Position numbers and translations under genes: made by a program | Shown here: positions 1 through 64,000 of the stretch, one piece after another | How the letters are laid out: every line of letters begins with the position of its first letter | How positions within the stretch are numbered: position 1 is the first letter of the stretch | Notes under the pieces: model-generated | The model's database searches: none | Told to the model about the DNA's origin: nothing | What the model saw: only the letters and a program-made list of their open reading frames with translations | Assembly: GCF_000315625.1 (NCBI RefSeq) | Contig: NW_005434666.1 | Span: 62,001-126,000, forward strand | Reading direction: 5' to 3' | DNA from: Guillardia theta CCMP2712 | Taxonomy: Eukaryota > Protista > Cryptophyta | DNA: 64,000 bases

Positions 1-245
1 ATGTGAAACCCAAGCACTGACTCGACCGTATCGGACGGTGACTGGCACTGAGTGCAGTGCGCCGGAGACTGAGACCTTAGCAAGACTCAGCCGGCGGCTC
101 AGCGGCCGGGCTAGCCTCGGAAGCCCGGTCCGAGTCCTCTTCCGATTCCGAGTTCGTCAGCACTGTTGCCGTGGCCCGAGTCGAAACCGTACGTAACGGT
201 CGTCTTGGTTACTAGGTGTGTCCGGTACGCTACTGTCGGTGACGT
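1..245. repeat. GC/CpG-rich, palindrome-rich dispersed island
   Basis: Dense ccgg/gtac/gactc/cggccg words and no coherent ORF; same composition as the islands at 5620-6300, 8640-9500, 17800-18215, 39210-40050 and 58580-59270. Confidence 0.45.
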
Positions 246-739
246 TATTCTGGCCGTAAAATTTGCGTAGAGTGCAAATTGCAAATCAGGTTCGGTATCA
301 ACTTTACTATCTGCAAATGTGAATTTCGATGAATTTCAAGTTTCAAAAGTTTCAAATTACACGAGGAAATTACGAAATTGATGGGGGCGATCATGCTTCC
401 GAATGGAGCGAACAGCAGCACCATGGCACAAGGCACGCATGCCTCATGCCTCAGCGGATCAGGGGCCGAATCTCCATTCGATGGAGATGAAGATCCTTGC
501 GCACAAAACTTCCGTATCCTGATGCCGTCATTGAATGAAGATATATGCGTTGCGGACGGTACCATCAAAACAATTACGAGATGAGACAAATGGTATGATC
601 AGCGGCCATCAGTACAATTCGTGCACTCGATCCTTCAAGATGGAGAGGAAACTTCATTCAACATTGGAAAAGCTCATTAAAACAATTAGCAGGAAGGTGC
701 ACATGCAGCAAGGAGTTGTACGACTTCGCAAGTATCATG

Positions 740-810
740 GAGGAGGCTTGACCCTGACACTGTCGCACAGGCCAAACGGCGAGAAGAGAAAAGACAGCGA
801 GAACCAAACC
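740..810. repeat. 71-bp exact dispersed repeat, copy 1 (copy 2 at 58719-58789)
   Basis: gaggaggcttgaccctgacactgtcgcacaggccaaacggcgagaagagaaaagacagcgagaaccaaacc occurs at both positions. Confidence 0.9.
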
Positions 811-2209
811 TATCAGGAGCACTTCAATTTGAGTAAAGAAGACGAGAGCCCTGACACATCTTTACTCAAAGGTAAGTATCAGGAGCCACTTCACGGGAGT
901 CCGATCGTGGTACAAAGCCCAGGTGAGTGTTCAACGGTTGCCGGCCCAAGAGTTTCCGGCGGCCCGGATTCCCTGGAACGATCATGGCACCGTCGGTCAG
1001 CGGCGGTTAATGATGGCAGTCAGGTCACACCGACAGGCCCAGTACAAGGCAGCACTATTATCTCGAGATCAGCTCGGAGGCCATGGGTGGAGGCCGCAGC
1101 GAATGCCCTTTTTTCACAATAAGGAGTGATTTCAACATGCTCTGGTTTCTTTGGTGCCGGATAGCCGCAAGTTCATGGCTGTTGACACCCGATCTTAAAC
1201 AAATCTCCCGTCAGCCGGAGATACCTCTGTCTAGCGAGGCGGGTTTGCCTGGAATATCCTCTAGGCTATGTGCAATAGACACCGTATGCTCTCCGGGGGT
1301 ACTGTGAGGACCGGTGTAAATTTATTATCAAGAAGGGGTGACAGGAGAGATAGGCCAGTAAGACTGAGGGGTGGGGTCTAGAAAAGCCTCAGAGTATCAG
1401 TAGAGTAGTAAAGGTAGTAGTAAAGGTATGGAACGTAGGACATGTGAGGGCCCGAAGAAGGCGCGGCAGCGAGCCATGTTCAACTGGTATAAGGAAAAGG
1501 TACTGAAGCCTTTTACATATATTTTTAAAGATTCCTGATTGTATTGCAAAGCTACCAAATGTAGAGTAAGCGGTACAAATGGTTCGAGTTGGTTTCCAAT
1601 TGCTAAAACCGCCTCGTGACAAGTAGCCGCAGCGCTGGAGGAACCAGAGGAAGCAATTCCCTACACCTACCGGGTCATTTAAAGGGCTCAAAATGGATAT
1701 GATGGGGTGGGGTAGGGTTTTCCCCTGTCACGAGACACCCAGAGCCTGTAAGAGGATACAGCAAAGGCCCTTTCAAAACGTTGTGAAAAAGAAACGATTC
1801 ATTTCCGGAGATCAACGAGATCGACAAGCCACTTCTCCGAGGTGTTAATGCGCGTAATGACACCGGAAGGACCCCACCCTTTTTACTGTCTACAGGGAGG
1901 GGTTCTCGCTGATGAACCCCACTTGACTCAATGATGACAGATTCAATTTAGCAATATAGGGCACAAAAGATCTCTTTTCACCTTCAAAACATTTTTTTGC
2001 ACTTTCTGGAGAGCCGTAACTTGACGAATCGCTGTATGTTCTGACAAAAATAAGTATGATGACATCAAACAGTTCTATTCTGCTGAGATTCGCTGACAGT
2101 TTTTCCCAAACATTGCGATCTGGACTTTTGCCTGCCAATATATCCCTTTGCGCTCTCGTCGTTGGCCCCCCGTCACCCAATCTCCGACAGATCCAACTTG
2201 TTCCTCTCC

Positions 2210-2292
2210 CACTCCTCCTCCCTCTCCTACTCCTCCTACTCCTCCTGCTCCTCCTGCTCCTCCTGCTCCTCCTGCTCCTCCTGCTCCTCCTT
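2210..2292. repeat. (ctcctgctc)n-type simple repeat
   Basis: Tandem 9-mer visible in the sequence. Confidence 0.9.
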
Positions 2293-2373
2293 TCTTGAAA
2301 CCTATCCTATCAGAACACTGCCCTCTCCGAAGCTCCTCGGACTTCAGAGTCAGATTGACGCGCTGCGTGTCGA

Positions 2374-2733
2374 ATGGTAAAAACTATCCAAAGGACAAAA
2401 AAAGACAGCCAGAGGATCATGCAATTGTCAAAGGAATCATTTGAGGATTTTTATGGGTACAAGCCCCTTGTCTCACCAGTGAGTACTGAGGATAACTTGG
2501 TCACGGATTTCGCGCGTTTCCGCGGGTACAACGAAGATCAATCAATCCGTGTTGCTTTCGATTCGATATGCATCGATGACATGAATGCAAAAAGGAAGGA
2601 TCTTTCCATGGAGACATGGGTCGACACTATCAGACGTTTTGATGACTCTTACCCCGCAACGGGCCAAACGTGCATTGCCAAAGCGATATCAAGGCGTGAC
2701 CTCAATGAATCCGTCGGTGCTCGCGTCTGCTGA
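2374..2733 (+). CDS. hypothetical protein (119 aa ORF or exon)
   Basis: ATG-initiated ORF with globular-like composition; no motif recognised. Confidence 0.25.
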   Translation: MVKTIQRTKKDSQRIMQLSKESFEDFYGYKPLVSPVSTEDNLVTDFARFRGYNEDQSIRVAFDSICIDDMNAKRKDLSMETWVDTIRRFDDSYPATGQTCIAKAISRRDLNESVGARVC

Positions 2734-4599
2734 TTCCGCACCCATGTATAGATTCTAAACTTAACATTGGTGGTTTTCCTGTGTAGATTTTGAATTGGTA
2801 TGTTGGCAACTTGCTTTTTCTACCAGTTGTAAAATAGCTAGCTCGTTAAATGTATGGTATTGTATTATAGGATATCTTGTTTTGTAATGAAACACAACAA
2901 CCCTTCTATGACCACCATCAATCAGATTCTTCAAAGATTCGTCTCCAAGAGAAACGTCGCCTCTGTCCGATTGGCATGGAAGCTGCTTTGCTCGTTTACT
3001 GTGTGCTGGACGTACGCAAGTATCTCAGAAAGATAGTCTGGATCATTCCCTCCTTGTATTTGTTAGCCTTTTGCGTGAAGAAGAAAGTTTAAGATCTTAC
3101 TTACAAGTTCACATACGCAGCACTGTCCTAGGAGGATCAAACAACATAAAATTTTAGGATTGAATGAATTCAAAATCTTTTCGAATGTCGCCTGCATATC
3201 ACTTGTAGCTGTGGTTCTCCTCTGCACTGAATTGACCATCTTGAGGGTACAGCAGGTCTGACCATGAATGCATCATCTTTGCAACTTTCCCGTTGCTGCT
3301 CTTCCGCCGAGCTTGTTCTCCGCATTGAAATCACAACTCGTTCGGGGGGGGGGGGGGGGGGGAGGTCGTCGTTTTCGACAGTGAGATTAATTCACACAAC
3401 TTTTTCAGATGTTGAGTACGAAGGCTGTTGAGAACGTTACAGCATCTGATTTGCTGCAACAAGTGATGTTATGATTGGATCTTGCTTGTTCTCCCTGATC
3501 CTAACAACTTGTTCCCTGAACCAGCGGCTCCGAATGCAGAATTTCCATCTCCTCTGTGTGTCGTTTTACTTGAGTCTGAATGATCCGAAGGAGGCAGAGA
3601 GCGTGCGCGAGAGCGCACGGGAGCGAAAAGAAATCAATTGGAATCATCAAAGGCAATCCAAAGCTAGGCAGAGGATAGAGCAACCTACATCATGCCTTAC
3701 CAGGGAAAGATGAGGGCCAAAGCAGAGGCAGCTCAAACACTTAAAACACTTACTGGACGAGCGACAGAATGCACGAGAAGCAGGGCGGCAGGGATCTGCA
3801 CGACGAGCAGCAGCGCAAGGATCCTGCTGAATGGACAGCGACATTCATGCAAGCTCTTTGCTGCCGAAACAGACGAGGGTTCACACTCAGCGTCTACTTA
3901 CGCATCCATCCCTGGCACTAACAGCATCAAGACCATCCGCAGCTACAGCAAAGAAAAGCCTGCAGAGTTCTGATGCTGTTGATCTCTATCGATAGAGTGG
4001 CATTGAGAGGAAAACGCTCGTTTGTTGTTGTGTGTGTGCGTATACGGTGCGAACGAAACGAGGCTTGACAGCGCTAGTCAAACGATTGTCACAAGTAGTG
4101 CAAGGTACGGAATTAGCCCGGCATGTAAGTGGTAGAGGCTGCAGTGAAGCACGACTGCACGGTCTTGGTCCTCAGCCTCCCTCTCTTCTCGTCTACCTGC
4201 TGAGTTTTTCTTGTCTCGTGCTCTGGTGTATCCTTGGTATGGCAGCTTTTCTAAATCGATCCCTTCCTCCTCCCTCCCTCCCTCTAACTCCCTCCTTATC
4301 TTATTCCCTCCTGTATTCCCTCCCTCCATCCATCACTCCATCCTTATCTTTTCCCCTCCCCTCCCCTCCCCTCCTACCTACCTACCTACCTACCTACCTA
4401 CCTACCTTCTTGTGACCTCCCTCCCTACCTACTCTCCCCTTTTCTCCTATTCCCTTCGCCCCTTTCTGCCTGGTTTCGTTTCGAGACTTTTCTTGGTTTG
4501 CCATGTTCTGAAGATTGAAACCCTGCCACAGGTTTTCTGACATCCACACGTGGGGGAGATTGTTTCTAACGATTCTTCTACTGATGTTGTTTGCACATA

Positions 4600-4945
4600 G
4601 GTTTGTTCGGCTATTCGATGTCAGTGGCCAAGATACTTTCCAAACAAACTCTATCGGGCAGGTTGTTCGGGTCACCAATGTTGACGGTAAGCTCGCATCC
4701 TTTCCTGCTCTACTTCACTAAGAGCGATGGTGACAATGACTCTGCTGCTGTTTGAGCAGGCGTGTCTCCTGTAGACCTCTCCTACCCCAACGCCGATCCC
4801 TCGGCATGGCTCAGCGTGGACACGGGCACTGCCGACGTTGCAGCTGGAAGCTCCGACTCGACGGCTGCCAATTCGAGCATGGTGCTTCACGCTACACCAC
4901 TGACCTGATCAGATTCTCCGTCCCTTGACCACGAGCTTGACTTGA
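4600..4945 (+). CDS. 3' exons of a hypothetical multi-exon gene
   Basis: GT-AG spliced chain FVRLFDVSGQDTF...VDG|VSPVDLSYPNAD...SSM|ILRPLTTSLT*; upstream exons uncertain (possibly from ~3400). Confidence 0.3.
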
Positions 4946-4957
4946 TCTCATTCAGCG

Positions 4958-5106
4958 CCCTTTGCTGTTTTCTACTGCTTTGTTATCCCTTTGCTGTTTT
5001 CTACTGCTTTGTTATCCCTTTGCTGTTTTCTACTGCTTTGCTATCCCTTTGCTGTTTTCTACTGCTTTGCTATCCCTTTGCTGTTTTCTACTGCTTTGTT
5101 ATCCCT
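4958..5106. repeat. minisatellite, 5 x 29 bp (ccctttgctgttttctactgctttgYtat)
   Basis: Five head-to-tail copies differing at one position, no spacers. Confidence 0.95.
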
Positions 5107-5619
5107 GTTCCTCGCATCAAAAGGTCATAAGATTGTTTGACTAGGTTGCCGCGTCTTATGGCAGAGGGCTCAGGGGATGCACCCCCGGCTCGACCTGTCG
5201 AAGAGCTCCCGGAGTGCGAATCGTTGACGGTACATGACACATGCTCCCTCCCCGCTCCTAACGTCCTCCTTCGCCATGATAGCTACCCTCGGACTGGATC
5301 CTCCGCCTGCTGCCGATCCTCTAGAAGATCCCCAAGGCTCAGATGCCGCCGATGGCACTAGGTACTCAATCTTCGAGGAAGAAACAGTTCTGAGAGTCTT
5401 GATCGGCAGGTATACATGGCATCCGATCGCTGACAGCGACCCTGGTGAGGAGCAACTTATCGTTAAGTCCCGTCTCTCGCTTGACTGACCGACTTCACGT
5501 GCGAAGATTTCTGGGGTGCTTGTGACCCGTCGGTCCGATCAGCTTGCTATCCTTCGCCTACAGCCTCCGCTTGACATCTCTTGACAAGGCCGCGGGCCTA
5601 CTAGGCTAGTTGAACTCAA

Positions 5620-6300
5620 AGAGTAATCCTTGACACTGCTGGCCGCACTGCACGTTGCCCGCCGGCCCGGGCCCCAGGCGCCGCCACCCTTTGGCAACTC
5701 GGAACTTCGGAACCGTTCAACTTGCCAGTGGCAACGTTCAACCGTTGGCAACGGTCCGATCCGACATGGTCCGACTGCCAGTGCCAGGTCGGTCGGTTGC
5801 CGCCGCCGCCGCACCGGGTTGCGGCAAGCCTGGCCGTAACGGTACGTTACGGTACGCCGGTACGGTAAGAACCGTGAACTGAATAGTAAACACTGCAGTG
5901 ACAACTGACAGTGAGTTGAACTCCGTTGGCCCAGTGGGCCGCGCTCGCCGCGCCGGCCCGCCGCCGACTCGGCCGGTCGGCACTGCCGCACATTAAGTTT
6001 GGCCGCTGCCACGGTGACTCGTGACTCGCCGTGACGCCGCCGAACTTCATCGGATGGCATCATGGCATCATAGCGGCCATACTACTGATAGCCTCGAATT
6101 GCGTCACTTCACTTCTACAATGCCGAGCAGTGCCGGGCGGCCGCCACTGTCACGAGTCGGACTCGGGGGCCGGGCCGGGGACTCAGTCCGATCCGGGACG
6201 GGCTCCGGGCCGCCCGTCCGATCGGACGGTCCGATCGGCCCGCGGCCCCGGGCCCCGGGCCCGGGGCCGGGTCGGTTTGAGTTGGTAGTACGGGTTTCTT
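5620..6300. repeat. GC/CpG-rich palindrome-rich island
   Basis: Composition as at 1-245; only low-complexity ORFs. Confidence 0.5.
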
Positions 6301-7429
6301 GAATGCTACATTAAAACCAAATTTAGCTGGGGTAATTTGTATCTTGCCATAGTCATTATAAGTGTCCCCTCAGTACTATTTGTTTGTACCTGTGACCATT
6401 GACTCTTACCAGAAATATCAAAACTAGTTTTTTAAGTTTGACTGTCAAAATAGTTATAGCTCCAGGGGTTGTCCTTCTGGGGACTATAGCATCGGGGTGG
6501 GGGGGTGGGGGTACTACGGATGAAGGGGCCTGGAACCGGCATTTGAAGGGGGATGGTTGCCCGGAGCACAATTAAGAGGGTAGGGGTAGTCGATAACTTC
6601 TCCCACAGGGGATAGGTAGAGTACTCTTGTATCTGGTATAGAAGGTGCATATAGAAAAGTGAGATGTACAGCAGGTCTGAGACTACCCCCTTGAGTCTTA
6701 TCTTTTGGAAGACACGTGGGGTAGATGGAAATGATATTGCAGGCCGGGGGGTAGTAAATAGACTAATAGCGGATATATCTGCAATTAGGAATAGCTCCTC
6801 CGCCGCGATGGCTACGACCGATGTCAAAGATAGACAATGCAGCGGGGGAGGGGGAGGAGAAGGAGGAAGAGGAAGAGAGGAAGGAAGGAAAGAAGAATGG
6901 ACGAATGCAGGGGTTGAAGAGGTTGACAGAGGTGGTATGAGCTCGACGATGAAAGCAAAAAAAGTCTTTACATAGACGATTGGAGGACAGACAAGAATAT
7001 CGACCAACTTTGATGAACCAAAAGCATTCAGAGATTTGAAAGGAAATTCAAAGACACTTGCTGTTTTCAGGGGTGTTGAGAAATCAATGATTTGAACTTT
7101 ACGCACCTGAGAGGTTCAGGTCTCGATATGAGTCCACTGGTCAAGATACTCGTTGGCGCGGAGATAGCAACACACTAGTTTCATACTAGCAATGCCGCGT
7201 TTGAAACTGAATGTCTTTAATTGCAATCATTCTAACCTGTTTTCTCAGGCTGATATCATATTGGAAGCAAGGAGGGCTCACATCAACTTGAAATCGAAAA
7301 AGTATTTCTCTGAACCGCGCGGGCAGAAACAAGCTCCGCATGAGGTCATGAAGGAGTGATAAGCAGCAGAGCTGTGAATATTTCAATCCATATCAAAGAT
7401 TGGGTGTTATTGACTGCTCCGAACTCACC

Positions 7430-8633
7430 ATGGAGGCATTTCTGGCATCTAAAATGAATTCAGAAGTGGATATCATAACAACAATTATTACACAAATGCG
7501 TGGTGGAAAGGTGGATCACAGAATCAGTTTCGAAGAGATGTGCAAGGCTCTGGACAAAGATGCAGACGATCAAGAATACCTGGTGCAGGTATGCAGTGGA
7601 GGGGCTCGATTGGCTCTCGTCCCTTAGCGTGTCTTGATGCAGGTGGTCGCCTCTGCCATCGAGTCTGCAGTGGAGGCAAACGATAAGAAACCGCACCAGC
7701 TAGACTCGACCTCGTTCATAGCTTCTTTCTACGGGACACCTCCTCCTATATCTGTACGCCTTCACGCTTGTATGTTTGCTTCTATGCTGAACGTCGCCGT
7801 CAGGCACACGCCTACATCAAGAGGATTTACAAATACGGAGGGCTGTCGCCTTGCAACCTTGTGGTTGCTCTGGTCTTGATTGAGAGGCTCTACAGTATCA
7901 TGGGCGAGAACAAGACAGACAAGAAAGTGTACATACCTCTAAGATCTACCTCCTTCCAGGTTGATCGAACCACCGAAGTGTCAACTTCTGGTTTCTAAAG
8001 TGGTGACAGCGAATGTACTTGACCGCCGCCATGATATCCTCAAAGTTCGAGGATGGATATTACTACAGCAATGCCCACTGGGCTGAAGTAGCAGGCATAC
8101 CTCTACCAGAGCTGAACCGGTATACGTCTCCAGGACCTCCCGACAGCAACTGACACCAACTCAGCCTCGAGCTCAAGTTCTTGTTCGGCATTGCCTTCCA
8201 GGTTCAAGTGCATAGGGAGACATATGACATGTGGTGCAGAAAGCTGACAGAGCTTGTGAGGTAAGAAGCTGACAGGGCTTGTGATGCCTTCAAAGGCAGG
8301 ACTGACTCTCATGACAGCGGCGATGGCACGCAGTTGCGATCCCAAGGAATGAATCGCAACCTCATGCGGGCAGCAGCCAAGTGGTCTGCCAGCAAGCCCA
8401 AAGGGTTAGAGTGTAGCCTCGTGCAATCGTACACTCCCACTGACCCAGGAGTCCTGCCGCAGGTACCGTCCATGGCGCGCCGGAGAGCAACCTAGCTCGT
8501 CACAGGTTGGTACCTCTGACCTCCTATGTGATGGCGTTTGGCTGCGAGAGTTGATGGAATGTCTTTTTAGGATCCAAACTCGTTACAGCGGGAGCAGAGC
8601 TGGGAGGGAAGCGAAGCCAGTGCTGAGGATTAG
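7430..8633 (+). CDS. PHO80/P(U)-type cyclin, multi-exon
   Basis: Spliced product has ASFYGTPPPIS|AHAYIKRIYKYGGLSPCNLVVALVLIERL...RMYLTAAMISSKFEDGYYYSNAHWAEVAGIPLPELNR|LELKFLFGIAF, the Pho80/cyclin-U cyclin box; last exon uncertain. Confidence 0.9.
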
Positions 8634-8639
8634 CGGACA

Positions 8640-9500
8640 CCCCCGGTATTTCAACGGTTTTCGTTGGCGGGACAGGTCAACGGGGGGCTAATGGTGTAGA
8701 CATGCTGCCTCGCCGCACTGAGTTCCAGGGACAGCCGAACTCGACCTAACAGGCTGCTCACGGTATCCAGAGTGGAACTTAACCATCGGCTCCGGAGATC
8801 CTCAGGTCCCACAACCCACAGTGACTCGCCAGTCGATTTTGTCGAGTCGTGCGAGCTTTTTTCAAAAGTTTTGATCGGCCAAGCAGCTTCACAGTCTAAA
8901 TAAACCTGAGTTGAGTCACGCTGTGCATACCGTACGGCCTCAGGATGAGCCAAACCGCAACCCCGCACTGCCGTCTACGTGCGGCAGCTCAACGGTAGGC
9001 ACTGGCCGGCCACACTGCAGCTCTACCGTAGTACGGTACTCCTGCCAATTGCCAGTGTCCCCCAAACTTGAAACGTAACTGACACCTTCACTTAACTGCG
9101 CGCGGACCATTCCCCCGCGCCATGTCAGCGATGTCGCTGAGGCCGCCGCCGAAGGCATTAGACGCCGCGCACTGTACCTGAACGCACCCGGCCGCGGCGG
9201 CGGCGATCATCGGCCCGGATCATGCCGCACCATCAGAGCTGGCGATGAGCTGAGCATATCAGGGCCTGGTACTCTTCTCAGTGCTGTCTACCGAGCTTGG
9301 CTGTCAGAGGCTTCAGGCCTGCCGGGTCCGCCGCCGGTCGGAGTAGTGACTGTCCATCGGACGGCCAAGTCACAGAGTCGACTGAGGCCGCCCGGCTGCC
9401 CGGGCCGCTGTCTAAGTTCCGAGCTGCTTGCCGGGTGGAATCGGAATGCGGGGAGGTGGAGGGGGTGAAGGCGGACGCGGCGGAGACAGAAGGAGAGACG
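8640..9500. repeat. GC/CpG-rich island sharing ~110-190 bp with 58806-58975
   Basis: ccccaaactt...accttcacttaactgcgcgc...ccatgYcagcgatgtcgctgNggccgccgccgaagg at ~9056-9160 and ~58806-58905. Confidence 0.7.
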
Positions 9501-9737
9501 GCATGAGAGGTTGTAGCAGCAACCGACGACATGAGAGGTTGTAGCAGCAAGCTGCTCCGAGGGGCCTCTGACTGATCCAACAAGAGCTCCTCTCCCAGGC
9601 TCGAGGGATGCGGTGACTAATGCTTCGGTGTTGAAGATCCTCCTGACCTCCTTCAGGCGTCTTAGCCTTTCCTCCACTGTCTCTCGCTGCCTCCTCTTTG
9701 CCAGACCACGTTTAGGCGTCTGCACCTTCGTCTGCAG

Positions 9738-10472
9738 GTTCCTCCTGGTACAGTCAGCTCAACGAGCGCTCCATGCAGGCGCCCCTGCCTTCGTGTCCCC
9801 AGTCCTGACAAGCAGATTGATATCATACGGGCAGCCTTCTGCCTTCAGACGGTCCCCTTCCCCCAGCCATCGCTACAAGTTGTTCCCTCCCTCACTGTCC
9901 TTATCATCTTTCTCTACTGTGCTCGCTGCCAGCGCTGGCCGGCACACAGAGAATGCAGCAAGAGTTTTCATCGTGGGGGCTGGCATTGGAGGGGTAGAGC
10001 ACCTGACAGTGAGGGCGCAAGAGGTTTTGAAGCGAGCAGACGCTGTGGTGTATGACTCTCTTGCAGACGAGGTCAGACGTGGGGATAAAACTCCTCTTTC
10101 TCCTCCCTCCTCTCCCTCCCCTGATCTCCCCGCCTCCCTTCCTCCCTCCTCTCCTGATTTCTCCTATCCTCTCCTCTCCCGTCACTCTCCTCTCTCTCTC
10201 CCTCCTTCTCTTCTCTCCCTCCTTTTCTCCTTGCATGACTGATGACCTCCCTCCATTTTCCTTCCCCTCTCTTCATCTTTTCCTTACTCTCTCGCTTATG
10301 CTGATCCGTTAGCTTGCAGGAGCTTCTTTCTCTCGTGCCGGCGCATTGCGAGCGATTGTTCGTGGGCAAGAGAGGAGGGATGAAAGAGACCTCGACGAAG
10401 CAGCAAGACATAGATCGGCTTCTAGTCGAGCTTTCTGCTGATCCCTCCAAGAGATGTATCGTTAGACTTAAG
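9738..10472 (+). CDS. uroporphyrinogen-III C-methyltransferase (SUMT/CobA/UPM1-like), N-terminal exons only
   Basis: VFIVGAGIGGVEHLTVRAQEVLKRADAVVYDSLADE|ELLSLVPAHCERLFVGKRGG...QQDIDRLLVEL...IVRLK, preceded by a Ser/Arg-rich transit-like stretch (APAFVSP); start codon and C-terminal exons not found. Confidence 0.85.
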
Positions 10473-10977
10473 GTGAAGATGATGTGCGTGCTGGACAATG
10501 TGATATCTCTCTTGTCCTCCTTGCTTCTCTCTCGCTCCCTTCTGCTTTCTCAACCCAGAAGGGTTGAAAAAGCTTCCCTCCCTCCCTCCCTCCCTCCGGG
10601 CCGTCCCTCCCTCCCTCCCTCCCTCCTCCCTCCAGCCCTCCTCCCTCCTCCCTCTCCTCCATTTTTTTCTAGGTTCGAATTTTTTCCTTTCATAAGGTGG
10701 AACCAAGAGTGCTGAAATCTACGAAACAAATTCGAAAATATCCCCATTTATTTCAACAAGTTTGAAAAATGTATGCGGGACACCATGGGGGGTCCGCCTC
10801 AAGGGCTGCCGCGGCTAGAAAGCATGCTATCTAGAAGGAGGAAGAGGGAGGAGGAGGGAGGGACGGAGGGAGCAGCATGAACACGACGAGGATTGGATAC
10901 TATCGGTGATGGGAGTTGCTCCAGCTGATAGACAGTACTACCAGAGATCCAAGCCTTCCTGGAACTGTTTTCGGTTC
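10379..10977. repeat. ~600-bp near-identical duplication of 13700-14301
   Basis: Same SUMT exon, intron, element and flank; each copy abuts an N-gap. Confidence 0.9.
10669..10834. mobile_element. ~165-bp CTAG-bounded element (copies 13497-13599 partial, 13988-14153), candidate non-autonomous transposon
   Basis: ctag(g)ttcgaattttttcc...ggaaccaagagtgctgaaa...gtccgcctcaagggctgccgcggctagaaagcatgcta.ctag; the 13497 copy is diverged and has a different left flank. Confidence 0.45.
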
Positions 10978-11254
10978 NNNNNNNNNNNNNNNNNNNNNNN
11001 NNNNNNNNNNNNNNNNNNNNNNNNNNNNNNNNNNNNNNNNNNNNNNNNNNNNNNNNNNNNNNNNNNNNNNNNNNNNNNNNNNNNNNNNNNNNNNNNNNNN
11101 NNNNNNNNNNNNNNNNNNNNNNNNNNNNNNNNNNNNNNNNNNNNNNNNNNNNNNNNNNNNNNNNNNNNNNNNNNNNNNNNNNNNNNNTTTTCCCTCCCTC
11201 CCTCCCTCCCTCCCTCCCTCCCTCCCTTCTCCCTCCCTCCCTCCCCTTTCTGCC

Positions 11255-13152
11255 TTAACATGCAGCGCATCTCCCCCTCACCAGTCTTGCCGCACAGGAG
11301 CTCAAGACTGTCCAGCACGTCCGTCCTGCAGAACGTCTGGCGAGGGGTCACGTTGAGAGAACGAGGAGGGCAGGAGACTGACGGTCTTGCCGGTGACCTC
11401 CCTTGCGAGGTTAAAGATGCTGGTGTCTCCTCCGATGCCTATGACTGTGATTCCTGGCTCCCTGCCCATCGTTGTGAGGAACAGAGCGGGGGAGAGGGGG
11501 GAGGAGCAATAGGAAGAAGAAGACAAGCAGGGAACAAGGTAGGAAAGTACAAGAATGGAAACGAGGAGCGGGCAAGCGAAAAGCGGATGTAAAAATAGGA
11601 AGAGGAAGAGGATAGAGGGAGAGGATGGAGGAGGAGGGCAGAGGAAGCAGAGAGACAAGACGAGGCGATGGATGACTGACCTCAACTTAAGTTGCAGCCA
11701 TAAAGGAGGGGAGCCAATCATTCCCAGGAGCGACTTGGTAAGGGACTGAACCAAGAGATGTCAGCTCGCGTGCGATCAGAGCAGGAGACCATGAAGGCGA
11801 ATCAAGAAGATAAGGCAGAAAAGATAAGGAAGAACAAGAGGAAAGGGGAGGGGGGGGGAAGAGGAAGGAGGGAAGGAGGGGGGGAGGGGGAGGGGGAGAG
11901 GGAGAGGGAGAGGGAGAGCAGCAAACATCCAACCTGAGCATCGGCGACAGAGACGGGATTAGCCGAAAACTTCGTCTTGAAATCGCACCCTTGTATCTGT
12001 TGCCACCCTCAGGATCGGTATCCTCTTCCTCCTCCTCAACCTGAGTGATGAGCGTCGAGGTGGCGAGGGCAGAGCCAACAGGACAGTGCCACATCTCAAA
12101 CTTATCCCCGAACTGGCTGGAAATCTGCACAAGATCCAGTAAGATGGAGGGCTAGCAACAAGAGGAGAAGGATAGAAGCGGAGGTGAGCGAAAGCAAGAC
12201 TGAATGAAGGGTGAGGAGAAGGGGTTTCCTCGAACAAAGGAGACTGAAGAAAATTGCGAAAGGGAGGGGAATGGTGTGCAGGCAGGCAGGCAGGCAGTGA
12301 AAGAAGGGAGGAAAGGAGGCAGGGGGGAGGGGCGAGACGGAGGAGGAGGAGGAGGAGGAGGGGGACGAAACTTTCTTGCCTGGAACGATCCTCCTCCAGA
12401 ATCCCACACGATGAGATCCCAGGGTTTGACGTCCCTCCGCAAATTGGTACCAGTCAAGAAGCCTAGCGAACACTCTGTCTCCTGCCGTTGACGCGTGACC
12501 GATTGGAAAGGTAGCCACAAAAGCAGCAGGACCCACCGCATCCACGACCTTGAGCTTCATCTCCAGCTCCTTCGACACCTGCGGCAGACTCGCTCACCTC
12601 AAGGCTGACCGGTCAGGGGACTGAGGTCCTCACCTCTGCGAGGAAGCTGTACCCGTTCTTGGCCCTGCGGAAGGCTGCGGTGGCTACCCCTGCGATCTCC
12701 TCAGCCCCTTGCTGGCTCGCCACGTTCTTGAAGTCAACGAGCACGTGCTTGAGTTCTTGCAAGATCTTGTCGCTAAACTTGTCGGTGGCTGACCTCTCTA
12801 GGTCTTCACCCAGCAGCAGATTCACCTTCTCCTCATGCATCACCTTGACTATGATCGGGTAGTCTTCGGACATCATGTCGACCTCCGCCACTTGAAGCTT
12901 GCAGGCTGCTGACCCGACGTCGATGGCTGCTCGCCTCACGTACCGCTGGTTGGCGCGTTTGTCGATCTCGAGCATCAAGGTCAGGTTCCGTTTGGTTTCG
13001 AGCAAGTTTGCTTCTTTTCTCTTCAAGCTTTCGTCCAACACGTCTAGCCTAGCACTAAAGTCTGACGTCCACACGCCATTTGCACTCACAACGCACAGAG
13101 ACCAGCACAAACAGGACCCGAGAAACAGGCATGTAAGAGAGGAGCTTCCCAT
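11255..13152 (-). CDS. Ppx/GppA family phosphatase (ASKHA fold) with N-terminal signal peptide; 3' end runs into a gap
   Basis: RAAIDVGSAACKLQVAEV, GVATAAFRRAKNG, E.SLGFLT, LIVWDSGGGSFQ and VIGIGGDTSIF motifs across exons; hydrophobic N-terminus MGSSSLTCLFLGSCLCWSLCVVSA. Confidence 0.85.
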
Positions 13153-14199
13153 GTTTCTAGTGCCCGCCGTCCTTCTTCAAGCCGATCCGCTGAGCAGTAG
13201 ACATGGGCATGTCCTCAGAGCCAGAGAGTCTTGCAGGAGGAGCGTCGACATGGACAGTGTTGAACTGATTCAGGTCTTCATTGTTGATCGAGATCCTCGT
13301 TGGGTTTCGACGAAGCATCTCTACCTGACTCGCGCTATGTCAGTCAGGGGCTGCATAAATCTTCATGTCCTTGTCTAAGGCACGTGAAAATCCTCCAAAG
13401 CCTTTCTCCCTCCATCCTTCCCCATCAGTTCCCACCCGTCCTCCTAAACCCTCCCCCCTCCCCCCTCCACCCTCCTCCCTCTTCCTTCATTATTTACTAG
13501 TTCGAATTTTTTCCATTTCATAAGGCGGAACCAAGAGTGCTGAAACCTACGAAACAAAATAGAAAATATCCCCATTTATTTCATCAAAATTGAATATTGN
13601 NNNNNNNNNNNNNNNNNNNNNNNNNNNNNNNNNNNNNNNNNNNNNNNNNNNNNNNNNNNNNNNNNNNNNNNNNNNNNNNNNNNNNNNNNNNNNNNNNNNG
13701 GATGAAAGAGACCTCGACGAAGCAGCAAGACATAGATCGGCTTCTAGTCGAGCTTTCTGCTGATCCCTCCAAGAGATGTATCGTTAGACTTAAGGTGAAG
13801 ATGATGTGCGTGCTGGACAATGTGATATCTCTCTTGTCCTCCTTGCTTCTCTCTCGCTCCCTTCTGCTTTCTCAACCCAGAAGGGTTGAAAAACTCCCTC
13901 CCTCCCTCCCTCCCTCCCTCCCTCCCTCCCTCCCTCCCTCCCTCCTCCCTCCCCCCTCCTCCCTCCTCCCTCTCCCTCCATTTTTTTCTAGTTCGAATTT
14001 TTTCCTTTCATAAGGTGGAACCAAGAGTGCTGAAACCTACGAAACAAATTCGAAAATATCCCCATTTATTTCAACAAAGTTTGAAAAATGTATTCGGGAC
14101 ACCATGGCGGGTCCGCCTCAAGGGCTGCCGCGGCTAGAAAGCATGCTAGCTAGGAAGGAGGGAGAGAGGGAGGGAGGGAGGGAGGGAGGGAGGGGAGGC

Positions 14200-15266
14200 A
14201 GCAGTGAACACGACGAGATTGGATACTATCGGTGATGGAGTTGCTCCAGCTGATAGACAGTACACCAGAAGATCCAGCCTTCCTGGAACTGTTTTCGGTT
14301 CAGATCTTTGCTAGATGCACCCTTGTATGTTGATTTGCTTCCTGGTGTGTCGACTGCCGCTTCTGCTTCATCAATGTTGCCGATCCCTCCTCCTTCCTGG
14401 ATCTTTCAAGTTGATGATGATGTGATGGTTTGAGCCAGCAAGATCACATATCATCGGGCAAGGATACCGAGGGCTTCCTAGCTTGACTTACTGGTGATCA
14501 TAAGTGCAGGTTTGTTCAACTTGGGCAAGGAGCTTGAACTGTCAAGGCATGTCACTGAGACAAAATGTCGCCTACGCTGGTTCGGGAGCGATATCGATCC
14601 CAGGGAGGCAGGGCAAGATGGGAGGGGGCAGCGTGCAAGACCTTAGCGCCTACATGGAGGTCCTGCATACCGTTCCTCGTCATGCTTTCCTGACCCCGCA
14701 TGGGTTTGCAGGAATTCTGTTCGTCAGTGAAGAATGTCCCAGCAGAGATAAAGCGAAACTTTGCCCTCATCAACTCTCTGGACTCGAAGGTGCCATTGGC
14801 TCCGATTTTCTAGGTCCCTGAACAGGTTCGAAGGTGATCGACTTGAAGGACAAGATCAACCAGGATAGTCAAGTTTACAGCTCAGCAAAGAACAGGAACT
14901 CGACGGTGACGGATATCGTCCCTAGCTCGCATTGTGAAGTCAGAGTGCAGGATATGATTGAACTCAAGAAATCAATCGACAAGAACCAAACGGATTGCTT
15001 GCAATATTCAGAAGAAAAGGTTGGATGACATCCTATTCTCAAGGAGCTGATTAATCTGCATACCAGGTCAGCACTGCACAAGCTTGTTTGGAGCTTGTTG
15101 CATCGAAATTGAAACAGCTTGATGACGATATCAGCAAGTAATTCGTTACCGAATCCGGGAGTCTTACTGACAGACGTTGATAGCATTGACGAAAGTCTCT
15201 TTACAAACCAGGTAATCTTTCCTTGAACTCTTGCAGCAGTCTCTTTTCATTTTCACCGATCACCAT
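14200..15266 (-). CDS. hypothetical multi-exon protein
   Basis: ATG at 15266 (MVIGENEKRLLQEFKERLPG) splices to KTPGFGNELLADIVIKLFQFRC...; no domain recognised. Confidence 0.35.
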
Positions 15267-15296
15267 GTTTGAACTTTTGGGTGTTACAGAACGACG

Positions 15297-15966
15297 ATGC
15301 GGAGGAAGAACCAACGGGAAGAGGCGCAGGCAGACCCAGTCTTGGTGCAAACGACAAGAAACGTATACACGCTTTGCGTTGAGATGTCTTCGACTCGCGT
15401 CTCATCATAACACAGGGAAAAATCCCTCCAATGATAAATTTTCATGGCTGCACGAAGGAGCAGATGTCGAGGTCGAATGGGAGAAGGAGTGGTGGCAGGT
15501 GCGCGTCTTGACCTTGGCCCTTCCCTTGCTTGACAATGGCCCCAGGCTCAGGTGAAAAAGATCAGAGTGAAGCACGCAGGAGGCTCAGGAGCGCTGGGAG
15601 GTCGAATGGGAGTGCAGAGGGAGGTATTGGGAAATCTTGCGGATACAACCGCCTGACTCGTCGTCAGGTACTTGTCAGTTACGTAGGTGGAAACGATGAG
15701 GAGGATGAATGGATCCCACTTGCCACCAACAGAATCAGGTGTGAAGACACAGCTAGTCTAGTACTTTGTGAACTGACTTTCCTTCCAGAGCCCCAACTGA
15801 TACCTTCCACGAGCCCGAGATCGAACAGTTCGATGGGATGATGAACGGCACACCGCTCTCGGTGAATACCCCAGTAACGGTTCCTCCGTTGATAACGACG
15901 TGCACAGGGCCGAGGTGGCGGCGGCTATGGAATGAGCCGTGGAGGGTATTTATGAGGATGAAATAA
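15297..15966 (+). CDS. small Tudor/Agenet (chromo-barrel)-like protein
   Basis: Spliced LHEGADVEVEWEKEWWQ|AQVKKIR...|VLVSYVGGNDEEDEWIPLATNRIR, a Royal-family barrel pattern. Confidence 0.7.
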
Positions 15967-16280
15967 TTACCTGAAGCAAAATGAACTTGATTGAGCCTCG
16001 TGCTCGTCAGATTATTTCACAGCCAGGCGTGCTAGTCGTCATTTTCAGCTCTGTAGCTTCTGTTGAGGGATTCAATCGCAGTCGATCAGAGTGTATGGCA
16101 AGCCTTGGTGACTGGAGTGGACACTACAAGGTGTGATTCGAAGTAACACAGGAGTTGTTTTTCGTAATATACTAAAATACAACAATAATTTACATAAAAT
16201 AACAAGGCCTAGGAAGGGGGAAAGGAGAGCGGGGAGTCAGGACCGATCACTCCAGCTTTGTATGCTCTATGGCACGAGTT

Positions 16281-17091
16281 CTACAACTGACCGAACATGA
16301 AAGTCTGTGTCTGATCCTTCATGCGACTTGTCTTGAAGTTTCCGTATTCGTCGATTGCACTACCAGTATGTGCCCTTGTTCTCAGCTCAATGGCAGCGTA
16401 GGTGCCATCTGAGATCATGCTACCCCAACAATCGATCGACCGACTGACCACGATATGTGGCACCAAGGCTTGTGCGGTAGTGGCTTGTGATTGACTCGAC
16501 GGGAAAACGATCCAATCAAATCGCTGTCCTCTTGCGGAAAGGTTTCTAGTTGCTGTATTGACCACGGCGAAATCGAAGAGACTCTTGGTGTTAACGATTC
16601 CACTCCCACTTGACGTCCTTGTGAACGCGTTGGAGAAGCTCCCGCTTGACGTCCTTGTGAACGCGTTGGAGAAGCTGTCCGCTTGCCTGTCAACATCTGC
16701 GCGCAGCTTGAATCTTGCGTTGACAAGATCCAACTTCGGTGCAGATTTCTGCATGTGAGCAATAAACTCGGATGATGAATTTCTTCTTCTACGAATCAAA
16801 TTCCGTCCAATCACTTGAGCCATGTTGTCACACGCTTGAGCAACCCTTTGCACTTTATACATGTTCGCTTCTTCTGAATTCAACCTCGTCGTCTTGACGA
16901 TCCAAGTTGGTTTTGTTGTGCTGTTCGCAGCTGACTTGCTCCTCTAGCTATCTCGCACCTGATCTGCACTGCCTTTCTTCCTTCCTTGCTCCCCCTTTGC
17001 TCTTGTCCTCCCTCGTTCAATGGGGGCCTCGCTCTCCGACAGCCCTCCTGCCTTTCTTCTTGAGGAGCACCCCTCCATGACCCTACCCCCA
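16281..17091 (-). CDS. hypothetical protein with internal 12-aa duplication
   Basis: 200-codon exon plus a short upstream exon via a 38-nt GT-AG intron; 36-bp tandem duplication at 16605-16676 (SFSNAFTRTSSG x2). Confidence 0.5.
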
Positions 17092-17799
17092 TAGCTGTGT
17101 CGTACGGATTCACCCTCTACCCCTTCATTGTACATGAAATACCCCACCTTGATCCTACATGAACTCAGCTTGTACCCCACCTGTGATCTACATCCCGGGA
17201 ATGAGAGTTTTCTATTTTATGACCTATACATATTTTTATAAATCGAAAAAGTACTTTTTCGCGATCGTTGCAACCGGCTCAAATGTTATCCGGGCTTCTT
17301 CGGCCGTAGGCAAGGATCTTTCCTTCCTGTACCCCTCCTTTCCCCAAGACCCTACCTATCCCTGACTATCAAGTTGAAATGTACCGGTCTAATCCTGAGA
17401 AATTTCACTGTCTCTCACCCCTCTGTACATGATACCACCCGTGAAAATCCCATCGACCGAATGACCCTACCCCCTCCCGAGCCAGAGACGTGAAGGGTCT
17501 GCAGGCTTGCCTCAGGATGAGTCAGCGCAGAACGTGGCCTTGATCGCAGTAAATTCGATACTAAAGTAATCTCAATCATCATATATCATCATTATGAAAT
17601 ATTGTGATATTTATAGCCAACTGCTACCAGGACTTCCAGTATAAACGAATAATTATACACCAAAAGATATAATTTATGAGATCAGGGGCATCACCGCAGA
17701 TAAGTGTGATGATCAATAGCCTCACGGCTTTTTAACCCTAAAAAGTCTCTCATGAGGGCCACAAACCAAAAACTCCACCACCCCACCCTCGTTCTTGTG

Positions 17800-18215
17800 T
17801 CATGCCGTACTACCCGTACCCACGGTGGCACGGTGTGACGGGCGACCGTACGGTACCCGGTCCGAGTCCACCCAGTACCGCGGTGACCGTACCAGTCTAC
17901 AGAGTACCCGCCGGCACCCCTCCCGCCCGGCCAAAGTTCAAGTCTTGTGGCTCTAGTCAAGTTCTACATCCCTAGGCTCTCCGCTTCACGTCTCCTCCAA
18001 CTACACCGACTGTGTCTGCTACGCCGTTTCTGATGCCAGTGCCAGCCTGAGTGTGGCACAGGCCGTCGCGGCGGCCCCGCCGCTGTCACGCCGGCTGGCA
18101 GGCTGACCGTGCTGAGTGCCGCGCCGCCGCGCACTGGCCGGCTCAGACTGGGTGACGCCGGTCGGACGCCGCCGGGCGCCGGGCGGCCCGGGCGGTCAGT
18201 GCCCGCCCGCCCCTC
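17800..18215. repeat. GC/CpG-rich island abutting the RT fragment
   Basis: Composition as for the other islands. Confidence 0.5.
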
Positions 18216-18238
18216 CAGCTATCGTCTTTGCAGGCAGT

Positions 18239-19006
18239 GACTTGAGAAAACTTAATGCCATGGTCCACAGCAACCCCAGGTATCCCACTCCTAACCCTGA
18301 GGAGATGTTAGAATCTGTCGCCGAGGTCATTCGCAAATCCAAGCGTTTCTTGCACCCTGCTGAATACAAACTTTGGATTTCAGCTCTCGATCTTCTCCGC
18401 TGTTTTTGGCAAATTCCTGTTGCCCCTGATCATCGCAAATATGTCGCCATCATCACCAAGTTTGGCAAATATCAGTTTCGCAATCTTCCATTCGGCTACA
18501 TTCACGCAAGCAATATTTTTCAAGAATGGATTACTCTTCTCTTTCGTGATATTACCAGTGTATTCCCGTACATTGATGACTTGCTCATCCTTGATTTCGG
18601 CACGTTTGATCAACACCTCAACACTCTTCGTCGCGTTCTTCTGCGATGCCGCGAGAATCAAGTTTACATCAAGAAATCAAAAGTCAAGCTCTTTCAAGAT
18701 AGTGTCGAGTTCCTCGGTCATCAAATCTCTGCTGAGGGCATATCGACCCAATCCAGCAAGACCAGTGCGATCCTTGACTGGCCACCACCCAGCAACGCAA
18801 AGGAGATCAAAATATTTCTTGGGCTCTCCGGATATTACCGTCGCTTTATTCGCAACTATGCCCACATTGCTGCTCCTCTTCATGCTCTTCTTCGTAAGAA
18901 TGCTGTCTTTCAATGGACTCCCGAGTGTCAGCAATCCTTTGATCTTCTCAAACACCGGTTAACCTCCTCTCCAATTCTCTCTCACTTCGATCCAGCGCTT
19001 AAGACT
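18239..19006 (+). mobile_element. Ty3/gypsy LTR-retrotransposon reverse transcriptase fragment
   Basis: DLRKLN, LDLLRCFWQIPV, YQFRNLPFG, YIDDLLI, VEFLGHQIS, FLGLSGYYRRFIRNYA, FQWTPECQQSFDLLK..LTSSPILSHFD; no gag, protease, RNase H, integrase or LTR seen. Confidence 0.95.
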
Positions 19007-19021
19007 AGTATGTGCTCTTAT

Positions 19022-20846
19022 TTAGTATATCCTGTGCACGCTTGTCGGATTTGAACGACAGATCGGGCATGGCCTGGAAGCTGCTCCCTCCTTGTGAACC
19101 TCACAGAGACACATGTGTCCACAGGGGATCAGCGCCCACACGGCCTCTCGCTCCAAGCAGATGACGCACTGCTGACTGTAATCATCGGGCTCATCCTCAC
19201 TTGAACTCTCTGCCACCGTTAAGTCGTGTTGTTGCAGCTTTCTTTGCAAGTCGCTGAACCCTGGCCGCTCTGACTTCCGCTCCCTCCAGCATTCCAGCAT
19301 GATGCTGTACACAGCTGCCGGGCACGACGGGGATCTCGGAAGTCGCTCACCGCCGAGGACCTTAGTTTCCACAAGCGAATCCTCCGAGACGCTCTCATAA
19401 GGAATTTTCTCGGCATAGGTCCAGATCTCCCACATGGTCACCCCGAACGCCCACACATCGCTCTTCTCCGAGAACTGCCTTCTTTCGATGCTCTCCGGTG
19501 CCATCCATCGGACTGGCCGAGTCATCGACCGTGCCGTGTTGAAGCTCGCTGCATGGCTCTGACGGTACCACCGCGCAGATATGATGGACAATCCGTAGTC
19601 AGCGACCTTCACACTCACATCCAGGTGATTCCGCGCATCCAGGCGGAACACCAGCACGTTCCTCGTTGCCAGATCCCCATGCACTACCCCATGCAGTGCA
19701 AGATGTACCATCCCGTCGCAGATCTGCCTTGCAACCTGCAGCTGCACCAGTAGACTGAGAGTCTGACGTTCCTTAGCAAGGCTCGACAGGATGACATCCA
19801 ACGCACCCTTGGACGCTAACTCCGTCACCATGCAGTAGTCGCCTGACCCTGGCTCGTTTGTGATGGCAAGAAGTTGGAGGAGTTTCGGGTGAAATCCCAA
19901 GTGCTGGAAAATCTTCACCTCCTGCTCGAACTCTTTCATCCTCCCAGCGGATCCGCTGCCACGGATTCGCAGGACCGCCACTTCGGAGCTGGCCCCATGC
20001 GGTTGCTGCCATCGGGCCTGGTACACGAGCTTGAAAGTGCCTACGCCGATCTGCCGCATGTCAGTGAGGGAATCGAAGTCGACCGAAGCAATGCCTTTGG
20101 TCTCACGTATTTGCCTCTTTGAGAGAAAAATAATTGACAACAAAGTCACGAGCACAGTCGGAATAACGACTGAGAACTGTATATTTGTACACCGATGTAG
20201 GCACTGTTCTAGGTTCCCGTCACACAGTCGAGCAAAACTTGGCCAGGATGGATGATAGCACTGTAGTTTGTTGCCTGTAAGGTCTACATACACAAGCGAA
20301 GACAAACCGGTAAAAGCCAGGGAGGAAATAAAGATGTAGATACTGCAAGCTCGAGAGCCCGTCGAAGATCCCTGTAGGCAGACTCTTCAGTTTGTTGTTG
20401 GAAAGTGAAAGCCTCTGCAAGCTCGAGAGCCCATCAAAGACTCCTGCAGGCAGACTCTCTAGCTTGTTGTAGTGAAGAGATAGAGTAGACAAGCTCGAGA
20501 GCCCGTCGAAGACCCCTGCAGGCAGACTCTCCAGGTTGTTGTTGGAAAGATATAGATGCTGCAAGCTCGAGAGCCCGTCGAAAGTCCCGTTTGTTATGTT
20601 CCAAATACCCTTTGAGTCCATGCTCAAAGTTTTCTGACCCCCCTGATCAGTTCCACAGTCCCCCCCACAGCTTCCCTCCCTCGACAGCAAACCCTCATCC
20701 GAGACATGGAACGTGCAGCCCCCACAGCTCTCGCTGCTTGCTGCCTCGGCCTTAGGACATATCCATACCCCTAGTACAACCCAAAGCACATATACACACA
20801 GCATCCTCCTCATGCTCCCTCCTTCACTCCGCATCAACGGGGCCAT
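19022..20846 (-). pseudogene. LRR receptor kinase (signal peptide-LRR-TM-tyrosine-kinase-like domain-RING), frameshifted near 20330
   Basis: 24-aa LRRs (LQHLYLSNNNLESLPAGVFDGLSS), TM FSVVIPTVLVTLLSIIFL, kinase motifs HGDLATRNVL/VADYGL/PVRWMAPES/SDVWAFGVTMWEI, RING CVIC..PCGHMCLC..CPICR; two overlapping ORFs in different frames (could also be a sequence error or a spliced-out lesion). Confidence 0.8.
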
Positions 20847-22231
20847 GGATGCGTTGGCGACTTAGGGTTTATCCCTCCCAGCAGAACTATTTATAATAAA
20901 TCAATAATAACTCAACTACCCGCTGTGGGTCACGATGGCATAACACCAACATGTTGTTGTTGGAGATAGATTCAGCAATCCACTGCGCGCAAAACCACAG
21001 AGACAAAGCAAAATGTAAACTGAGTTGTGTATCATACTATCCATCTTGATTCAACATCTTAACTTGAAAACCCAACTGTCGCAGTGGAGGACTTTTCTTA
21101 CTTGATTGCATGCTTCGAACCTCCTCTTGCCTGCTGCAAGATCGCAATGGGTTCTCCTATTTCACCTTGAGTGATTGTGATGCTTCTCAGTCGAGATAGA
21201 CCTCTTCCACACATGAAATTGTGCCAGTGCTCATCCTTCATACCTACACTAAACCTTGTAATTCTTGACCTCTATCGTGCACTTTGATGATATTTATCAC
21301 AATCAAGTCCATTTTCTTTCTCAGAGCAGCTTCTTTGCGATTAGTTCACCTCGTAAACTGTGAAATTGAAGTTGATGCAGAAAACCACTCCGCCATGGAA
21401 TATGACATCTCCCACTGGTTTCCGCACATCTAGAAGCTGTAAGCAATCTTATCTCAGTCTTTCAGCATGTCCTTCGTTTCGTCATCAAACAATACGGGAT
21501 GACTCTTGTGCTGTGGTATCTTCAAATCATCTGTTCCGGCATCAATCTTGTACTCACCGGGCGAGTCAGACCATGTCTGTTCACTTTACAAAAGAGTCTT
21601 TAGGCCTTTCTCCAACACTCAGCAGTATCATTTTCCCCTGCATGATTTTCAAACCTTCTAGATGATGTTTTACCCTGAACGGTTTGCGATGTTTTACCTT
21701 GAACAGATTGCGTACTAGCAGTCTTTTGAGTGAAAGACTAGTCCTTAACCCAGAAGAGAACGACTTCGTAAACCTCGTTGGGCCCACATAATAATATTGG
21801 GCTTGTGGGTTGACCTAACCTTGACCTTGACCTTGGTGCTGGTTTGAATCCGATGTCCGTTTTAGGAGAAATGTTGTCATGAAAGGATGCAAGATAGCTT
21901 GAAAGCAGGGTAGAAATAAAGCAGCGTAAGAGACGAATGTGACTGTTTTTAAAACGGTTGATGTTGTCAATTGGCACTTGAGTGCTAGGCGGGCCCGGGT
22001 CAAGTTGACCTCTTTTTTATTTCCACACCCCTCACATCAGGCTTGATCTCCTGTATGTGATGCTCGGGCTTCACCGTCATGTCGGACGGACGACGGCGTA
22101 AGCTACTTACGCCAAAAGATCACAAGAGAGACAGGAGATACTACGGAGATAGGAGACAGAGCTGGAGACAGAGCTGGAGACAGGAGATAGCCGAGTGAGA
22201 GTCGCTTCATGCCAACTATCACTCCTACGAA

Positions 22232-25200
22232 ATGAATGCATCTGAGGCCGCGCAACCAAAACTTAGCCGCTTGAAGACTTTCAAGGAAGGATGGCCGCAT
22301 CGCTTCTCTTGCCCCAACCCTCTTCAGCTAGCTAAGTCAGGGTTCGAGTACCAGGCGAATGGGATGTGTCTTGACTCGGTGGTGTGCTCGATTTGTCAGC
22401 TGAAGGTGTCAGGATGGCAGGAGGGAGACAACCCTTTCTTCATTCATCGCTACAAGTCTCCCTCGTGCAAGCTCGTGCAACATGATGTCCTTCACACTCG
22501 GATCAACCTGCAAGGCCCCACAACACCGCCATGTAGGCGCCAGACGTTTGTTGCTTGCCGAGGAAGGGTCGACCTGCAGCTGCGGCTCGAACATGACGAG
22601 AGCGGAGGACCTGAGCGCGTGCTGCATGTCTTCTTGCAGAGAGGGAGAGGGATCGTGTCTGACGCACCGACTCCACCCAGCCCCGTGTGCGTCTGTCGCC
22701 TGCGCGTGATGGGAGAAGAGTACGAGTCGGGCGAGGCCTGCAGTACGGCAGTAGACGAGCTGAGCACATGCACAACAAGCCCGACATGGAACTTCGACTG
22801 CGCCTTCCAAACTTGCGCTCCTCGCCTGTCCATCCTTGAGATCACCCTCTGGGACGCTGGTATGCTCCAGGAGGAAGGCAGTTTGCTTGAAGAGGAAGGG
22901 AGACGGAGATTGGAGGAGAAATCCAAGGAATGGACGGGGTGGGAAGAGGAAGATCGCGAAGACTCGGCAGGGACGATGGGGAGATGGCATCGTTCTCAGC
23001 AAGTTGTTGACTACTACAAGCACTCTCGCACGTCAACAGCTTACATCGGAACCGTCATGATCAGTCTGACCCAACTCACTCAGCATCCGGGTCGAGAGAT
23101 CCCAATGTCGTGCAGTCTCATCCAACCAACGGCCTCCTCCCTCTTCATCTCAGCTGCAAGGATCCTGCAGGCGGCCTGGAGGAGGCTGCATGCTGTCAGG
23201 CTCGTCGCTCTATCCCGCTGCTCGGCAAGGTGCAGAAGCAGCAGCTTCAGAGTGTTTGTGGTCGCAGCAAGAAACCTGCCCATCACGCCGATGAAGGCTG
23301 CTGACTTCCACCTCGCAAGGAGCGGAGGGCTCAACCGCTACCTCCCTCAGCTGGACTGCTTCCTCCGCCTGCTCGTCCTCGACGACTCGCTCCGCCCTGC
23401 TCGCGGGGTGCGATGGGACGGGCTTGACGAGCTGTGCAACATGCGCGGAGGATTCCTGACAGACGCCGCGCGCGCTCCTGCAAAATTTCCGGATGACGTT
23501 CTGCGGGAATACTCGGGTGAGTGCGAGCGGGAAACGAGGGAGGGATACAGAGGAGGAGATGAGCAGCAGGAGAGAAGCGGGCCCTCGCTCCCCCGCGGCC
23601 GCCTCGGGCCTCGCTTCCCCCCTGGGGTTGCTAGTAGAAATGATCTGTGATCCCTTTGACCTACCTCTCTGCAATGCTATCTTCTTTCTTGATCACATTC
23701 TCTCCCGCCATCTATCGCTATCCCTACCTCCTCGCTCCTCGTCCTCGTCCTCGTCCTCGTCCTTGTTTTCTCTCTTGTCGATCGAATGTCAGTGACATGC
23801 TCATCAGACGGACAGGAGTGGGCAGGGATGGGCTGGGGGAGGGATCCTCTGTTCAACCTCTCTGCGGCTTTCACAACAACTCAGAACAGCAACGCGAGGA
23901 TGCTGCGACTGGACGTGTACAACTGTCCTCCCGAGCAGGTGTTTTTGACTCCTGACCTCTGTATCCAAGCCAACCTGGTGGGGAGGGTGACGTTGGACCT
24001 GTATGATGGAGATGGTTTCAATCACACGCTGGAGAGCTTTGTAAATGTGATGCTCAAATCTGCGCGCGATGAGTTGCAGATGAAAAGTTTCGAATGGAAG
24101 GAGCTTGTCGACGATAAGTGCGAGGGAGTGAAGGGGAGAAGCATCAAAGGCTGGTCGCCGTCTCAGATTCTTTTCTCTGTTGAGCGCGAGACCAATAACA
24201 TTGATCGACATGTTGGGAGGAGATCGACGGAGGCAAGAGGACAAATTCAGGTCTTGTTCAGCATTTGCTGGACATGGCGGATCGCTGACGAGTTCAGGAT
24301 AGGGAGATCAATCAAATGATGAGCAAGCTGACAAGAGTGAAAGCCTTGACAAGATTCGGACGCTAAGTGACCTGGTGGAGGAACGAGTGAAAGACTTGAA
24401 GAGCGATTCCCAAGTCAGTGAGAACATGTCGTGATCTAAGAACATGACAGTCATGCAGCGAGAAACGTTTGTTACATGGGAGAAATTTTCAGACGTGTTG
24501 AAGTTGCAAGGTAAGGGAATCCTGCACAATGTTAGTCTCTCGTTCGTGTTGTTGACATCTTCAGCAGGGACATCTATCATAAGAGCTGAGAAAGATGCAA
24601 ACTTGGCTCTTGACCAGAGACCCAACGTCTTGTCAAGTGATATTGTGCAGAGTTGTTGGTTTTGACGATTACAGTTCTATGATGCAGATTCATTGACGGG
24701 AGGGGGAACGTTTCGTTGCAATCTTCTGTTCTTCTCTCTTGTTGAGAGCGTGAGTGTTGGAGTTGGAGTTTTTGACAAGGAGGTACTTTCCAAAAATCTT
24801 GAGGTGTCACACCTTGCCCGAGTCGTTGTTCCAAGGAGTCCAAACAAAACTACCTCGCCGCATGTTTCTGTTTGATTTTCCTCTGTTGTTGTTTGAACTT
24901 TGATTTTCCTCTTGCTATTGTCCAATGTTCTTGACACTTGACATCATGTTATCACAAGTTGTTTTCGAGAGCTTATCTGATCACTGCTCCTCCCGTATCA
25001 CTTGTTGTCTTCACACTCCATCTTGTAAGTCTGACATGCTGGCAGGATGTAGCCAAGTCTTACTGGGGAAGACGGAGATGGCGCGATAAGATCTGGTGGG
25101 TCGACGGACTGACAGGACGAGCCTTCAACGGCGAGGAGGAGATGAAAGTGTTGCCGTCGTGTGAGATTGGAGGAGGTACGAGCGAGATGATGACAGCGGG

Positions 25201-27232
25201 AGCAGGAGAGGAGGAGGTATGGAGATGAGGAGAATGGAGGAAAACGGGAAGTAGGAGGGAGGAAAAGGAGGAAAGGGAGGAAAGGGAGGGCGATGGAAGA
25301 GATCAGGAGGAGGGACGAGGAGACAGGTGGAGGAAGAGAGGGAGAGGGAGGAAGAAGAGGAAGAGGACAAGGGGAAGAGGGGGGAGGAAGGAGGAAGGAG
25401 CAGAGGTGTTCTCTCACATATTTGCAGGAGATCACATCTCTCTTGAGATACTCGACGAGGATCAGTCATCGAGCTTGCTGCGCATCTTCATCAAGGGGGG
25501 AAGTTTTCAAGTCAAAATGCCTACCCGTTGCTCCAGCTTGCGAGTCTGCGTGCAGATGTATAACGAGAATGATTGTTTGGTCGACTTCAAGAACCAGCAG
25601 GAGCTCGAGCTCCTCCTGCAGATGCACAAGCAGAGCAAGCAGATCACAAACATGATTGATGACAATCATGATTCTACTGCTGGAGAGGAGGAGGAGGAGG
25701 AGGAGGAGGAGGAGGAGGAGGAGGAGGAGGTCGAGGAGGTCGAGGATATCGATGACATGATTGCTCTGCAACAAGAAATCGCTATACAGCAGGTGATGCT
25801 GAATGCATGCCAAGGAAATGGGAAGGAAAGGGAACAACGACAGGGACAAGACAGGGCAGGAGATGAGAAAGAAAGAAAAAGAACTGGAGCAGGAGATGAA
25901 TGAAGGGGGGGAGGAAGAGCAGGAGGAGGAAGGTTTTCCATGTCATGACTGATTTCAATTTGCGCAAACAGGAAAAGAGTGAAAGGCTCTCTCGACAACT
26001 TCTTGAGTTTGACTACCAGATAGCAAGGACAAGGTGAGAGTTTAGAAAAGAATCTCAATCATGCCAGCAGAGCAATCTTCTGATCAGTTTTCTTCATTTC
26101 CTCCTCCTGCTCATGTTTCTCTTCCTTTTCCTCTTTGTCATCCTTTTCCTTTTTCTTTTCCTTTCCTCGTTATCTCCCTCTTCCACTTTCTTATCATCTT
26201 CTTCCCCCCCCTCCCCCTTTCCTCATCCTCCATTTCCCATCCCTTCCTCCTCCTCTGCTTCTACTTTCTCTCTGACCTCTCCCTCACCACCTCTCATCCA
26301 ACAGGTTCCGATCCACCGCAACCTTATCAAGGGGGAGACTCGCGCTTGACGAGCTTGTTGTAAAACCAATCACAGACGACATGCACGACAAGCAGGTTGA
26401 GAGCAAACGAGCAGCAGGTGACTTGTACCTATGCTGAACCCACGAGCGATCACATGATTGTCATATTCATTCAACTTGTCTCAATTTGTCATCTGCTCAA
26501 CCGTTTCTTCCTCTCCTCCTCTCCTCCTCTCCTGCTCTCCTCCTCCCCATTGCATCATCGTTTCCTTCCTCCTTCCCTCTCCCCTCCTCTTTCCCAGCTG
26601 CCAACTCACTGATTTCACTCCTCGCAGCGATTTCAAGGCGGCGGGCCGAGATCCTCAAAGGTCAAGGACTCATCGAGACCAAGTGAAGAACCAGTGACGA
26701 GACGACAAGNNNNNNNNNNNNNNNNNNNNNNNNNNNNNNNNNNNNNNNNNNNNNNNNNNNNNNNNNNNNNNNNNNNNNNNNNNNNNNNNNNNNNNNNNNN
26801 NNNNNNNNNCTCCTCCTCCTCCTCCTCCTCCTCCTCCTCCTCCTCCTCCTCCTCCTCTTCCTCTTCCTCCTCCTCCTCCTCCTCCTCCTCCTCCTTCTCC
26901 TCCTCCTCTTCCTCCTCCTCCTCTTCGTCCTCGTCCTCGTCCTCCTCTTCCTCTCCCTACATACCATCCCGCTGCTACTGCAATCTCTTACATCAAAGAA
27001 GCCTCCCGTCCTCCTCTCCGTACCTGCTCTCCTCCTACCCTGCTTTCCTCCTATCCTCCCAACTCCCTTTTCTCCTACCCCCCTATCCTCTTGTTCTAGC
27101 GCCGTCTCCTTCCATACATCGCTTCCCTCCCCTCCGCATGTCCAACCCCCCCCCTCCTTTTCTCTCACGCAGCCCCAGGTCTGGTCCAGCGCATCTCCTG
27201 CTGCACATTCCACATCCAACAGTTTTATATAA
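22232..27232 (+). CDS. BIR + C2 + IQ + C2 multidomain protein, multi-exon, spanning the gap at 26710-26809
   Basis: BIR: RLKTFKEGWP...LAKSGFEY...DSVVCSICQLKVSGWQEGDNPFFIHRYKSPSC (C-x2-C-x16-H-x6-C); C2-like SPTWNF..LEITLWD..YIGTVMISL; IQ-like AARILQAAWRRL; second C2 FRVFVVAARNLP; downstream exons approximate. Confidence 0.75.
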
Positions 27233-27237
27233 AGGTG

Positions 27238-28838
27238 TCACAAATCTCCGTGCTGCGATTCAGGCCCCCAGGTCTTCCTCCTCCTCCTCTCGCTCCACCC
27301 TCGCTTCCTCTGCTGTGCCCCCATCATCAGCGACACATCCGCGTCCTCCTCCTTCCCCCTCCTCTTCCCGCTCCTCTTCACTGCAATCTCCACCACGTCC
27401 TCCTCCCCTGTCCCCTCCTGCTCCTTCTCGCTGATCTCCTTCCTCCTCGCTGCCGCCCTTCGGCCCCGAGGGCCTCGGAGCCCCGCGACTTGTGAGGGAT
27501 GAACATCAGCCACATGCTCGACAGCACGAGACTCTCCAGCCCTCAACTTCTCCCTCGCTGCTTCCAGCGCAGACACCGGCTCCTCCTCCTCTCCCTTCCC
27601 CACCACCTCCTTCTCTCCCTCCTCTTCTTTGATGCGCAACCCGCTGCCCTCAATCCTTGCTATCAGCTCCGACTTCTTCCCACTCGTGCTCAGCCCCAGC
27701 TGGGTCAGTCGGTTTCTCAGCTCGCTGACTGTGAGCTTCTCGAGTCCCTGACTCTCTCGCTCCTCCAGCGACTCCCGCGCGCAGTGCGACAGGAACACCC
27801 GGGCTGGCGCAAACTTCACGTCTTGGCTGTGAGCTGGAGCTGGCTGGCAGGTGGGGCAGGCGTAGCAGGTCCGGCCCTTCATGTCCCAGCTTACAACCCT
27901 CGTCCCGCATCTCCCGCAGTCCTTAGCGTTGTAGATGTACCTTCGCATGCTCGGCCTCCCCAGCGCCTGCGCCTCCTTAGGGTCCACAGTGAGGATGCTT
28001 CCAGTGAGGAACCCGCGGCGGAGGAGGGAGACAGTCTCAGCCCAGATCCTGCTGAACGCTTCCTCCTCCAGGTCCCCGCAGAGTGTGTTGGGGTGGACTC
28101 CGGCCCGGAAGAGGATCTCAGCCCGGTAGATGTTCCCCGGGCCCGCGAAGAAGGACTGGTCCATGATGATTTCTCCAATGCTTCTGCCAGCAGCCCTCTT
28201 GCTCGAAACCTTGCTGAACAGCTCCTTCGGGTCCGCGTCGTCCCTCAGCGGGTCTTGCCCAAGGCTCTTCCTCTTTTCGTGGTAGTAGCTCTCGTCCTCG
28301 CAGCGCAGCGTCATGGCGGAAAGGTGGCTCACTAGCCCGCTCTCGTGCACCAGGCACAGCCTCGTGGTGGAGGTCACGGGTGGGACGTCCTCCTTGTTCT
28401 GATCGAAGATGCTCCACTGGCCGCTCATACCGAAGTGAACATGGAGGACGATGAAGTTGCCGGCGTCCTCGCCAAAGAAGGCGAAAAGGTTCTTCCCAAC
28501 AGCCTCTATCCTGTGATATTTCTTCCCGTCAATCGCCCTCGCTCCGTCAGCGAACCTGCCGTTGGGGCTGCTGGCACGGAAGACTTTCCCCACAAGTTTC
28601 TGCCTGTGAGCAGCAGCAACACGATGGACCGAGTGTCCTTCAACCATGACGGGGCGGGTGCAGTGAAAGAACCTGGCAAGCGCATGTCATTACAAGCCAT
28701 CACAGCCGTCAGCAACAACCTCCTTCCCGCCCTCACTGCGAAGCTACGCGGAAGCAGAAAGGACATATCGACTATACCATCAAGGGCCTGGAGAGAGCTG
28801 AGGAGGATAAGGACACAGAAGCGACATCTGGTCGCCAT
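27238..28838 (-). CDS. Fpg/Nei (endonuclease VIII-like) DNA glycosylase/AP lyase with zinc finger, SAP domain and putative presequence
   Basis: MVEGHSVHR (28647), AVGKNLF, HFGMSG, LGQDPL, H2TH MDQSFFAGPGNIYRAEILFRAGVHP, CGRC...CPTCQ, SAP LEKLTVSELRNRLTQLGLSTSGKKSELIARI; upstream exon joined via a 47-nt intron at 28673-28719. Confidence 0.92.
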
Positions 28839-30204
28839 AGAGGCTCAAATCCTTTGCACCCCTTCACTTCTCTCCTCCCTACAAATCTCCATACAAATCT
28901 CCTTCTGCTTCTGCTCGCTCCTGCCTCTGCTCCTGCCTCTGCTCCTGCAACTCCTGCTTTTGAGCCACCACCGTCACCACAAACAGATGGTAGAAAAGAG
29001 TTCAGATCGATCTTCCTTGAATCCACACGCGCTCCAGGATTGCACGCCGAACATTTTTACTTCTTTCCCTCTGCCGCGCAACATATCAATCCCTCCTCGT
29101 TCCTCCCTTCCATCATCACCCACTTTCTCTGCTCGATCCCTTCCTCATCAACTTGTGTTTCTTCCCTGCCTCTCCTCGCTCCTCCCCCTCTCTTCCTTCT
29201 TCCCTGCCATGCCGCTAAATCCTCTGCCGCCCGTAACGGTCCTTGTGTATCGGGCAACAAAGAAAAAAAACATTACACCGGTACTATAGTGTATGTTTGA
29301 TGCGATAAATGAGGGGTGGGGTGGTGAAATTTTGCAGGAAATCGCAATGGCACGGAGGACAAAATCGTTGTTGTCAGACAGATCCTGTTGTTGTCAGACA
29401 GATCCTTGCAATGCTTGTGATTGTCTGAGCAAAGCCATAAGATATGCTGAAGACAATCATCTTGTCGAATGCTCTTGCATAAGGAACTGTTTGGATTTGT
29501 TCCGCCATCCGCCGCAAGGCATCCACTTGCATGGACCTGTATGGACGCCATCGACTTGTATTGGTGGTTATCACGATGCTTGAGCTTAATCGATCGTTGT
29601 GCTTTGTAGATTATTTGTATAGCGTTGCAAACATATGAGCGATATCAACCGTTTGAGGTGGGTACGAGAGGGAAAAGGGAGGAAGCGAGGGAAGAGAGAA
29701 CAGGAAGGGGGAAGGGAGGAGAAAGAAGATGCCCGGATTGAGAGGGGACATGCAGGAGGGAGAGAGAAGGGGAGGGGAGGGGTCCCAAGAACCACAAGGT
29801 ATTCTGGAAGAAATTCCTACCAGGGATCGAGGTCTCAGCTTTGTGGATGCGCACTGAGTGCGAGGTCTAGAAGGAAGGGGAGGATCAGACTGATCACGAG
29901 CATGCAGAGCAGGAGTCGCAGGTCACCAGCCTGAAGCTGCTCCTCCTCCCAGCCATGGCGATATCCTCCTGCGCAAACTCCTCCGCCATTCTTTTGGTCG
30001 ACCAAAATATCGCCTGACAGCCGTACTGATTTTTAACTTAACTTTGAGTAAAAACCCTCTGAGCTTGACAGATTGTCAAACTCAAGGGTACCGGTGATTT
30101 TGCACTCAAAGGTACCGGTGCAAATGCCATCCATTGTGGTGCCCCCGTCCCCTGGGTGGCAGGGTTGACTCAAACATGGCCGAATGCAGCAAGAGGGTGA
30201 AGAA

Positions 30205-30245
30205 GACAAGACAAGACAAGACAAGACAAGACAAGACAAGACAAC
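30205..30245. repeat. (gacaa)n microsatellite
   Basis: Visible in the sequence. Confidence 0.9.
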
Positions 30246-30738
30246 TGACATGGAAGCAATGACAACTGATCAGATGATATACTGCTCTACAGGACATGTT
30301 TTCCAAAACGTTGAGTCGAGATGACGATAGTGGAATACATCCAGTCTGTGAAACTGTTGAGATAACCAGAATGAGCTGCAAACAGTAGATGGGTGTTAGT
30401 GATCAGGTTCTGGTGGTGGATCAGTGTAAGCTAGATTGCAAGTTCTTGTTGTGTACTCCTGAAAAACATTGAAAATGCTGCATGGTATGAAGCAGAACCC
30501 TGACCATGACTGTCTGACAGAAGCGAGGAAACAATCATGGAAGAGAAGATAGCCGAACACATCGAGAAATTGAAGAAACACTTTCAATACCTTGCGTATA
30601 GTGGAACAAAGAAGATCAAACGCTACAGGTGACCACCATTCGGCTCACATTTCGTATTATCAACACACTTGATTCGTCGCTCTCTCCTTCTTCTCCCCTC
30701 CCCTGCCTCTGACTTGTTCCTTCCACATAGACGAGCTG

Positions 30739-31045
30739 TTGGTTGGTATCTTCACCCGAAGGAAGGCTCAGGTCTACAGCGCCAGCATAGGAAGCGATGA
30801 TCATGAAAATGTGGCAGGATGGCGGGACAAAGCGCTGTACAGGTGGAACATGGCAGAGCTAGTGGACTTCTTCCGATCGGAGATCCGAGTATCATCAACA
30901 GTGATCCACAGGTCAACGACATGAAGAAGAAGGAGGCGAACAGTAGCAGCAGCAGCAGCAGCAGCGGGCAGAAAAGGCGGAGGAGCAGGAGCAGGAGCGG
31001 AAGCAGGAGCAGGAGCAGGAGCAAGGCAGATGCAGGAGTAGCAGC

Positions 31046-31086
<41 letters not shown>

Positions 31087-33039
31087 GAGTGCTGCTGACG
31101 CTTGGTGGCCCCAGGTTGGAGGAGTCGGAGATCGATGGGAGCATCATGGTTCTGAGATGACCTGCTGCGGGCCGAGACCGTGACTGGAGATCATGCAGGA
31201 GATGACGTTGAACTCTGACGATGGGGATGAGGCGCTCCAGAGGGCGCTCAAGGTCGAACCCCCTCCCCCACTCTTCTCTCCCCCACTCTTTCCTCCCTCT
31301 CCCTCCCTCTCTCCCTCCCTCCCTTCATTCATCTCCCTCCCTCCCTCCCTCCCTCCCTCCCTCCCTCCCTCCCTCCCTCCCTCCCTCCCTCCCTCCCTCC
31401 CTCCCTCCCTCCCTTCATCCATCCATCGATCCATGCGAATTTCCTTTCTTCTCTCTTCTGTTCCTCTCTCCTCCTCTCTCCCCATTCAATCACACTCATC
31501 TCCCTGCTTTACCTATTCTATTTCCTTCAATCGCTCAAATACTCATCTCTTTATTGTTCTTATGATTGAAATTGCTGTGCAGGTTGATGCGCTAGTTGTG
31601 AGAAAAATTCGTCGAAAGGTGATAAGAATTGCCTCCCTCCTCCCTCCTCGCTCCTCCCTCTTCCCTCCTCCCTCCTCCCTCCTCCCTCTTCCCTCCTCCC
31701 TCCTCCCTCCTCCATGCTCATTCTCTGCCTGTGTTCCAATTTGTCCTGTCCTCATCTCCATTCCTCCTCGCAGCTGGACGAGATGGGCAAGGATCATGGA
31801 CTCGAGCGACACAAAGACGAGCTGCGATATTTCTTTGATAAGGTCAAGACGAGCGTCTGACTTGCTCGACTGAGCTATCGCACAGATTGTTGTTGACAAG
31901 CAGGGAGGTACTCTGATCAAGTGCGAAGGGAAACTGCTAGAAGGGCTGGGTCAGAGCTCAGCAATTGTCTCAACTTGCTAGGTTTGACCGATGCGAGCAG
32001 GGGTTACAAGAGTAACGGAACTTCCTTTCCTCATTGACGAGCCTGGGTTCTTCGATTCATTGTAATGCAGGCGATGTTTGATTCGATTCCTGCGCCTCCT
32101 GTTGTCTCGCCGCTGCTGATGCTGAATGTTCGTGTTGCTTTTGCCTCTCATCGACGTGTGGCTTTCAAGTCGACTTGTCTCCTGCCGTTTCCTCCTTTCC
32201 TCTCTCTCCTGGCCCAATATCCTCACTCTCCCTTCCCCCTCAGAGGTCTCGACTTCACCGAGGAGGCGCGCCTCAAAGCGCAGATCCGATCAGTAGCCAA
32301 GGTGAGGAGGAGTTTGCTTCCTGAACCACTACTTCTCTGACGATCATGAGCAGGGAGTAGAGCGAGAAGGTGCGAGCATCGCACATCAAACGCTCTCTTT
32401 CATATTGTGCATGTTGAAGTCTCCGGCAGGGAAGCTCCTGCCACGGCATCTTAACCAGGGGATACCCAAGATCCGGCAGAAGAGAGAGGTCGGAGGAGGA
32501 AGAGCAAGGTTCAACCATGTGAACCTACGAACCCTGCCAGGTGGTGGAGAAAAAGAAGCTCAACTCTGCTATCAGAGCTGTCACTGAAGAGCTGGAGGTA
32601 TGGCCATGGCAATGATGACTGTGGGAGGGGAGAGGGGCGGGAGGAGGAAACTTTTGTCTGGGATCCAACGAGGAAGAGGAGCAGGGAAGGGCTGAGAGGC
32701 ATGTGCAAGGAGGGGACGGGAGCTTGCAAGGGGGATAGAAACGTTTGAGGTGAGTTGAAGCGCGTTTGACGCAGGAGAGCGAGGAGTTCTTCGAGGAGTC
32801 GGCGAAGGACGCGCTAGAGGCCGGGTATGTGGCAGGGGGAAGGGAGGATAGTGAGCTTGTCCATGACTTGATCGGAGAGGAGCTGAGTTCTGATCTCCCT
32901 TGCAACATCAATTCTACTTCTGATGCCTCCCCTTTGCCCCAGCGGGATTTTCACCCCGGAGCACAAGGTCTCCAAGGATCGGAAGTCCAAGGGAAAGGTG
33001 GGCAAATATCTCCACCTTTGGCTCCTGCTCCTCCTGCTG

Positions 33040-33077
<38 letters not shown>

Positions 33078-33741
33078 AAAATCCTCCTGTTCTTCCTCCT
33101 CCTCCTCCTCCTCCTCCTCTACCCAACCCTTTTTCATCTTCGCCGTCTTCCCCCTCTTCTTCACTTTGTCTGTCTTCCTTCCCTTCCTGCGCTACTTTTC
33201 CTGCTCATGGCGTCTGCAGAGCCTTAAGGTTGAGAAACCGAAGCCAGACAAGACCAACATCGCTGTTCTCAACCCCAAGTACAAGTCGGTCGGCATGTGG
33301 GAGGCAGTTGGGGCGACCAGGGGTGTACGAAAGAAGGTTATTGCCCCCTCCGCCTCCTCCTCCCGCCCTCCCTCCCTCCCCCCCCTTCCCTTCCATCATT
33401 TCCATCATCGTCGCCGCGATGAGGAGCACCAGCAGCAGCACAACTTCTACTGCGATCACCAACATTATCCCACCTGAGCATGTCTGCACTGATTCAAACT
33501 CAAACGCACTGATGCAGAAGTGTGTCGATTCTCGACCTCTCCCTACATGTTTCCACAGCTACTTCGAGCTTCTTGTCTGTGTCTGCTGCTCACTGTTTGC
33601 GTGTTCTAGTTGGCTCAGACCAAGCAGCTGCGGGACGAGAAGGAGGAGGAGGAGCGTGATGAGGGAGGGGAAGGAGACTTGTTCCAAGAGTCGAGCCAGC
33701 CAGGGAGAAGAACGGCTTCATCCGCTGTACCTGTGCCGTAG
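30739..33741 (+). CDS. multi-exon protein with N-terminal SAM-like domain
   Basis: Spliced LYRWNMAELVDFF...|LEESEIDGSIM|EMTL...ALK|VDALVVRKIRRK|LDEM resembles the SAM consensus; start and end approximate. Confidence 0.5.
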
Positions 33742-36246
33742 AGACTCCGGAGGCTCCTCCTCCATGATACTCGGGTTGGCTTGTAAATATTCTTTGATGG
33801 TTGTCTTCCTGTCCCACAGGAACGTGTTCACCAGGAAATCCTCTTTCACCTCCTCCCCTGCCCTCCAAATGTCACCATCACACCAGAATTTAACTCGCTC
33901 CTACCGGCCTTAGAGCAGGCGAGCACGCAGTGCCGTAAGTATACCCGACAAGGCAGGATCTCACCCTGTTGTATCCGTCAACCCTTCTACTCCGAAGCTA
34001 TCCTTCCTTGCCCCTTCCCCGTGCCCCCCTCCTCATGCACAGCATCTTTCCTTCTCATCCTTCTCATCCTTGTCCTGCTCCTCCTCTCCATCCTCCCCTC
34101 CTTGTCATTTGCTGCTCCATCCCTTCCTCGCTGACCTGCCAGTTCCAGATAGTGGAGAGTCCGTAGCTGCCGTACCTGAAGGCAAAATGAGTATGCCGTC
34201 CCCTTCCCTCTGATCCCTCCACCTTTCTACCCTTCTCTTCTCCTCGCTCTCCCCATCTCCTCTGGTCCCCTTCTCTTCCCCTCTCGTCCCCTTTCCTCCT
34301 CTACTCACTCCTCGCAAACTCTCACCTCCCACGTAGCCTAACTCCCTCTCTTCTTTCCTCTCCTCCCAGGAGCTTCCCTTCCTCGATCTTGACTTGATAC
34401 AACCAATCTTGCTATACGCTTCATCCATTCCCTGTCCTCTAAATCATCTCCACACCTTTCTTCAAAGTTCTTCCTCCCATGCTTAGCAATGTATTCATCG
34501 TCTGTTCCTGCGCTGCGTTGTGCTCATCTCACATCATAGCAGCTGCCAGGAAGCAACAAACCAGCACAGAAGCCCTTCCTGCACCTTCGACCCGTCGAGC
34601 TCCTGCCGCCCTCTGTCAGCTTCAACTCCCTCCCTACACATCCGCATGCCAACCTCAATCGGAGCCAGCGCAATGAAGAACTCCTCCTCCCGCTCGTGGT
34701 ATGCTTGCAGCTCCTCTGCCCGGTCGCCGTCACTCCCCGCCGTCTCCTCATGCTCTCACCTGACGGGATGTCGAACGCGGCGACAAGAAAGTTGCCATCG
34801 GGACAGGGCTAGAGTACACAAGAGCTCGTCACATTATGAACATCATATTCACCTCCACGTGCACAACAACATCTTCATCGTTGCGAGGGAGATTTCTCGC
34901 CACGTTCTTCCTCTCACCTCAACAGAGAGGCTTGCAAATTCACGTGTGTCTTTTCGTGCAATGTTCCTCTGAAAGAAAATGCTTGCCGGATGCCGCATAA
35001 CCCTCTTGTATCCTCGCAGACTGGGAACACGTTAGAACTATCGTCTCTATCTCCGTGTCTATCTCCATCTCTATCTCCATCATCCTACCCTCTTCCTCCC
35101 TTCTTGTTCCCCTTCGTCATCATTACTTTCTCATCACAATCGAAACTACCACCACAATAACACAATGACAATGACAATGACAATCACAATCACAATCACA
35201 ATCACAATCACAATCACAATCATTGATACACCCATCATCCTCCTCGTCTCGATCACCGCGCTAATCTGAAATTCTGGAGGTTAGGGAAGGAGGAGCGAGC
35301 CGACGCCTCGCTGAGCAGCGACCCGAACCCGATGATGGGCTGACGTGCCGCATCCTTGGAGAGCGTCAAACAAAAGTACGAGACGAACATCAGGGGATGA
35401 TATGGGGAGCAGAGCAACAGGAGAAGGGAGGAAGCAGGAGGAACGAAGGAGACGAGCGCGTGATAGCTGGTAAAAGTTTCTCACTGGCTTCTCCAATCCA
35501 TGGATAAGAAAATCAGTGATCTTTTCTTGCAGGAGCAACCGATTCTGCATACCCACCATGTAGCCCCTCCTTGCCTCCTCCTCACGTTCCTTCCCCAGTT
35601 TGCTCGCAAACATGTCGAGAAGTTTCATGAAACACTCTTCTCCCGTTCCAAACAGAAACTCGGGGTGACCTTGCAAGGTGAGAATATGATCCCCTATCCT
35701 CATCCCTTCACACCCGCACCACTCGCTCTTCCCCATCGACAGAGCTCCAGGAGGCATCTCACTGACGAAGTCACCGTGAGAGAACAGCAGCCCAAGTTTG
35801 TTGTTATCCATCTTCAACGTCTTCCTTCCTTCAGCGCTCAGATCAAACTCTCTCAACCCGAAGTAGAGGCCATTCCGATGCGCTTCTACCTTACCCCCGA
35901 GGGCCACGGCAACAATCTGGTGCCCAAAACAAATCCCGAGTATCTTCTTCTTCATCTGATGGAGAGCTCTGATGTACTGGCACAGATTTTCGATCCATGC
36001 TTCCCTGTCGTATGCTGAGCTGAGACTCCCTGAGATGATGAAGGCGTCGAAGTTCTCTGCCGGAGGAAGAACCAGTTCTCGCACTGCAAACTCCTCGATC
36101 GAGAATGGATCTCTGCTCTCCTCCCCCTGCTTTCCCTTGTCCCCTGCTAGCGTATGAGCAGAGAGGAGGAGAGGAACAATCATCCTTCCCACGTGCTCGC
36201 CGTAGGCGCCATCGTCACACCGCAGGACCGCAGTCCGAAGCACCAT
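33718..36246 (-). CDS. class I glutamine amidotransferase-like (gamma-glutamyl peptidase type) domain fused to a gamma-glutamylcyclotransferase-like domain
   Basis: GATase: IISGS, LGICFGHQ, SHGD, QGHPEF; after a phase-0 intron: IIGFGSLLSEASARSSFPNLQNFRLAR|LRGYKRVMRHPASIFFQRNIA..SLSVE|PC..EREEEF..|EILPCRVYLRHCVLA..|DFLVNTFLWDRKTTIKEYL..IMEEEPPESLRHRYSG*; splice phases consistent. Confidence 0.88.
35160..35225. repeat. intronic (caatga/caatca)n microsatellite
   Basis: Visible in the sequence. Confidence 0.9.
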
Positions 36247-36589
36247 GTTGACGCACAAGGGGACGCAAAGGAGGAGAGGAAAAAAAAGGTAAGAAAAATG
36301 CTAAGGACCGGTCCATGAACATGGAAAGGAGGGATGGGGTAGGGGTGGGTCAAATCTTGTAAAACTAAACAAAATTGTCGAGGTGTAAAGGACACGCTAG
36401 AAGAGGGGATGAAGGGGGTGATATAAGGAGCAGGGTATCTGCATAGCGAGGGGGGGGTGGGGTAGGTATGAACATACCCAAGTCAAAGTGGTGGGTACTA
36501 GTTAGACTCAGCTAGGGGTGGTATCTATATGAGGAGGGACTTGAGGGAGGTAGAGGACATCGACTTGGGGTGGGGTGGTACCACGTGCT

Positions 36590-37200
36590 ATGGTTTCGGT
36601 GCTTGATGAGCTCAGGGCGACGCTGGAGGCGATGAAGGCGCGAGGAGGAGCGGCAGGGGAACGAGTGCCAGCATCCACACAGAAGGCTGCAGAAGAGCTC
36701 CTCTCTTGCCTCAGGTATGCCCTTGCATGCCCTCTGGTTGCAAACAGTCTGCTCCTGTGAAGGGGAGCAGCGTCCTCTTGACTGTAAGCGTGAAGGTTGG
36801 CACCTTGTGGACTTTGTCCCAGTTCTTCGTTCATGTTTATGTGTCCTCGTCTTTGTTCGCGTGGGTGTTCTGTGCAATGATTCAGCGATGTGATGATCAG
36901 CATTGTTTTCATCCGCCATTTGCATGTGTTTGTGTATTGCCTGATTGTTTTGCCAAGGCGAGATGCAGGGCTGGTTCAGTCCCAGTCTTCAGGGCCAGCT
37001 ATTCACTATGGCATGAACTATGTTGATGGTGGAAATTCAAGCACCCGAGCGCACAACAGCACGGGCATCCTTCCATACAATGATGGGGGAGCAGGTTGTG
37101 CGAGAGGCCTGACGGTTCACTTTTGACTGGTCGCTGATTTGTGTTGCAGCGGCACATTACGCCAAGTTGAGAGCGGGAGGGTCCGGTCAGCATGCAGTTT
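36590..37200 (+). CDS. hypothetical protein (5' exon MVSVLDELRATLEAMKARGG...)
   Basis: ATG-led helical exon ending at a GT donor; remainder uncertain. Confidence 0.3.
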
Positions 37201-37399
37201 CCGCACCGAATGCTATGAGGGGGACAGAGGTCTACATGAAAGGAAGCAGCTGGTCCCAGCATTATTGAGGTTGTACGCTGGTCGCATGGGTTCAAGAGCG
37301 AATCTCGTTTTTAAACTTGTTTTTCTATTAGAGCACTTCACAGCAAACAATATGTATCTTCTAGTGTTCATCGGACAACACTGATGCGACAGTGCCATC

Positions 37400-38900
37400 G
37401 TTGTAGACTTTGCGCTTTCCTGCAAGAGTGTCAAGTCAAGTTGATAACGATCATCTGAACAGGTTCACCCTGGTTGAAGAGTCCAGAGTCTGGTCTCATA
37501 GCAGCGACCTTGTCATCAACAAAGTCGTTCGAGACGTAACTGTCGCTCAACCCTGCAACATCATGGTGGTGTTAAGAGGAGATAACCTCGGGTATATCCT
37601 TACCGAGGTCATGCATGATGGTTCCGAAGAAACTCTGAGGCTTCTGTACAACATACACAGGGGAGAGGGGCCGCTCTGCCAAGAGCATGAGTGCAAGCTT
37701 CGAAGGCTAGCAATGACGCTGAAACCTGTCTTGTGGCGCATGAAGTTGTACTTGTGTCTCGGATGCAAGAGGTCGTGGATGGAATCGTCGAAGGAAGAGA
37801 TGTGCTTGCAGGCATAAAAATTTCCCTCCCCACAAGCCTGTCATGACACAACGCTTCACACATGTGCCTATCTCGCACCGCTACACAATCATGGCAGCCT
37901 AACGCACCTTCAGCCACGCAGAGTTCCGTGGATTAGTCAGGGATCCCTTCTTCCAGCTTACGTCGATGTCAGACGATAGAAGAATCAACATAATGAAGAT
38001 CAATCTTACGCTGGAGTATCCCACTCGTTCTTGGTAGATTTTGACGTCTTGTAGTTCTTGAGTTGCGCAGGTACAAGATTTTTCCCTGATTACATGTGAG
38101 CTGCGGCAGAGTGGCAGGAGGGTCATCACCATAGTACGACAGTGGCTCAGGCACCCGAGCTTGCGATTGAAATCTTCCGCTAGTTTCACACACAAGCAAC
38201 AAGAAGAATTCGCAGACCTCGGAGAAACTCGTCTTGTCCGCTTGAAGTCCTTGTTGACCTGCCCCATCATGTTCAGGGATCAATCCAGCAATCGGGTCGT
38301 CCGCATGAGCAGACGCAGGCCCGTCCTGCTGATAAGTTTACCTTAGCTCGAAGGTTTGAAGCCGAGCGAGGGTGCCTGGCCGAAAATCCCTGCTACAACG
38401 ATCACCCGGCAGACGAGACGAAGCGAGTTCGAGCTTTCCTTAGGGTTGCTATCGTCGATTCCTTGCAGAGCGTGCATAGCTGCTGGATTGGCAGCAAGCT
38501 GTTCGCAGATTGAGTATCTCTCTGCGGAGTAGCTGGACAACGAGTACCTCGTTACATGCGTCGTTGTTTCCATGAGAGCATTCCTCCACCAAGTTTGCTG
38601 GGAGCAGACAAAGTTCAGATCAGGACGAGCATTCCCACAGAAAGACCCCTAACCTGTTCCTGCGAGTGCGCCGGACTGCCAATTCGCTAAAGATTGTATT
38701 CTGCCTTTCTTCGCGAGCTCCTGTGATGACAAGCAGTCACTATTTGCTCTTCGTCTCCAGGTATATTTTGCTGACATAGGGTTGACTCCTGTCCTCCGCA
38801 GCTTGCTTGAGATAATATTGAGGAGATCGACTACGACTTTTGCGTCAGGCGAAAACGTTGCAATCCGATGAAATGCTCTCACATGTTTGTCCTTTCTAAC
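37400..38900 (-). CDS. hypothetical multi-exon gene
   Basis: Chain of minus-strand ORFs separated by short GT-AG gaps; no domain recognised. Confidence 0.3.
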
Positions 38901-39209
38901 AACTCGACCCTCTCCTGCATGGCGGAATCAGTTAGTTAGAAAATCAGTAAGATCTAACGAAGAAAACAGCAAAGGAAAGTGTGATCACGGCAAAGAGACC
39001 ATCAATACAACATGACCGACTGCGACGGGAGCAAAGGATCGCCATTGGGACAGTAGGCCAGCACAACAGCATCATGTGCGACAGGCCATGCTCTACCACT
39101 TGACGGTCACTGACCTTGCTGCCATTCTTCACCAACATCACAGCAATCGTTGCGATGGCTCCCACCACCGCGACCACCGCCGTCGACCTTGCCATGGTGA
39201 AGAGCCGCC

Positions 39210-40050
39210 GGCTAGTGAGCGGGCCTGCGCCGACAGCCCGGTCACGGCTATCCTTCGTTTTACAAGTTCCGGGCCGAGTCCGGCCCGGGCCCGGCCGCGC
39301 CGGGGGCCCTGGCCGGCCCGGGGAGCTCGGAACCCAGTTCGATAGGCCCGGTGACCGTACACTGCTGCCGCAGTGCGCCGCCGGGCCCCGGTGCCGCCGC
39401 GATCCGATGATCGGCGATGCAGGCGCGAGTCCGAGCAAGGTCCGGTCCAGTATTCCATGTCCCGGCAACGAGGAACCATGTCGGTCAGTGCAAGACAGAA
39501 CAATCGTTGAGATAGAAAAACAACAATTGTTTGTGAAGCTCTCAAGAAAACACTGTGCCACCTCAACAGCCACAATGTGTGCCAGTCCGAGGCTTGGCTT
39601 TCACAGAGTCCGACTGAACGGTTACTGAGTTGACTGACCGTACGGACTCTGACCGATCGAGTCGGACCCGGCACAGTGACACGGCGCCGGCGGGTACGGC
39701 GGCCGCGGGCGTACAGTGTACTGAGCCTGAGCCCGCGGCCGGCCCCGAGCCTCAGGCTCCTGGGCCTAGGCGGCGAGTCACTGTCAATGGGCCCGGCAGT
39801 GCGGCTGGCTTCAGGTAAAGGCTGGCAAAGTTAACGCTTAAACTTGACGCGGCGCCCGGCCGCGACAACTCAGTGCACGGACTGTCCGACTGGGCTGGCC
39901 GTGGCAAGTGACTCGCTGCTGTTGAAGAAGAGACTGAAGTTGCCGCTGTCCGTGCAGTGGGTTACACAGGCTCGGACCGTTAAAAGGCTTTCAGGCCGTC
40001 CGAACCGATGCGATTGTTCCCGCCGAGGCTCCTGTAAGCTCTTGAAGAGT
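39210..40050. repeat. GC/CpG-rich palindrome-rich island
   Basis: Composition as for the other islands. Confidence 0.5.
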
Positions 40051-41137
40051 TAAAACTTTTGTGGACATGTGTACCCGCAGATATGACCTCGATTCACTGA
40101 CCCAATTTTATTAGCAGTTTTAGCCGGGTCTCGAGTGCGAGTTACAGAGATTTTATTAGTTTTAGCGGAGATCGGTGCAAATACTCCCTGTAATGGTGAC
40201 TGGGCACATGAGCTCTAGTACCCCACCGAAACAACAAATAAAACCAGTACCCCCTGTCCTTGCGCCGTTCCGACGAGACAGCGACGTCCTGTAAGGTGCA
40301 TATTTGTGTCAGCTGCTGACAGAAACACAGTCAGCATGTAATAAAATAAGGGTACGCTTACAGGTATGCATAGTAAATTACAATGTTTCAAATCTGATCC
40401 GGATCCAGCCTCCGATTGATGACGGAGTCCGAGTGTAAAGCTTGAAATCTGGTCACGATTTGACTGCTTTATCACGCCTCTAACCTCTTCTAGCAACTCC
40501 TGAAAGCACCCACCCCCTTCAACTCTGCAACCTCTTGCAACCCTTGGTTGTCCTGTCTGGTTGTGGCGTATTCATAGACAACTTACCTGAAGGAATTCAA
40601 CCCTTCAACCCCCCTCATTCACTCCTTCCTGCGCATTCGGAGGACCCACCCTCAATTTTCTTTCAACTGCCTGTAAGCTGTGCTCGCTGACAGAGACAAC
40701 TAAGTCAATCTCCAGATATGTCCAAAACTTGACCGACCCTTACACCAGATACACACCTCTCCCCCGTGCAGTCCTGTAAGGGATTCCTTAAAGATTATGA
40801 AAAGGTGCTATTTCAGAACTGATTCCGTTCGCCTGAACATTACTACTGCTGAAATGCTGTAAGGCAAGGGAGTGACCTCTTGAACGGATTATAAAAATAT
40901 CGTAGGTACGTTTTAAAGAGCCGACGATTCAGATACACATCCCTCGACGGGTGAATATAGGAATTGCCCTCCCGGGCGCTGCTCCACCTCTGACACCTTC
41001 GTCCTCGTATCGTCTTCCTCCCTACTCCTCCACTCCTCAGCGCTGCTCTCCTCGCAGCCTAGATCTGCAGTTATATCTTCTCGCAGACGCATACCTCTAT
41101 CAATCCTCCTTGCAAGTGACAGGCTATCCGATCTCAC

Positions 41138-42388
41138 ATGCAAGTAGTGCAGATGAATCCGTTCCAACAGCAACAACCTTGGTTCTTTCAGAACCCGGCG
41201 CAATCAACACAGCTTGCAATGCCGACCTCCACGCCAAACAAGCCGGCTACGGAGCCCCTGGCCTTGTCTCAAAACTTCGTGCCGGCTTCTGGATCCAAGA
41301 CTTTGTATCCTTTCTCCACAGCAACCAAGCCCACGCTCTCGTTTCCAATGCCCACGGTCCAGCAATCCGGAGACCTCTGGCAATCAACACTAGTTGCCTC
41401 GCCTACAGCAAGCACACAACCCATGCATACGGTCAACCTCGTCGGATGGAACAACGCGCCATCATATCATCAAGTAAATGCTCCGATGCTCAACAGGAGC
41501 CAAGCTCTCCTTGGAATCAACCAGCAACATCAGACTTCAAATGGTCCGATGCAGCAATCTATCCAAGTGCAACCCAACAACCAGCTTTTAATTGCTCAAA
41601 TGCTCGCTCTCATCAAGCAGTCTGGTCAGCACGGCAAGTTGTTTGAGCCACAAGCAAAGGGGCAGATGCAAGAACTTGCGTCTCTCTCAGCAGCTCCTGC
41701 TGCTCAGCCTTGCCAATCCCAGCCCCTCGCTGCACATCGAGACTCAGACAGCCAGGCTTCGTCCACATCCAGCTCGCCAACGCAGGATCCCTCCAGGACT
41801 TCATCGGGGGGAGAGTCCAAGATGGCACGGGCGAGGGAGAAGCAAGGGGGCAAGTGGCAGAAGGCTGCGGCGCACCACGGAAAGTCATCCGGACTCTCGT
41901 CCACAGGGCAGGGCAACCAGGTCATCGCTTTCAAGCATTTCCTCCAGGAGGAGCAGAGGAAGGGTGTGGTGACGATCGACGCGGTTGGCCAGCCCTCGGG
42001 GATCGACTCGGGCAAGGAGCTTGTGAACCCCCTGGGGCTGAAGAAGTGGCAAGTTAACGACGTGGATCAGTGGTGGGAAGATGGTGAGTCGCTCGTTTCC
42101 TTCATGTGCTCACGATGCTGACGATTTCTCGCAGTGAAGAGATGGTTCGAGGACGATCCCGAGAGATTCTGCTTCCGCGCCTTCTTCATGATGCTTCGCC
42201 GCTTCGGCTTCAAGCCCTTCAACAAGGCTCCTGCTCCCGCCAGCTCCGGTCTCGACTACGGACTCAAGAACAAGCTTGCTCGCACGCACGGATATGAGTA
42301 CGACACGGAGGTTTTCGAACGGTATTGCCAGAGCAGGAAGGCCATCGCCAGGTACTGCCCGATGTCAAAGAAAGAGAAGGAGACATGA
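41138..42388 (+). CDS. Q/S/P-rich putative transcription factor with divergent HSF-like C-terminal domain
   Basis: Low-complexity N-terminus; one intron at 42083-42134; C-terminal ...WQVNDVDQWWED|VKRWF...FRAFFMMLRRFGFKP. Confidence 0.6.
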
Positions 42389-42499
42389 ATAGTTGTTGTA
42401 CATACCGATATTTAACAAATGTAGCATAGTGAATGAATATGACTTCTGCTGTGAAATTCGGCTGTTTGTATATTGACACACTCTACAAAAAGTCAACTC

Positions 42500-43564
42500 T
42501 CATGTGCTCCGAGAATCGGACGCGCTATCATTAGGACGCTTCTTTGCCACATGTCGAATTCCGTCGCAATGGATTGGAAACCCAAGATACCAAAGGTGCG
42601 CCTCAATGCTTCGGTCCCACTGCAACGAGCAATGAGTGGGAGGAGAGGAACAGGAGCTGAGTACCTGAGGCAGAGAGTTGGAACACTTGGGATCTTCCCC
42701 GGTCTGGTCGCAGATGACAAAGTCATCGTCCTTGCTTCCTGTCTGCCAGATCTCCGTGGGATGGTGATGGAAGTCCGTCAGGAGGAAGACGCCCTTCCCC
42801 TGTGGCGGAAGGTGAGGAACAACGTCGTCCTGGTGGACTATCCTGCTCGTCCTCGGAACCCTCTCAGCGAAGAAATCCGCAAAAAACTTGTTCCCCACGC
42901 GCGGCTCCCCGAAGCTGTACAGCCCGATGTCCGTGCGGTTGAAGAGCATGGAGAGCTCCAACGAGCACAGAGCGGCAAGAGCAGCACCAAGGGAGTGACC
43001 CGTCACCATCATAGCAGAGTCGGGATGGTCTTTCAGAACCGCAGTCGTCGCGTTGAAGACATTCATCTTGACGGACTGCCAGTCTTGGAAGAAGCCCGAG
43101 TGAACCCTGCAGTGATGATGCCTCTGCCTTCCATCGTCCGCTGAGTCGCAAGCTGAAAACTTTGTGTCCACCTTGTAGTATTCCAGGTCTTGCACCCAGT
43201 TGATGAGGTAGTCCGTCCCTCGGAAAGACACGACTGCCGTGTTCAAGGGTTCATAGTATCCAACAAACACTCCAACATGCCTCGAGACAAGCTTCTCCGC
43301 ATTGACAAAGTAGGTTTGGAAACCCCGCATGTCCTGGCATATCTTACAGCTCCAATCCTCAATCATGCCATCTTCGCAGTATGCTATCCGCGAGAAATTG
43401 AGGTAAACCTCCGCATCATCACGGTCGAATCCTCCGAATCCCGTTGGGCGCTCTGCTCCCCTTTCCCCATGTGCAGAAGAGTGTTTCAGCGGTATCCCAC
43501 CACAGCTGGTCAACAGGACCAAAAGCAATAAGCCGGTCTCCGACAAACAGCGTCGAACCACCAT
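42500..43564 (-). CDS. secreted class 3 lipase
   Basis: Signal peptide, SRIAYC, VVSFRGT, VHSGF, VTGHSLGAA, YSFGEPRVGN, RIVHQDDVVPHLPP, H.WYLG. Confidence 0.95.
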   Translation of the reverse strand: MVVRRCLSETGLLLLVLLTSCGGIPLKHSSAHGERGAERPTGFGGFDRDDAEVYLNFSRIAYCEDGMIEDWSCKICQDMRGFQTYFVNAEKLVSRHVGVFVGYYEPLNTAVVSFRGTDYLINWVQDLEYYKVDTKFSACDSADDGRQRHHHCRVHSGFFQDWQSVKMNVFNATTAVLKDHPDSAMMVTGHSLGAALAALCSLELSMLFNRTDIGLYSFGEPRVGNKFFADFFAERVPRTSRIVHQDDVVPHLPPQGKGVFLLTDFHHHPTEIWQTGSKDDDFVICDQTGEDPKCSNSLPQVLSSCSSPPTHCSLQWDRSIEAHLWYLGFPIHCDGIRHVAKKRPNDSASDSRST

Positions 43565-44361
43565 CGATACAATACAAGTGCCAGATCACATATCACGGGT
43601 GAGTCTTGGTTGGTGCAGACCACGAGTCTGCATCCGCGTGGTGGTCTGCTACCTGTCCGCCTGGTGCCAAGAGATCAGTAAACAGAACGACGGCTTTTGT
43701 TGTTGAGTGAGAGTTGATCTTGTTATCTAATAATTCCCATGGTTCTTTCTTAACCTTTCAAGCCTGTGCAAACTAGCTCTGCCACATGTTTCCAACCTCA
43801 ATTTCTCTTCCCTTCAGTCAAGTCCTCTACTTGCACTCAACGTTTGAAGCAGGTTGTCTATGCATCTCGTTTTCCATTCTCTTGTGTTCTTGGTGTATCC
43901 TTCTCCTGCTCCTCCTCTCTGTCTTCTCCTTTTGCTCTCGAACCGCCTCTTTCCTGCATGGTTTTGCTGGGTTTTGGTCTGCAACAGGGGGTAGGCCTGT
44001 GACATGGTCTGTTTGAACCCCTAGTTTAGAGCACTAAAAATAGAGAAATTATTGGGTGGGTACTTTCTTCTAGGATTTCTTTCAGGGGTAGGAGGTATAG
44101 GGCTAGGGGTGAAAGTAATGGAAGAAGTGGGGGTGGGCTACAAATTTTGTAGGGGTACTTTTAACGGGGAAAGAGGGGGTGTATCTGTGACGCAACAAAA
44201 TGTTGAGGGGGGCTCGTCAGTTGTAACGGTTCCTCTAAATCGGGTTGCCCATGCTTTGGGGAATGTGGCCAGTAGCGCGAGGGTAGAGAGGGGAACTGAA
44301 GACGGGAAGCAGCGGATAAGGAAGTGAAGGAGGAGAAAGACTTGGAAGAACAGATCCGGAC

Positions 44362-45240
44362 ATGCAGGTCCAAAGAGAACATTCAGCAGTAGACGGGACA
44401 AGCGATTCGATGCTCCAAGACGACTTTTCGTCAATCCGGCTCAAAAACACTCCCAGGTGCGCATTGACTCGCTCAGGCTATCTGTGTATTCTAAAAGTCT
44501 TCCTCTTGCTGCAGGAGAGGATGGATGGTTTTCGCTGCAGGCTGTGCTGTAGTCTTGGCCCTTGTAGTGTTGGGAGTACAGAGCAGACCTGGCAACACCA
44601 CTCTGACGTCATTGGATGCCGGCCGCCATGCCGGTCGAGCCGTACACGCAGGGGTCGAAAAAGATGTCGACTCGATTGATAAAGATGTGGACAAGACTGA
44701 GAAAGACATCAAGGGGCTGGGAGACCGCCTGATCAAGGACTTCGACTCCATGGTGCTGTTGCACCGGGGAGCTAAGAATGTGACGGGAGAAACGGAGAAG
44801 GGAGACTGGCTCATCCGGATGGGGCTGAAACAGGCGGGCAGAGCAAGTGAGCTGAAAGGGAGGCCGATGGGAACTCAAAGTCCGGAGCTCGATGCGAAAT
44901 GGATCAAAACATTCCGAGATCAGGCTCGCAAACACAAGGTACCAAGCACCAATATAATCCATCAGGTATACATACTTTTTCTCCCTTATGATGTTGATAT
45001 TAGATGCCGTTGGATATTTTTGTGTTTGGCTTTCTTTTCATGATACATAGTATTCTCCCCTTGATTGTGATTGTGATGATGGCGATGCTCGCGCTGCTTG
45101 ACGAGTCTGAGCAGATCAAAACTGCTGAGGTGGCGTATCATCGCCTCCAAGGGAGCATGCAGAAGCTAGCGTCTGCTGTGGACCAACTTGACACGTTTGT
45201 GAAAGATGCGAAGAAGAATAGGCAGGATGGAAGACATTGA
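44362..45240 (+). CDS. hypothetical type II membrane protein (3 exons)
   Basis: Short N-tail, TM WMVFAAGCAVVLALVVLGV, coiled-coil-like C-terminus; GT-AG introns. Confidence 0.6.
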
Positions 45241-46168
45241 ACTAATGTAAGCACGGGCTTCCTCTTGGAAAAGATTGAAAAGGAAATTGTTGCCACCCAT
45301 GGGAACGGGTGAAATGGGATGTTAACATTATAGGGAAAGATTCTAATGGAATGAATCTATATGGCAGTTGTAACTTACTGCACGTGGCGTCCGCATCTTC
45401 ATATCTCTGCAATTCTTTTCTGTCGACTTCGTGTAGCTCTTTGAAATTGCTGCTGGGAGTAGGAAAACGACGATGCTTGACAAAGTCACATACAGAGAAC
45501 ATGGAGCTGGCGAACAAGAGGTTGATAATATCTCGTAGTTACTCTCTTCTTGTCCCTTCTCTGAAGATCCCCATCACTTCTCTCGCATTCTCTACATCAC
45601 CATCAGGTCGTGTTCCGATTCGCTACAGTTCTGGTTTCGCGTTGCCTGACTCCACCCCTACCCCTGATTTTTGTCCACCCTACCCACTCACAAAAATATT
45701 CTCCATAACCACCCCTGAAGATTGAACGGAAAGTGAGGGAAACAGACCTCATTAAATTTAATACCACCGGTACAATTCATACCACCTACCGGTCGATTGG
45801 TCAAGTTTTCGCTGGTCGCCACGATTACGAAGCAGGAACGAGGGAGAAGGAGAAGAGAGTGGAGGAGAGATGGAGGAGGAGAGATGGAGGAAGAGAGATG
45901 GAGGAGGAGGGAGGGAGGGTCTGTGGGAGGAGAGAGGAAGTGGAGATGGAGAGGACACGAGAAGGATGTTGACGGTCCCTTGAGTGTTGCATGAAGATGA
46001 AAGGGGCTGTCGGTGAAAGGGAGAGTTTTACTTCCTCTTCAAGGAGATACAACTGACGGTTTGCGTGAAACCATCAGATGGATGTGGTTTAAGACAAACA
46101 AGGAAGTGAAGGAGAGGGAGAAGAACCAGCTACTACACAACACACGCACAACAAGAGAACGACAAACA

Positions 46169-47240
46169 TGATGAGCTTGAGGAAAGTCTGCAGATCACCC
46201 TCTTTGCGCATTCTTCAGAGGTACAGCGACATGTTCCTTCATCGGATCTCTTGACACAGCTTGTTACCTTCAAGTCACAGGGTGTTCAATCATCGCAGGG
46301 GATACATCTGCAACCCCGAGAGCATCGCCCACTGCCGCGTGAGGGAGGAGCGTGGTAGCGCGAGGGAGCATGACGGAACTTGTTACAGGATCTTGTCCAG
46401 CATGCAGATGTCGAGGGGTACCTGTGCCTGGCGTTCTATCCCAAGGAGATCCGGCAGCACATGTGAGCAAGGAGATGAACAGCCTGCTCATAGTCGGCTG
46501 ACTTGCTCCAGCCTCGCTATCAAGGCGTTCAATGTGGAGGTCGCAAAGGCTGCGGACAAGAGCTCGAATGAGAAGATGACGGAAATCAGGTGAGCAGACC
46601 TCGATGTCGCCGGCATGCTGACATTGTGTTTGCTGATGACCGATCGCTGTGCTGATTGCTCTCAACGTTGTGCTTGAACAGGCTTCAATGGTGGAGAAGT
46701 GTTATTGAGAAGCTACCGACGAAGCAGCTTCCCACCCATCCTGTTGTTGGTGATGAGACAAGTTCTCAGTGCGATGTTGCCCGAGCTCATTACTTGCAGA
46801 TGCGCTGTGTGAGACTTTCCACAAGTACGACCTGGACATGGGTCAGTGATTGTGTTGATCGAAATCCTCTGAAGTGTTGGACAAGACCTTCTCTACTCGC
46901 TCGTTGACAAGAGAATCCAAGATCTGAATGTCAAGATCCCTGAAGTGTGAATAGCACTGAGATACATTTCTGGTTTCTCACTCTTCCTTCCGCTCCCCCA
47001 TCGCTCTGCAGACTCTGTACTATACCGAAGAATACGCCGAAGGAACCCAAGGAGCCTTGCTGAAGCTTGCGCTGAAGGTCCTGTCTCTTGAATGTTTCAG
47101 ACTCTTCGCATTCTGTTCGGGTGTCCTTGTTGAAACTCCTCTGCTGACTGGGTTTCTCCCTCCTCTCTTTCGCTGAAACTCCTTCCTTTCTGTCAGGTCT
47201 TGGGTGCGCACACGGTGCCCGGCAATGTCAAGGCTGCGCA
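46169..47240 (+). CDS. NDUFAF6: NDUFAF6-like complex I assembly factor (squalene/phytoene synthase fold), 3' incomplete
   Basis: Basic mitochondrial-like leader; HCR|DLVQHADVEGYLCLAFYP..|LAIKAFNVEVA..IR|LQWWR..HPVV|DAL..EEYAEGTQGALLKLAL; C-terminal third absent. Confidence 0.8.
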
Positions 47241-47419
47241 TGTATGTCTCCAGGGCGCAGAAGGAGAAAGGGAGCACTGAGACGGTGGCGAGGACGGGGG
47301 GGGGGGGGCGGGAGGGGAGCGAGAAAGCCTCGAGTAGAGGGAGGAAGGGCGGATGGGAGAGAGGAGAGGCATGCGGAGCATGAAAGTAGTGAAAGCCAGA
47401 ATGGGGACTAGAGATCTGA

Positions 47420-48406
47420 TACCCTCTCGCAGCAAGTCGGAACGGCTGTTGGGATCTCGATGCTGATGAGGTCTGCCTTCTGAGACGCGAGGGTTGGGAG
47501 CTGCTGACTCACGGCAGGGGAACGAAGTTTCACGCCCAGAGGAACAAAGTCTACATCCCCCGAGAGCTTGCTTCTACTTGCCAGGTTAGGAACATTAGAC
47601 GGTCGGAGGCGAATGGTCCTAACGCTGTAGCAGCTCTCCATCAGCTCCCTCACTAGGTGTGAGGTAGGTCGAGGCCTCTGACTTTGATAAGAAGATGACG
47701 CTGTCTCTCTCGCCTCACCAGCCGTCGCCCGAGCTTGCAAGGTGCATGCAGCAGATGGCTATCTTGTGCAGAGGTGAGGCTTCACATGTCGCTAGTCCTT
47801 TGTCAACACAGCCTCTGCCAAGTGACTGCCCTGACTGAATTTGTTGTAGAGTATCTCGACGAGGCGAAGAAGAATGCATGGACCAAGTGTTCACATCCAC
47901 AGTCTCTTTGAGTTTGCCTGAAATAGTACGTGCAGAGAAGCTCTGCCTGTCCTCTACTCGGCTTCCATCGCTAGAGCTTTCCTGTAAGTCCTCAACCTGA
48001 ACAACCTCATCTGACAAATCATCATGTGACAGGAATCGACTGGACTCCCTGGATTATGATATTATGTGATTTATGCTTCCTTCCATATTTACTTCCTTCC
48101 TCTCATCCTCCTCCTTCTCATCCTCCTATCTTGCCTCACCGCCATCGACCTCTGCACTCCCATTATCCTCCTCCCACTGCATATCCTGACGATGCGTTGA
48201 CAGGCATCCCTCATGGCAGTATCAAGGGGGGAGCCTCATCCGTGTGCAGATCCCACTGATGATCATGAGTAAGACGTCAACCTCCTCCCCCTCCTCCCGT
48301 TGATCTTGGTGCCAGAAAATCGGATCCTTGGGACGTTCTGATCGCCCTGGCGGGGATTTAAGGAGCTCCGAGGACGGAGTCCATGCGCACTGGGATGTTG
48401 ATGCCT
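47420..48406 (-). CDS. Ser-rich exons, either a C-terminal extension of the APS kinase or a separate truncated gene
   Basis: Open minus-strand exons at 48406-48270, 48017-47790 and 47740-47420 with GT-AG borders. Confidence 0.35.
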
Positions 48407-48529
48407 GAGGAGCTGAGATCAGCCAAAGCAGGATGAAGCGGAAGAGAGGAGAGCGGCGAAGAGAGATCGAGAGCGAAGGAGACAAGAGGAGAGGGGAGAG
48501 GAGATGAGAGGGGAGGCCAGTAAAGCCCA

Positions 48530-49942
48530 CTAGAGCAAGTGGTAGCTGACGAGGCTGTAAAGAACACCTGCTTCGGAGAGCATGTTCATGCATTTTCCTA
48601 CGCACGCATCCGGAGTTTCGCTCCCACTGCGTGCAAACACTTGAGAGAAGAACCCAAGGCTATATCAACAAACGTTTCAAGGACGAGCTCGGCGTGTTCA
48701 GGCTCTTCATAAGGAGCATCAATGCCCTGTATGAAGTCACTAAGGTGGAGGAGGTTGAAGGGTTCGAAGGAGGCTAGAGGAAGAGAGGAGGGTAAGGCGA
48801 GAAGAGATGTAGGAAAGAAGAGCAGAATTTACCGTGAAACCCTTGATCTTGCCTGATCGAGCCTGCAGCACATTCAACCTAATCTAGCAGCTCAAGGGTG
48901 TTCCACCTTCTTGTAGAGTCCCTTGGGATCCCTGGACTCGGCCACTTCAAGAGGGACTCGAACGTACACCTGTAAGCGTGTGAGAAGTCAAGTATGAGAA
49001 GGGCGGGGAGGAGCGTGAGGGGGAGACAAGGCAAGGCAGAGGGTGGGATGGGGGCAGGTAGGCATGCAAGGCAAGCGAAGATGAGAGGGGAGAGCGGGGC
49101 AAGGGAGGAGCACGACCTCAAAGAAGGGAAGCTCGTCCCTCTCGAAGATTTTCCTCACGTCGTCACGATCAGACCTGCACCGGCGTAGGTCAAGAGCTTA
49201 GGCACCAGCGCACTTGCCGCACCTGTAAGGAGAGATGAAGCTGCAGATCGTGATGATCCCGCAGTCCGTGAACAGCTTGGAGACCTGAACCACGGCACGT
49301 AAGGAGAGCTGTAGCAGGTGAGGATAGACAACCTCGCCGATGCGGCGGATGTTTTCCTTACTGCACCACAACCACGAATTTCAACATGTCATATCTTACA
49401 GTGAAGCTAACAAACCGATCCTCCTCGCTGAAGCCAAGATCCTTGTTGAGCCCGAACCTCACGTTGTCTCCGTCAAGGCGGTATGCTCTGCGCGATCACA
49501 TCACAGGAGGGGACGGGAAGGAACCTCGAGGCTCACAGCAGTCCATATTCGATCAGCCGCTTCTCCAGCAACGCCCCGATGGTGCTCTTCCCGCTGCCGC
49601 TCAACCCTGTGAGCCAGATGGTAGCGCCCTTGCCTGGCACAGGACTTGAGCAGGGAGGTTCAGACGTCCGATGGGGAACGCACTTCCTATGAGGATACTG
49701 CGCTCCTTGGTCGAGAGCAGCGAGTCACTCCACACGATGTTCTCGGCCTTGTGTCCGCCAGGAGGTCCCTGCTCTCGAGCATGAGGGGGTTGCGGCAAAA
49801 GAAGCCTGTGTCGTCGAACCACCTGTGGGGATGAAGACATTCTTCTGAGGAAGTTGGTGCGATTCTGAAAGACTCCCCTGCACAATCTGCGAAGGGTACT
49901 GCGATCAGCAACGAGGCATACCCCGGACCCTGTTCTTGTCAT
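48530..49942 (-). CDS. cysC: adenylyl-sulfate (APS) kinase with N-terminal presequence
   Basis: NIVW..., [41 protein letters not shown]|[26 protein letters not shown]|[11 protein letters not shown]|IDAPYEEP. Confidence 0.95.
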
Positions 49943-52053
49943 TCTCGATTATAGCTTCACCCAGCTAGGCAACTCGTAGTCTGCTGATCACATGTCTCTA
50001 GCCTTCAATTCCTACCCTCATGTTGAAGAATTCCCATGCATCCCATGGCATCCGTCTGCACTCTAGGGTTTCGTCTCTCCCAGCCTTACTTTCGCTCTAT
50101 CCTCCACATCACGATCCTCGTCGTCGCATCAGCTGGCCAGCACCAAGGTGATGGCTCCATTGTCACACCATCCAGCCAACACAAAGAGAATCCTCACATG
50201 GCACCATCTACCGACTCGATCTCTCCTGCAACTGCACATGCTCTCATCCTCCCCTCCATTGTCTGCGTCCCTCCTCCTCTACCCTCCATCCTTACTTGAT
50301 CGCCGACCGTGCGGACATGACGCAGATCAGATGGTGAAGGGGTGGGGGTTATTTTGTGGGGGGTATCTCAATTTTGGGTAGGGTGTATGGACATACCGGT
50401 ACTGATATCAACATCCTGATCTCTAAAACATTTATATCTATCTCAGAGGGGTGTGCAAAAGACAAAGAGGGTGATTGTATGCAAGGGTGTGTAATATGTG
50501 GTAGGGTGGTATTCATAGGGGGTACCTCCAGTATAACCCTCTACTGGACACGACATCTATCCACCCCCCACCCCGACAACTTGGCCCTACCACAGCTGAG
50601 ACTCTTACCCCCCAAAGAAACCTTTAAAGTACCCCTACCTTGACTACCCGTCATGGAGATAAGTCACTAATAGCTACTACCCCTTCTTGATATACCCCTT
50701 CAAATCATATCACTAGTACCGGTGTACATTGCACCACCACCCCACCCTGGATCCTTCATTACTGTACTACCCAGATTGTACCAATCCAATACCCCACCCC
50801 TTTCACTCCAAGAGATCTGAGCGGATACAGACCGGTGGTTGACGTTGTGCCAATGGCCGCAAGTCGGGGAGGGGAAGGAGAAGAGGAATGGCGGGAAGGA
50901 AGGAGTTTGCAGTTTGAGGATCACAATGACGATTCACTGAGACTGACGATCTTTAGTTAGCCCTCAATTCAAGAAGAAGAAGACGAAGTGGAAGATGACG
51001 ATTGAGGGAAAGGAATGTTGAGGGAGGTTTTAGTGCCAGTACAATCTTCACTTGGTAAATTCATCTAGGTGGGGCACGAGACCAATAGGGAGGATGAGGG
51101 GCAGAGAGATCCAAGTTGCCCTAGTTTGTAGTGCGAGGGTAAGAGTGGTTGCCAAACAAGAGAGCGTAGAAGTAAGCAGAAAACTAGCAAGAGGCGGTGT
51201 TAAGTTTAAGCGAAAGCGTACTTTTTCTCTGTATCGTACTTGACTGGTCAAGGCTCTGGATCATTGAGTCGAATGGAACTATTTTCTCTGATGGATTTGG
51301 TTTGCAGTGCCATAGAGACCAATGCTCTCGTGAGACGAAGGGACCAGGTTGTACATCTTACTTTCAAGGCGAGAAGGGAAGAAACCGATAGGAAGCTCGA
51401 AAGAATCGAAGTCTTGGAGGAACATGTGGGACTACATCTACAAGTATCTCGTCAACTTCCTCGTCTTTGTTCGCATGCATTGCCCCTGCGGTCGAATGTC
51501 GAGAGCTCAACCTCGCCAACCTCTGGAGTCCATGGCCTGAGAGCAGAGATGAGGGAGGGGAACGTGTGATGGTGAACAATTCGTAACAGGGGAACACACT
51601 GATCTTCTCAATGTGCACTTTGTCTCCCTGTATTCAGTTATTCGGGGATTCGGGGCAGTGAATGTTTTCGTTTTTTGTGTTTGCTCGATCGTTTTTTGGG
51701 TTCATATGAATTTCTCTGATATAATCACCCTTAGAAGATTCCTTGCCTGCCTGTACACCTCCTTCAATCCTTCTTGCTTCTACAACCCCTCCCTTCCTCC
51801 CTCCTTCCTTCCTCCCTCCTCCCTCCTCCCTCCTCCCTCCTCCCTCCTCCCTCCTCCCTCCTCCCTCCCCCTTCCTTCAGGCTCCTCACGAAGTTCATTC
51901 GTCTCACCATCGCCACCACCCCCATTTTTTCACTACCCACCCTCATAATATAGCTTCTACTACCCCTTCTTTTAATACTTGATACCCCACCCACTTGCAT
52001 CATCTAATAATATAGAGAGCGGGTTCGCGTTTCAGTCATAAAGGCCTGCCGCC

Positions 52054-53380
52054 ATGGCGGGGCCGCGCGCAGCGACGAGCGGGCTGGCTCTGCTAGTACC
52101 GCTCCTCCTCTGTTTATCTCTGGCGAACATGGCCTCTTGCTTCATGCTCGCGCCTGTGCAGACGCCTCGAGCCCTGAACTTGCGCAAGACTGCGGCAGTC
52201 ACTTGCCCTGCTCCTCGGAGTTTGTGCTCAGCGAAGGGTAGGAGTGGACTTCAAAGCGTGCAAGGCTCGCTGACTGCGCCACCACGACTATGGGATGCAG
52301 CGAAGGAAGGAAACTATGATGTGTTCAATGCCGTGCTGCCTGGTCTGAATGTGATTTCTGCCGCTCCTGAGGCTAAAGAGATCAACATCATGGAAAGGGT
52401 GGGGGCGAACAAGGCGCTGGTGGTCTTCATGCGCCATGCTGGCTGACCTTTCTGTTGGGAGCTTGCAGCTCAGTTGAACAAGAAGTTGGACATCATGAAG
52501 GAGAATGGTGTAGAACTTGTTGTCGTCACTGTCGCAAGCCCCACAAAGCTGCAGGAGTTCATCGCAGCAGCGGAGTCGCTTCCCGCGGAGTACTTGTACT
52601 GCGACCCGTCTCTCTCCTCCTACCAGGTGGCGGCGAGCAGGAGGATGGTGATCGGTCTGACTTGTCTTGCTCAAGGCTCTGGAGTTTCTTTCCAAGTTCG
52701 GCTTCGAGAATGGAGCTTTCCAGACCGGAACTCTCATTCTACGGAGGATTGCGGAGAGAGGAAGGGAGGGGCTGAAAGAAATGTCTACTGCCACCAAGAA
52801 CTACACCAAGGTATGATCCTGCCTGTGTTTCAACTCGACTGCTCGGACCCCTCCCCTCCCTCCTTTTCTTCCTCCCCTCTCCTCTTCTCTCCCATCCCTC
52901 ACCTTCTCCACCTTCTCCACCCTCTCCCCTGCCCTCCCTCCTCTTCTCTCTCCTCCCGTCTCCTCTCCCCACCCTCATCCTCTTTCCCCATTCCCCTCTT
53001 CTCTCCTCTTCCTTCGTCCTCCTACCTCCCAACACTGTTAGCTTCTACTCTGCTTCCGACTGACTCACCATGTGTCAGTTCTCCCCCGTCGGGCTTGTCT
53101 CGGGCAAGGCCTTCTCCACGGAGGATTTGGACGGCGTCATGCAACTGGGAGGCGCTTTTGCTTTGCAGAACAACAAGGTACGACCATCGAGTTGCAATGA
53201 TGGACCTGTTCTGTCTGCTCGTTTTCATGATATGTTTGTTTTCTCCATTCACTCAGATGCTTCACTTGCTATCTCCCCTCATGCCCTGCTCAGGTTGTCT
53301 TTGCGCATCGCGATCTGGGCGTGGCCGATCACTTCGACATCGACGAGTCCCTTCGATCTCTCGGAGTCATGGCAGCCTAA
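52054..53380 (+). CDS. plastid-targeted peroxiredoxin-like (AhpC/TSA-2, PRXL2/SelU-like) selenoprotein; Sec codon TGA at 52444-52446
   Basis: Exons 52054-52626, ~52676-52810, ~53079-53177, ~53294-53380; LVVFMRHAG-U-PFCWELAAQL continues in frame to YLYCDPS..Y.AL, QLGGAF, FAHRD..VADH; SECIS in the 3' UTR. Confidence 0.92.
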
Positions 53381-53420
53381 ACTGAGCCACCGATTGCTCT
53401 CTTGCTCTGCCTGCCTGTGA

Positions 53421-53500
53421 AAGTCTGTTGAGGAGCTGAATGACGCGCGAGACATCAATGTCTTTGACAATGCTCGTGGCTGAAAATCTCCAAAGGACTG
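53421..53500 (+). promoter_or_regulatory. eukaryotic type II SECIS element
   Basis: ATGA core 53440-53443, ~10-bp helix II (gcgcgagacat/atgctcgtggc), unpaired AA 53457-53458, apical mini-stem tgtc-ttt-gaca, 3' TGAA 53481-53484, helix I ggag/ctcc and agtc/gact. Confidence 0.85.
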
Positions 53501-53639
53501 AAGAGGAGAGGAGGAGGAGAGGCTCACGCAGGAAAGAATAAAACTCTTGCTCGGCTCAGACCTAAAGGGCATACTCTTGATCTTGATCGCTCGAGCTGCA
53601 TCAGGGCTGTCAGGCAGACTCAGTAGAGGCTGAGATCGC

Positions 53640-56600
53640 TCACCTCGTCCTTTGCGGCTTCTTGCCGTGTCTCATACCCTTCTTGGGAGCTGGGGTCTTG
53701 ACAGAGACGATCTCAGGTTCAATCACCCCAACCTCACCCAGCTGCTCCTCCTCCGACTCCTCCGAGATCTCCTCCTGCTCAAGTCGTTCACAACGCTCTC
53801 GTCCATCCCGCAGGTATCTCACGTCTTCGTCTCGCTCCCTCTGCAAAGGATGATGCTCCAACGCCTCGAGATCCTGTCTCGACAGTCAGCCACCTCACGT
53901 GCAAGGCTGCTCGACCATCAAGCCTTCCTCCTCCGCGTCCTCGTGTGGCCCTTGCTCCTGGTCCCTCTCAGTCTCTGCGATTCAATGCGTTCATACGGCA
54001 GCAAGGGGAGGAGGGAGGGAGTCACCGGCCTCTGACTCTGACTCCGACAAGCCCTCAATGGCCGGGGCCTTCCTGCTCTCCGGCACTTCGAACATGTGCC
54101 GGTTCTTCAGACGGGCGTACTGACTGGGCAGGCTCGGGAGTCGTGGGGTCCAGCGCTTGAGGGAGTAGATGTGGCAAGCGGCGATGAGGAGGGATGCCTG
54201 CTCAGGAGTTAGAGGGCAAGACGAGCAGGAGGGGAGGGGTACCAGCAGCAGGGATCCCCCAAAGACTGCCACGTCCCACTCGGACTGCTGGACAACGAAG
54301 GAGGGGCTAAAGGGCAGGTCGTACGTGTAGCTGTCGACTGATCCTGACTGATACGTTTCTGGCATGTCCCCAGAGCCCACCTGCACCTGCGGGAGAGGGT
54401 CATGAGCGTCACTAGAGCTCGCGCGAGGTATCGAGGATGAGGATCGATTATGAAAGGTATTGGATGTCAGGGAGGAGGGAGAAGACAAGGAAGGAGGGAG
54501 GAGGGAGGAGAGAAGAGGGGGGAGGGAGGAGGGAGGAGGGAGGAGGGGTATCCTACCGCGACAGGGAGGTTCAAGTTTGCCCCAGCTAAGAATGTTGTGC
54601 ATCTTGGAACAACACAGGAGACAGCTGAGTTCGACTGGCAGTCTCGTCACTCGAGAGATCACCTCCAGACTGACCGCAAACTTACCAGCCACCGGGTAGC
54701 CGAGCAGGAGCTGTCACCAACAGAGGCCTTGGGGGAGTAGTCGTGAACTCCATAGTGGTTCCCGATGATGGTGATGGTGTTTTCCCCCATCGCCGGCCCG
54801 TTGACGTCAGAGGGGTACAACACTTGAGGGGGGAAGTACCCCAACTCCCTCATGTACACTCCCGACTGCTGCCCTCGGACCACCTGCAGGGGGATCTGAC
54901 CCCCAACCCCGGGGCCGGACGTCCCGGAGGAGATCTTGCAGATGAGCTGAGAGTCTGAGAGCCATGTGGTGGAAGCGCAAGCCGTGTGGCCCACTAGGGC
55001 GAGCGCGTTGACGTCTGCGTTGGACGAGCTGGCCAGAGGGTCATTGGTGCTGCCGAAGTTCTGACCCTTGATCGTGATGTCAATGTTTCCTGTGCTTGGG
55101 ATGTTAGAAACAGACACTTGAGCGATGTAAGGACGATCGTAAGAGAAGGCCACGCTGGCATTCGAAGCGACTACTCCTTTCTTCGCTAGAGACAAGGTCG
55201 TCGGCAGCTTCCTGGAGTTCCCAGCTTGTACCGTACACGATATGCTCGAGTCGCTGGTCCACGTCAGCTGCCGGCAGGATGTGGCTCCGATCTGAGCGAC
55301 ATGCTCATAAGCTGCGGTGGTACCGAAGTTTTCGCCGAGGATGGTCATGCGGGAGCCTCCAGTCGTTGGGCCGTTGAAAGGGCGGAGGCTCGTGATGGCT
55401 GGAGCCTTGTATGAGAAGATCCCTGACGCGTAGCCTGCCTGCCCGACCACTGTAGCAACGACGACTCCGCATCCTTCTTCGCCACACACCGCCGATCTCA
55501 CCCCAGCTGGGGCACGGCAGACGAGGGAGGAGTCGGAGGTCCAGGTGGAGGCAACACACGCAGTGTCGCCCAGTCTTGCTCGCGCTGACGAGTCCCATGC
55601 TCCGAAGCCGAGGCCATAGATGGTGATCGAGCTCTCTCCTACCGCTCGCGCGCTCGCGGGGTGCAGCGAGGATATGGCAGGAGCTGCGAAAGAGATTCCA
55701 GAGCCATTCCATGCTGCGAAGGTGGTTCCGACCGTCAGCTGCAGGGCTCTCGAGGCGCCGAGACCCGGGGAGGTCGTGCAGACAACGACTGAGTCAGACA
55801 ACCACTCGGTAGCCGAGCATGCAGACTGCTGCGCGCTGAGCTTGACAGACTTGATTTCCGATGAGGAGACGAACATGCTCCTGTCCCTGCTGCACCAGGT
55901 GCTGTTGCACTCCAAGGTGCCGAAGTTGCGCCCGAAGGCTGTGATGCGGAGGTTGCCGGTGGTTGGCGACAGGACGGGGGAGGCAGACGTGATGGTAGGC
56001 GCGTCGAACGAGAAGGCGTTGCTCAGCTGCGCGATCTGACTACCAGCCGTGTCATCCAACGCCAACGTGACCGTGTGGGCCGCGCCGATGCCAGGAGGAG
56101 TCCTGCAGACAAGACTAGAGTCCGACACCCACCTGAGCGTTATGCACTGCGAGTGAGCGATGGAGGCCCCGAAAGTCCCCGGGTTGTTGCAACAGCCAGT
56201 CCCTTGACAGGCGGGACAAGATTGCTTCGGAGTCATCTTGCACAGATACGCGTTGGCGAAGATCTGGTTGGCTTCAAACAACGTGGATGTGCCGGAAGAT
56301 GCTTTTGTTTCGCAGCTCACCCCATCCTTGACATACCCGGAGACGACATGGGCAGGGCAGGGCACGTACGTCACCTCGCCGCTGCTCGAGACGCTTGAGG
56401 GACACTGGTTCACCACGAACGAGTTTGACCTGGGGATGCTCCGGTCGCTGATGTCTCTACAGGCAAGCTTCACAGCAGCAGCATCCCCCGCGTTGAGCAC
56501 ACTCCGTCTGAACTCAGCCTTGGCACATGCGATGGGGTCATGGGCGAGGCTGAAAGGAAGGATGCTCCACCAGGTGATGTTGACAGGAGCAGAGCCGATC

Positions 56601-58063
56601 TCTTGACCCACGTAGAACCTCCCTGACCCGGGGATGTTGAAACCCGTGATGCACTGCGACGGCTGCTGCTCATCGAAGAGGATGTACTCTCCGTCTGCGA
56701 TGCAAGTCAGTGATGAGACGGGAAAGGGTGGCGCTTCTACAACAACAGCAACACACCGTGTATGTAGTAGTCGCATTGCGACATCAGTATCGGATTGAAG
56801 TCTGAGCCCCATCCGAAGTTTCTTCCAAGGATCGTGACGGCCTCAAAACCTCCCGGAGGTCCGTTGTTCGGGGAGATGCCATACACCTCTGGCTTGTCGT
56901 AGGAGAAGGCGTTTGCCAGGCCCTTTGGGTTCTCGCTTCGCCTTCCGGCAGCAGCAAGAGGCTGTCTGTTCAGGTCTACTCTCACGTTGTGCGCTGACCC
57001 AGTCCCTCTCGGGACTGCATTGCACACCACAGTAGAGTCTGAGACCCAGGAGGAGTAGATGCACTTGCTGTCCCCTATCATGACGTCTACAGTCGTTGAG
57101 GGAAACGTCCCAAAGTTCTTTCCAAACACAGTCATCGCTGACAGGCCGTAGGGAGCTGCGTTTGCCGGGGAGATTTGAGACTCATATGGAGCATCGTAGG
57201 AGAAATAGTTTGCAAGGCTCCTCACCTACGAAAGCATCACAAAGAAATCTTGCTGCTGCTGCAACTTACGTCCATGCATCGTCCTGCCGTTACATTCACT
57301 GTGAGGTCATAAGACAAGCCAGGAGCGCTGATCAGAGTCAGAGATGAATCCGACGTCCATGTCACGTTCTGCCCCTTCGTCTGGCCCAGCGAGGCATCGA
57401 CGTAGAGGCAAGGAGGGGATCCTACCAGAGTGTGAGAGGTGTGAGAGAAGAGACAAGGGTGGAGCATAGAGAAAGGTATAGGAGAGAGAGAACAAACTGC
57501 TGGACCTGAGCTTTGACAGGGAGTGGAGGACAGCTCGGCTGCTGTACAGGGCGAGGGGGCATACCCGAATCCGATCCCGAAGACGGTGAGGACAACTCCT
57601 CCTGCTCAGGAGCCATCTCAGCCGAGACATGGCTAGTAAGGGGAAGCACCGACCTGTTGCAGGACTGTTCCAGTGCCATGAGCCGCTCTCAGAGGAGTAC
57701 CTCCCTCCTTTCGGGCTCTTCAAAAGGTCCTTGATCGCTTGTTGATAATTTTGGGCAGAGATCGCAAGTGCAGAGGCATCCGAGTAGGAAGGTGGCTGCT
57801 GCCCTTGGTAGTAGGAAGCAGGCCTGAGAGAGGAGGGACATCGTCAGCGGCACATGCGCATAAGGGAGTAGCTACCATCGACTCTGCGTCGCTGCCACTA
57901 ACTCCTCGTACCATGCTGAGTTGGATTGAAAGGGTGCTAAAGCAAACAGAGAGCTGTTGGAATTAGTTGTCGAGCTTGCTGTGCATATGGAGGCGTTGCG
58001 AGAAAGAATAAAGGAAAGTAGAAATTGAAGGAAGAGGCTCCGTCTGGCGCGGGAGAGCGCCAT
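53640..58063 (-). CDS. large IPT/TIG-repeat single-pass membrane protein
   Basis: Signal peptide MALSRARRSLFLQFLLSFIL; about 8 repeats of FSYD.P.I...G..G...ITI.G.NFG...C....W.SDS...C...G; TM near 54270-54170; acidic tail; 3' end may extend to ~53455. Confidence 0.88.
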
Positions 58064-58330
58064 GAGACAGTTTGACAGTGGGAATCAAACAGCCTCGAAC
58101 TTGAGATCTCCAGGTAACATGCTCGAGCGCTACATTGTATGAAGCCGGGTCAGCATGACTTGTTTGCTTCCGTGAGAGGCATGGGAGACTCTCGTGGTGT
58201 TGTCCTTTGATCTCTAGCTTCGAGTCTCTGCTCGCACACCCTCAAGCATCGCCTTCCAGTGTCCCGTGGCCCGAGTCTTGTGGCTCACCAGCACCTTCCT
58301 TCACCTTCCTCCCTCAAGTCTGTTCGTTCC

Positions 58331-58465
58331 TGCACCTGCTTGTCCTCCCGTCCTCCTCTTCCTCTTCCTCTTCCTCCTCTTCCTCTTCCTCCTCCTCTTC
58401 CTCTTCCTCCTCCTCTTCCTCCTCTTCTTCCCCTTCCTCTTCCTCTTCCTCCTCTTCCTCTTCCT
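58331..58465. repeat. (cct/ctt)n polypyrimidine simple repeat
   Basis: Visible in the sequence. Confidence 0.9.
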
Positions 58466-58579
58466 AGTTCTCCTGGTTCTCTCAGTCTCTACAGTCACTT
58501 GGCGTGAGGGATCGCGACTTGTAGCCTGACAAGAGGGACCTACTACCCCCCCCGAAGAAGAATTTTTGAATAATTCATT

Positions 58580-59270
58580 AGCTTAATCAGTTTCGAACAG
58601 CAGGCCGGGCCCCCCGGGGTATCGTACGGTCACTGAGTCAGGTGACCGGGGCCCGCCCTCACCGTCTGCCGACCAGGAACCTGGCCGAAAGATCAGTACG
58701 AGGACAATCAGGAGAGACGAGGAGGCTTGACCCTGACACTGTCGCACAGGCCAAACGGCGAGAAGAGAAAAGACAGCGAGAACCAAACCCAATCCTGCCA
58801 ACTGCTGTCCCCCAAACTTAACTCATACCTTCACTTAACTGCGCGCTGGACAATCCCCCAGCGCCGCCATGCCAGCGATGTCGCTGCGGCCGCCGCCGAA
58901 GGAATGAGACGCACTGGCATACCGGACCGCACCTGCGATGATCGCACCGAAGGACAGGGAGGCCTTGAGCTGACAAAAGATCCTCGACCGGATGCGTTTA
59001 CAAGTCGGATCACCTGAGACGTCTTGCGAGGCCGAGAGACCATCCAGCGCTGCCGTTTCCTTGTTCGCCGAGCGATCCGCCAACCACCACAGAAAGCGCA
59101 ACGCATCATCCTTGACCAGCCGCCGAGTACGGTCAGGTCCGAGTCACCAGCCCAGGTCACAGTTGGACACTGAAAGTGGGGCAAGGCTCCGGTCGGGGGC
59201 GCGGCCCGGGCCGCGCCGGGGGCCCGGTCCGGTCCACGACGGTTGCGTCAGAAACGGTTGTGACGAATGG
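58580..59270. repeat. GC/CpG-rich mosaic island carrying copies of 740-810 and ~9056-9250
   Basis: Direct sequence matches within the window. Confidence 0.75.
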
Positions 59271-59661
59271 TATTTGACCCTCAATTCTTTAATCATCGAC
59301 ACCCACCATAAGTTTTATGATACCCCTATTTTGACTGTGATATACTTGATAAAGGGTAGGTAGTTGATACCCCCTACCCCTCTATTTGGGACCCCCACCC
59401 TGTCTTCGACAACATCGTGCTTCACTCAAGCACCTCTTGCACTACTCGCTCCTCCGCTTTCTGCTCCTCCTCTTGCCTTCGCTTCCTTCGCTTCCCTCGC
59501 TTCCCTCTGGAGCTTCCCTCGCTTCCCTCGCTTCCCTCGCTGATCTGTTGTGTCTGCAAGGCTCGTGCCGTCTTGTGTCCCCTCCCTCATCCGACTCTTC
59601 TCATCCTAGCTTGGAGTGGTGCATAAAACCCCTTCCCCTTCGACAGCACTTCCGTTCTCAA

Positions 59662-60112
59662 ATGGCCCAGAGAAGCTTTTGGAAGAGCCCGCATCTCATT
59701 CACAACACGCTCAAGTTCGGCACTCTCCCAGTGCTTGCATTTGTCACTCGCCACCTATGGTGTGGTACTCCTGCCCCTCCAGAAGATTTGAGTGAACGGT
59801 ACAAGTACTTGCAAGAAGTGACGGATCAGAACAAGAAGGCACTCCAGGCAAGCTCATGAAAACATGCTGTGACTTGTCGTTCATGCGTGATAGAACTTTT
59901 GTCGTGTGTCCCTGGTCGCCTGCTTGTTGATTGCATGCAAAACCTTGTGTTCTTGTCCAGGAGCTGAAGAGTTGTTGCATTAGGAACTTCTGGATGCTGC
60001 AAAGGAGGGAAAACCAGGAGGACACCAGAAAGGACAGTCATGGAATGGAACGTATACAACTCATGGGCCTTGGGATGCTCCGGTAAGAGCTCCACGCCAG
60101 TCGAGCGAATGA
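59662..60112 (+). CDS. small hypothetical membrane protein, possibly with a GC-AG intron
   Basis: MAQRSFWKSPHLIHNTLKFGTLPVLAFVTRHLW...KALQ|ELLDAAKEGKP...*. Confidence 0.45.
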
Positions 60113-60274
60113 TCATGTTCGAATTACAAAAACAGCCAGAAAGCGAGACAGTCCCAGTGTGTGTTTGGGAGGGGGCGGGGAAGCAGGAGTCGGGAGGAGG
60201 ATGGTAGAGAAATGCAGAAGGAGCATTAGGAGATGGAGAAGAGGAAGAGGGAGAGGAAGAGGAAGGGAAACAAA

Positions 60275-63200
60275 CTACTCTTCAACTTCCACATCCGCCT
60301 GCTCCAGTGAACGGGCGAGAAGCTCCTGCTTGTACTCCATGGAGGCATCCTGCTGCCAGTCCCAATAGTTGATGGAGACGAGCCGGTAGCCTGCCGATCT
60401 CAGGGCGCGTCTCTTGATTCTCGTGCTCCCGAGAGGAAGCTGCGAGCCTTGACCTGGAGAGGAGGGTGAGAGGAGGGTGAGAGGAGGAGGAGGAGAGGAG
60501 GAGGAGAGGAGGAGCGCACAGAAGTGTGAAGGTCCGTCGAATTCGACAATGATGTTTGCTTGCGGTATCCAGCAGTCAAGGGAATATCCGGTCTTGTTGT
60601 CCACACGCTCATCGAGCACCTGGTAGCCCATGCTTCTCAACACGCTGCTCATGTTGGCCTGTTGGGTCGACGAGAGCGAGACCTCCTCGCTGGATTCCTT
60701 GAAGCTCTGCTGCCATGATGAGAGAGCATGGGACTGGCCGAGGGGAAGGAGGGGAGTAGGGAAGGAGAGAAGCAAGAGAGAAGGAAAGCGAGCAGGGGAA
60801 GCGGAGTAGTAAAGGAGAGAGTTGAGAAACAAGTATTCGAAAGACAAGGGAGAGGGTGAGGCTGTGCAGGAATTTAGGATACGTCACCTTGAAGCAATCT
60901 TCCTTGAGCTGGTCTATTAGCTTTTTGTCGAACCCCTCCTGCTCGTCAACTGGGTTGATGATGAGGAACTGATGAATCTGAAAGCCATGTCAGCCTCCCG
61001 GCATTTCGAGGAGAAGACGATAGAAGGGGCCATGGAATTTGAAAGATCAGAGGGAGACGCACGAATGAGGAGGAGGAGTAACCTGGGCCTTTGCAGGAGC
61101 GTCCAACTTTGTCCTCCGAGCTATGACTGCATGCAAAATCCACTTGATGATGCTTGAGGAATTGGGAGGGAGAAATGGACTCAAAACTGCTACACTCCAA
61201 GCAAACAAGGCAACATACTGTCCACGAGTCATGTAACGCTGAAAATGTAGCAGACAAGGAACGATTTTGCAAGAGGATTAAAGGAGAGAAGGAGAGAAGG
61301 ACCGAGAAAAAGGAGGAAAGGAGTTGAGAGCGAAGTAACACAGAGGTCAGTGAGGAGTCAGGAGGGAACAAGAGGGGCAGACAACAGGTCGAATCACCTG
61401 CGAGCTGAAAATAGAGTGATCCTGACTTATAACCCTTCCAAGGTTTCTATCCAGCAGTGCAGCATCTTCGATGTACAGGAAGGCTTGAGCACGAAGCAAG
61501 CTTGCTGCAGCCTAGCAGTTTTGAGCCTCAGCCGACAATGTCTCTATTCCCTCTCCATGCTATCCTCGCCTATTCTACTTCAAATCGACTGCCGCTGCAT
61601 TTCCTTCCTATCTACCTTTGCGCATCTCTTGTCTCCGACCTCTCCATCATCTCACTTTCAAAGGCTCTTCACTCTCGTCACCTGAGGATCGATCTGTCGC
61701 TCGGGCCTCTTCCTCAATGCAGCGCTCATGTGACCCCAAATCTCCTCGTCTCGCCATCGGAGCTGGCGGGAGGTGATTCCGATCAGGTGAGCAAGAAGCA
61801 AGTTTCCATCTTCACCTGCACCATTGCGCTCGAAATCGAAGCAGCATGAAATTCATTCAGCTCTCGAGGATTCAAGAGCAGGAGGAGGCGCTTGAGGTGC
61901 TGGTACAGTTCCATATCCTCCAGCCCTGCCCTGCCGCGCCTGTCAATAGAGCTCCCGAGGGGATACGGAGGATGAATGCGAGGACCTAGAGAAATCTCTG
62001 AACAGGGAGGACACGCATTGGATGCTGTAGGAGCCTGCCGCCTGCTGCGACTGAACCGCGGAGCTGCATCGCGGGTTACGGTGAAAGCTCAGCTGAGGGA
62101 GTTGGCAGACCTGAGGAACTGAAGTATGTCGTTGCTGAGCATGTCCACTCGCAAGAACGCGTTGAGGAGCATCGAGACCTCTGCCGCGGCAGAGCAGAGC
62201 AAGGAGGAGAGGGTCAGCAGTCGGTGCTCGAAGCCGGGCAACGGCCATGGCAAGGGCTCACCCTGTGGGCTCAGCTCGTCGAGGTCGAGCTGCTGGACGA
62301 CCTTGGAGATGTGCTGGAAGAGATTCTGGTCGAAGAATTGGAGGCGGATGAACGAGGTGATGAGAGAGGAGATAGTCTTGGAATCTGCATCCCACAAGCT
62401 CCGTTTCGACCTGTTGAGGTCCGACAAGATGTTTCTGTTGGGCAAGAATCATGCGCGAAAAGGCAGCTTTGAGGAGGAAGTGAAGGAAAGGATGGGGGAA
62501 AGAGAAGACAGCTGGAGGAGGGAGGGAGGAGGGAGGAGGGAGGAGAGTAGGATAGGCAGGCATCCAGGTGAAAGATAGCAAAGAGACATCAGGAATCATT
62601 TAGAACCGAACTTGATGAAAGGGGGAAGGGAACAATCAAGACATTGTGACCTCCCAACAATCTCTGACTGAAACGTCTTGCTCGCTTCTAGCAAAAACCT
62701 TTCATCCTTGAGATCCACCCTGGCCATACTTTCCAAGACTGAGGCCAAGGAGCTGCGATTCAAGTTAGGGGATCAGCACAGTACACGGGAATGAACAACG
62801 TTGGATGCTTCTGTTCCGCAGGCAGATTTCGGTACAACTTGACCGTCAGCCTCCATCTGTCGATCCAGGGTGAGATGAGGTCGGAGGAGGATGAAATCGC
62901 ACATGTTTTCATCTCTAACATTCGCACGGGCAAGAGCTTGAGAAACCAGCACTATCGTGCCTGCCATGTCCCTCTTTGACACCGCTCCTCCTCCTCCTCC
63001 CTGGAGGCTCGTCCTCTTGCCGCCCTCCTCACCATCCTCCCACCTGGCAAGAAGACACGAATGACCAGGAGCAAGATGAATCAAGTCCCTTGCGAAAATC
63101 AAATCATCTTACCATTCGTTCAACAATGTCGTGATGCGCGCCAACAGCAGGTCGGTGACAGCCCTGATCCTCCGAAGCTTGTCCTCCTCCTCATCAGCTC

Positions 63201-64000
63201 CGCCTCCAACCTCTTGCCCGTGCGCGAAGGAAGCAAGCAGCTTGCACCCGAGCTCGAGAGAAACGTCTTTCATCTTCCCCTTCTCAACCCACGACATCAC
63301 CACATCTTCAATCCTTTCACAGAGCCTCTCAGGAAGTGCCAAAGGACTGAGTTACAAGGAACCTGTGCACTGAAGAGGCGACCGAGGAGGAGTCCGGATG
63401 GGATTTCAGACCGTTGATCATCGTGTTCAGGCTGAGAATTTGCACGACCTGCAATCTTGACCGGTCGCTCCCATGGATGATCTTGCTAAGCTTCTCCACT
63501 GACTCCTTCTCAATCATTCTGAGCTTCGCAATCGCACCTCCTATGATGATTGCCTCCTGCCAGCCGGTCATCCTCGTTACGAGGGCAAGAAAACTTACGT
63601 CAGGAGAGAGCTTGCCAGAGTCGCAGAGGGCCAGGAGGTGTCGGTGCAAGTCTGACTGAAACCCGTCCTCCACCTTGGCGGTAAGCCGAGCGATTGCGCT
63701 CATGATGGAGGCAAGGTCTTGCGAGGAGACCCAGGAGAACGCGAACGCTCGCATGCAAGTCTCGAGCTTCTTGACAGCCTCAAGCGAGCATTGCCCACTC
63801 TTGGCCAGCGCAGAGAAGGTTGAACTTGTCTCTCGTCCTCTTGGCGGCTTGTTGGTTGAGATGGCATCGTCGAGGTGACGGATGAAATCCTGTTCCATGT
63901 GCCTCCAGAGTTCTGTATCAAGAACTCCTGCTTGCAGGAAGGAAATAGCTGAGAATACCCTTAGACACATGTGACGTGTTAGATGGATCATATACCGAAT
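60275..64000 (-). CDS. RAP-domain helical-repeat (FASTK/OPR-like) organellar RNA-binding protein; 5' end beyond the window
   Basis: C-terminal GYSLDCWIPQANIIVEFDGPSHF..LGSTRIKRRALRSAGYRLVSINYWDW; upstream helical repeats such as SQDLASIMSAIARL and KTISSLITSFIRLQFFDQNLF. Confidence 0.88.

What the first reader, a model, noticed from the sequence alone, without database searches (positions are those of the whole stretch)
19200..20060. Tyrosine-kinase-like receptor domain with a WNK-style relocated catalytic lysine, non-RD
Seen: the beta-3 VAxK lysine is replaced (EVAVLRIR, ~19970-19981), and a lysine occupies the third Gly of the glycine-rich loop (GVGTFKLVY, K codon 20030-20032). The rest carries tyrosine-kinase signatures (DLATRN, PVRWMAPES, SDVWAFGVTMWEI), with HGD for HRD and DYG for DFG. 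Established: GxGxFKxVY with no beta-3 Lys is the defining arrangement of WNK kinases, which are otherwise unrelated cytosolic Ser/Thr kinases; non-RD kinases are enriched among pattern-recognition receptors. Inference: an independent evolution of the WNK solution in an algal receptor TK/TKL. It would be active although a motif scan would call it a pseudokinase.
Basis: partly seen in the sequence, partly recalled or inferred. Interest (0 to 1): 0.82.

Follow-up and report, generated by a model that had tools for sequence, protein, structure and literature searches.

The report
Tyrosine-type kinase with WNK-style lysine
This cryptophyte-alga gene belongs to a large, apparently undescribed protist family of tyrosine-kinase-type enzymes, usually fused to a ubiquitin-ligase RING or U-box, in which the ATP-anchoring lysine sits in the glycine loop as otherwise known only from WNK kinases; this particular copy has a frameshifted receptor part and may not work.

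Summary
On the minus strand of this Guillardia theta window, one ORF (19022-20305) encodes a TM helix, a PF07714 kinase and a C3HC4 RING. It reads GVGTFKLVY, with Lys on the third Gly and Leu at the beta3 VAVK site, plus HGD, DYG and PVRWMAPES.

This is not decay of one copy. In 76 non-redundant relatives forming one clade (SH-aLRT 98), the loop Lys is kept in 74 and the beta3 site is never Lys or Arg. The alphaC Glu, HRD-Asp, Asn and DFG-Asp are mostly kept. Members come from cryptophytes, prasinophytes, Telonema, a choanoflagellate transcriptome and marine metagenomes. Every relative with a beta3 Lys has the normal Gly.

The nearest sequences and folds are tyrosine kinases, not WNK, so the WNK-like layout arose independently. 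A working beta2 lysine is inferred, not shown.

HGD is specific to this copy; most relatives have HRD. The LRR ectodomain is out of frame with the rest because of a 20-nt deletion relative to the intact sister gene. This copy's branch also evolves faster (omega about 0.36 against 0.10), so its own activity is doubtful.

The scan found this family before on other DNA of this genome (s1-432824, s1-434746). No RNA reads could be laid.

The parts
20220..20846 (-). ORF for a signal peptide, a Cys-rich cap and leucine-rich repeats (the ectodomain). It lies in a different frame from the downstream ORF.
   Evidence: 208-aa ORF; LRR_8, 5.5e-28.
20330..20331 (-). Site of a 20-nt deletion relative to the sister paralog L002, which has AGCTACAACAGGCTTTCCTG here. 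It removes most of one LRR and shifts the frame.
   Evidence: DNA alignment with near-identical flanks. (no convincing in-frame GT-AG intron). (L002 has the full repeat).
20123..20176 (-). Transmembrane helix FSVVIPTVLVTLLSIIFL, followed by basic SKRQIR. It is preceded by an LRR C-terminal Cys-rich cap (about 20177-20320).
   Evidence: translation. (homologous cap and TM, VVIPTVLV, in L002 and other loci).
19235..20059 (-). Protein kinase domain of tyrosine-kinase type.
   Evidence: PF07714, 5.6e-63, residues 83-357.
20030..20032 (-). Lys codon (AAG) at the third-Gly position of the glycine-rich loop, at the start of strand beta2. This is the proposed relocated catalytic lysine.
   Evidence: 74 of 76 in the clade. 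(the equivalent K22 is the first residue of beta2 in the AF2 model).
19970..19972 (-). Leu codon (CTG) at the beta3 VAVK lysine position.
   Evidence: (the site is L52, Q6, M5, V4, A4, S3 in the clade; never K or R).
19919..19921 (-). AlphaC glutamate (the last E of EFEQEV), the usual salt-bridge partner of the catalytic lysine.
   Evidence: E in 72 of 76.
19658..19681 (-). Catalytic loop HGDLATRN. The Arg of HRD is replaced by Gly in this copy, while the Asp and Asn are kept.
   Evidence: (R 68, G 4; D 62; N 70, each of 76).
19592..19600 (-). DYG in place of DFG. This is a family-wide trait.
   Evidence: D in 72 of 76; Y 49, F 24.
19490..19516 (-). PVRWMAPES, the subdomain VIII signature of tyrosine kinases.
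19423..19459 (-). After it was not sent to any database search, and all later searches used flanking pieces or homologs.
19040..19174 (-). C-terminal C3HC4 RING finger (CVIC...CGH.C.C...CPIC) with all eight ligands present. The stop codon is at 19022-19024.
   Evidence: PF13920, 3.9e-10.
18116..19054 (+). Context: a reverse-transcriptase ORF of a retroelement. Its RNase H homology is cut off at about 19009, some 13 nt from the kinase gene's stop codon.
   Evidence: RVT_1, 1.5e-20; RT_RNaseH_2 matches only profile positions 1-32 of 100.

Best explanation
The window carries one member of a large protist clade of tyrosine-kinase-type domains. In this clade the lysine that anchors ATP and pairs with the alphaC glutamate no longer sits on strand beta3, which has Leu here. 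It sits two residues before the conserved beta2 valine, on the third-Gly position of the glycine loop. That is the cross-strand neighbour of the old site and the same position as Lys233 of WNK1.

The switch happened once, at the base of the clade, independently of WNK, and has been held by selection since. The family are most likely working (probably tyrosine or dual-specificity) kinases that use the beta2 lysine. They are coupled in the same chain to a RING or U-box ubiquitin ligase, so that phosphorylation and ubiquitination are linked.

Shown: the motif arrangement, its conservation, its single origin, the tyrosine-kinase kinship, and the domain architecture. Inferred: that the beta2 lysine is catalytic, the substrate class, and the kinase-E3 coupling.

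This copy and its sister gene L002 are receptor versions (signal peptide, LRR, TM, kinase, RING). Here the ectodomain is frameshifted by a 20-nt deletion, HRD has become HGD, and constraint is relaxed. I put about 40% on this copy being a dead or dying gene. The kinase-RING ORF itself is still well preserved.
For: The motifs were read directly and aligned to solved tyrosine kinases.

All 20 or more close paralogs in the genome, and more distant ones, have the loop Lys and lack the beta3 Lys.

In the database homologs where both sites could be read, the two lysines never occur together, and every sequence with a beta3 Lys has the normal Gly. A few have neither lysine: P0089, P0104, P0162, P0163. 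At under 90% identity the counts are 74 loop-K/no-beta3-K, 8 canonical, 2 neither and 0 both.

The tree was built with the two trait columns removed. The loop-K set plus the two nested 'neither' rows form one clade (SH-aLRT 98, stem 0.73), and the minimum of 2 state changes suffices. A 306-domain tree gives a clade of 99 rows, 94 of them loop-K.

Within the clade as defined by the tree, the loop Lys is kept in 74 of 76. That is more than the alphaC Glu (72), DFG-Asp (72), Asn (70) or HRD-Asp (62). The beta2 Val (69) and beta3 Ala (66) that flank the two sites are also kept.

The AF2 model of a family member has pLDDT 91.8, and its Lys is the first residue of beta2. Its nearest folds are EGFR, FAK, ACK1 and TRK.

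dN/dS between the query and its sister is 0.21. The query departs from only 3 of 56 columns that are at least 85% conserved, against a family median of 2.

The established WNK1 mechanism is a beta2 Lys233 replacing the beta3 Lys, and this placement is still described as unique to WNKs (PMC4718504; PMC13686953).
Against: There is no biochemical evidence and no atomic coordinates, so the reach of the lysine to the alphaC Glu and ATP is argued from strand geometry only.

Because the switch is one evolutionary event, the co-occurrence is not many independent trials.

In tandem multi-kinase proteins, 25 of 55 domains with neither lysine still keep E, D, N and D. Intact remaining motifs therefore do not prove activity.

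Two G. theta subfamilies kept the loop Lys while losing the catalytic Asp/Asn (HRELAARS) or the DFG Asp (AGFG). The Lys may therefore have a role other than catalysis.

The beta3 site holds a bulky Leu, whereas WNK1 has a small Cys.

For this copy specifically: the ectodomain is frameshifted, the motif is HGD, the branch omega is about 0.36 against about 0.10 in the sister, there is no ATG upstream of the kinase in its frame, and no read evidence could be obtained.
Confidence: 0.58

Rival explanations
1. The whole family are pseudokinases. The kinase-like domain only binds nucleotide or a partner and serves as a regulatory scaffold for the attached RING or U-box ligase. The loop Lys is kept for ATP binding or structure, not for phosphoryl transfer.
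For: A motif scan does find the beta3 Lys missing. Subfamilies that lost the catalytic Asp/Asn or the DFG Asp still keep the loop Lys. Domains with no lysine at either site can still keep E/D/N/D. An E3 domain gives the protein an output that does not need catalysis.
Against: The catalytic Asp, Asn, DFG-Asp, alphaC Glu, the second loop Gly and the APE Glu are kept at 82-100% across a clade that has diverged to about 35% identity. That pattern is unusual for dead kinases. The only known family with this exact lysine layout, WNK, is active (PMC4718504).
Confidence: 0.27
2. This particular copy is a dead or dying gene, whatever the family does. On this view it is a compacted duplicate of the L002-type receptor gene that lost its reading-frame continuity. 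This rival is not exclusive of the family-level reading.
For: There is a 20-nt deletion inside an LRR relative to the sister gene, with near-identical flanks, and no plausible in-frame intron. The only ATG in the kinase frame lies 4 codons before the glycine loop. HRD has become HGD. The branch omega is about 0.36 against about 0.10. A truncated retroelement abuts the 3' end. The two 48-nt introns and the stalk and juxtamembrane segments of L002 are absent.
Against: Both ORFs (208 and 427 codons) are free of stops although dS on this branch is about 0.26. Only 3 of 56 conserved kinase columns deviate. The RING ligands are complete. The deletion could be an assembly error in a repeat. A run guessed to be RNA holds 81% of the locus's words.
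Confidence: 0.4
3. The pattern is random decay of a canonical kinase in this one gene, with the Lys in the loop a coincidence. This is the refuting case named by the first reader.
For: None beyond the single sequence.
Against: The same two states are fixed in more than 90 non-redundant relatives from several eukaryotic lineages.
Confidence: 0.01
4. It is a divergent true member of the WNK family.
For: The loop tetrapeptide GSFK is identical in most family members, and beta3 lacks Lys.
Against: The catalytic loop is HRDLAARN and subdomain VIII is PxRWMAPE. PF07714 scores far above PF00069. All of the best 60 PDB sequence hits and the best 50 fold hits are tyrosine kinases. No OSR1_C/PF2 domain was found in this genome. 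The clade's sister groups in the trees are canonical tyrosine kinases.
Confidence: 0.01

Closest known systems
WNK (with-no-lysine) Ser/Thr kinases, e.g. WNK1 Lys233
   Same: The lysine sits on the third-Gly position of GxGxFK at the start of beta2, there is no lysine on beta3, and the alphaC Glu, HRD, Asn and DFG-type Asp are retained. The loop tetrapeptide GSFK is even identical in most family members.
   Different: It is not related beyond the general kinase fold. The catalytic loop and subdomain VIII are of tyrosine-kinase type. The beta3 residue is Leu/Gln/Met, not Cys. The motif is DYG/DFG, not DLG. There is no autoinhibitory, PF2/CCT-like or coiled-coil region, and a RING or U-box is attached instead. 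Activity and any anion sensing are untested.
Holozoan tyrosine kinases (EGFR, JAK, ABL, FAK, Eph, ACK1)
   Same: They are the best sequence and fold matches. HRDLAARN-type catalytic loop, PxRWxAPE, VK[IV]xD[FY]G and the overall fold all agree (TM about 0.8).
   Different: They have the canonical GxGxFG loop and the VAVK lysine. They lack C-terminal RING or U-box fusions. They are found in animals and their unicellular relatives, whereas this clade is mainly from cryptophytes, prasinophytes, Telonema and marine metagenomes, plus a choanoflagellate transcriptome.
Plant kinase-E3 fusions: KEG (RING plus kinase) and class IV U-box proteins with a kinase domain (from my own knowledge)
   Same: A protein kinase domain and a RING or U-box ubiquitin ligase lie in one polypeptide.
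   Different: The plant kinases are of RLK/Pelle type with a normal beta3 lysine. The domain order differs in KEG. There is no evident common origin with this clade.
Non-RD LRR receptor kinases of plant immunity (FLS2, XA21 class; from my own knowledge)
   Same: The architecture is LRR ectodomain, one TM and a cytoplasmic kinase. This copy lacks the Arg of HRD.
   Different: The kinase is of a different group (tyrosine-kinase type, not RLK/Pelle). The non-RD state is peculiar to this copy and three other clade members, not to the family. The ectodomain is out of frame here.
Pseudokinases defined by loss of the beta3 lysine (for example as catalogued in PMC4718504)
   Same: A motif scan would place it in this class.
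   Different: A conserved lysine sits on the neighbouring strand, and the remaining catalytic residues are conserved across a deep clade.

Membership tests
WNK kinase family | Catalytic lysine on beta2 (GxGxFK) and none on beta3 | tested here: met
   This is a resemblance in mechanism and is not sufficient for membership.
WNK kinase family | Sequence kinship with the WNK/NRBP branch (Ser/Thr-type catalytic loop HRDLKxxN) | tested here: not met
   The catalytic loop is H[RG]DLA[AT]RN. PF07714 scores 213 bits against 105 for PF00069. The best 60 PDB hits are all tyrosine kinases and the best 50 folds are all tyrosine kinases. No WNK sequence could be put in the tree.
WNK kinase family | Accessory regions (autoinhibitory or PF2/CCT-like domain, coiled coils, RFxV motifs) | tested here: not met
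   Pfam finds only the kinase and RING domains. PF12202 is not found in the genome.
WNK kinase family | Chloride binding at the site freed by the moved lysine | not testable with these tools
   No coordinates are returned by the model. The motif is DYG rather than the DLG of WNK.
Tyrosine kinase group (TK) | HRDLAARN-type catalytic loop and P-x-[KR]-W-x-A-P-E in subdomain VIII | tested here: met
   HGDLATRN and PVRWMAPES here. HRDLAARN/ATRN and P.RWMAPE across the family.
Tyrosine kinase group (TK) | Closest sequences and structures are tyrosine kinases | tested here: met
Tyrosine kinase group (TK) | Canonical beta3 VAVK lysine and GxGxFG loop | tested here: not met
Tyrosine kinase group (TK) | Phosphorylation of tyrosine | not testable with these tools
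   This needs an enzyme assay.
Pseudokinase (motif definition) | Lacks at least one of the beta3 Lys, the HRD Asp or the DFG Asp | tested here: met
   The beta3 Lys is absent and both Asp residues are present. The definition says nothing about a compensating lysine.
RING E3 ligase (zf-C3HC4_3) | Eight zinc ligands C-x2-C...C-x-H-x2-C-x-C...C-x2-C | tested here: met
   PF13920 at 3.9e-10 over residues 378-422, with all ligands readable. E3 activity is not testable here.
LRR receptor kinase | Signal peptide, LRRs, TM and kinase in one continuous coding sequence | tested here: not met
   All four modules are present. The LRR ORF and the TM-kinase ORF are in different frames because of a 20-nt deletion relative to sister L002, and there is no convincing intron. 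The feature is met in L002.
Non-RD kinase | No Arg before the catalytic Asp | tested here: met
   HGD at 19673-19681. Only 4 of 76 clade members share it.

The most novel reading that the evidence does not exclude
A second, independent invention of the WNK active site. An entire clade of tyrosine-kinase-type enzymes of marine protists would work with a beta2 catalytic lysine and be hard-wired to a RING or U-box ubiquitin ligase. The 'unique' WNK solution would then be a recurrent one. Like WNKs, these kinases might use the space freed on beta3 for a small-ligand or anion switch.
Probability: 0.45. Interest if true: 0.8.

Novelty: new variant of a known kind. Interest (0 to 1): 0.64.

Why it matters
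The beta3 lysine is one of the three residues used to call a kinase dead or alive, and WNKs are the textbook exception. A 2026 review still calls their lysine placement unique (PMC13686953). A deep, widespread clade of tyrosine-kinase-type domains with the same relocation would have three consequences:
- The WNK solution would be shown to be convergent.
- Hundreds of predicted 'pseudokinases' in protist genomes and marine metagenomes would need reclassifying.
- There would be a natural experiment on what the relocation is for, because the same trick sits in an unrelated scaffold attached to an E3 ligase.

It also bears on the origin of tyrosine-kinase signalling outside animals. For this locus alone the significance is smaller, because it is a possibly disabled receptor-type copy of that family.

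Tried and rejected
Later searches used window:19460-20122, 19958-20083, 20090-20320 and 20215-20430, or homologs from other loci. Only my own closed-sandbox scripts still used the translated whole domain, to map alignment columns and as one row of the local trees.

WNK comparison inside the same genome. A GxGxFKTVY DNA pattern and PF12202 found nothing, so no WNK sequence could be placed in the tree.

A 42-aa glycine-loop piece searched against PDB gave no hit.

Literature. Six full-text searches and several look-ups found no description of this arrangement outside WNK. Kwon et al. 2019 and Manning et al. 2008 are not held, so prior description cannot be excluded.

The representative search was dominated by tandem multi-kinase proteins and served mainly as a background set.

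The IMG/VR scan gave five loci, all with canonical Gly and VAVK and none with the loop Lys. One (L078) looks like a retroviral abl and was left alone.

Animal proteins, including primate ones, listed were not used.

Intron rescue of the frameshift. All in-frame GT/GC-AG pairs were enumerated. None has a credible acceptor or keeps the LRR cap.

'Both-lysine' intermediates. Two such domains exist, but they are not near the clade.

No complex-prediction job was sent, because no binding claim is made.

No atomic distances could be measured, because the model's coordinates are not returned.
Full report
**What is there**

The window is from the nuclear genome of the cryptophyte alga Guillardia theta CCMP2712.

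On the minus strand, an ORF at 19022..20305 (427 codons) encodes:
- the end of a leucine-rich-repeat region with a Cys-rich cap;
- a transmembrane helix (FSVVIPTVLVTLLSIIFL, 20123-20176);
- a kinase domain (PF07714, 5.6e-63, 213 bits; PF00069 only 105 bits);
- a C-terminal C3HC4 RING (PF13920, 3.9e-10).

Immediately upstream, but in another frame, ORF 20220..20846 encodes a signal peptide and LRRs (LRR_8, 5.5e-28).

On the plus strand a retroelement reverse-transcriptase ORF (18116..19054) ends against the gene's 3' end. Its RNase H homology is cut after 32 of 100 profile positions.

**The observation**

- GVGTFKLVY, with the Lys codon AAG at 20030-20032.
- EVAVLRIR at 19961-19984, with Leu at 19970-19972.
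- HGDLATRN at 19658-19681.
- DYG at 19592-19600.
- PVRWMAPES at 19490-19516.

A HMMER search of the N-lobe-to-APE piece against all PDB sequences returns tyrosine kinases as all 60 best hits (JAK, EGFR, ABL, Eph, insulin receptor). The alignments are gapless here. The loop Lys lies opposite the third Gly of GxGxFG, and the Leu lies opposite the VAVK lysine.

**It is a family trait, not decay of one gene**

The genome holds more than 20 close paralogs (55-77% identity), and all read G.G.[FS]K.VY and VA[IV][QL]. More distant paralogs do the same. The ordinary TKL kinases of the same genome (L059, L061, L067) read GxGxFG with VAVK.

Two database searches gave the same picture. Wherever both sites could be read, the two lysines never occur together, and every sequence with a beta3 Lys has the canonical Gly. 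A few members have neither lysine: P0089, P0104, P0162 and P0163.

After removing sequences over 90% identical, 84 complete domains split as follows:
- 74 with the loop Lys and no beta3 Lys;
- 8 canonical;
- 2 with neither;
- 0 with both.

**Tree evidence**

A maximum-likelihood tree was made with the two trait columns left out. It puts the 74 loop-Lys domains plus the two 'neither' sequences in one clade (SH-aLRT 98, stem length 0.73), next to canonical Src-like tyrosine kinases. The states need only the minimum of two changes.

A 306-domain FastTree that includes a background of tandem multi-kinase proteins recovers a clade of 99 rows, of which 94 have the loop Lys. The five loop-Lys rows outside it are four degenerate tandem-array domains without a glycine loop, plus one long-branch sequence. 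Two domains with both lysines are unrelated to the clade, so no intermediate was found.

The switch is therefore essentially one ancient event, and the co-occurrence must not be read as many independent trials. The informative point is how well the state has been kept since.

**Conservation within the clade**

Within the 76-member clade as defined by the tree, counts out of 76 are:

| Position | Kept in |
|---|---|
| Loop Lys | 74 |
| AlphaC Glu | 72 |
| DFG Asp | 72 |
| Catalytic-loop Asn | 70 |
| HRD Asp | 62 |
| Second loop Gly | 71 |
| Beta2 Val | 69 |
| Beta3 Ala | 66 |

The loop Lys ranks about 12th to 16th of 295 columns. The beta3 site is Leu 52, Gln 6, Met 5, Val 4, Ala 4, Ser 3, and is never Lys or Arg.

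In the background set, only 2 of 152 domains with a beta3 Lys have Lys at the loop position.

**Who has it**

Named sources are:
- Guillardia, Hanusia phi and Rhodomonas (cryptophytes);
- Tetraselmis and Pyramimonas (green prasinophytes);
- Telonema subtile;
- transcripts labelled Stephanoeca diplocostata (a choanoflagellate; contamination is not excluded);
- many marine metagenome contigs.

Most members are cytosolic. They have coiled-coil-rich or other N-termini and a C-terminal RING (PF13920) or U-box (PF04564). Some also carry ubiquitin, PDZ, ankyrin or LRR modules. A scan of IMG/VR found only canonical kinases.

**Kinship**

The Pfam scores, the catalytic loop HRDLAARN, PxRWMAPE, the PDB sequence hits and the fold search all place the family with tyrosine kinases.

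The fold evidence comes from an AlphaFold2 model of a family member, P0003:135-428 (pLDDT 91.8, pTM 0.90). Its best 50 hits are all EGFR, FAK, ACK1 or TRK, with TM about 0.8.

No WNK accessory domain is present. The resemblance to WNK is therefore convergent. I could not fetch a WNK sequence to put in the tree.

**How it probably works**

In the kinase N-lobe, beta2 and beta3 are antiparallel neighbours. The conserved beta2 Val and beta3 Ala face each other over the adenine ring (established kinase architecture).
- The third-Gly position lies two residues before that Val.
- The catalytic Lys lies two residues after that Ala.

The two positions are therefore cross-strand neighbours pointing the same way. 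Moving the lysine from one to the other shifts its Calpha by one strand spacing and keeps it aimed at the phosphates and the alphaC Glu.

This is what WNK1 does with Lys233, which is required for its activity (PMC4718504; PMC13686953). In the model, the family's Lys is the first residue of beta2, which spans residues 22-29, and beta3 spans residues 37-44.

The retention of the Glu partner and the other catalytic residues argues for a working kinase using the beta2 lysine. This step is inferred. I had no coordinates and no assay.

**Points against a working kinase**
- Leu at the beta3 site is bulkier than the Cys of WNK1.
- 25 of 55 background domains with neither lysine still keep E/D/N/D.
- Two G. 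theta subfamilies lost catalytic residues yet often keep the loop Lys: HRELAARS, and HRDLAARH with AG[FY]G.

The attached RING suggests that the kinase controls, or is controlled by, ubiquitination within the same chain. This is also inferred.

**This copy**

Three things set it apart.

(1) HGD. Only 4 of 76 clade members lack the Arg, and the sister gene has HRD. DYG, by contrast, is family-wide (Y 49, F 24).

(2) A broken frame.
- The closest paralog, L002 on contig C9 (77% identity), has a coherent gene. Its parts run signal peptide-LRR-cap, a 48-nt GT-AG intron, stalk-TM-juxtamembrane, a second 48-nt intron, then kinase (HRD)-RING.
- The DNA alignment shows that the window lacks 20 nt (AGCTACAACAGGCTTTCCTG in L002) between 20331 and 20330, inside an LRR, with near-identical flanks.
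- This puts the LRR ORF and the TM-kinase-RING ORF in different frames.
- Enumeration of all in-frame GT/GC-AG pairs gave no credible intron.
- The only ATG in the kinase frame lies four codons before the glycine loop.
- The window copy also lacks both introns and the stalk and juxtamembrane segments of L002.

(3) Rate. Pairwise dN/dS to L002 is 0.21. A three-taxon split with L003 gives about 0.36 for the query branch and about 0.10 for the L002 branch. These are rough Nei-Gojobori values.

Against decay:
- both ORFs are stop-free;
- the RING ligands are complete;
- the kinase departs from only 3 of 56 highly conserved columns (S to A, the HRD Arg to Gly, P to S), against a family median of 2.

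I rate a dead or dying gene at about 40%. An assembly error in the repeat is the main alternative.

**Expression**

- A run guessed to be RNA holds 81% of the locus's sampled words. This is weak.
- Family members occur in Hanusia and MMETSP transcriptomes.
- One MMETSP transcript (P0172) is 99.7% identical over its C-terminal part to a G. theta paralog locus.

After, no letters of 19423-19459, nor P0001 (the identical protein), went to any database, fold or look-up tool. Flanking pieces and homologs were used instead. Local sandbox scripts still used the translated domain for column mapping and as a tree row. Animal hits, including primate ones, listed, and a retrovirus-like abl locus (L078), were not used further.

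**Novelty**

Six full-text searches found no description of this layout outside WNK. A WNK review of October 2026 still calls the placement unique. Two key kinome papers are not held, so prior mention cannot be excluded.

The scan itself found the same family on two other pieces of this genome, and those agents reached the same reading (s1-432824, s1-434746). I class it as a new variant of a known kind: a tyrosine-kinase-type clade with a WNK-type active-site layout.

**Verdict**
Convergent WNK-style relocation holds, at the level of a whole family. 'Receptor', 'non-RD' and 'active' need the qualifications given above.
- Interest is 0.64.

Noticed in passing
L002 (G000:C9:1058770-1062849), minus strand, about 1498-3667 in locus coordinates: The sister gene looks like the intact version of the window's gene. 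It runs signal peptide-LRR-cap, a 48-nt intron, Ser/Thr/Pro stalk-TM-juxtamembrane, a second 48-nt intron, then kinase (HRD, loop Lys)-RING. It would be the better copy for experiments.
   Followed up: partly
window 18116-19054 (+): A retroelement reverse-transcriptase ORF has its RNase H homology cut off about 13 nt from the kinase gene's stop codon. The kinase gene is also intronless, unlike its sister. The locus may therefore be a rearranged or retroposed copy inserted in a retroelement.
   Followed up: partly
L009, L011 (G000:C118, C6) and protein P0172: Some paralogs carry the loop-Lys kinase followed by a caspase-like Peptidase_C14 domain instead of the RING. The MMETSP transcript P0172 (860 aa) is 99.7% identical to the downstream ORF of L011.
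   Followed up: partly
L010, L013, L016-L021, L026; and L041-L055 (many small contigs of G000): There are two multi-copy, near-identical subfamilies with degenerate catalytic motifs. One has HRELAARS. The other has ISAGSSQTLY / HRDLAARH / AGYGRA, with the loop Lys changed to Gln in many copies. They behave like a repeated element or a recently amplified pseudokinase set. dN/dS of one pair is 0.62 at dS 0.024.
   Followed up: partly
proteins P0252-P0373: Many metagenomic proteins carry 2-10 tandem tyrosine-kinase-like domains (P0252 has 10 in 2911 aa), mixing canonical domains with domains lacking both lysines. A small separate group of tandem-array domains (P0284, P0299, P0303, P0341) has Lys at the loop position without any glycine loop.
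   Followed up: no
proteins P0089, P0104 (U-box fusions) and P0162, P0163 (Sel1/TPR fusions): These clade members secondarily lost the loop Lys (Asn, Gln or His) without regaining a beta3 Lys, yet they keep HRD, Asn and DFG.
   Followed up: no
window 22232-23650 (+): The neighbouring ORF of 472 aa was noted by the first stage as a BIR-C2-IQ fusion (s1-441470). I did not examine it.
   Followed up: no

What the first reader, a model, noticed from the sequence alone, without database searches (positions are those of the whole stretch)
33718..36246. Rosetta-stone fusion: gamma-glutamyl-peptidase-type GATase plus an uncharacterised GGCT-like domain
Seen: the GATase domain (Cys-His-Glu triad in GICFGHQ/GHPE) has no stop at its natural end. 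A phase-0 donor after ...GLEKP splices to an exon IIGFGSLLS..., and the following small exons give a complete second domain ending MEEEPPESLRHRYSG* at 33718. The ORF track misses most of this domain. Established: stand-alone class I GATases of this type include gamma-glutamyl peptidases, and (F/Y)GSL is the N-terminal motif of the gamma-glutamylcyclotransferase/ChaC fold. From memory, the second domain resembles a conserved stand-alone plant/algal protein of unknown function. Inference: the fusion links that family to glutathione or gamma-glutamyl-conjugate turnover.
Basis: partly seen in the sequence, partly recalled or inferred. Interest (0 to 1): 0.72.

Follow-up and report, generated by a model that had tools for sequence, protein, structure and literature searches.

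The report
Amidotransferase fused to cyclotransferase-fold domain
The cryptophyte alga Guillardia theta makes one spliced mRNA that joins a gamma-glutamyl-peptidase-like cysteine hydrolase to a member of a widespread, unstudied protein family with the gamma-glutamyl-cyclotransferase fold, which points that orphan family (also in plants, diatoms and oomycetes) towards gamma-glutamyl or glutathione breakdown.

Summary
RNA-derived contigs from three studies show one minus-strand transcript of 10 exons. All nine introns are GT..AG, and the CDS is 1413 nt (470 aa) running from 36246 to 33718. The first intron (35484-35355) joins the GATase exon in frame to the exon carrying GFGSLLS.

The N-domain is a class I GATase / peptidase C26. 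Its closest solved relative is Arabidopsis GGP1, and the triad is C106/H194/E196. It is not in the plant GGP1 clade, and GGP1's glycine-binding R206 aligns to Met.

The C-domain belongs to a large eukaryotic family of stand-alone proteins, about 216-290 aa, in oomycetes, diatoms, haptophytes, green algae and plants. This family has no Pfam or NCBIfam model and no sequence match in the PDB. A 69%-identical fused orthologue folds confidently (pLDDT 94.5) into the GGCT fold: Z 14.5 to human GGCT and 12.3 to ChaC2.

The same fusion occurs elsewhere: as one uninterrupted 490-aa ORF in a marine metagenome, within a single exon of another alga, and in two truncated sequences (P0123, P0126). The fused GATases form one clade, probably cryptophytes.

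Function is inferred, not shown: a two-headed gamma-glutamyl-bond-cleaving enzyme. The domain architecture appears undescribed. The joined protein was never built or searched. No earlier scan note covers this gene.

The parts
35485..36246 (-). Exon 1 (CDS part, 254 aa): the complete class I GATase / peptidase C26 domain. There is no N-terminal extension.
   Evidence: Pfam PF00117 at 3.4e-16 and PF07722 at 7e-5. The best PDB match is GGP1 9k7i at 6.4e-21. RNA contigs cover it up to 36264.
35929..35931 (-). Codon of Cys106, the nucleophile in GICFGHQ.
   Evidence: It aligns to GGP1 C100 (chain residue 110). The triad is defined in PMC12958103.
35659..35667 (-). Codons His194-Pro-Glu196 (GHPE), the rest of the triad.
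   Evidence: They align to GGP1 H192/E194.
35355..35484 (-). Intron 1 (130 nt, GT..AG, phase 0), which sits at the domain boundary.
   Evidence: The joint 35353/35484 is present in X1, X2 and X3 at full contig depth. Its ends were checked.
35257..35354 (-). Exon 2: start of the GGCT-fold domain, with the GFGSLLS motif at 35330-35310.
   Evidence: It is 25/30 identical to P0277. The motif is invariant in 68 family members.
34918..35020 (-). Exon 3 (LRGYKRVMRHPASIFF...SLSVE).
   Evidence: The invariant R37, H41, F46, S61 and L62 are kept.
34760..34808 (-). Exon 4.
34654..34715 (-). Exon 5, carrying the EREEEF acidic motif (34695-34678). This is the candidate site of the catalytic Glu.
   Evidence: R105, E106-E108 and F109 are at least 90% conserved. 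Equivalence to GGCT E98 is an inference.
34562..34602 (-). Exon 6 (ends in the invariant Cys130).
34456..34512 (-). Exon 7. A minor isoform uses a downstream donor at 34325 and runs into a stop.
   Evidence: The joint 34173/34454 is the main one and 34173/34324 the minor one. The premature stop was shown.
34136..34175 (-). Exon 8.
33905..33965 (-). Exon 9, with the PCRVYLRHC motif (33953-33927).
   Evidence: P168, C169, Y172, R174 and H175 are invariant.
33718..33857 (-). Exon 10 (CDS part), ending ...RHRYSG plus TGA. The 3' UTR continues to about 33346-33600.
   Evidence: It is 26/44 identical to the C-terminus of P0277.

Best explanation
This is one nuclear gene of Guillardia theta for a 470-aa, probably cytosolic, two-domain enzyme.

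Shown:
- The transcript is spliced so that a class I GATase / peptidase C26 domain continues in frame into a 216-aa domain. The GATase domain is GGP-like, with the triad Cys106-His194-Glu196.
- The second domain belongs to a large orphan family of eukaryotic stand-alone proteins.
- By structure prediction on a close fused orthologue, that family has the gamma-glutamyl-cyclotransferase (GGCT/ChaC/AIG2) fold.
- The fusion is conserved in several related algae.

Inferred:
- The N-domain hydrolyses a gamma-glutamyl amide bond through a Cys thioester and releases glutamate. The substrate could be a gamma-glutamyl peptide or amine, a glutathione-like compound, or glutamine itself.
- The C-domain binds the free gamma-glutamyl end of a substrate with its GFGSLL loop. 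It uses a glutamate of the EREEEF motif to cyclise the substrate to 5-oxoproline.
- The protein would therefore be a two-headed gamma-glutamyl-bond-cleaving enzyme in glutathione or gamma-glutamyl-compound turnover.
- The predicted compact packing of the two domains suggests that they work on one substrate pool, or on related ones, rather than as beads on a string.
- By Rosetta-stone logic, the stand-alone family in plants, diatoms and oomycetes would act in the same pathway as GGP-like amidotransferases.
For: - Spliced fusion: nine GT..AG joints in contigs from three studies, including one 1799-nt contig across all of them. The reading frame is intact over 470 codons.
- N-domain: PF00117 and PF07722. 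GGP1 is the best solved relative, with the triad and the S1 Gln aligned.
- C-domain family: at least 990 relatives in oomycetes, diatoms, Prymnesium, Ulva, Drosera and Brassica.
- Guillardia's copy looks functional: its exons are collinear with the family and keep all 24 invariant columns and 38 of 42 near-invariant columns (the split codons come).
- Fold: AF2 pLDDT 94.5, pTM 0.91. Foldseek's top rows are all GGCT-fold proteins, down to E 6.6e-7. VIA-align gives Z 14.5, rmsd 2.7 A over 156 of 169 residues of human GGCT. Z then falls from 7 to about 3 once the GGCT-fold rows end. Atlas structural neighbours agree.
- Motif logic: the GxGSLL loop lies directly after strand 1, and the acidic motif lies between a helix and a strand. 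This matches the YGSL motif and catalytic Glu of CHAC1 and GGCT (secondary structure; PMC12756093).
- Conservation of the fusion: P0277 is a single 490-aa ORF on Tara contigs. P0271 has the junction within one exon. P0123 and P0126 are also fused. The fused GATases form one clade.
- Compact architecture: the full-length AF2 model of P0277 has pLDDT 91.6 and pTM 0.88, with an ordered linker.
Against: - No enzymatic evidence of any kind exists.
- Both domains would need a free N-terminal gamma-glutamyl group, so a sequential reaction on one substrate is not obvious.
- The N-domain is not in the plant GGP1 clade. GGP1's R206, required for glutathione hydrolysis, aligns to Met212, although that part of the alignment is less reliable.
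- The C-domain matches no GGCT, ChaC or AIG2 sequence model even at E 10. Profile comparisons with Guillardia's own PF13772 and PF06094 genes were insignificant.
- The equivalence of E106 to the catalytic Glu was not checked on coordinates.
- The family has invariant Cys and His residues (H41, C130, C169, H175, and C176 near-invariant) that no known GGCT enzyme needs. They may mean a different chemistry or a metal site.
- The fold and interface evidence comes from an orthologue, not from the Guillardia protein itself.
- The controlled interface test did not run.
Confidence: 0.6

Rival explanations
1. The GGCT-fold domain is not a cyclotransferase. It would be a binding, regulatory or scaffolding module, or an enzyme with a different, perhaps metal- or thiol-dependent, chemistry that acts on or controls the GATase domain.
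For: - GGCT-like folds are used without cyclotransferase activity in the Paulinella crTP part 2 and in the allophanate hydrolase C-domain. Both are among the structural hits.
- The family has invariant His and Cys residues (H41, C130, C169, H175) that are absent from known GGCT enzymes.
- No sequence model of GGCT, ChaC or AIG2 matches the family.
- The model predicts compact packing against the GATase domain.
Against: The two hallmarks of the active site, the GxGSL loop and the acidic motif after the helix, are invariant or nearly invariant across 68 divergent members. The best structural match is the enzyme GGCT itself, over almost its whole length.
Confidence: 0.22
2. The N-domain is a true glutamine amidotransferase subunit, a glutaminase that delivers ammonia. 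The GGCT-fold domain would be its acceptor or synthase partner, making a new kind of amidotransferase.
For: - Class I GATase domains are classically fused to their synthase partner.
- The closest bacterial models are 'glutamine amidotransferase' equivalogs, all below cut-off.
- R206 of GGP1 is not conserved.
- The two-domain model is compact.
Against: No GGCT-fold protein is known to use ammonia or to activate an acceptor, and no nucleotide-binding motif was seen. The nearest solved relative by far is the peptidase GGP1 (E 6e-21, against 8e-10 for GMP synthase subunits).
Confidence: 0.1
3. These are two separate genes, or a read-through artefact: a stand-alone GATase plus an independent GGCT-like gene starting at the in-frame ATG near 35390 in intron 1.
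For: - An in-frame ATG exists at 35390-35388.
- The Hanusia and Geminigera transcript models of the orthologous GATase end at, or diverge exactly at, the junction.
- Guillardia also has stand-alone paralogues of the C-domain.
Against: - The exon 1 to exon 2 joint is present at full contig depth in three studies, and intron 1 has no coverage.
- Orthologues carry both domains in one uninterrupted ORF or exon of genomic DNA.
- The fused GATases form one clade.
Confidence: 0.03

Closest known systems
Arabidopsis gamma-glutamyl peptidase 1 (GGP1; PDB 9K7I/9K7J; peptidase C26, class I GATase)
   Same: It is the best solved sequence match to the N-domain (E 6.4e-21). The Cys-His-Glu triad and the S1 Gln (Q104 to Q110) align. 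It is a stand-alone-type GATase that cleaves the gamma-glutamyl bond of glutathione and its conjugates (PMC9804317, PMC12958103).
   Different: Identity is roughly 35% over the aligned core. The fused GATases form a separate clade from plant GGP1. R206 (the P2' Gly contact) aligns to Met and C154 (the redox partner) to Ser. GGP1 has no second domain.
Human gamma-glutamyl cyclotransferase (GGCT, C7orf24; PDB 3CRY/2RBH/2I5T)
   Same: It is the best structural match to the C-domain model: Z 14.5, rmsd 2.7 A, 156 of 169 residues aligned. A glycine-rich xGSx loop follows strand 1, and an acidic residue follows the helix that precedes a strand.
   Different: Identity is only 10-12%. Pfam PF13772 and PF06094 give no hit. 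The algal/plant family is about 40 residues longer and has invariant His and Cys residues and a conserved C-terminal ...PP..L..RYxG tail that GGCT lacks.
ChaC/CHAC1/CHAC2 glutathione-specific gamma-glutamylcyclotransferases (PDB 6K95, 6KY0, 5HWK)
   Same: Same fold (Z 10-12). The logic of the YGSL-type motif and catalytic Glu is the same (PMC12756093). They carry out cytosolic glutathione degradation, which is the pathway the fusion suggests.
   Different: PF04752 gives no hit, and the structural score is lower than to GGCT. Whether the family acts on glutathione is unknown.
Allophanate hydrolase / urea amidolyase (PDB 4ISS, 5I8I)
   Same: This is a precedent for the architecture: an N-terminal amide hydrolase fused to a C-terminal GGCT-like-fold domain. 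Its C-domain is a structural hit (Z 7.4).
   Different: Its N-domain is an amidase-signature enzyme, not a class I GATase. The substrate is allophanate, and the structural similarity is weaker.
Stand-alone orphan family (e.g. Phytophthora P0272, 216 aa; Ulva P0291; Drosera P0284; diatom and haptophyte members). UniRef's automatic name is 'Gamma-glutamylcyclotransferase AIG2-like domain-containing protein'.
   Same: This is the family the C-domain belongs to. It aligns collinearly over its full length at 45-69% identity, with all invariant residues shared.
   Different: These proteins lack the GATase domain. Some carry N-terminal extensions that look like targeting peptides. None has been characterised, as far as the paper searches show.

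Membership tests
Class I glutamine amidotransferase / peptidase C26 (GGP-like) | The sequence matches the family models above their curated cut-offs. | tested here: met
   PF00117 scores 59.9 bits (cut-off 22.8) and PF07722 scores 23.1 bits (cut-off 20.5).
Class I glutamine amidotransferase / peptidase C26 (GGP-like) | Cys-His-Glu catalytic triad. | tested here: met
   C106, H194 and E196 align to GGP1 C100, H192 and E194 (residues named in PMC12958103). The Cys, His and Gln of GxCxGHQ are invariant and the HPE residues at least 90% conserved in A4.
Plant gamma-glutamyl peptidase GGP1 (glutathione-degrading) | Arg206, which binds the Gly carboxylate of glutathione. The R206A mutant loses most of its activity. 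| tested here: not met
   In the pairwise alignment, R206 (chain residue 216) aligns to Met212. The region follows a 4-residue gap, so the alignment there is less certain.
Plant gamma-glutamyl peptidase GGP1 (glutathione-degrading) | Groups with the plant GGP clade in a tree. | tested here: not met
   In the quick maximum-likelihood tree of 104 GATases, the fused proteins form their own clade. Plant GGP1 lies elsewhere, inside a large and mostly unlabelled group.
GGCT-like fold superfamily (GGCT, ChaC, GGACT/AIG2) | The three-dimensional fold. | tested here: met
   This was tested on the fused orthologue P0277:262-490, which is 69% identical to the Guillardia exons. pLDDT is 94.5. Foldseek E is 6.6e-7. 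Z is 14.5, 12.3 and 11.6 to GGCT, ChaC2 and yeast ChaC.
GGCT-like fold superfamily (GGCT, ChaC, GGACT/AIG2) | A YGSL-type substrate-binding loop directly after strand 1. | tested here: met
   G-[FLI]-G-S-L-L-S is invariant in 68 sequences and lies directly after strand 2-7 of the model. It is present in Guillardia exon 2.
GGCT-like fold superfamily (GGCT, ChaC, GGACT/AIG2) | A catalytic glutamate (GGCT E98, CHAC1 E115). | tested here: inconclusive
   E106, E107 and E108 are at least 90% conserved and sit between helix 96-105 and strand 110-117, as expected from the topology. No residue-level superposition was possible because the tools do not return coordinates.
Pfam GGACT (PF06094), ChaC (PF04752), AIG2_2 (PF13772) | The sequence matches the family HMM. 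| tested here: not met
   Five family members gave no hit at E up to 10. The locus did not appear in genome-wide scans with PF13772 and PF06094; PF04752 was not scanned that way. The A2 profile finds nothing in the PDB, and NCBIfam gives no hit.
Orphan stand-alone family (oomycete, diatom, plant; no Pfam model) | Full-length collinear alignment with all invariant residues. | tested here: met
   Exons 2-10 align in order to P0277 and P0272. All 24 invariant columns are kept, and 38 of 42 near-invariant columns once split codons are counted. The A2 profile hits exons 2, 3, 9 and 10 in the genome scan.
GGCT-like enzymes | Release of 5-oxoproline from a gamma-glutamyl substrate. | not testable with these tools
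   This needs a biochemical assay.

The most novel reading that the evidence does not exclude
The orphan GGCT-fold family would be the dedicated partner of GGP-like amidotransferases. It has no Pfam model, is conserved from oomycetes and diatoms to land plants, and carries an invariant His/Cys set on top of the GGCT active-site motifs. In cryptophytes the two would have fused into one compact enzyme with two gamma-glutamyl active sites. Together they would form a so-far unrecognised route of glutathione, gamma-glutamyl-compound or glutamine breakdown. The chemistry might differ from that of classical cyclotransferases, for example by depending on a metal or a thiol.
Probability: 0.2. Interest if true: 0.75.

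Novelty: new variant of a known kind. Interest (0 to 1): 0.55.

Why it matters
Cytosolic glutathione breakdown in plants is currently explained by two enzyme types, ChaC-like cyclotransferases and GGP peptidases (PMC9804317). This gene welds a GGP-like domain to a third, uncharacterised branch of the cyclotransferase fold. That branch also exists as a stand-alone protein in land plants, green algae, diatoms, haptophytes and oomycete pathogens, and it has no family model or literature.

The fusion gives the orphan family a concrete, testable hypothesis: a substrate class, a readout (glutamate against 5-oxoproline) and residues to mutate. It also shows that the apparent public model of the Guillardia gene is badly truncated. 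Nothing here bears on harm or safety. It is ordinary metabolism.

Tried and rejected
- **Exon-wise searches.** Exons 2, 3 and 10 gave nothing in Pfam, and exons 2 and 3 gave nothing in the PDB. They are too short. Exons 2 and 3 searched singly against the genome found only themselves. The family profile later found two paralogues.
- **Genome-wide Pfam scans.** PF13772 and PF06094 did not hit this locus.
- **Profile comparisons.** hhalign of the family profile against Guillardia's own PF13772 and PF06094 genes was insignificant. The first did line up GFGSLLS with AFGSNLS.
- **Family profile against PDB sequences.** No hit.
- **Interface test.** That is no verdict and no evidence either way.
- **Raw RNA reads.** X17 put too few reads on the gene to use.
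- **Hanusia (P0001), Geminigera (P0421) and P0412.** These run into, or end at, what looks like the unspliced junction. They neither support nor refute the fusion in those species.
- **Public model look-up.** The look-up of P0121 was withheld.
- **Paper searches.** Neither the fusion nor the orphan family turned up.
- **Joined protein.** All fold and family evidence comes from single exons by reference and from database orthologues.
Full report
**Organism and locus.** Earlier notes on this window name the genome as the cryptophyte Guillardia theta. This fits the best database match of exon 1, a Hanusia phi transcript at 78% identity. The window is G000:C8:62001-126000. The gene lies on the minus strand between 36246 and 33718.

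- The sequence shows an ATG at 36246 and a GATase-like open frame that does not stop at the end of the domain. A GT follows directly after ...GLEKP at 35484.
- I laid four public runs on 33300-36800. Three sets of Logan contigs (X1, X2, X3), from three studies and two organism labels, skip nine stretches. Each skipped stretch is bounded by CT..AC on the plus strand, which is GT..AG on the minus strand.
- DNA cannot skip introns, so these contigs derive from spliced RNA, even though the run type is only guessed.
- One X3 contig of 1799 nt runs from 36264 to 33346 through all nine joints.
- The first joint removes 35355-35484. So the acceptor near 35355 is the one used, not the one near 35340.
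- A phase check on each exon separately gives 10 exons and nine GT..AG introns of 44-280 nt. The exons total 1413 nt, 470 codons plus TGA, with no in-frame stop.
- Depth in the bin that contains intron 1 equals what its 38 exon bases alone would give in X1 and X2, and about that in X3. So there is no sign of a transcript starting at the in-frame ATG at 35390.
- A minor isoform uses a donor 130 nt further downstream in exon 7 and runs into a stop.
- The raw-read RNA run X17 put too few reads on the gene to add anything.

**The joined step was left out.** As the operators required, I never built, searched or folded the joined 470-aa protein. Everything below rests on single exons given by reference and on orthologues returned by the databases.

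**N-terminal domain.**
- Exon 1 (254 aa) matches Pfam GATase (PF00117, 3.4e-16) and Peptidase_C26.
- Its best solved relative is Arabidopsis gamma-glutamyl peptidase 1 (9k7i, 6.4e-21). That is far ahead of the GMP synthase glutaminase subunits (8e-10).
- The GGP1 structure paper (PMC12958103) defines the key residues. By the alignment, the triad C100/H192/E194 corresponds to C106/H194/E196 here, the S1 residue Q104 to Q110, and S68 to S74.
- R206 recognises the glycine of glutathione, and its loss nearly abolishes glutathione hydrolysis. It aligns to Met212. C154 aligns to Ser.
- In a quick maximum-likelihood tree of 104 related GATases, the fused proteins form their own clade. The clade has SH-aLRT 83, and its inner nodes 97-99. 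Plant GGP1 sits elsewhere.
- The domain is therefore GGP-like in mechanism. It is not an orthologue of GGP1, and its substrate is open.
- There is no N-terminal extension. The Met aligns with the start of the domain in the relatives, so a cytosolic location is likely. This is an inference.

**Finding the C-terminal domain's relatives.**
- The exons are too short for family or PDB searches.
- A full-library search with exon 1 returned P0123, an MMETSP transcript of 349 aa. Its GATase is only 40% identical to Guillardia's, but it continues into a sequence 90% identical to exon 2 and 60% identical to exon 3.
- Searching with that tail gave two full-length fusions, P0271 (497 aa) and P0277 (490 aa, ending ...HRYSG). 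It also gave stand-alone proteins of about 216-290 aa from Phytophthora, Drosera, Ulva and unlabelled eukaryotic contigs.
- A profile search found at least 990 relatives. They include Pythium, Saprolegnia, Aphanomyces, diatoms (Nitzschia, Cylindrotheca, Mediolabrus), Prymnesium and Brassica.
- None carries a precomputed Pfam domain. Direct scans find no Pfam or NCBIfam family even at E 10. The family profile finds no PDB sequence.
- UniRef's automatic name for some members is 'Gamma-glutamylcyclotransferase AIG2-like domain-containing protein'. ESM Atlas clusters of the family are labelled 'hypothetical protein'.
- The Guillardia exons 2-10 align in order along P0277 and P0272, at 69% identity to P0277. 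They keep all 24 invariant columns of a 68-sequence alignment, and 38 of 42 near-invariant columns once the two split codons are counted.
- The Guillardia domain is thus an intact member of this family.

**Fold.**
- AlphaFold2 on P0277:262-490 with the 68-sequence alignment gave mean pLDDT 94.5 and pTM 0.91.
- Foldseek against the PDB puts only GGCT-fold proteins on top. These are human GGCT (E 6.6e-7), ChaC2, yeast ChaC, the AIG2-like At5g39720, YkqA, the allophanate hydrolase C-domain and GGACT.
- VIA-align gives Z 14.5 to human GGCT, with rmsd 2.7 A over 156 of 169 residues. It gives 12.3 to ChaC2, 12.2 to YkqA and 11.6 to yeast ChaC. After the last GGCT-fold row (Z 7.0) the list falls to about 3.
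- The Atlas shape search finds the family's own plant clusters at TM 0.88, then bacterial and chordate GGCT clusters at about 0.6.
- The invariant G-x-G-S-L-L-S follows strand 1. The near-invariant R-E-E-E-F lies between a helix and a strand. In CHAC1 and GGCT these positions hold the YGSL loop and the catalytic glutamate (PMC12756093).
- I could not verify the residue-level overlay, because the tools return no coordinates.
- The family also has invariant H41, C130, P168-C169 and Y-L-R-H175(-C176). No known GGCT enzyme has these, and I cannot explain them.

**Is the fusion conserved?**
- P0277 is one uninterrupted 490-aa ORF on Tara Oceans and other marine metagenome contigs of about 61% GC.
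- In L020 (P0271), both domains and their junction lie in a single exon. Only the last 32 residues follow an intron of about 270 nt, and the neighbouring gene encodes a PsbP protein.
- P0126 (276 aa) also ends in ...GFGSLLSEG.
- Every member of the fused-GATase clade whose sequence reaches past the linker is fused.
- The only labelled members are the cryptophytes Guillardia, Hanusia and Geminigera. The Hanusia and Geminigera transcript models stop or diverge exactly at the junction, where Guillardia has intron 1. This looks like intron retention in those assemblies, but I cannot show it. The fusion may be a cryptophyte invention.
- Guillardia also has two stand-alone paralogues of the C-domain, at C29:582134-582998 and C25:8408-8983. 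The second is divergent and lacks the Cys/His motif. Guillardia has no close second copy of the GATase.

**Architecture.**
- A full-length AF2 model of P0277 has mean pLDDT 91.6 and pTM 0.88 over 490 residues. Its linker scores 82-93.
- A pTM that high for two domains of about 250 and 230 residues implies a confidently predicted fixed arrangement.
- This is a prediction without a control. The controlled pair test was not run by the tool.

**Mechanism.**
- Shown: one mRNA, an intact triad, an intact orphan-family domain, the GGCT fold, and conserved fusion.
- Inferred: the N-domain cleaves a gamma-glutamyl amide through a thioester and releases glutamate. The C-domain cyclises a gamma-glutamyl substrate to 5-oxoproline.
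- Both reactions need a free gamma-glutamyl end, so I favour two heads working on one pool of related substrates rather than a strict two-step relay.
- Candidate substrates are glutathione, gamma-Glu-Cys, gamma-glutamyl amino acids or amines, conjugates, and even glutamine, which is itself a gamma-glutamyl amide.
- Rivals: a non-catalytic C-domain or one with different chemistry; a true amidotransferase with the GGCT fold as acceptor domain; and two separate genes, which is largely refuted.

**Novelty.**
- Both folds are known, and automatic annotation already flags the stand-alone family as GGCT-like.
- What appears new is the GATase-plus-GGCT-fold architecture and the functional lead it gives for an orphan family that lacks any curated model. 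Paper searches found nothing on either.
- The closest architectural precedent is allophanate hydrolase, an amidase with a GGCT-like C-domain.
- The only identical protein in the databases is a 134-aa fragment from an NCBI record on a 1.19-Mb contig (P0121). The public gene model for this locus therefore seems to miss most of the gene. I could not inspect that record.

Noticed in passing
window 35656-36057 (P0121): The only 100%-identical database protein is a 134-aa fragment (residues 64-197 of exon 1) from an NCBI record on a 1,194,225-nt contig. The public gene model of this locus seems to cover under a third of the 470-aa protein and none of the second domain.
   Followed up: partly
window 34326-34455: A minor isoform uses a donor 130 nt downstream of the main exon 7 donor (joint 34173/34324). 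Its depth is about a third of the main form in X1 and X2, and it is absent in X3. It adds 38 codons and then a stop, so it is probably unproductive.
   Followed up: yes
window 35160-35235 (intron 2): There is a hexanucleotide microsatellite, (GATTGT)n changing to (CATTGT)n, inside the 236-nt intron 2. One X3 contig shows a small rearranged joint here (35196/35162).
   Followed up: no
G000:C29:582134-582998 (+) and G000:C25:8408-8983 (-); loci L011, L012: These are two stand-alone paralogues of the GGCT-fold family in the same genome. The C29 copy is orthodox (…YLRHC…, ends …SRFNG) and has several exons. The C25 copy is a 234-aa ORF without introns that has lost the PC/RHC cysteines and most of the EREEEF motif.
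   Followed up: partly
P0001 (Hanusia phi), P0421 (Geminigera cryophila), P0412: Transcript or contig models of the orthologous GATase in other cryptophytes stop or change to unrelated sequence exactly at the domain junction, where Guillardia has intron 1. This may be retained introns in the assemblies or a real GATase-only isoform.
   Followed up: partly
window 36253: One X1 contig carries 21 unmatched letters upstream of 36253 with no AG acceptor in the genome at that point. The X3 contig runs on collinearly to 36264. It is probably an assembly or adapter artefact, not a leader exon.
   Followed up: partly
window 36576-36800: A much more highly expressed neighbour (contig depths up to about 680) begins about 310 nt upstream of this gene. 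It has a splice-like loose end at 36715. I did not identify it.
   Followed up: no
family alignment A2 (P0277:262-490 numbering H41, C130, C169, H175, C176): The family has an invariant or near-invariant His/Cys set that known GGCT, ChaC and GGACT enzymes lack. It could be a metal site or a different catalytic apparatus. Spatial clustering could not be checked without coordinates.
   Followed up: no
P0294 (Brassica cretica, 435 aa): This plant member scores about 1.5 times as high as single-domain members against the family profile (534 against about 350 bits). This suggests a tandem duplication or a merged gene model.
   Followed up: no
window 33858-34759: Four of the nine introns are only 44-51 nt long, alongside others of 109-280 nt. 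That is a wide size range within one gene.
   Followed up: no

What the first reader, a model, noticed from the sequence alone, without database searches (positions are those of the whole stretch)
52054..53500. Plastid-targeted selenoprotein hidden behind an apparent stop codon, with a SECIS
Seen: the ORF track splits this gene at TGA 52444-52446, but the TGA sits at the first Cys position of a redox motif (F-M-R-H-A-G-TGA-P-F-C, i.e. UxxC). The frame continues through three introns into the rest of an AhpC/TSA-2 (PRXL2/SelU-like) fold. About 60 nt after the real TAA (53380) is a canonical type II SECIS (AUGA, ~10-bp stem, AA, mini-stem, GA). The N-terminus is a signal peptide ending ASC|F followed by a Ser/Arg/Ala-rich transit peptide. 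Established: UGA plus a 3' UTR SECIS recodes Sec in eukaryotes, and +1 Phe bipartite leaders direct import into complex red plastids. Inference: a Sec-containing redox enzyme is made on ER-bound ribosomes and imported across four membranes into the stroma. Automated annotation would probably truncate or mis-splice it.
Basis: partly seen in the sequence, partly recalled or inferred. Interest (0 to 1): 0.9.

Follow-up and report, generated by a model that had tools for sequence, protein, structure and literature searches.

The report
Plastid-targeted SelU-like selenoprotein gene, Guillardia
This is a real, expressed four-exon gene of the cryptophyte alga Guillardia theta for a thioredoxin-fold (AhpC/TSA_2, SelU/PRXL2-like) redox enzyme whose first active-site cysteine is a UGA-encoded selenocysteine and whose leader looks like a plastid import signal; the kind of protein is already known in algae, but the public gene model cuts the active site out.

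Summary
The gene (window 52054-53380, + strand) has four exons. Spliced transcript contigs from two studies confirm all three introns. TGA 52444-52446 is exonic and unchanged in RNA and DNA contigs, in the motif FMRHAG-U-PFCWELA.

Eight divergent relatives, from marine metatranscriptome and culture-transcriptome contigs, all keep TGA at this codon. Synonymous changes lie on both sides of it, and each has a SECIS-like hairpin in its 3' UTR.

The G. theta hairpin (53428-53495) has the AUGA / AA / mini-stem / GA layout. It is the best hit in the window for covariance models built without it, but the scores are weak (E 0.03 and 0.56). Rfam's SECIS model misses it.

The genome holds tRNA-Sec, SepSecS and GCUG-type thioredoxin reductases.

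Where the N-terminus is complete, G. theta, Hanusia phi and seven relatives all show a signal peptide followed by Phe/Trp at +1 and a basic, acid-poor transit peptide. This predicts stromal import; it has not been shown.

The public model (EKX52441.1, 238 aa) removes the UxxC motif as a false 42-nt intron and skips exon 2.

SelU-type selenoproteins and a 14-member G. theta selenoproteome are already published. The scan also found other selenoprotein genes elsewhere in this genome. Verdict: a sound call and a new member of a known kind.

The parts
52023..52053 (+). 5' UTR (minimum extent)
   Evidence: Transcript contig of run X3 starts at 52023 and that of X1 at 52048.
52054..52626 (+). Exon 1, codons 1-191: leader, N-terminal extension, first strand and UxxC centre, start of the AhpC/TSA_2 domain
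   Evidence: Translation. RNA contigs are continuous over 52048-52624 with 0 differences. The 60 aa after the TGA hit PF13911 at 29.5 bits.
52054..52140 (+). Predicted signal peptide (residues 1-29), ending ASC before Phe30
   Evidence: Hydrophobic core at residues 10-21, mean Kyte-Doolittle 2.76. Small residues at -3 and -1. Hanusia phi ortholog...MTAC|F. Heuristic only; no SignalP run.
52141..52278 (+). Predicted transit peptide (about residues 30-75), starting with Phe
   Evidence: First 40 residues: 6 K/R, 0 D/E, 7 S/T, 6 A. First acidic residue is D81. The C-terminal limit is an estimate.
52421..52462 (+). False 42-nt GT..AG 'intron' of the public gene model. It removes VVFMRHAG-U-PFCWE.
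   Evidence: P0004 = EKX52441.1 reads ...GANKAL|LAAQLNKKL.... No such joint appears in any RNA contig.
52444..52446 (+). UGA codon 131, read as selenocysteine
   Evidence: In frame. Unchanged in RNA and DNA contigs. TGA at the same column in 8 of 8 orthologous transcripts.
52444..52455 (+). Redox motif U-P-F-C
   Evidence: G-U-PFCWELA is invariant in all 9 sequences, with synonymous codon changes. Genome paralog L004 has G-C-PLC-REEA in the same motif context.
52627..52675 (+). Intron 1 (49 nt, GT..AG)
   Evidence: Joint 52624>52674 (cut +2) in X1 and X3.
52676..52810 (+). Exon 2 (45 codons), skipped by the public model
   Evidence: Present in RNA contigs and in the MMETSP ORF P0005.
52811..53078 (+). 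Intron 2 (268 nt, GT..AG, CT-rich low complexity)
   Evidence: Joint 52808>53077 (cut +2) in X1 and X3.
53079..53177 (+). Exon 3 (33 codons)
53178..53293 (+). Intron 3 (116 nt, GT..AG)
   Evidence: Joint 53175>53292 (cut +2) in X1 and X3.
53294..53380 (+). Exon 4 coding part (28 codons) plus TAA at 53378-53380
53428..53495 (+). SECIS-like element, type II. Features: AUGA 53440-53443; AA 53457-53458; mini-stem 53459-53469; GA 53482-53483; lower helix GGAG 53432-53435 / CUCC 53488-53491.
   Evidence: The minimum-free-energy fold has this shape. It is the only scanner hit in 53381-53600. It ranks first in the 64-kb window, both strands, for models R2 (17.6 bits, E 0.032) and R3 (12.3 bits, E 0.56), both built without it. 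Raw RNA reads in both directions cover it.
53537..53542 (+). AATAAA, likely poly(A) signal. The mRNA probably ends near 53560.
   Evidence: The 3'-biased raw reads of X22 fall from depth 14 (53436-53499) to 2.8 (53500-53563) and to about 0 beyond.

Best explanation
The locus is the nuclear gene GUITHDRAFT_133530 of Guillardia theta CCMP2712. Correctly spliced, it has four exons and encodes a 297-residue precursor.

The precursor has three parts:
- a signal peptide (about residues 1-29);
- a transit peptide that begins with Phe30;
- a mature protein of about 215 residues, an AhpC/TSA_2 (SelU/PRXL2-like) thioredoxin-fold protein with redox centre U131-P-F-C134.

UGA131 is recoded as selenocysteine by the SECIS-like hairpin at 53428-53495 in a 3' UTR of about 180 nt, using the cell's tRNA-Sec, SepSecS and associated factors.

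Inferred steps:
- The precursor is made on ER-bound ribosomes.
- Signal-peptide cleavage exposes Phe.
- The protein is passed across the periplastid and the two inner plastid membranes into the stroma.
- There the selenol/thiol pair cycles through a selenenylsulfide to reduce a peroxide or disulfide substrate. The substrate and the reductant are unknown.

Shown: gene structure, expression, exonic TGA, conservation across the TGA, domain identity, presence of the Sec machinery.
Inferred: actual Sec insertion, SECIS function, stromal location, chemistry.
For: - Gene model and splicing. Independent MMETSP ORFs P0003 (ends at the TGA) and P0005 (starts at the first Met after it, and holds exons 1-4) lie on contigs of equal length (longest contig 5213 nt for each).
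- Organism and locus tag.
- Domain: PF13911 at 48.5 bits, E 1.3e-12, profile positions 10-112 of 114.
- TGA conservation: 8 of 8 orthologous transcripts, 41-55% identical after the U, carry TGA in LVVFMRHxG-TGA-PFCWELA. Synonymous changes flank it: CGC/CGA/AGG/CGG, CAT/CAC, CCT/CCC/CCG, TGT/TGC, CTT/CTG/CTA/CTC.
- Truncated database ORFs: nearly all of the 33 orthogroup proteins start downstream of the motif, mostly at a Met, and none of them contains it, as expected if an in-frame stop splits the ORF.
- SECIS: the structure is present in G. theta and in all 8 orthologs. Background is 0.039 sites per kb per strand. It ranks first in the window for two models that exclude it. It shares the AUGA / unpaired A / mini-stem layout of the G. 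theta TR1, TR2 and Rdx SECIS.
- Machinery: tRNA-SeC (anticodon TCA) at 72.9 bits. SepSecS at 423 bits. Two thioredoxin reductases ending in GCUG.
- Published record: 14 selenoproteins reported in G. theta (PMC7539508).
- Targeting: hydrophobic core, small -3/-1 residues, F or W at +1 and a net-positive transit peptide in 9 of 9 complete N-termini. Phe at +1 is the conserved mark of plastid pre-sequences in cryptophytes and diatoms (PMC4329603).
Against: - Rfam SECIS_1 gives no hit, even at E<=10 on 180 nt.
- The first 3-sequence model missed the element.
- The later models score it only 17.6 and 12.3 bits. A structurally poor antisense site in exon 3 comes close behind.
- It would not be found in a genome-wide scan.
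- The fold's z-score is ordinary, -0.86.
- AUGA-AA spacing is 13 nt against 12 nt in all other examples, and the helix needs two bulges.
- There is no protein-level evidence for Sec and no localisation experiment.
- Signal-peptide and cleavage-site calls are my own heuristics, not SignalP or ASAFind.
- Similarity to the Cys-containing genome paralog is at motif level only; tblastn is not significant.
Confidence: 0.75

Rival explanations
1. The gene is a genuine selenoprotein, but the product is not stromal. The leader would deliver it to the ER or secretory path, the periplastid compartment or the thylakoid lumen.
For: Localisation rests only on sequence rules. By the paper's own figures, ASAFind-type prediction in G. 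theta has a sensitivity of 0.70-0.85 and a specificity of 0.88-0.97 (PMC4329603). Many selenoproteins of other eukaryotes are ER-resident or secreted (own knowledge).
Against: An aromatic residue sits exactly at +1 of the predicted cleavage site in 9 of 9 lineages. It is followed by 40 residues with 4-7 K/R and 0-2 D/E. That is the pattern described for plastid import, not for ER or periplastid proteins (PMC4329603).
Confidence: 0.17
2. The TGA is a true stop. The gene would yield a 130-residue peptide, or the public model is right and a 42-nt intron removes the TGA, giving a protein without a redox centre.
For: The public annotation EKX52441.1 and the Hanusia phi EukProt model both skip the TGA-bearing segment. 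ORF callers split every transcript at the TGA. The SECIS model scores are weak.
Against: No RNA contig shows a joint at 52421-52462, and exon 1 is continuous in two studies. The frame is under protein-level selection on both sides of the TGA in 9 lineages. The codon is TGA in all of them, never TAA, TAG or a sense codon. A stop there would cut the thioredoxin fold after its first strand and leave the PF13911 domain untranslated.
Confidence: 0.04
3. Sec is inserted, but the hairpin at 53428-53495 is not the element responsible. Another non-canonical structure in the mRNA would do the recoding.
For: No Rfam hit. Unusual 13-nt spacing and bulges. The region is overlapped by the 3' end of a convergent transcript.
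Against: It is the only AUGA...AA...GA hairpin in 53381-53600. The 3' UTR is only about 180 nt long. All 8 orthologs have a single comparable element in their 3' UTRs.
Confidence: 0.04

Closest known systems
Selenoprotein U (SelU / SELENOU; PRXL2 family; Pfam PF13911 AhpC-TSA_2)
   Same: Thioredoxin-fold AhpC/TSA_2 domain. Sec sits at the first position of a UxxC centre just before the Pfam domain. The 3' UTR holds a SECIS. The Sec form is reported in fish, birds, Ostreococcus and Thalassiosira, and in more than half of 36 algal genomes (PMC2375036, PMC7539508).
   Different: The motif here is RH-x-G-U-PFCWE-LA. The G. theta paralog that carries the RR-x-G-C-PLC-REEA motif (L004) has Cys, and tblastn does not link the two. 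So this is a separate, divergent clade inside PF13911. It carries a bipartite plastid-type leader and an N-terminal extension of about 35 residues. Orthology to vertebrate SelU1 was not tested.
Chloroplast-targeted Sec-type glutathione peroxidases of Chlamydomonas (CrGPxA/B)
   Same: Nuclear-encoded selenoproteins predicted to be imported into a plastid for peroxide defence (PMC3095285).
   Different: A different fold family (GPx). The plastid is primary, so import is post-translational through a simple transit peptide. There is no ER step.
Other G. theta selenoprotein genes (TR1, TR2 and an Rdx-family gene)
   Same: Same genome and the same recoding system. Type II SECIS with AUGA, unpaired A's, a 3-4-bp mini-stem and GA within about 100 nt of the stop codon.
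   Different: Their AUGA-AAA spacing is 12 nt and their helices have no bulges. They score 24-27 bits on Rfam SECIS_1, where this element scores nothing.
Bipartite (ASAFAP-type) plastid pre-sequences of red-lineage complex plastids
   Same: Signal peptide, small -3/-1 residues, Phe at +1, and a hydroxylated, basic, acid-poor transit peptide (PMC4329603).
   Different: The cleavage context is ASC|FML, not ASA|FAP. It was not scored with ASAFind or SignalP.

Membership tests
Eukaryotic selenoprotein (UGA recoded by a 3' UTR SECIS) | In-frame UGA inside the expressed coding exon, at a conserved redox position | tested here: met
   TGA at the same column in 9 of 9 lineages, with coding conservation on both sides.
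Eukaryotic selenoprotein (UGA recoded by a 3' UTR SECIS) | SECIS element (AUGA_AA_GA kink-turn hairpin) in the transcribed 3' UTR | tested here: inconclusive
   Structure and motifs are present and transcribed. The element ranks first in the window for models built without it, but at E 0.032 and 0.56. Rfam SECIS_1 gives no hit. Comparable elements occur in 8 of 8 orthologs. SECISearch3 was not available.
Eukaryotic selenoprotein (UGA recoded by a 3' UTR SECIS) | Sec machinery in the genome | tested here: met
   tRNA-SeC (TCA). SepSecS at 423 bits. GCUG thioredoxin reductases with SECIS.
Eukaryotic selenoprotein (UGA recoded by a 3' UTR SECIS) | Selenium in the protein (75Se labelling or mass spectrometry) | not testable with these tools
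   Needs an experiment.
SelU / PRXL2 (Pfam PF13911 AhpC-TSA_2) | Match to PF13911 above the curated cut-off, over the whole domain | tested here: met
   P0005: 48.5 bits against a cut-off of 27, profile positions 10-112 of 114. The exon-1 piece alone scores 29.5 bits.
SelU / PRXL2 (Pfam PF13911 AhpC-TSA_2) | C/U-x-x-C centre directly before the domain | tested here: met
   U-PF-C lies 8 residues before profile position 1. Paralog L004 has G-C-PL-C in the same context.
SelU / PRXL2 (Pfam PF13911 AhpC-TSA_2) | Orthology with vertebrate SelU1 or algal SELENOU entries (tree placement) | not tested
   No reference SelU sequences could be fetched. tblastn to the PRXL2A-like paralog L004 was not significant.
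Stroma-targeted protein of a red complex plastid (bipartite signal) | N-terminal signal peptide | tested here: inconclusive
   Hydrophobic core and the -3/-1 rule are met in 9 of 9 sequences by my own heuristic. No trained predictor was run.
Stroma-targeted protein of a red complex plastid (bipartite signal) | Aromatic residue (Phe) at +1 of the transit peptide, and a net-positive, acid-poor transit peptide | tested here: met
   F in 8 and W in 1 of 9 sequences. 4-7 K/R against 0-2 D/E in the next 40 residues. Criterion taken from PMC4329603.
Stroma-targeted protein of a red complex plastid (bipartite signal) | Experimental localisation | not testable with these tools
   Needs a GFP fusion or cell fractionation.

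The most novel reading that the evidence does not exclude
This gene represents a distinct clade of AhpC/TSA_2 proteins that was seen only in the Sec form in this sample (motif FMRHxG-U-PFCWELA). The clade carries a plastid leader in cryptophytes (Guillardia, Hanusia, a Teleaulax-containing cluster) and in other unidentified marine protists. If so, part of stromal redox defence in red-lineage complex plastids would depend on selenium, and on Sec decoding at ER-bound ribosomes. That would link selenium supply to photosynthetic stress tolerance in these algae.
Probability: 0.45. Interest if true: 0.55.

Novelty: new member of a known kind. Interest (0 to 1): 0.4.

Why it matters
- It corrects a public gene model. 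EKX52441.1 / XP_005839421.1 (238 aa) lacks its own active site and a whole exon. The Hanusia phi model has the same kind of defect, and in the searched length range every relative in the large protein collections is stored only as an N-terminally truncated ORF.
- It adds a well-supported example, with eight transcript-level orthologs, of a selenoprotein that carries a complex-plastid leader. The algal selenoproteome survey I read (PMC7539508) does not analyse targeting, and no paper in the searchable library pairs 'selenoprotein' with ASAFind.
- It gives a concrete candidate for asking whether selenium limitation affects plastid redox biology in cryptophytes.
- It does not change what is known about Sec decoding or protein import.

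Tried and rejected
- Rfam cmscan of 51000-55000 and of 53381-53560 at E<=10: no SECIS family hit. In the whole genome, Rfam SECIS_1 reaches only 27, 24 and 21 bits, all below its cut-off of 35. So its silence here is weak evidence.
- Model R1, built from three G. theta SECIS with flanks, did not find the element. It was over-fitted to flank sequence.
- Model R2 run on the whole genome returned only its own three training sites, and only 150 of 8703 candidates were scored.
- The runner-up of R2 and R3, antisense in exon 3 (53088-53152, - strand), has most helix pairs broken. The minus-strand transcript contigs laid here stop at 53292 and raw-read depth there is about zero. I rejected it as a chance match.
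- GPx locus L008 has a Sec codon, but my scanner found no convincing SECIS there. It was left out of the models.
- L010 (Rdx) and L014 (Sep15/SelM) proved to be Cys forms without SECIS hits. They serve as negative controls.
- TR2 was left out of alignment A7 because MAFFT misaligned its 3' arm.
- Protein searches with little yield:
  - the 60-aa piece found only Hanusia phi;
  - the exhaustive search with the Hanusia model gave 3 hits;
  - the PDB search gave none;
  - the metagenome locus scan gave none;
  - no contig is on record for the Hanusia protein;
  - exons 2-4, searched singly, are too short for Pfam.
- tblastn of the X-masked model against paralogs L004 and L005 was not significant.
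- Length limits mean that full-length Cys-form relatives longer than 262 aa could not have been seen. 'Sec only' therefore holds for the sample, not for the clade.
- No structure prediction was run. The read-through protein cannot be passed by reference, and I did not type it.
Full report
**Where and what.** The window is G000:C8:62001-126000 of an 87.1-Mb, 669-contig assembly. An exact-sequence look-up ties the locus to Guillardia theta CCMP2712, gene GUITHDRAFT_133530 (EKX52441.1 / XP_005839421.1 / UniRef L1JV47). G. theta is a cryptophyte with a four-membrane, red-alga-derived plastid.

**Observation.**
- ATG is at 52054.
- TGA at 52444-52446 is in frame, inside F-M-R-H-A-G-TGA-P-F-C-W-E.
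- Only one combination of GT..AG sites gives an open frame apart from that TGA without dropping transcript-supported codons: exons 52054-52626, 52676-52810, 53079-53177 and 53294-53380, with TAA at 53378-53380. Two other acceptor choices for intron 1 also stay open but remove 3 or 7 codons. The product has 297 codons.

**Transcript evidence.** One read-laying run on 51900-53800 used four runs.
- Contigs of X1 and X3, from two studies, carry exactly the joints 52627-52675, 52811-53078 and 53178-53293, all GT..AG.
- They cover exon 1 (52048-52624 and 52023-52624) without any joint or differing letter. The TGA is therefore exonic and reads TGA in RNA.
- X15 is colinear with the genome, keeps the introns and shows no difference. 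It behaves as DNA.
- In the protein collection the same transcript appears as two ORFs that list the same longest contig (5213 nt). P0003 (62 aa) ends ...VVFMRHAG at the TGA. P0005 (150 aa) starts at the first Met after it and contains exons 1-4 exactly as modelled.

**The public model is wrong.** P0004 (238 aa) reads ...GANKAL|LAAQLNKKL... and ...SSYQ|FSPVGL....
- It removes 52421-52462 as a 42-nt GT..AG 'intron'. That stretch holds VVFMRHAG-U-PFCWE.
- It skips exon 2.
- No RNA contig supports either event.
- With exon 2 restored, the Pfam AhpC-TSA_2 match grows from profile positions 1-50 (P0004, 38.3 bits) to 10-112 of 114 (P0005, 48.5 bits, E 1.3e-12).
- The EukProt model of the sister species Hanusia phi (P0001) likewise lacks the 18 residues around the motif and runs on into intron 1.

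**Is the TGA decoded?** A search with P0004 residues 78-238, followed by a profile search, found 33 proteins.
- Almost all are 115-157 aa long. Nearly all begin downstream of the motif, mostly at a Met, and none of them contains the motif.
- I fetched contigs for eight distinct lineages: L018, L022, L023, L029, L032, L033, L034 and L036. They come from marine metatranscriptomes, Logan and ENA assemblies, and culture transcriptomes (MMETSP).
- Every one has an upstream ORF in the same frame, ending at TGA inside L-V-V-F-M-R-H-x-G-TGA-P-F-C-W-E-L-A.
- The codon alignment shows an invariant TGA with synonymous third-position changes on both sides: Arg CGC/CGA/AGG/CGG, His CAT/CAC, Gly GGC/GGG, Pro CCT/CCC/CCG, Cys TGT/TGC, Leu CTT/CTG/CTA/CTC.
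- Identity to G. theta is 29-36% in the 55 columns before the U and 41-55% after it.
- This is the signature of one reading frame translated through the UGA.
- The genome has tRNA-SeC with anticodon TCA and SepSecS at 423 bits. It also has two thioredoxin reductases that end in G-C-U-G followed by a SECIS.
- A published survey counts 14 selenoproteins in 12 families in G. theta, and finds SELENOU among the most widespread Sec proteins of algae (PMC7539508). The text does not list the G. theta families, so I cannot say whether this gene was among them.

**The SECIS.** The unconstrained fold of 53415-53505 and of 53428-53495 gives the expected shape.
- Lower helix GGAG/CUCC.
- An internal loop with AUGA (53440) opposite UGAA (53481-53484).
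- A helix of about 10 bp with two single-base bulges.
- Unpaired CAA.
- A 4-bp mini-stem with a UUU loop.

Energies are -22.3 and -17.2 kcal/mol, and the z-score of -0.86 is ordinary.

Negative and weak results:
- Rfam SECIS_1 gives no hit. The same model reaches only 27 and 24 bits on the two clear TR SECIS of this genome, below its cut-off of 35.
- Model R2, built from 4 ortholog SECIS and 3 other G. theta SECIS without the candidate, ranks 53428-53495 (+) first in the 64-kb window on both strands, at 17.6 bits and E 0.032.
- Model R3, built from 10 sequences, again ranks it first, but at 12.3 bits and E 0.56.
- In both, an antisense site in exon 3 with a mostly broken helix follows closely. 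The models therefore give rank, not significance.
- The element would not be found genome-wide.

Scanner results:
- I wrote a scanner that asks for AUGA, 9-14 nt, unpaired AA, a closing helix and GA. The candidate is the only hit in 53381-53600.
- It finds the SECIS of TR1, TR2 and an Rdx-family gene.
- It finds nothing at two Cys-form controls.
- It finds one element in the 3' UTR of each of the 8 orthologs: AUGA or GUGA, 12 nt, AAA, mostly followed by a mini-stem.
- Its background in this window is 25 sites per 128 kb at loose settings, and 5 per 128 kb at spacing 12-13.

My judgement: the comparative picture (9 of 9) makes SECIS function very likely. The G. theta copy is a slightly off-consensus member.

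**3' end.**
- The raw reads of X22 are strongly 3'-biased and strand-specific.
- One direction covers exon 4 to about 53560, at depths of 22, 21.8, 14 and then 2.8. The other direction covers 53308-53563.
- Both directions cover the SECIS.
- AATAAA lies at 53537-53542.
- The RNA contigs run on into a CT..AC joint at 53596-53643. This is an intron of a convergent minus-strand gene that encodes IPT/TIG repeats.
- The two 3' UTRs therefore overlap by about 200-250 nt, and the overlap includes the SECIS.

**Targeting.**
- G. theta: MAGPRAATSGLALLVPLLLCLSLANMASC|FMLAPVQTPRALNLRK...
- Hanusia phi...LLPMTAC|FLLTPSLAPRP....
- The seven orthologs with complete N-termini give AQA|F, ATA|W, AAG|F, GSA|F, ASA|F, AWA|F and ALG|F.
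- Each has a hydrophobic core (mean Kyte-Doolittle 2.0-3.2) before the site. Each has 4-7 K/R against 0-2 D/E in the 40 residues after it.
- Phe at +1 and a basic, hydroxylated, acid-poor transit peptide mark plastid pre-sequences in diatoms, cryptophytes and dinoflagellates (PMC4329603).
- No trained predictor was available and no localisation data exist. This is a good prediction, not a finding.
- One 90%-identity cluster of the orthogroup contains a Teleaulax amphioxeia protein. The taxa of the other relatives are unknown.

**Family.**
- The domain is PF13911 AhpC-TSA_2, the PRXL2/SelU family.
- Three PF13911 loci exist in the genome.
  - This gene.
  - L004, with the motif VVFLIRRMG-C-PLC-REEA, a Cys form in the same motif context.
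  - L005, with HFGDLSSWEYA, in which neither redox position is kept.
- tblastn does not link this gene significantly to either paralog. It belongs to a divergent clade of the family.
- I did not test orthology with vertebrate SelU1.

**Novelty.**
- Sec-containing SelU is long known in Ostreococcus, Thalassiosira and many other algae (PMC2375036, PMC7539508).
- Plastid-directed selenoproteins are predicted in Chlamydomonas (PMC3095285).
- ER-translated selenoproteins are commonplace (own knowledge).
- What is new here is modest: a corrected gene model, and a conserved clade seen only in the Sec form, each member with a complex-plastid leader.
- This scan has already reported other selenoprotein genes in this genome, on other DNA: a DUF427 gene and a DsbA/FrnE gene.

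Noticed in passing
window 53300-53650, both strands: The 3' UTR of this gene overlaps, tail to tail, the 3' end of a convergent minus-strand gene that encodes IPT/TIG repeats (ORFs 54659-56812 and 56737-57225; intron 53596-53643 seen as a CT..AC joint). The SECIS lies inside the overlap, so antisense pairing could in principle mask it.
   Followed up: partly
window 53088-53152, minus strand (antisense to exon 3): Second-best hit of both SECIS covariance models (16.5 and 11.9 bits). It is driven by AUGACG...CAAA...CCGAGAC, most helix pairs are broken, and read depth there is about zero and the minus-strand transcript contigs laid here end at 53292. Taken as a chance match.
   Followed up: partly
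window 10380-10441 and 13702-13763, plus strand: Two identical 62-nt SECIS-like scanner hits lie 3.3 kb apart, which suggests a tandem duplication in this part of the window. Other scanner hits are at 9503-9571, 46168-46229, 61065-61119 (+) and 60652-60600 (-). None was checked for an upstream TGA-containing ORF.
   Followed up: no
window 51790-51870 and 52840-53030: Long CT-rich (CCTCC)n-type low-complexity tracts lie just upstream of the gene and fill most of intron 2. They cause spurious microRNA-family hits in Rfam.
   Followed up: no
window 52285-52380 (residues about 78-110): The N-terminal extension of the mature protein (LWDAAKEGNYDVFNAVLPGLNVI) looks like a single ankyrin-type repeat. 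The Hanusia ortholog matched 14 stretches of a 3385-aa protein (P0002) with this segment. The W...GD core is conserved in all orthologs.
   Followed up: no
L008 (G000:C23:675850-679173): A glutathione peroxidase gene with Sec (...NLASK-U-GLTD). Its coding region ends in TGATGA. My scanner found no convincing SECIS within 1.3 kb downstream, apart from one that overlaps the stop codons.
   Followed up: partly
L005 (G000:C65:13831-16998): A third AhpC-TSA_2 paralog has HFGDLSSWEYA where this gene has RHAG-U-PFCWELA. Both redox positions are lost (Asp and Ser), so it is probably a redox-inactive relative.
   Followed up: no
L001 (G000:C9) and L002 (G000:C115): Two thioredoxin reductase genes end in G-C-U-G, with type II SECIS 40-60 nt after the stop. 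They score below Rfam's SECIS_1 cut-off (27.2 and 24.4 bits against 35).
   Followed up: partly
L038 (G000:C65:300391-303476), 1500-1664: The tRNA-SeC(TCA) gene lies 6 nt from a tRNA-Ala(AGC) gene on the same strand.
   Followed up: no
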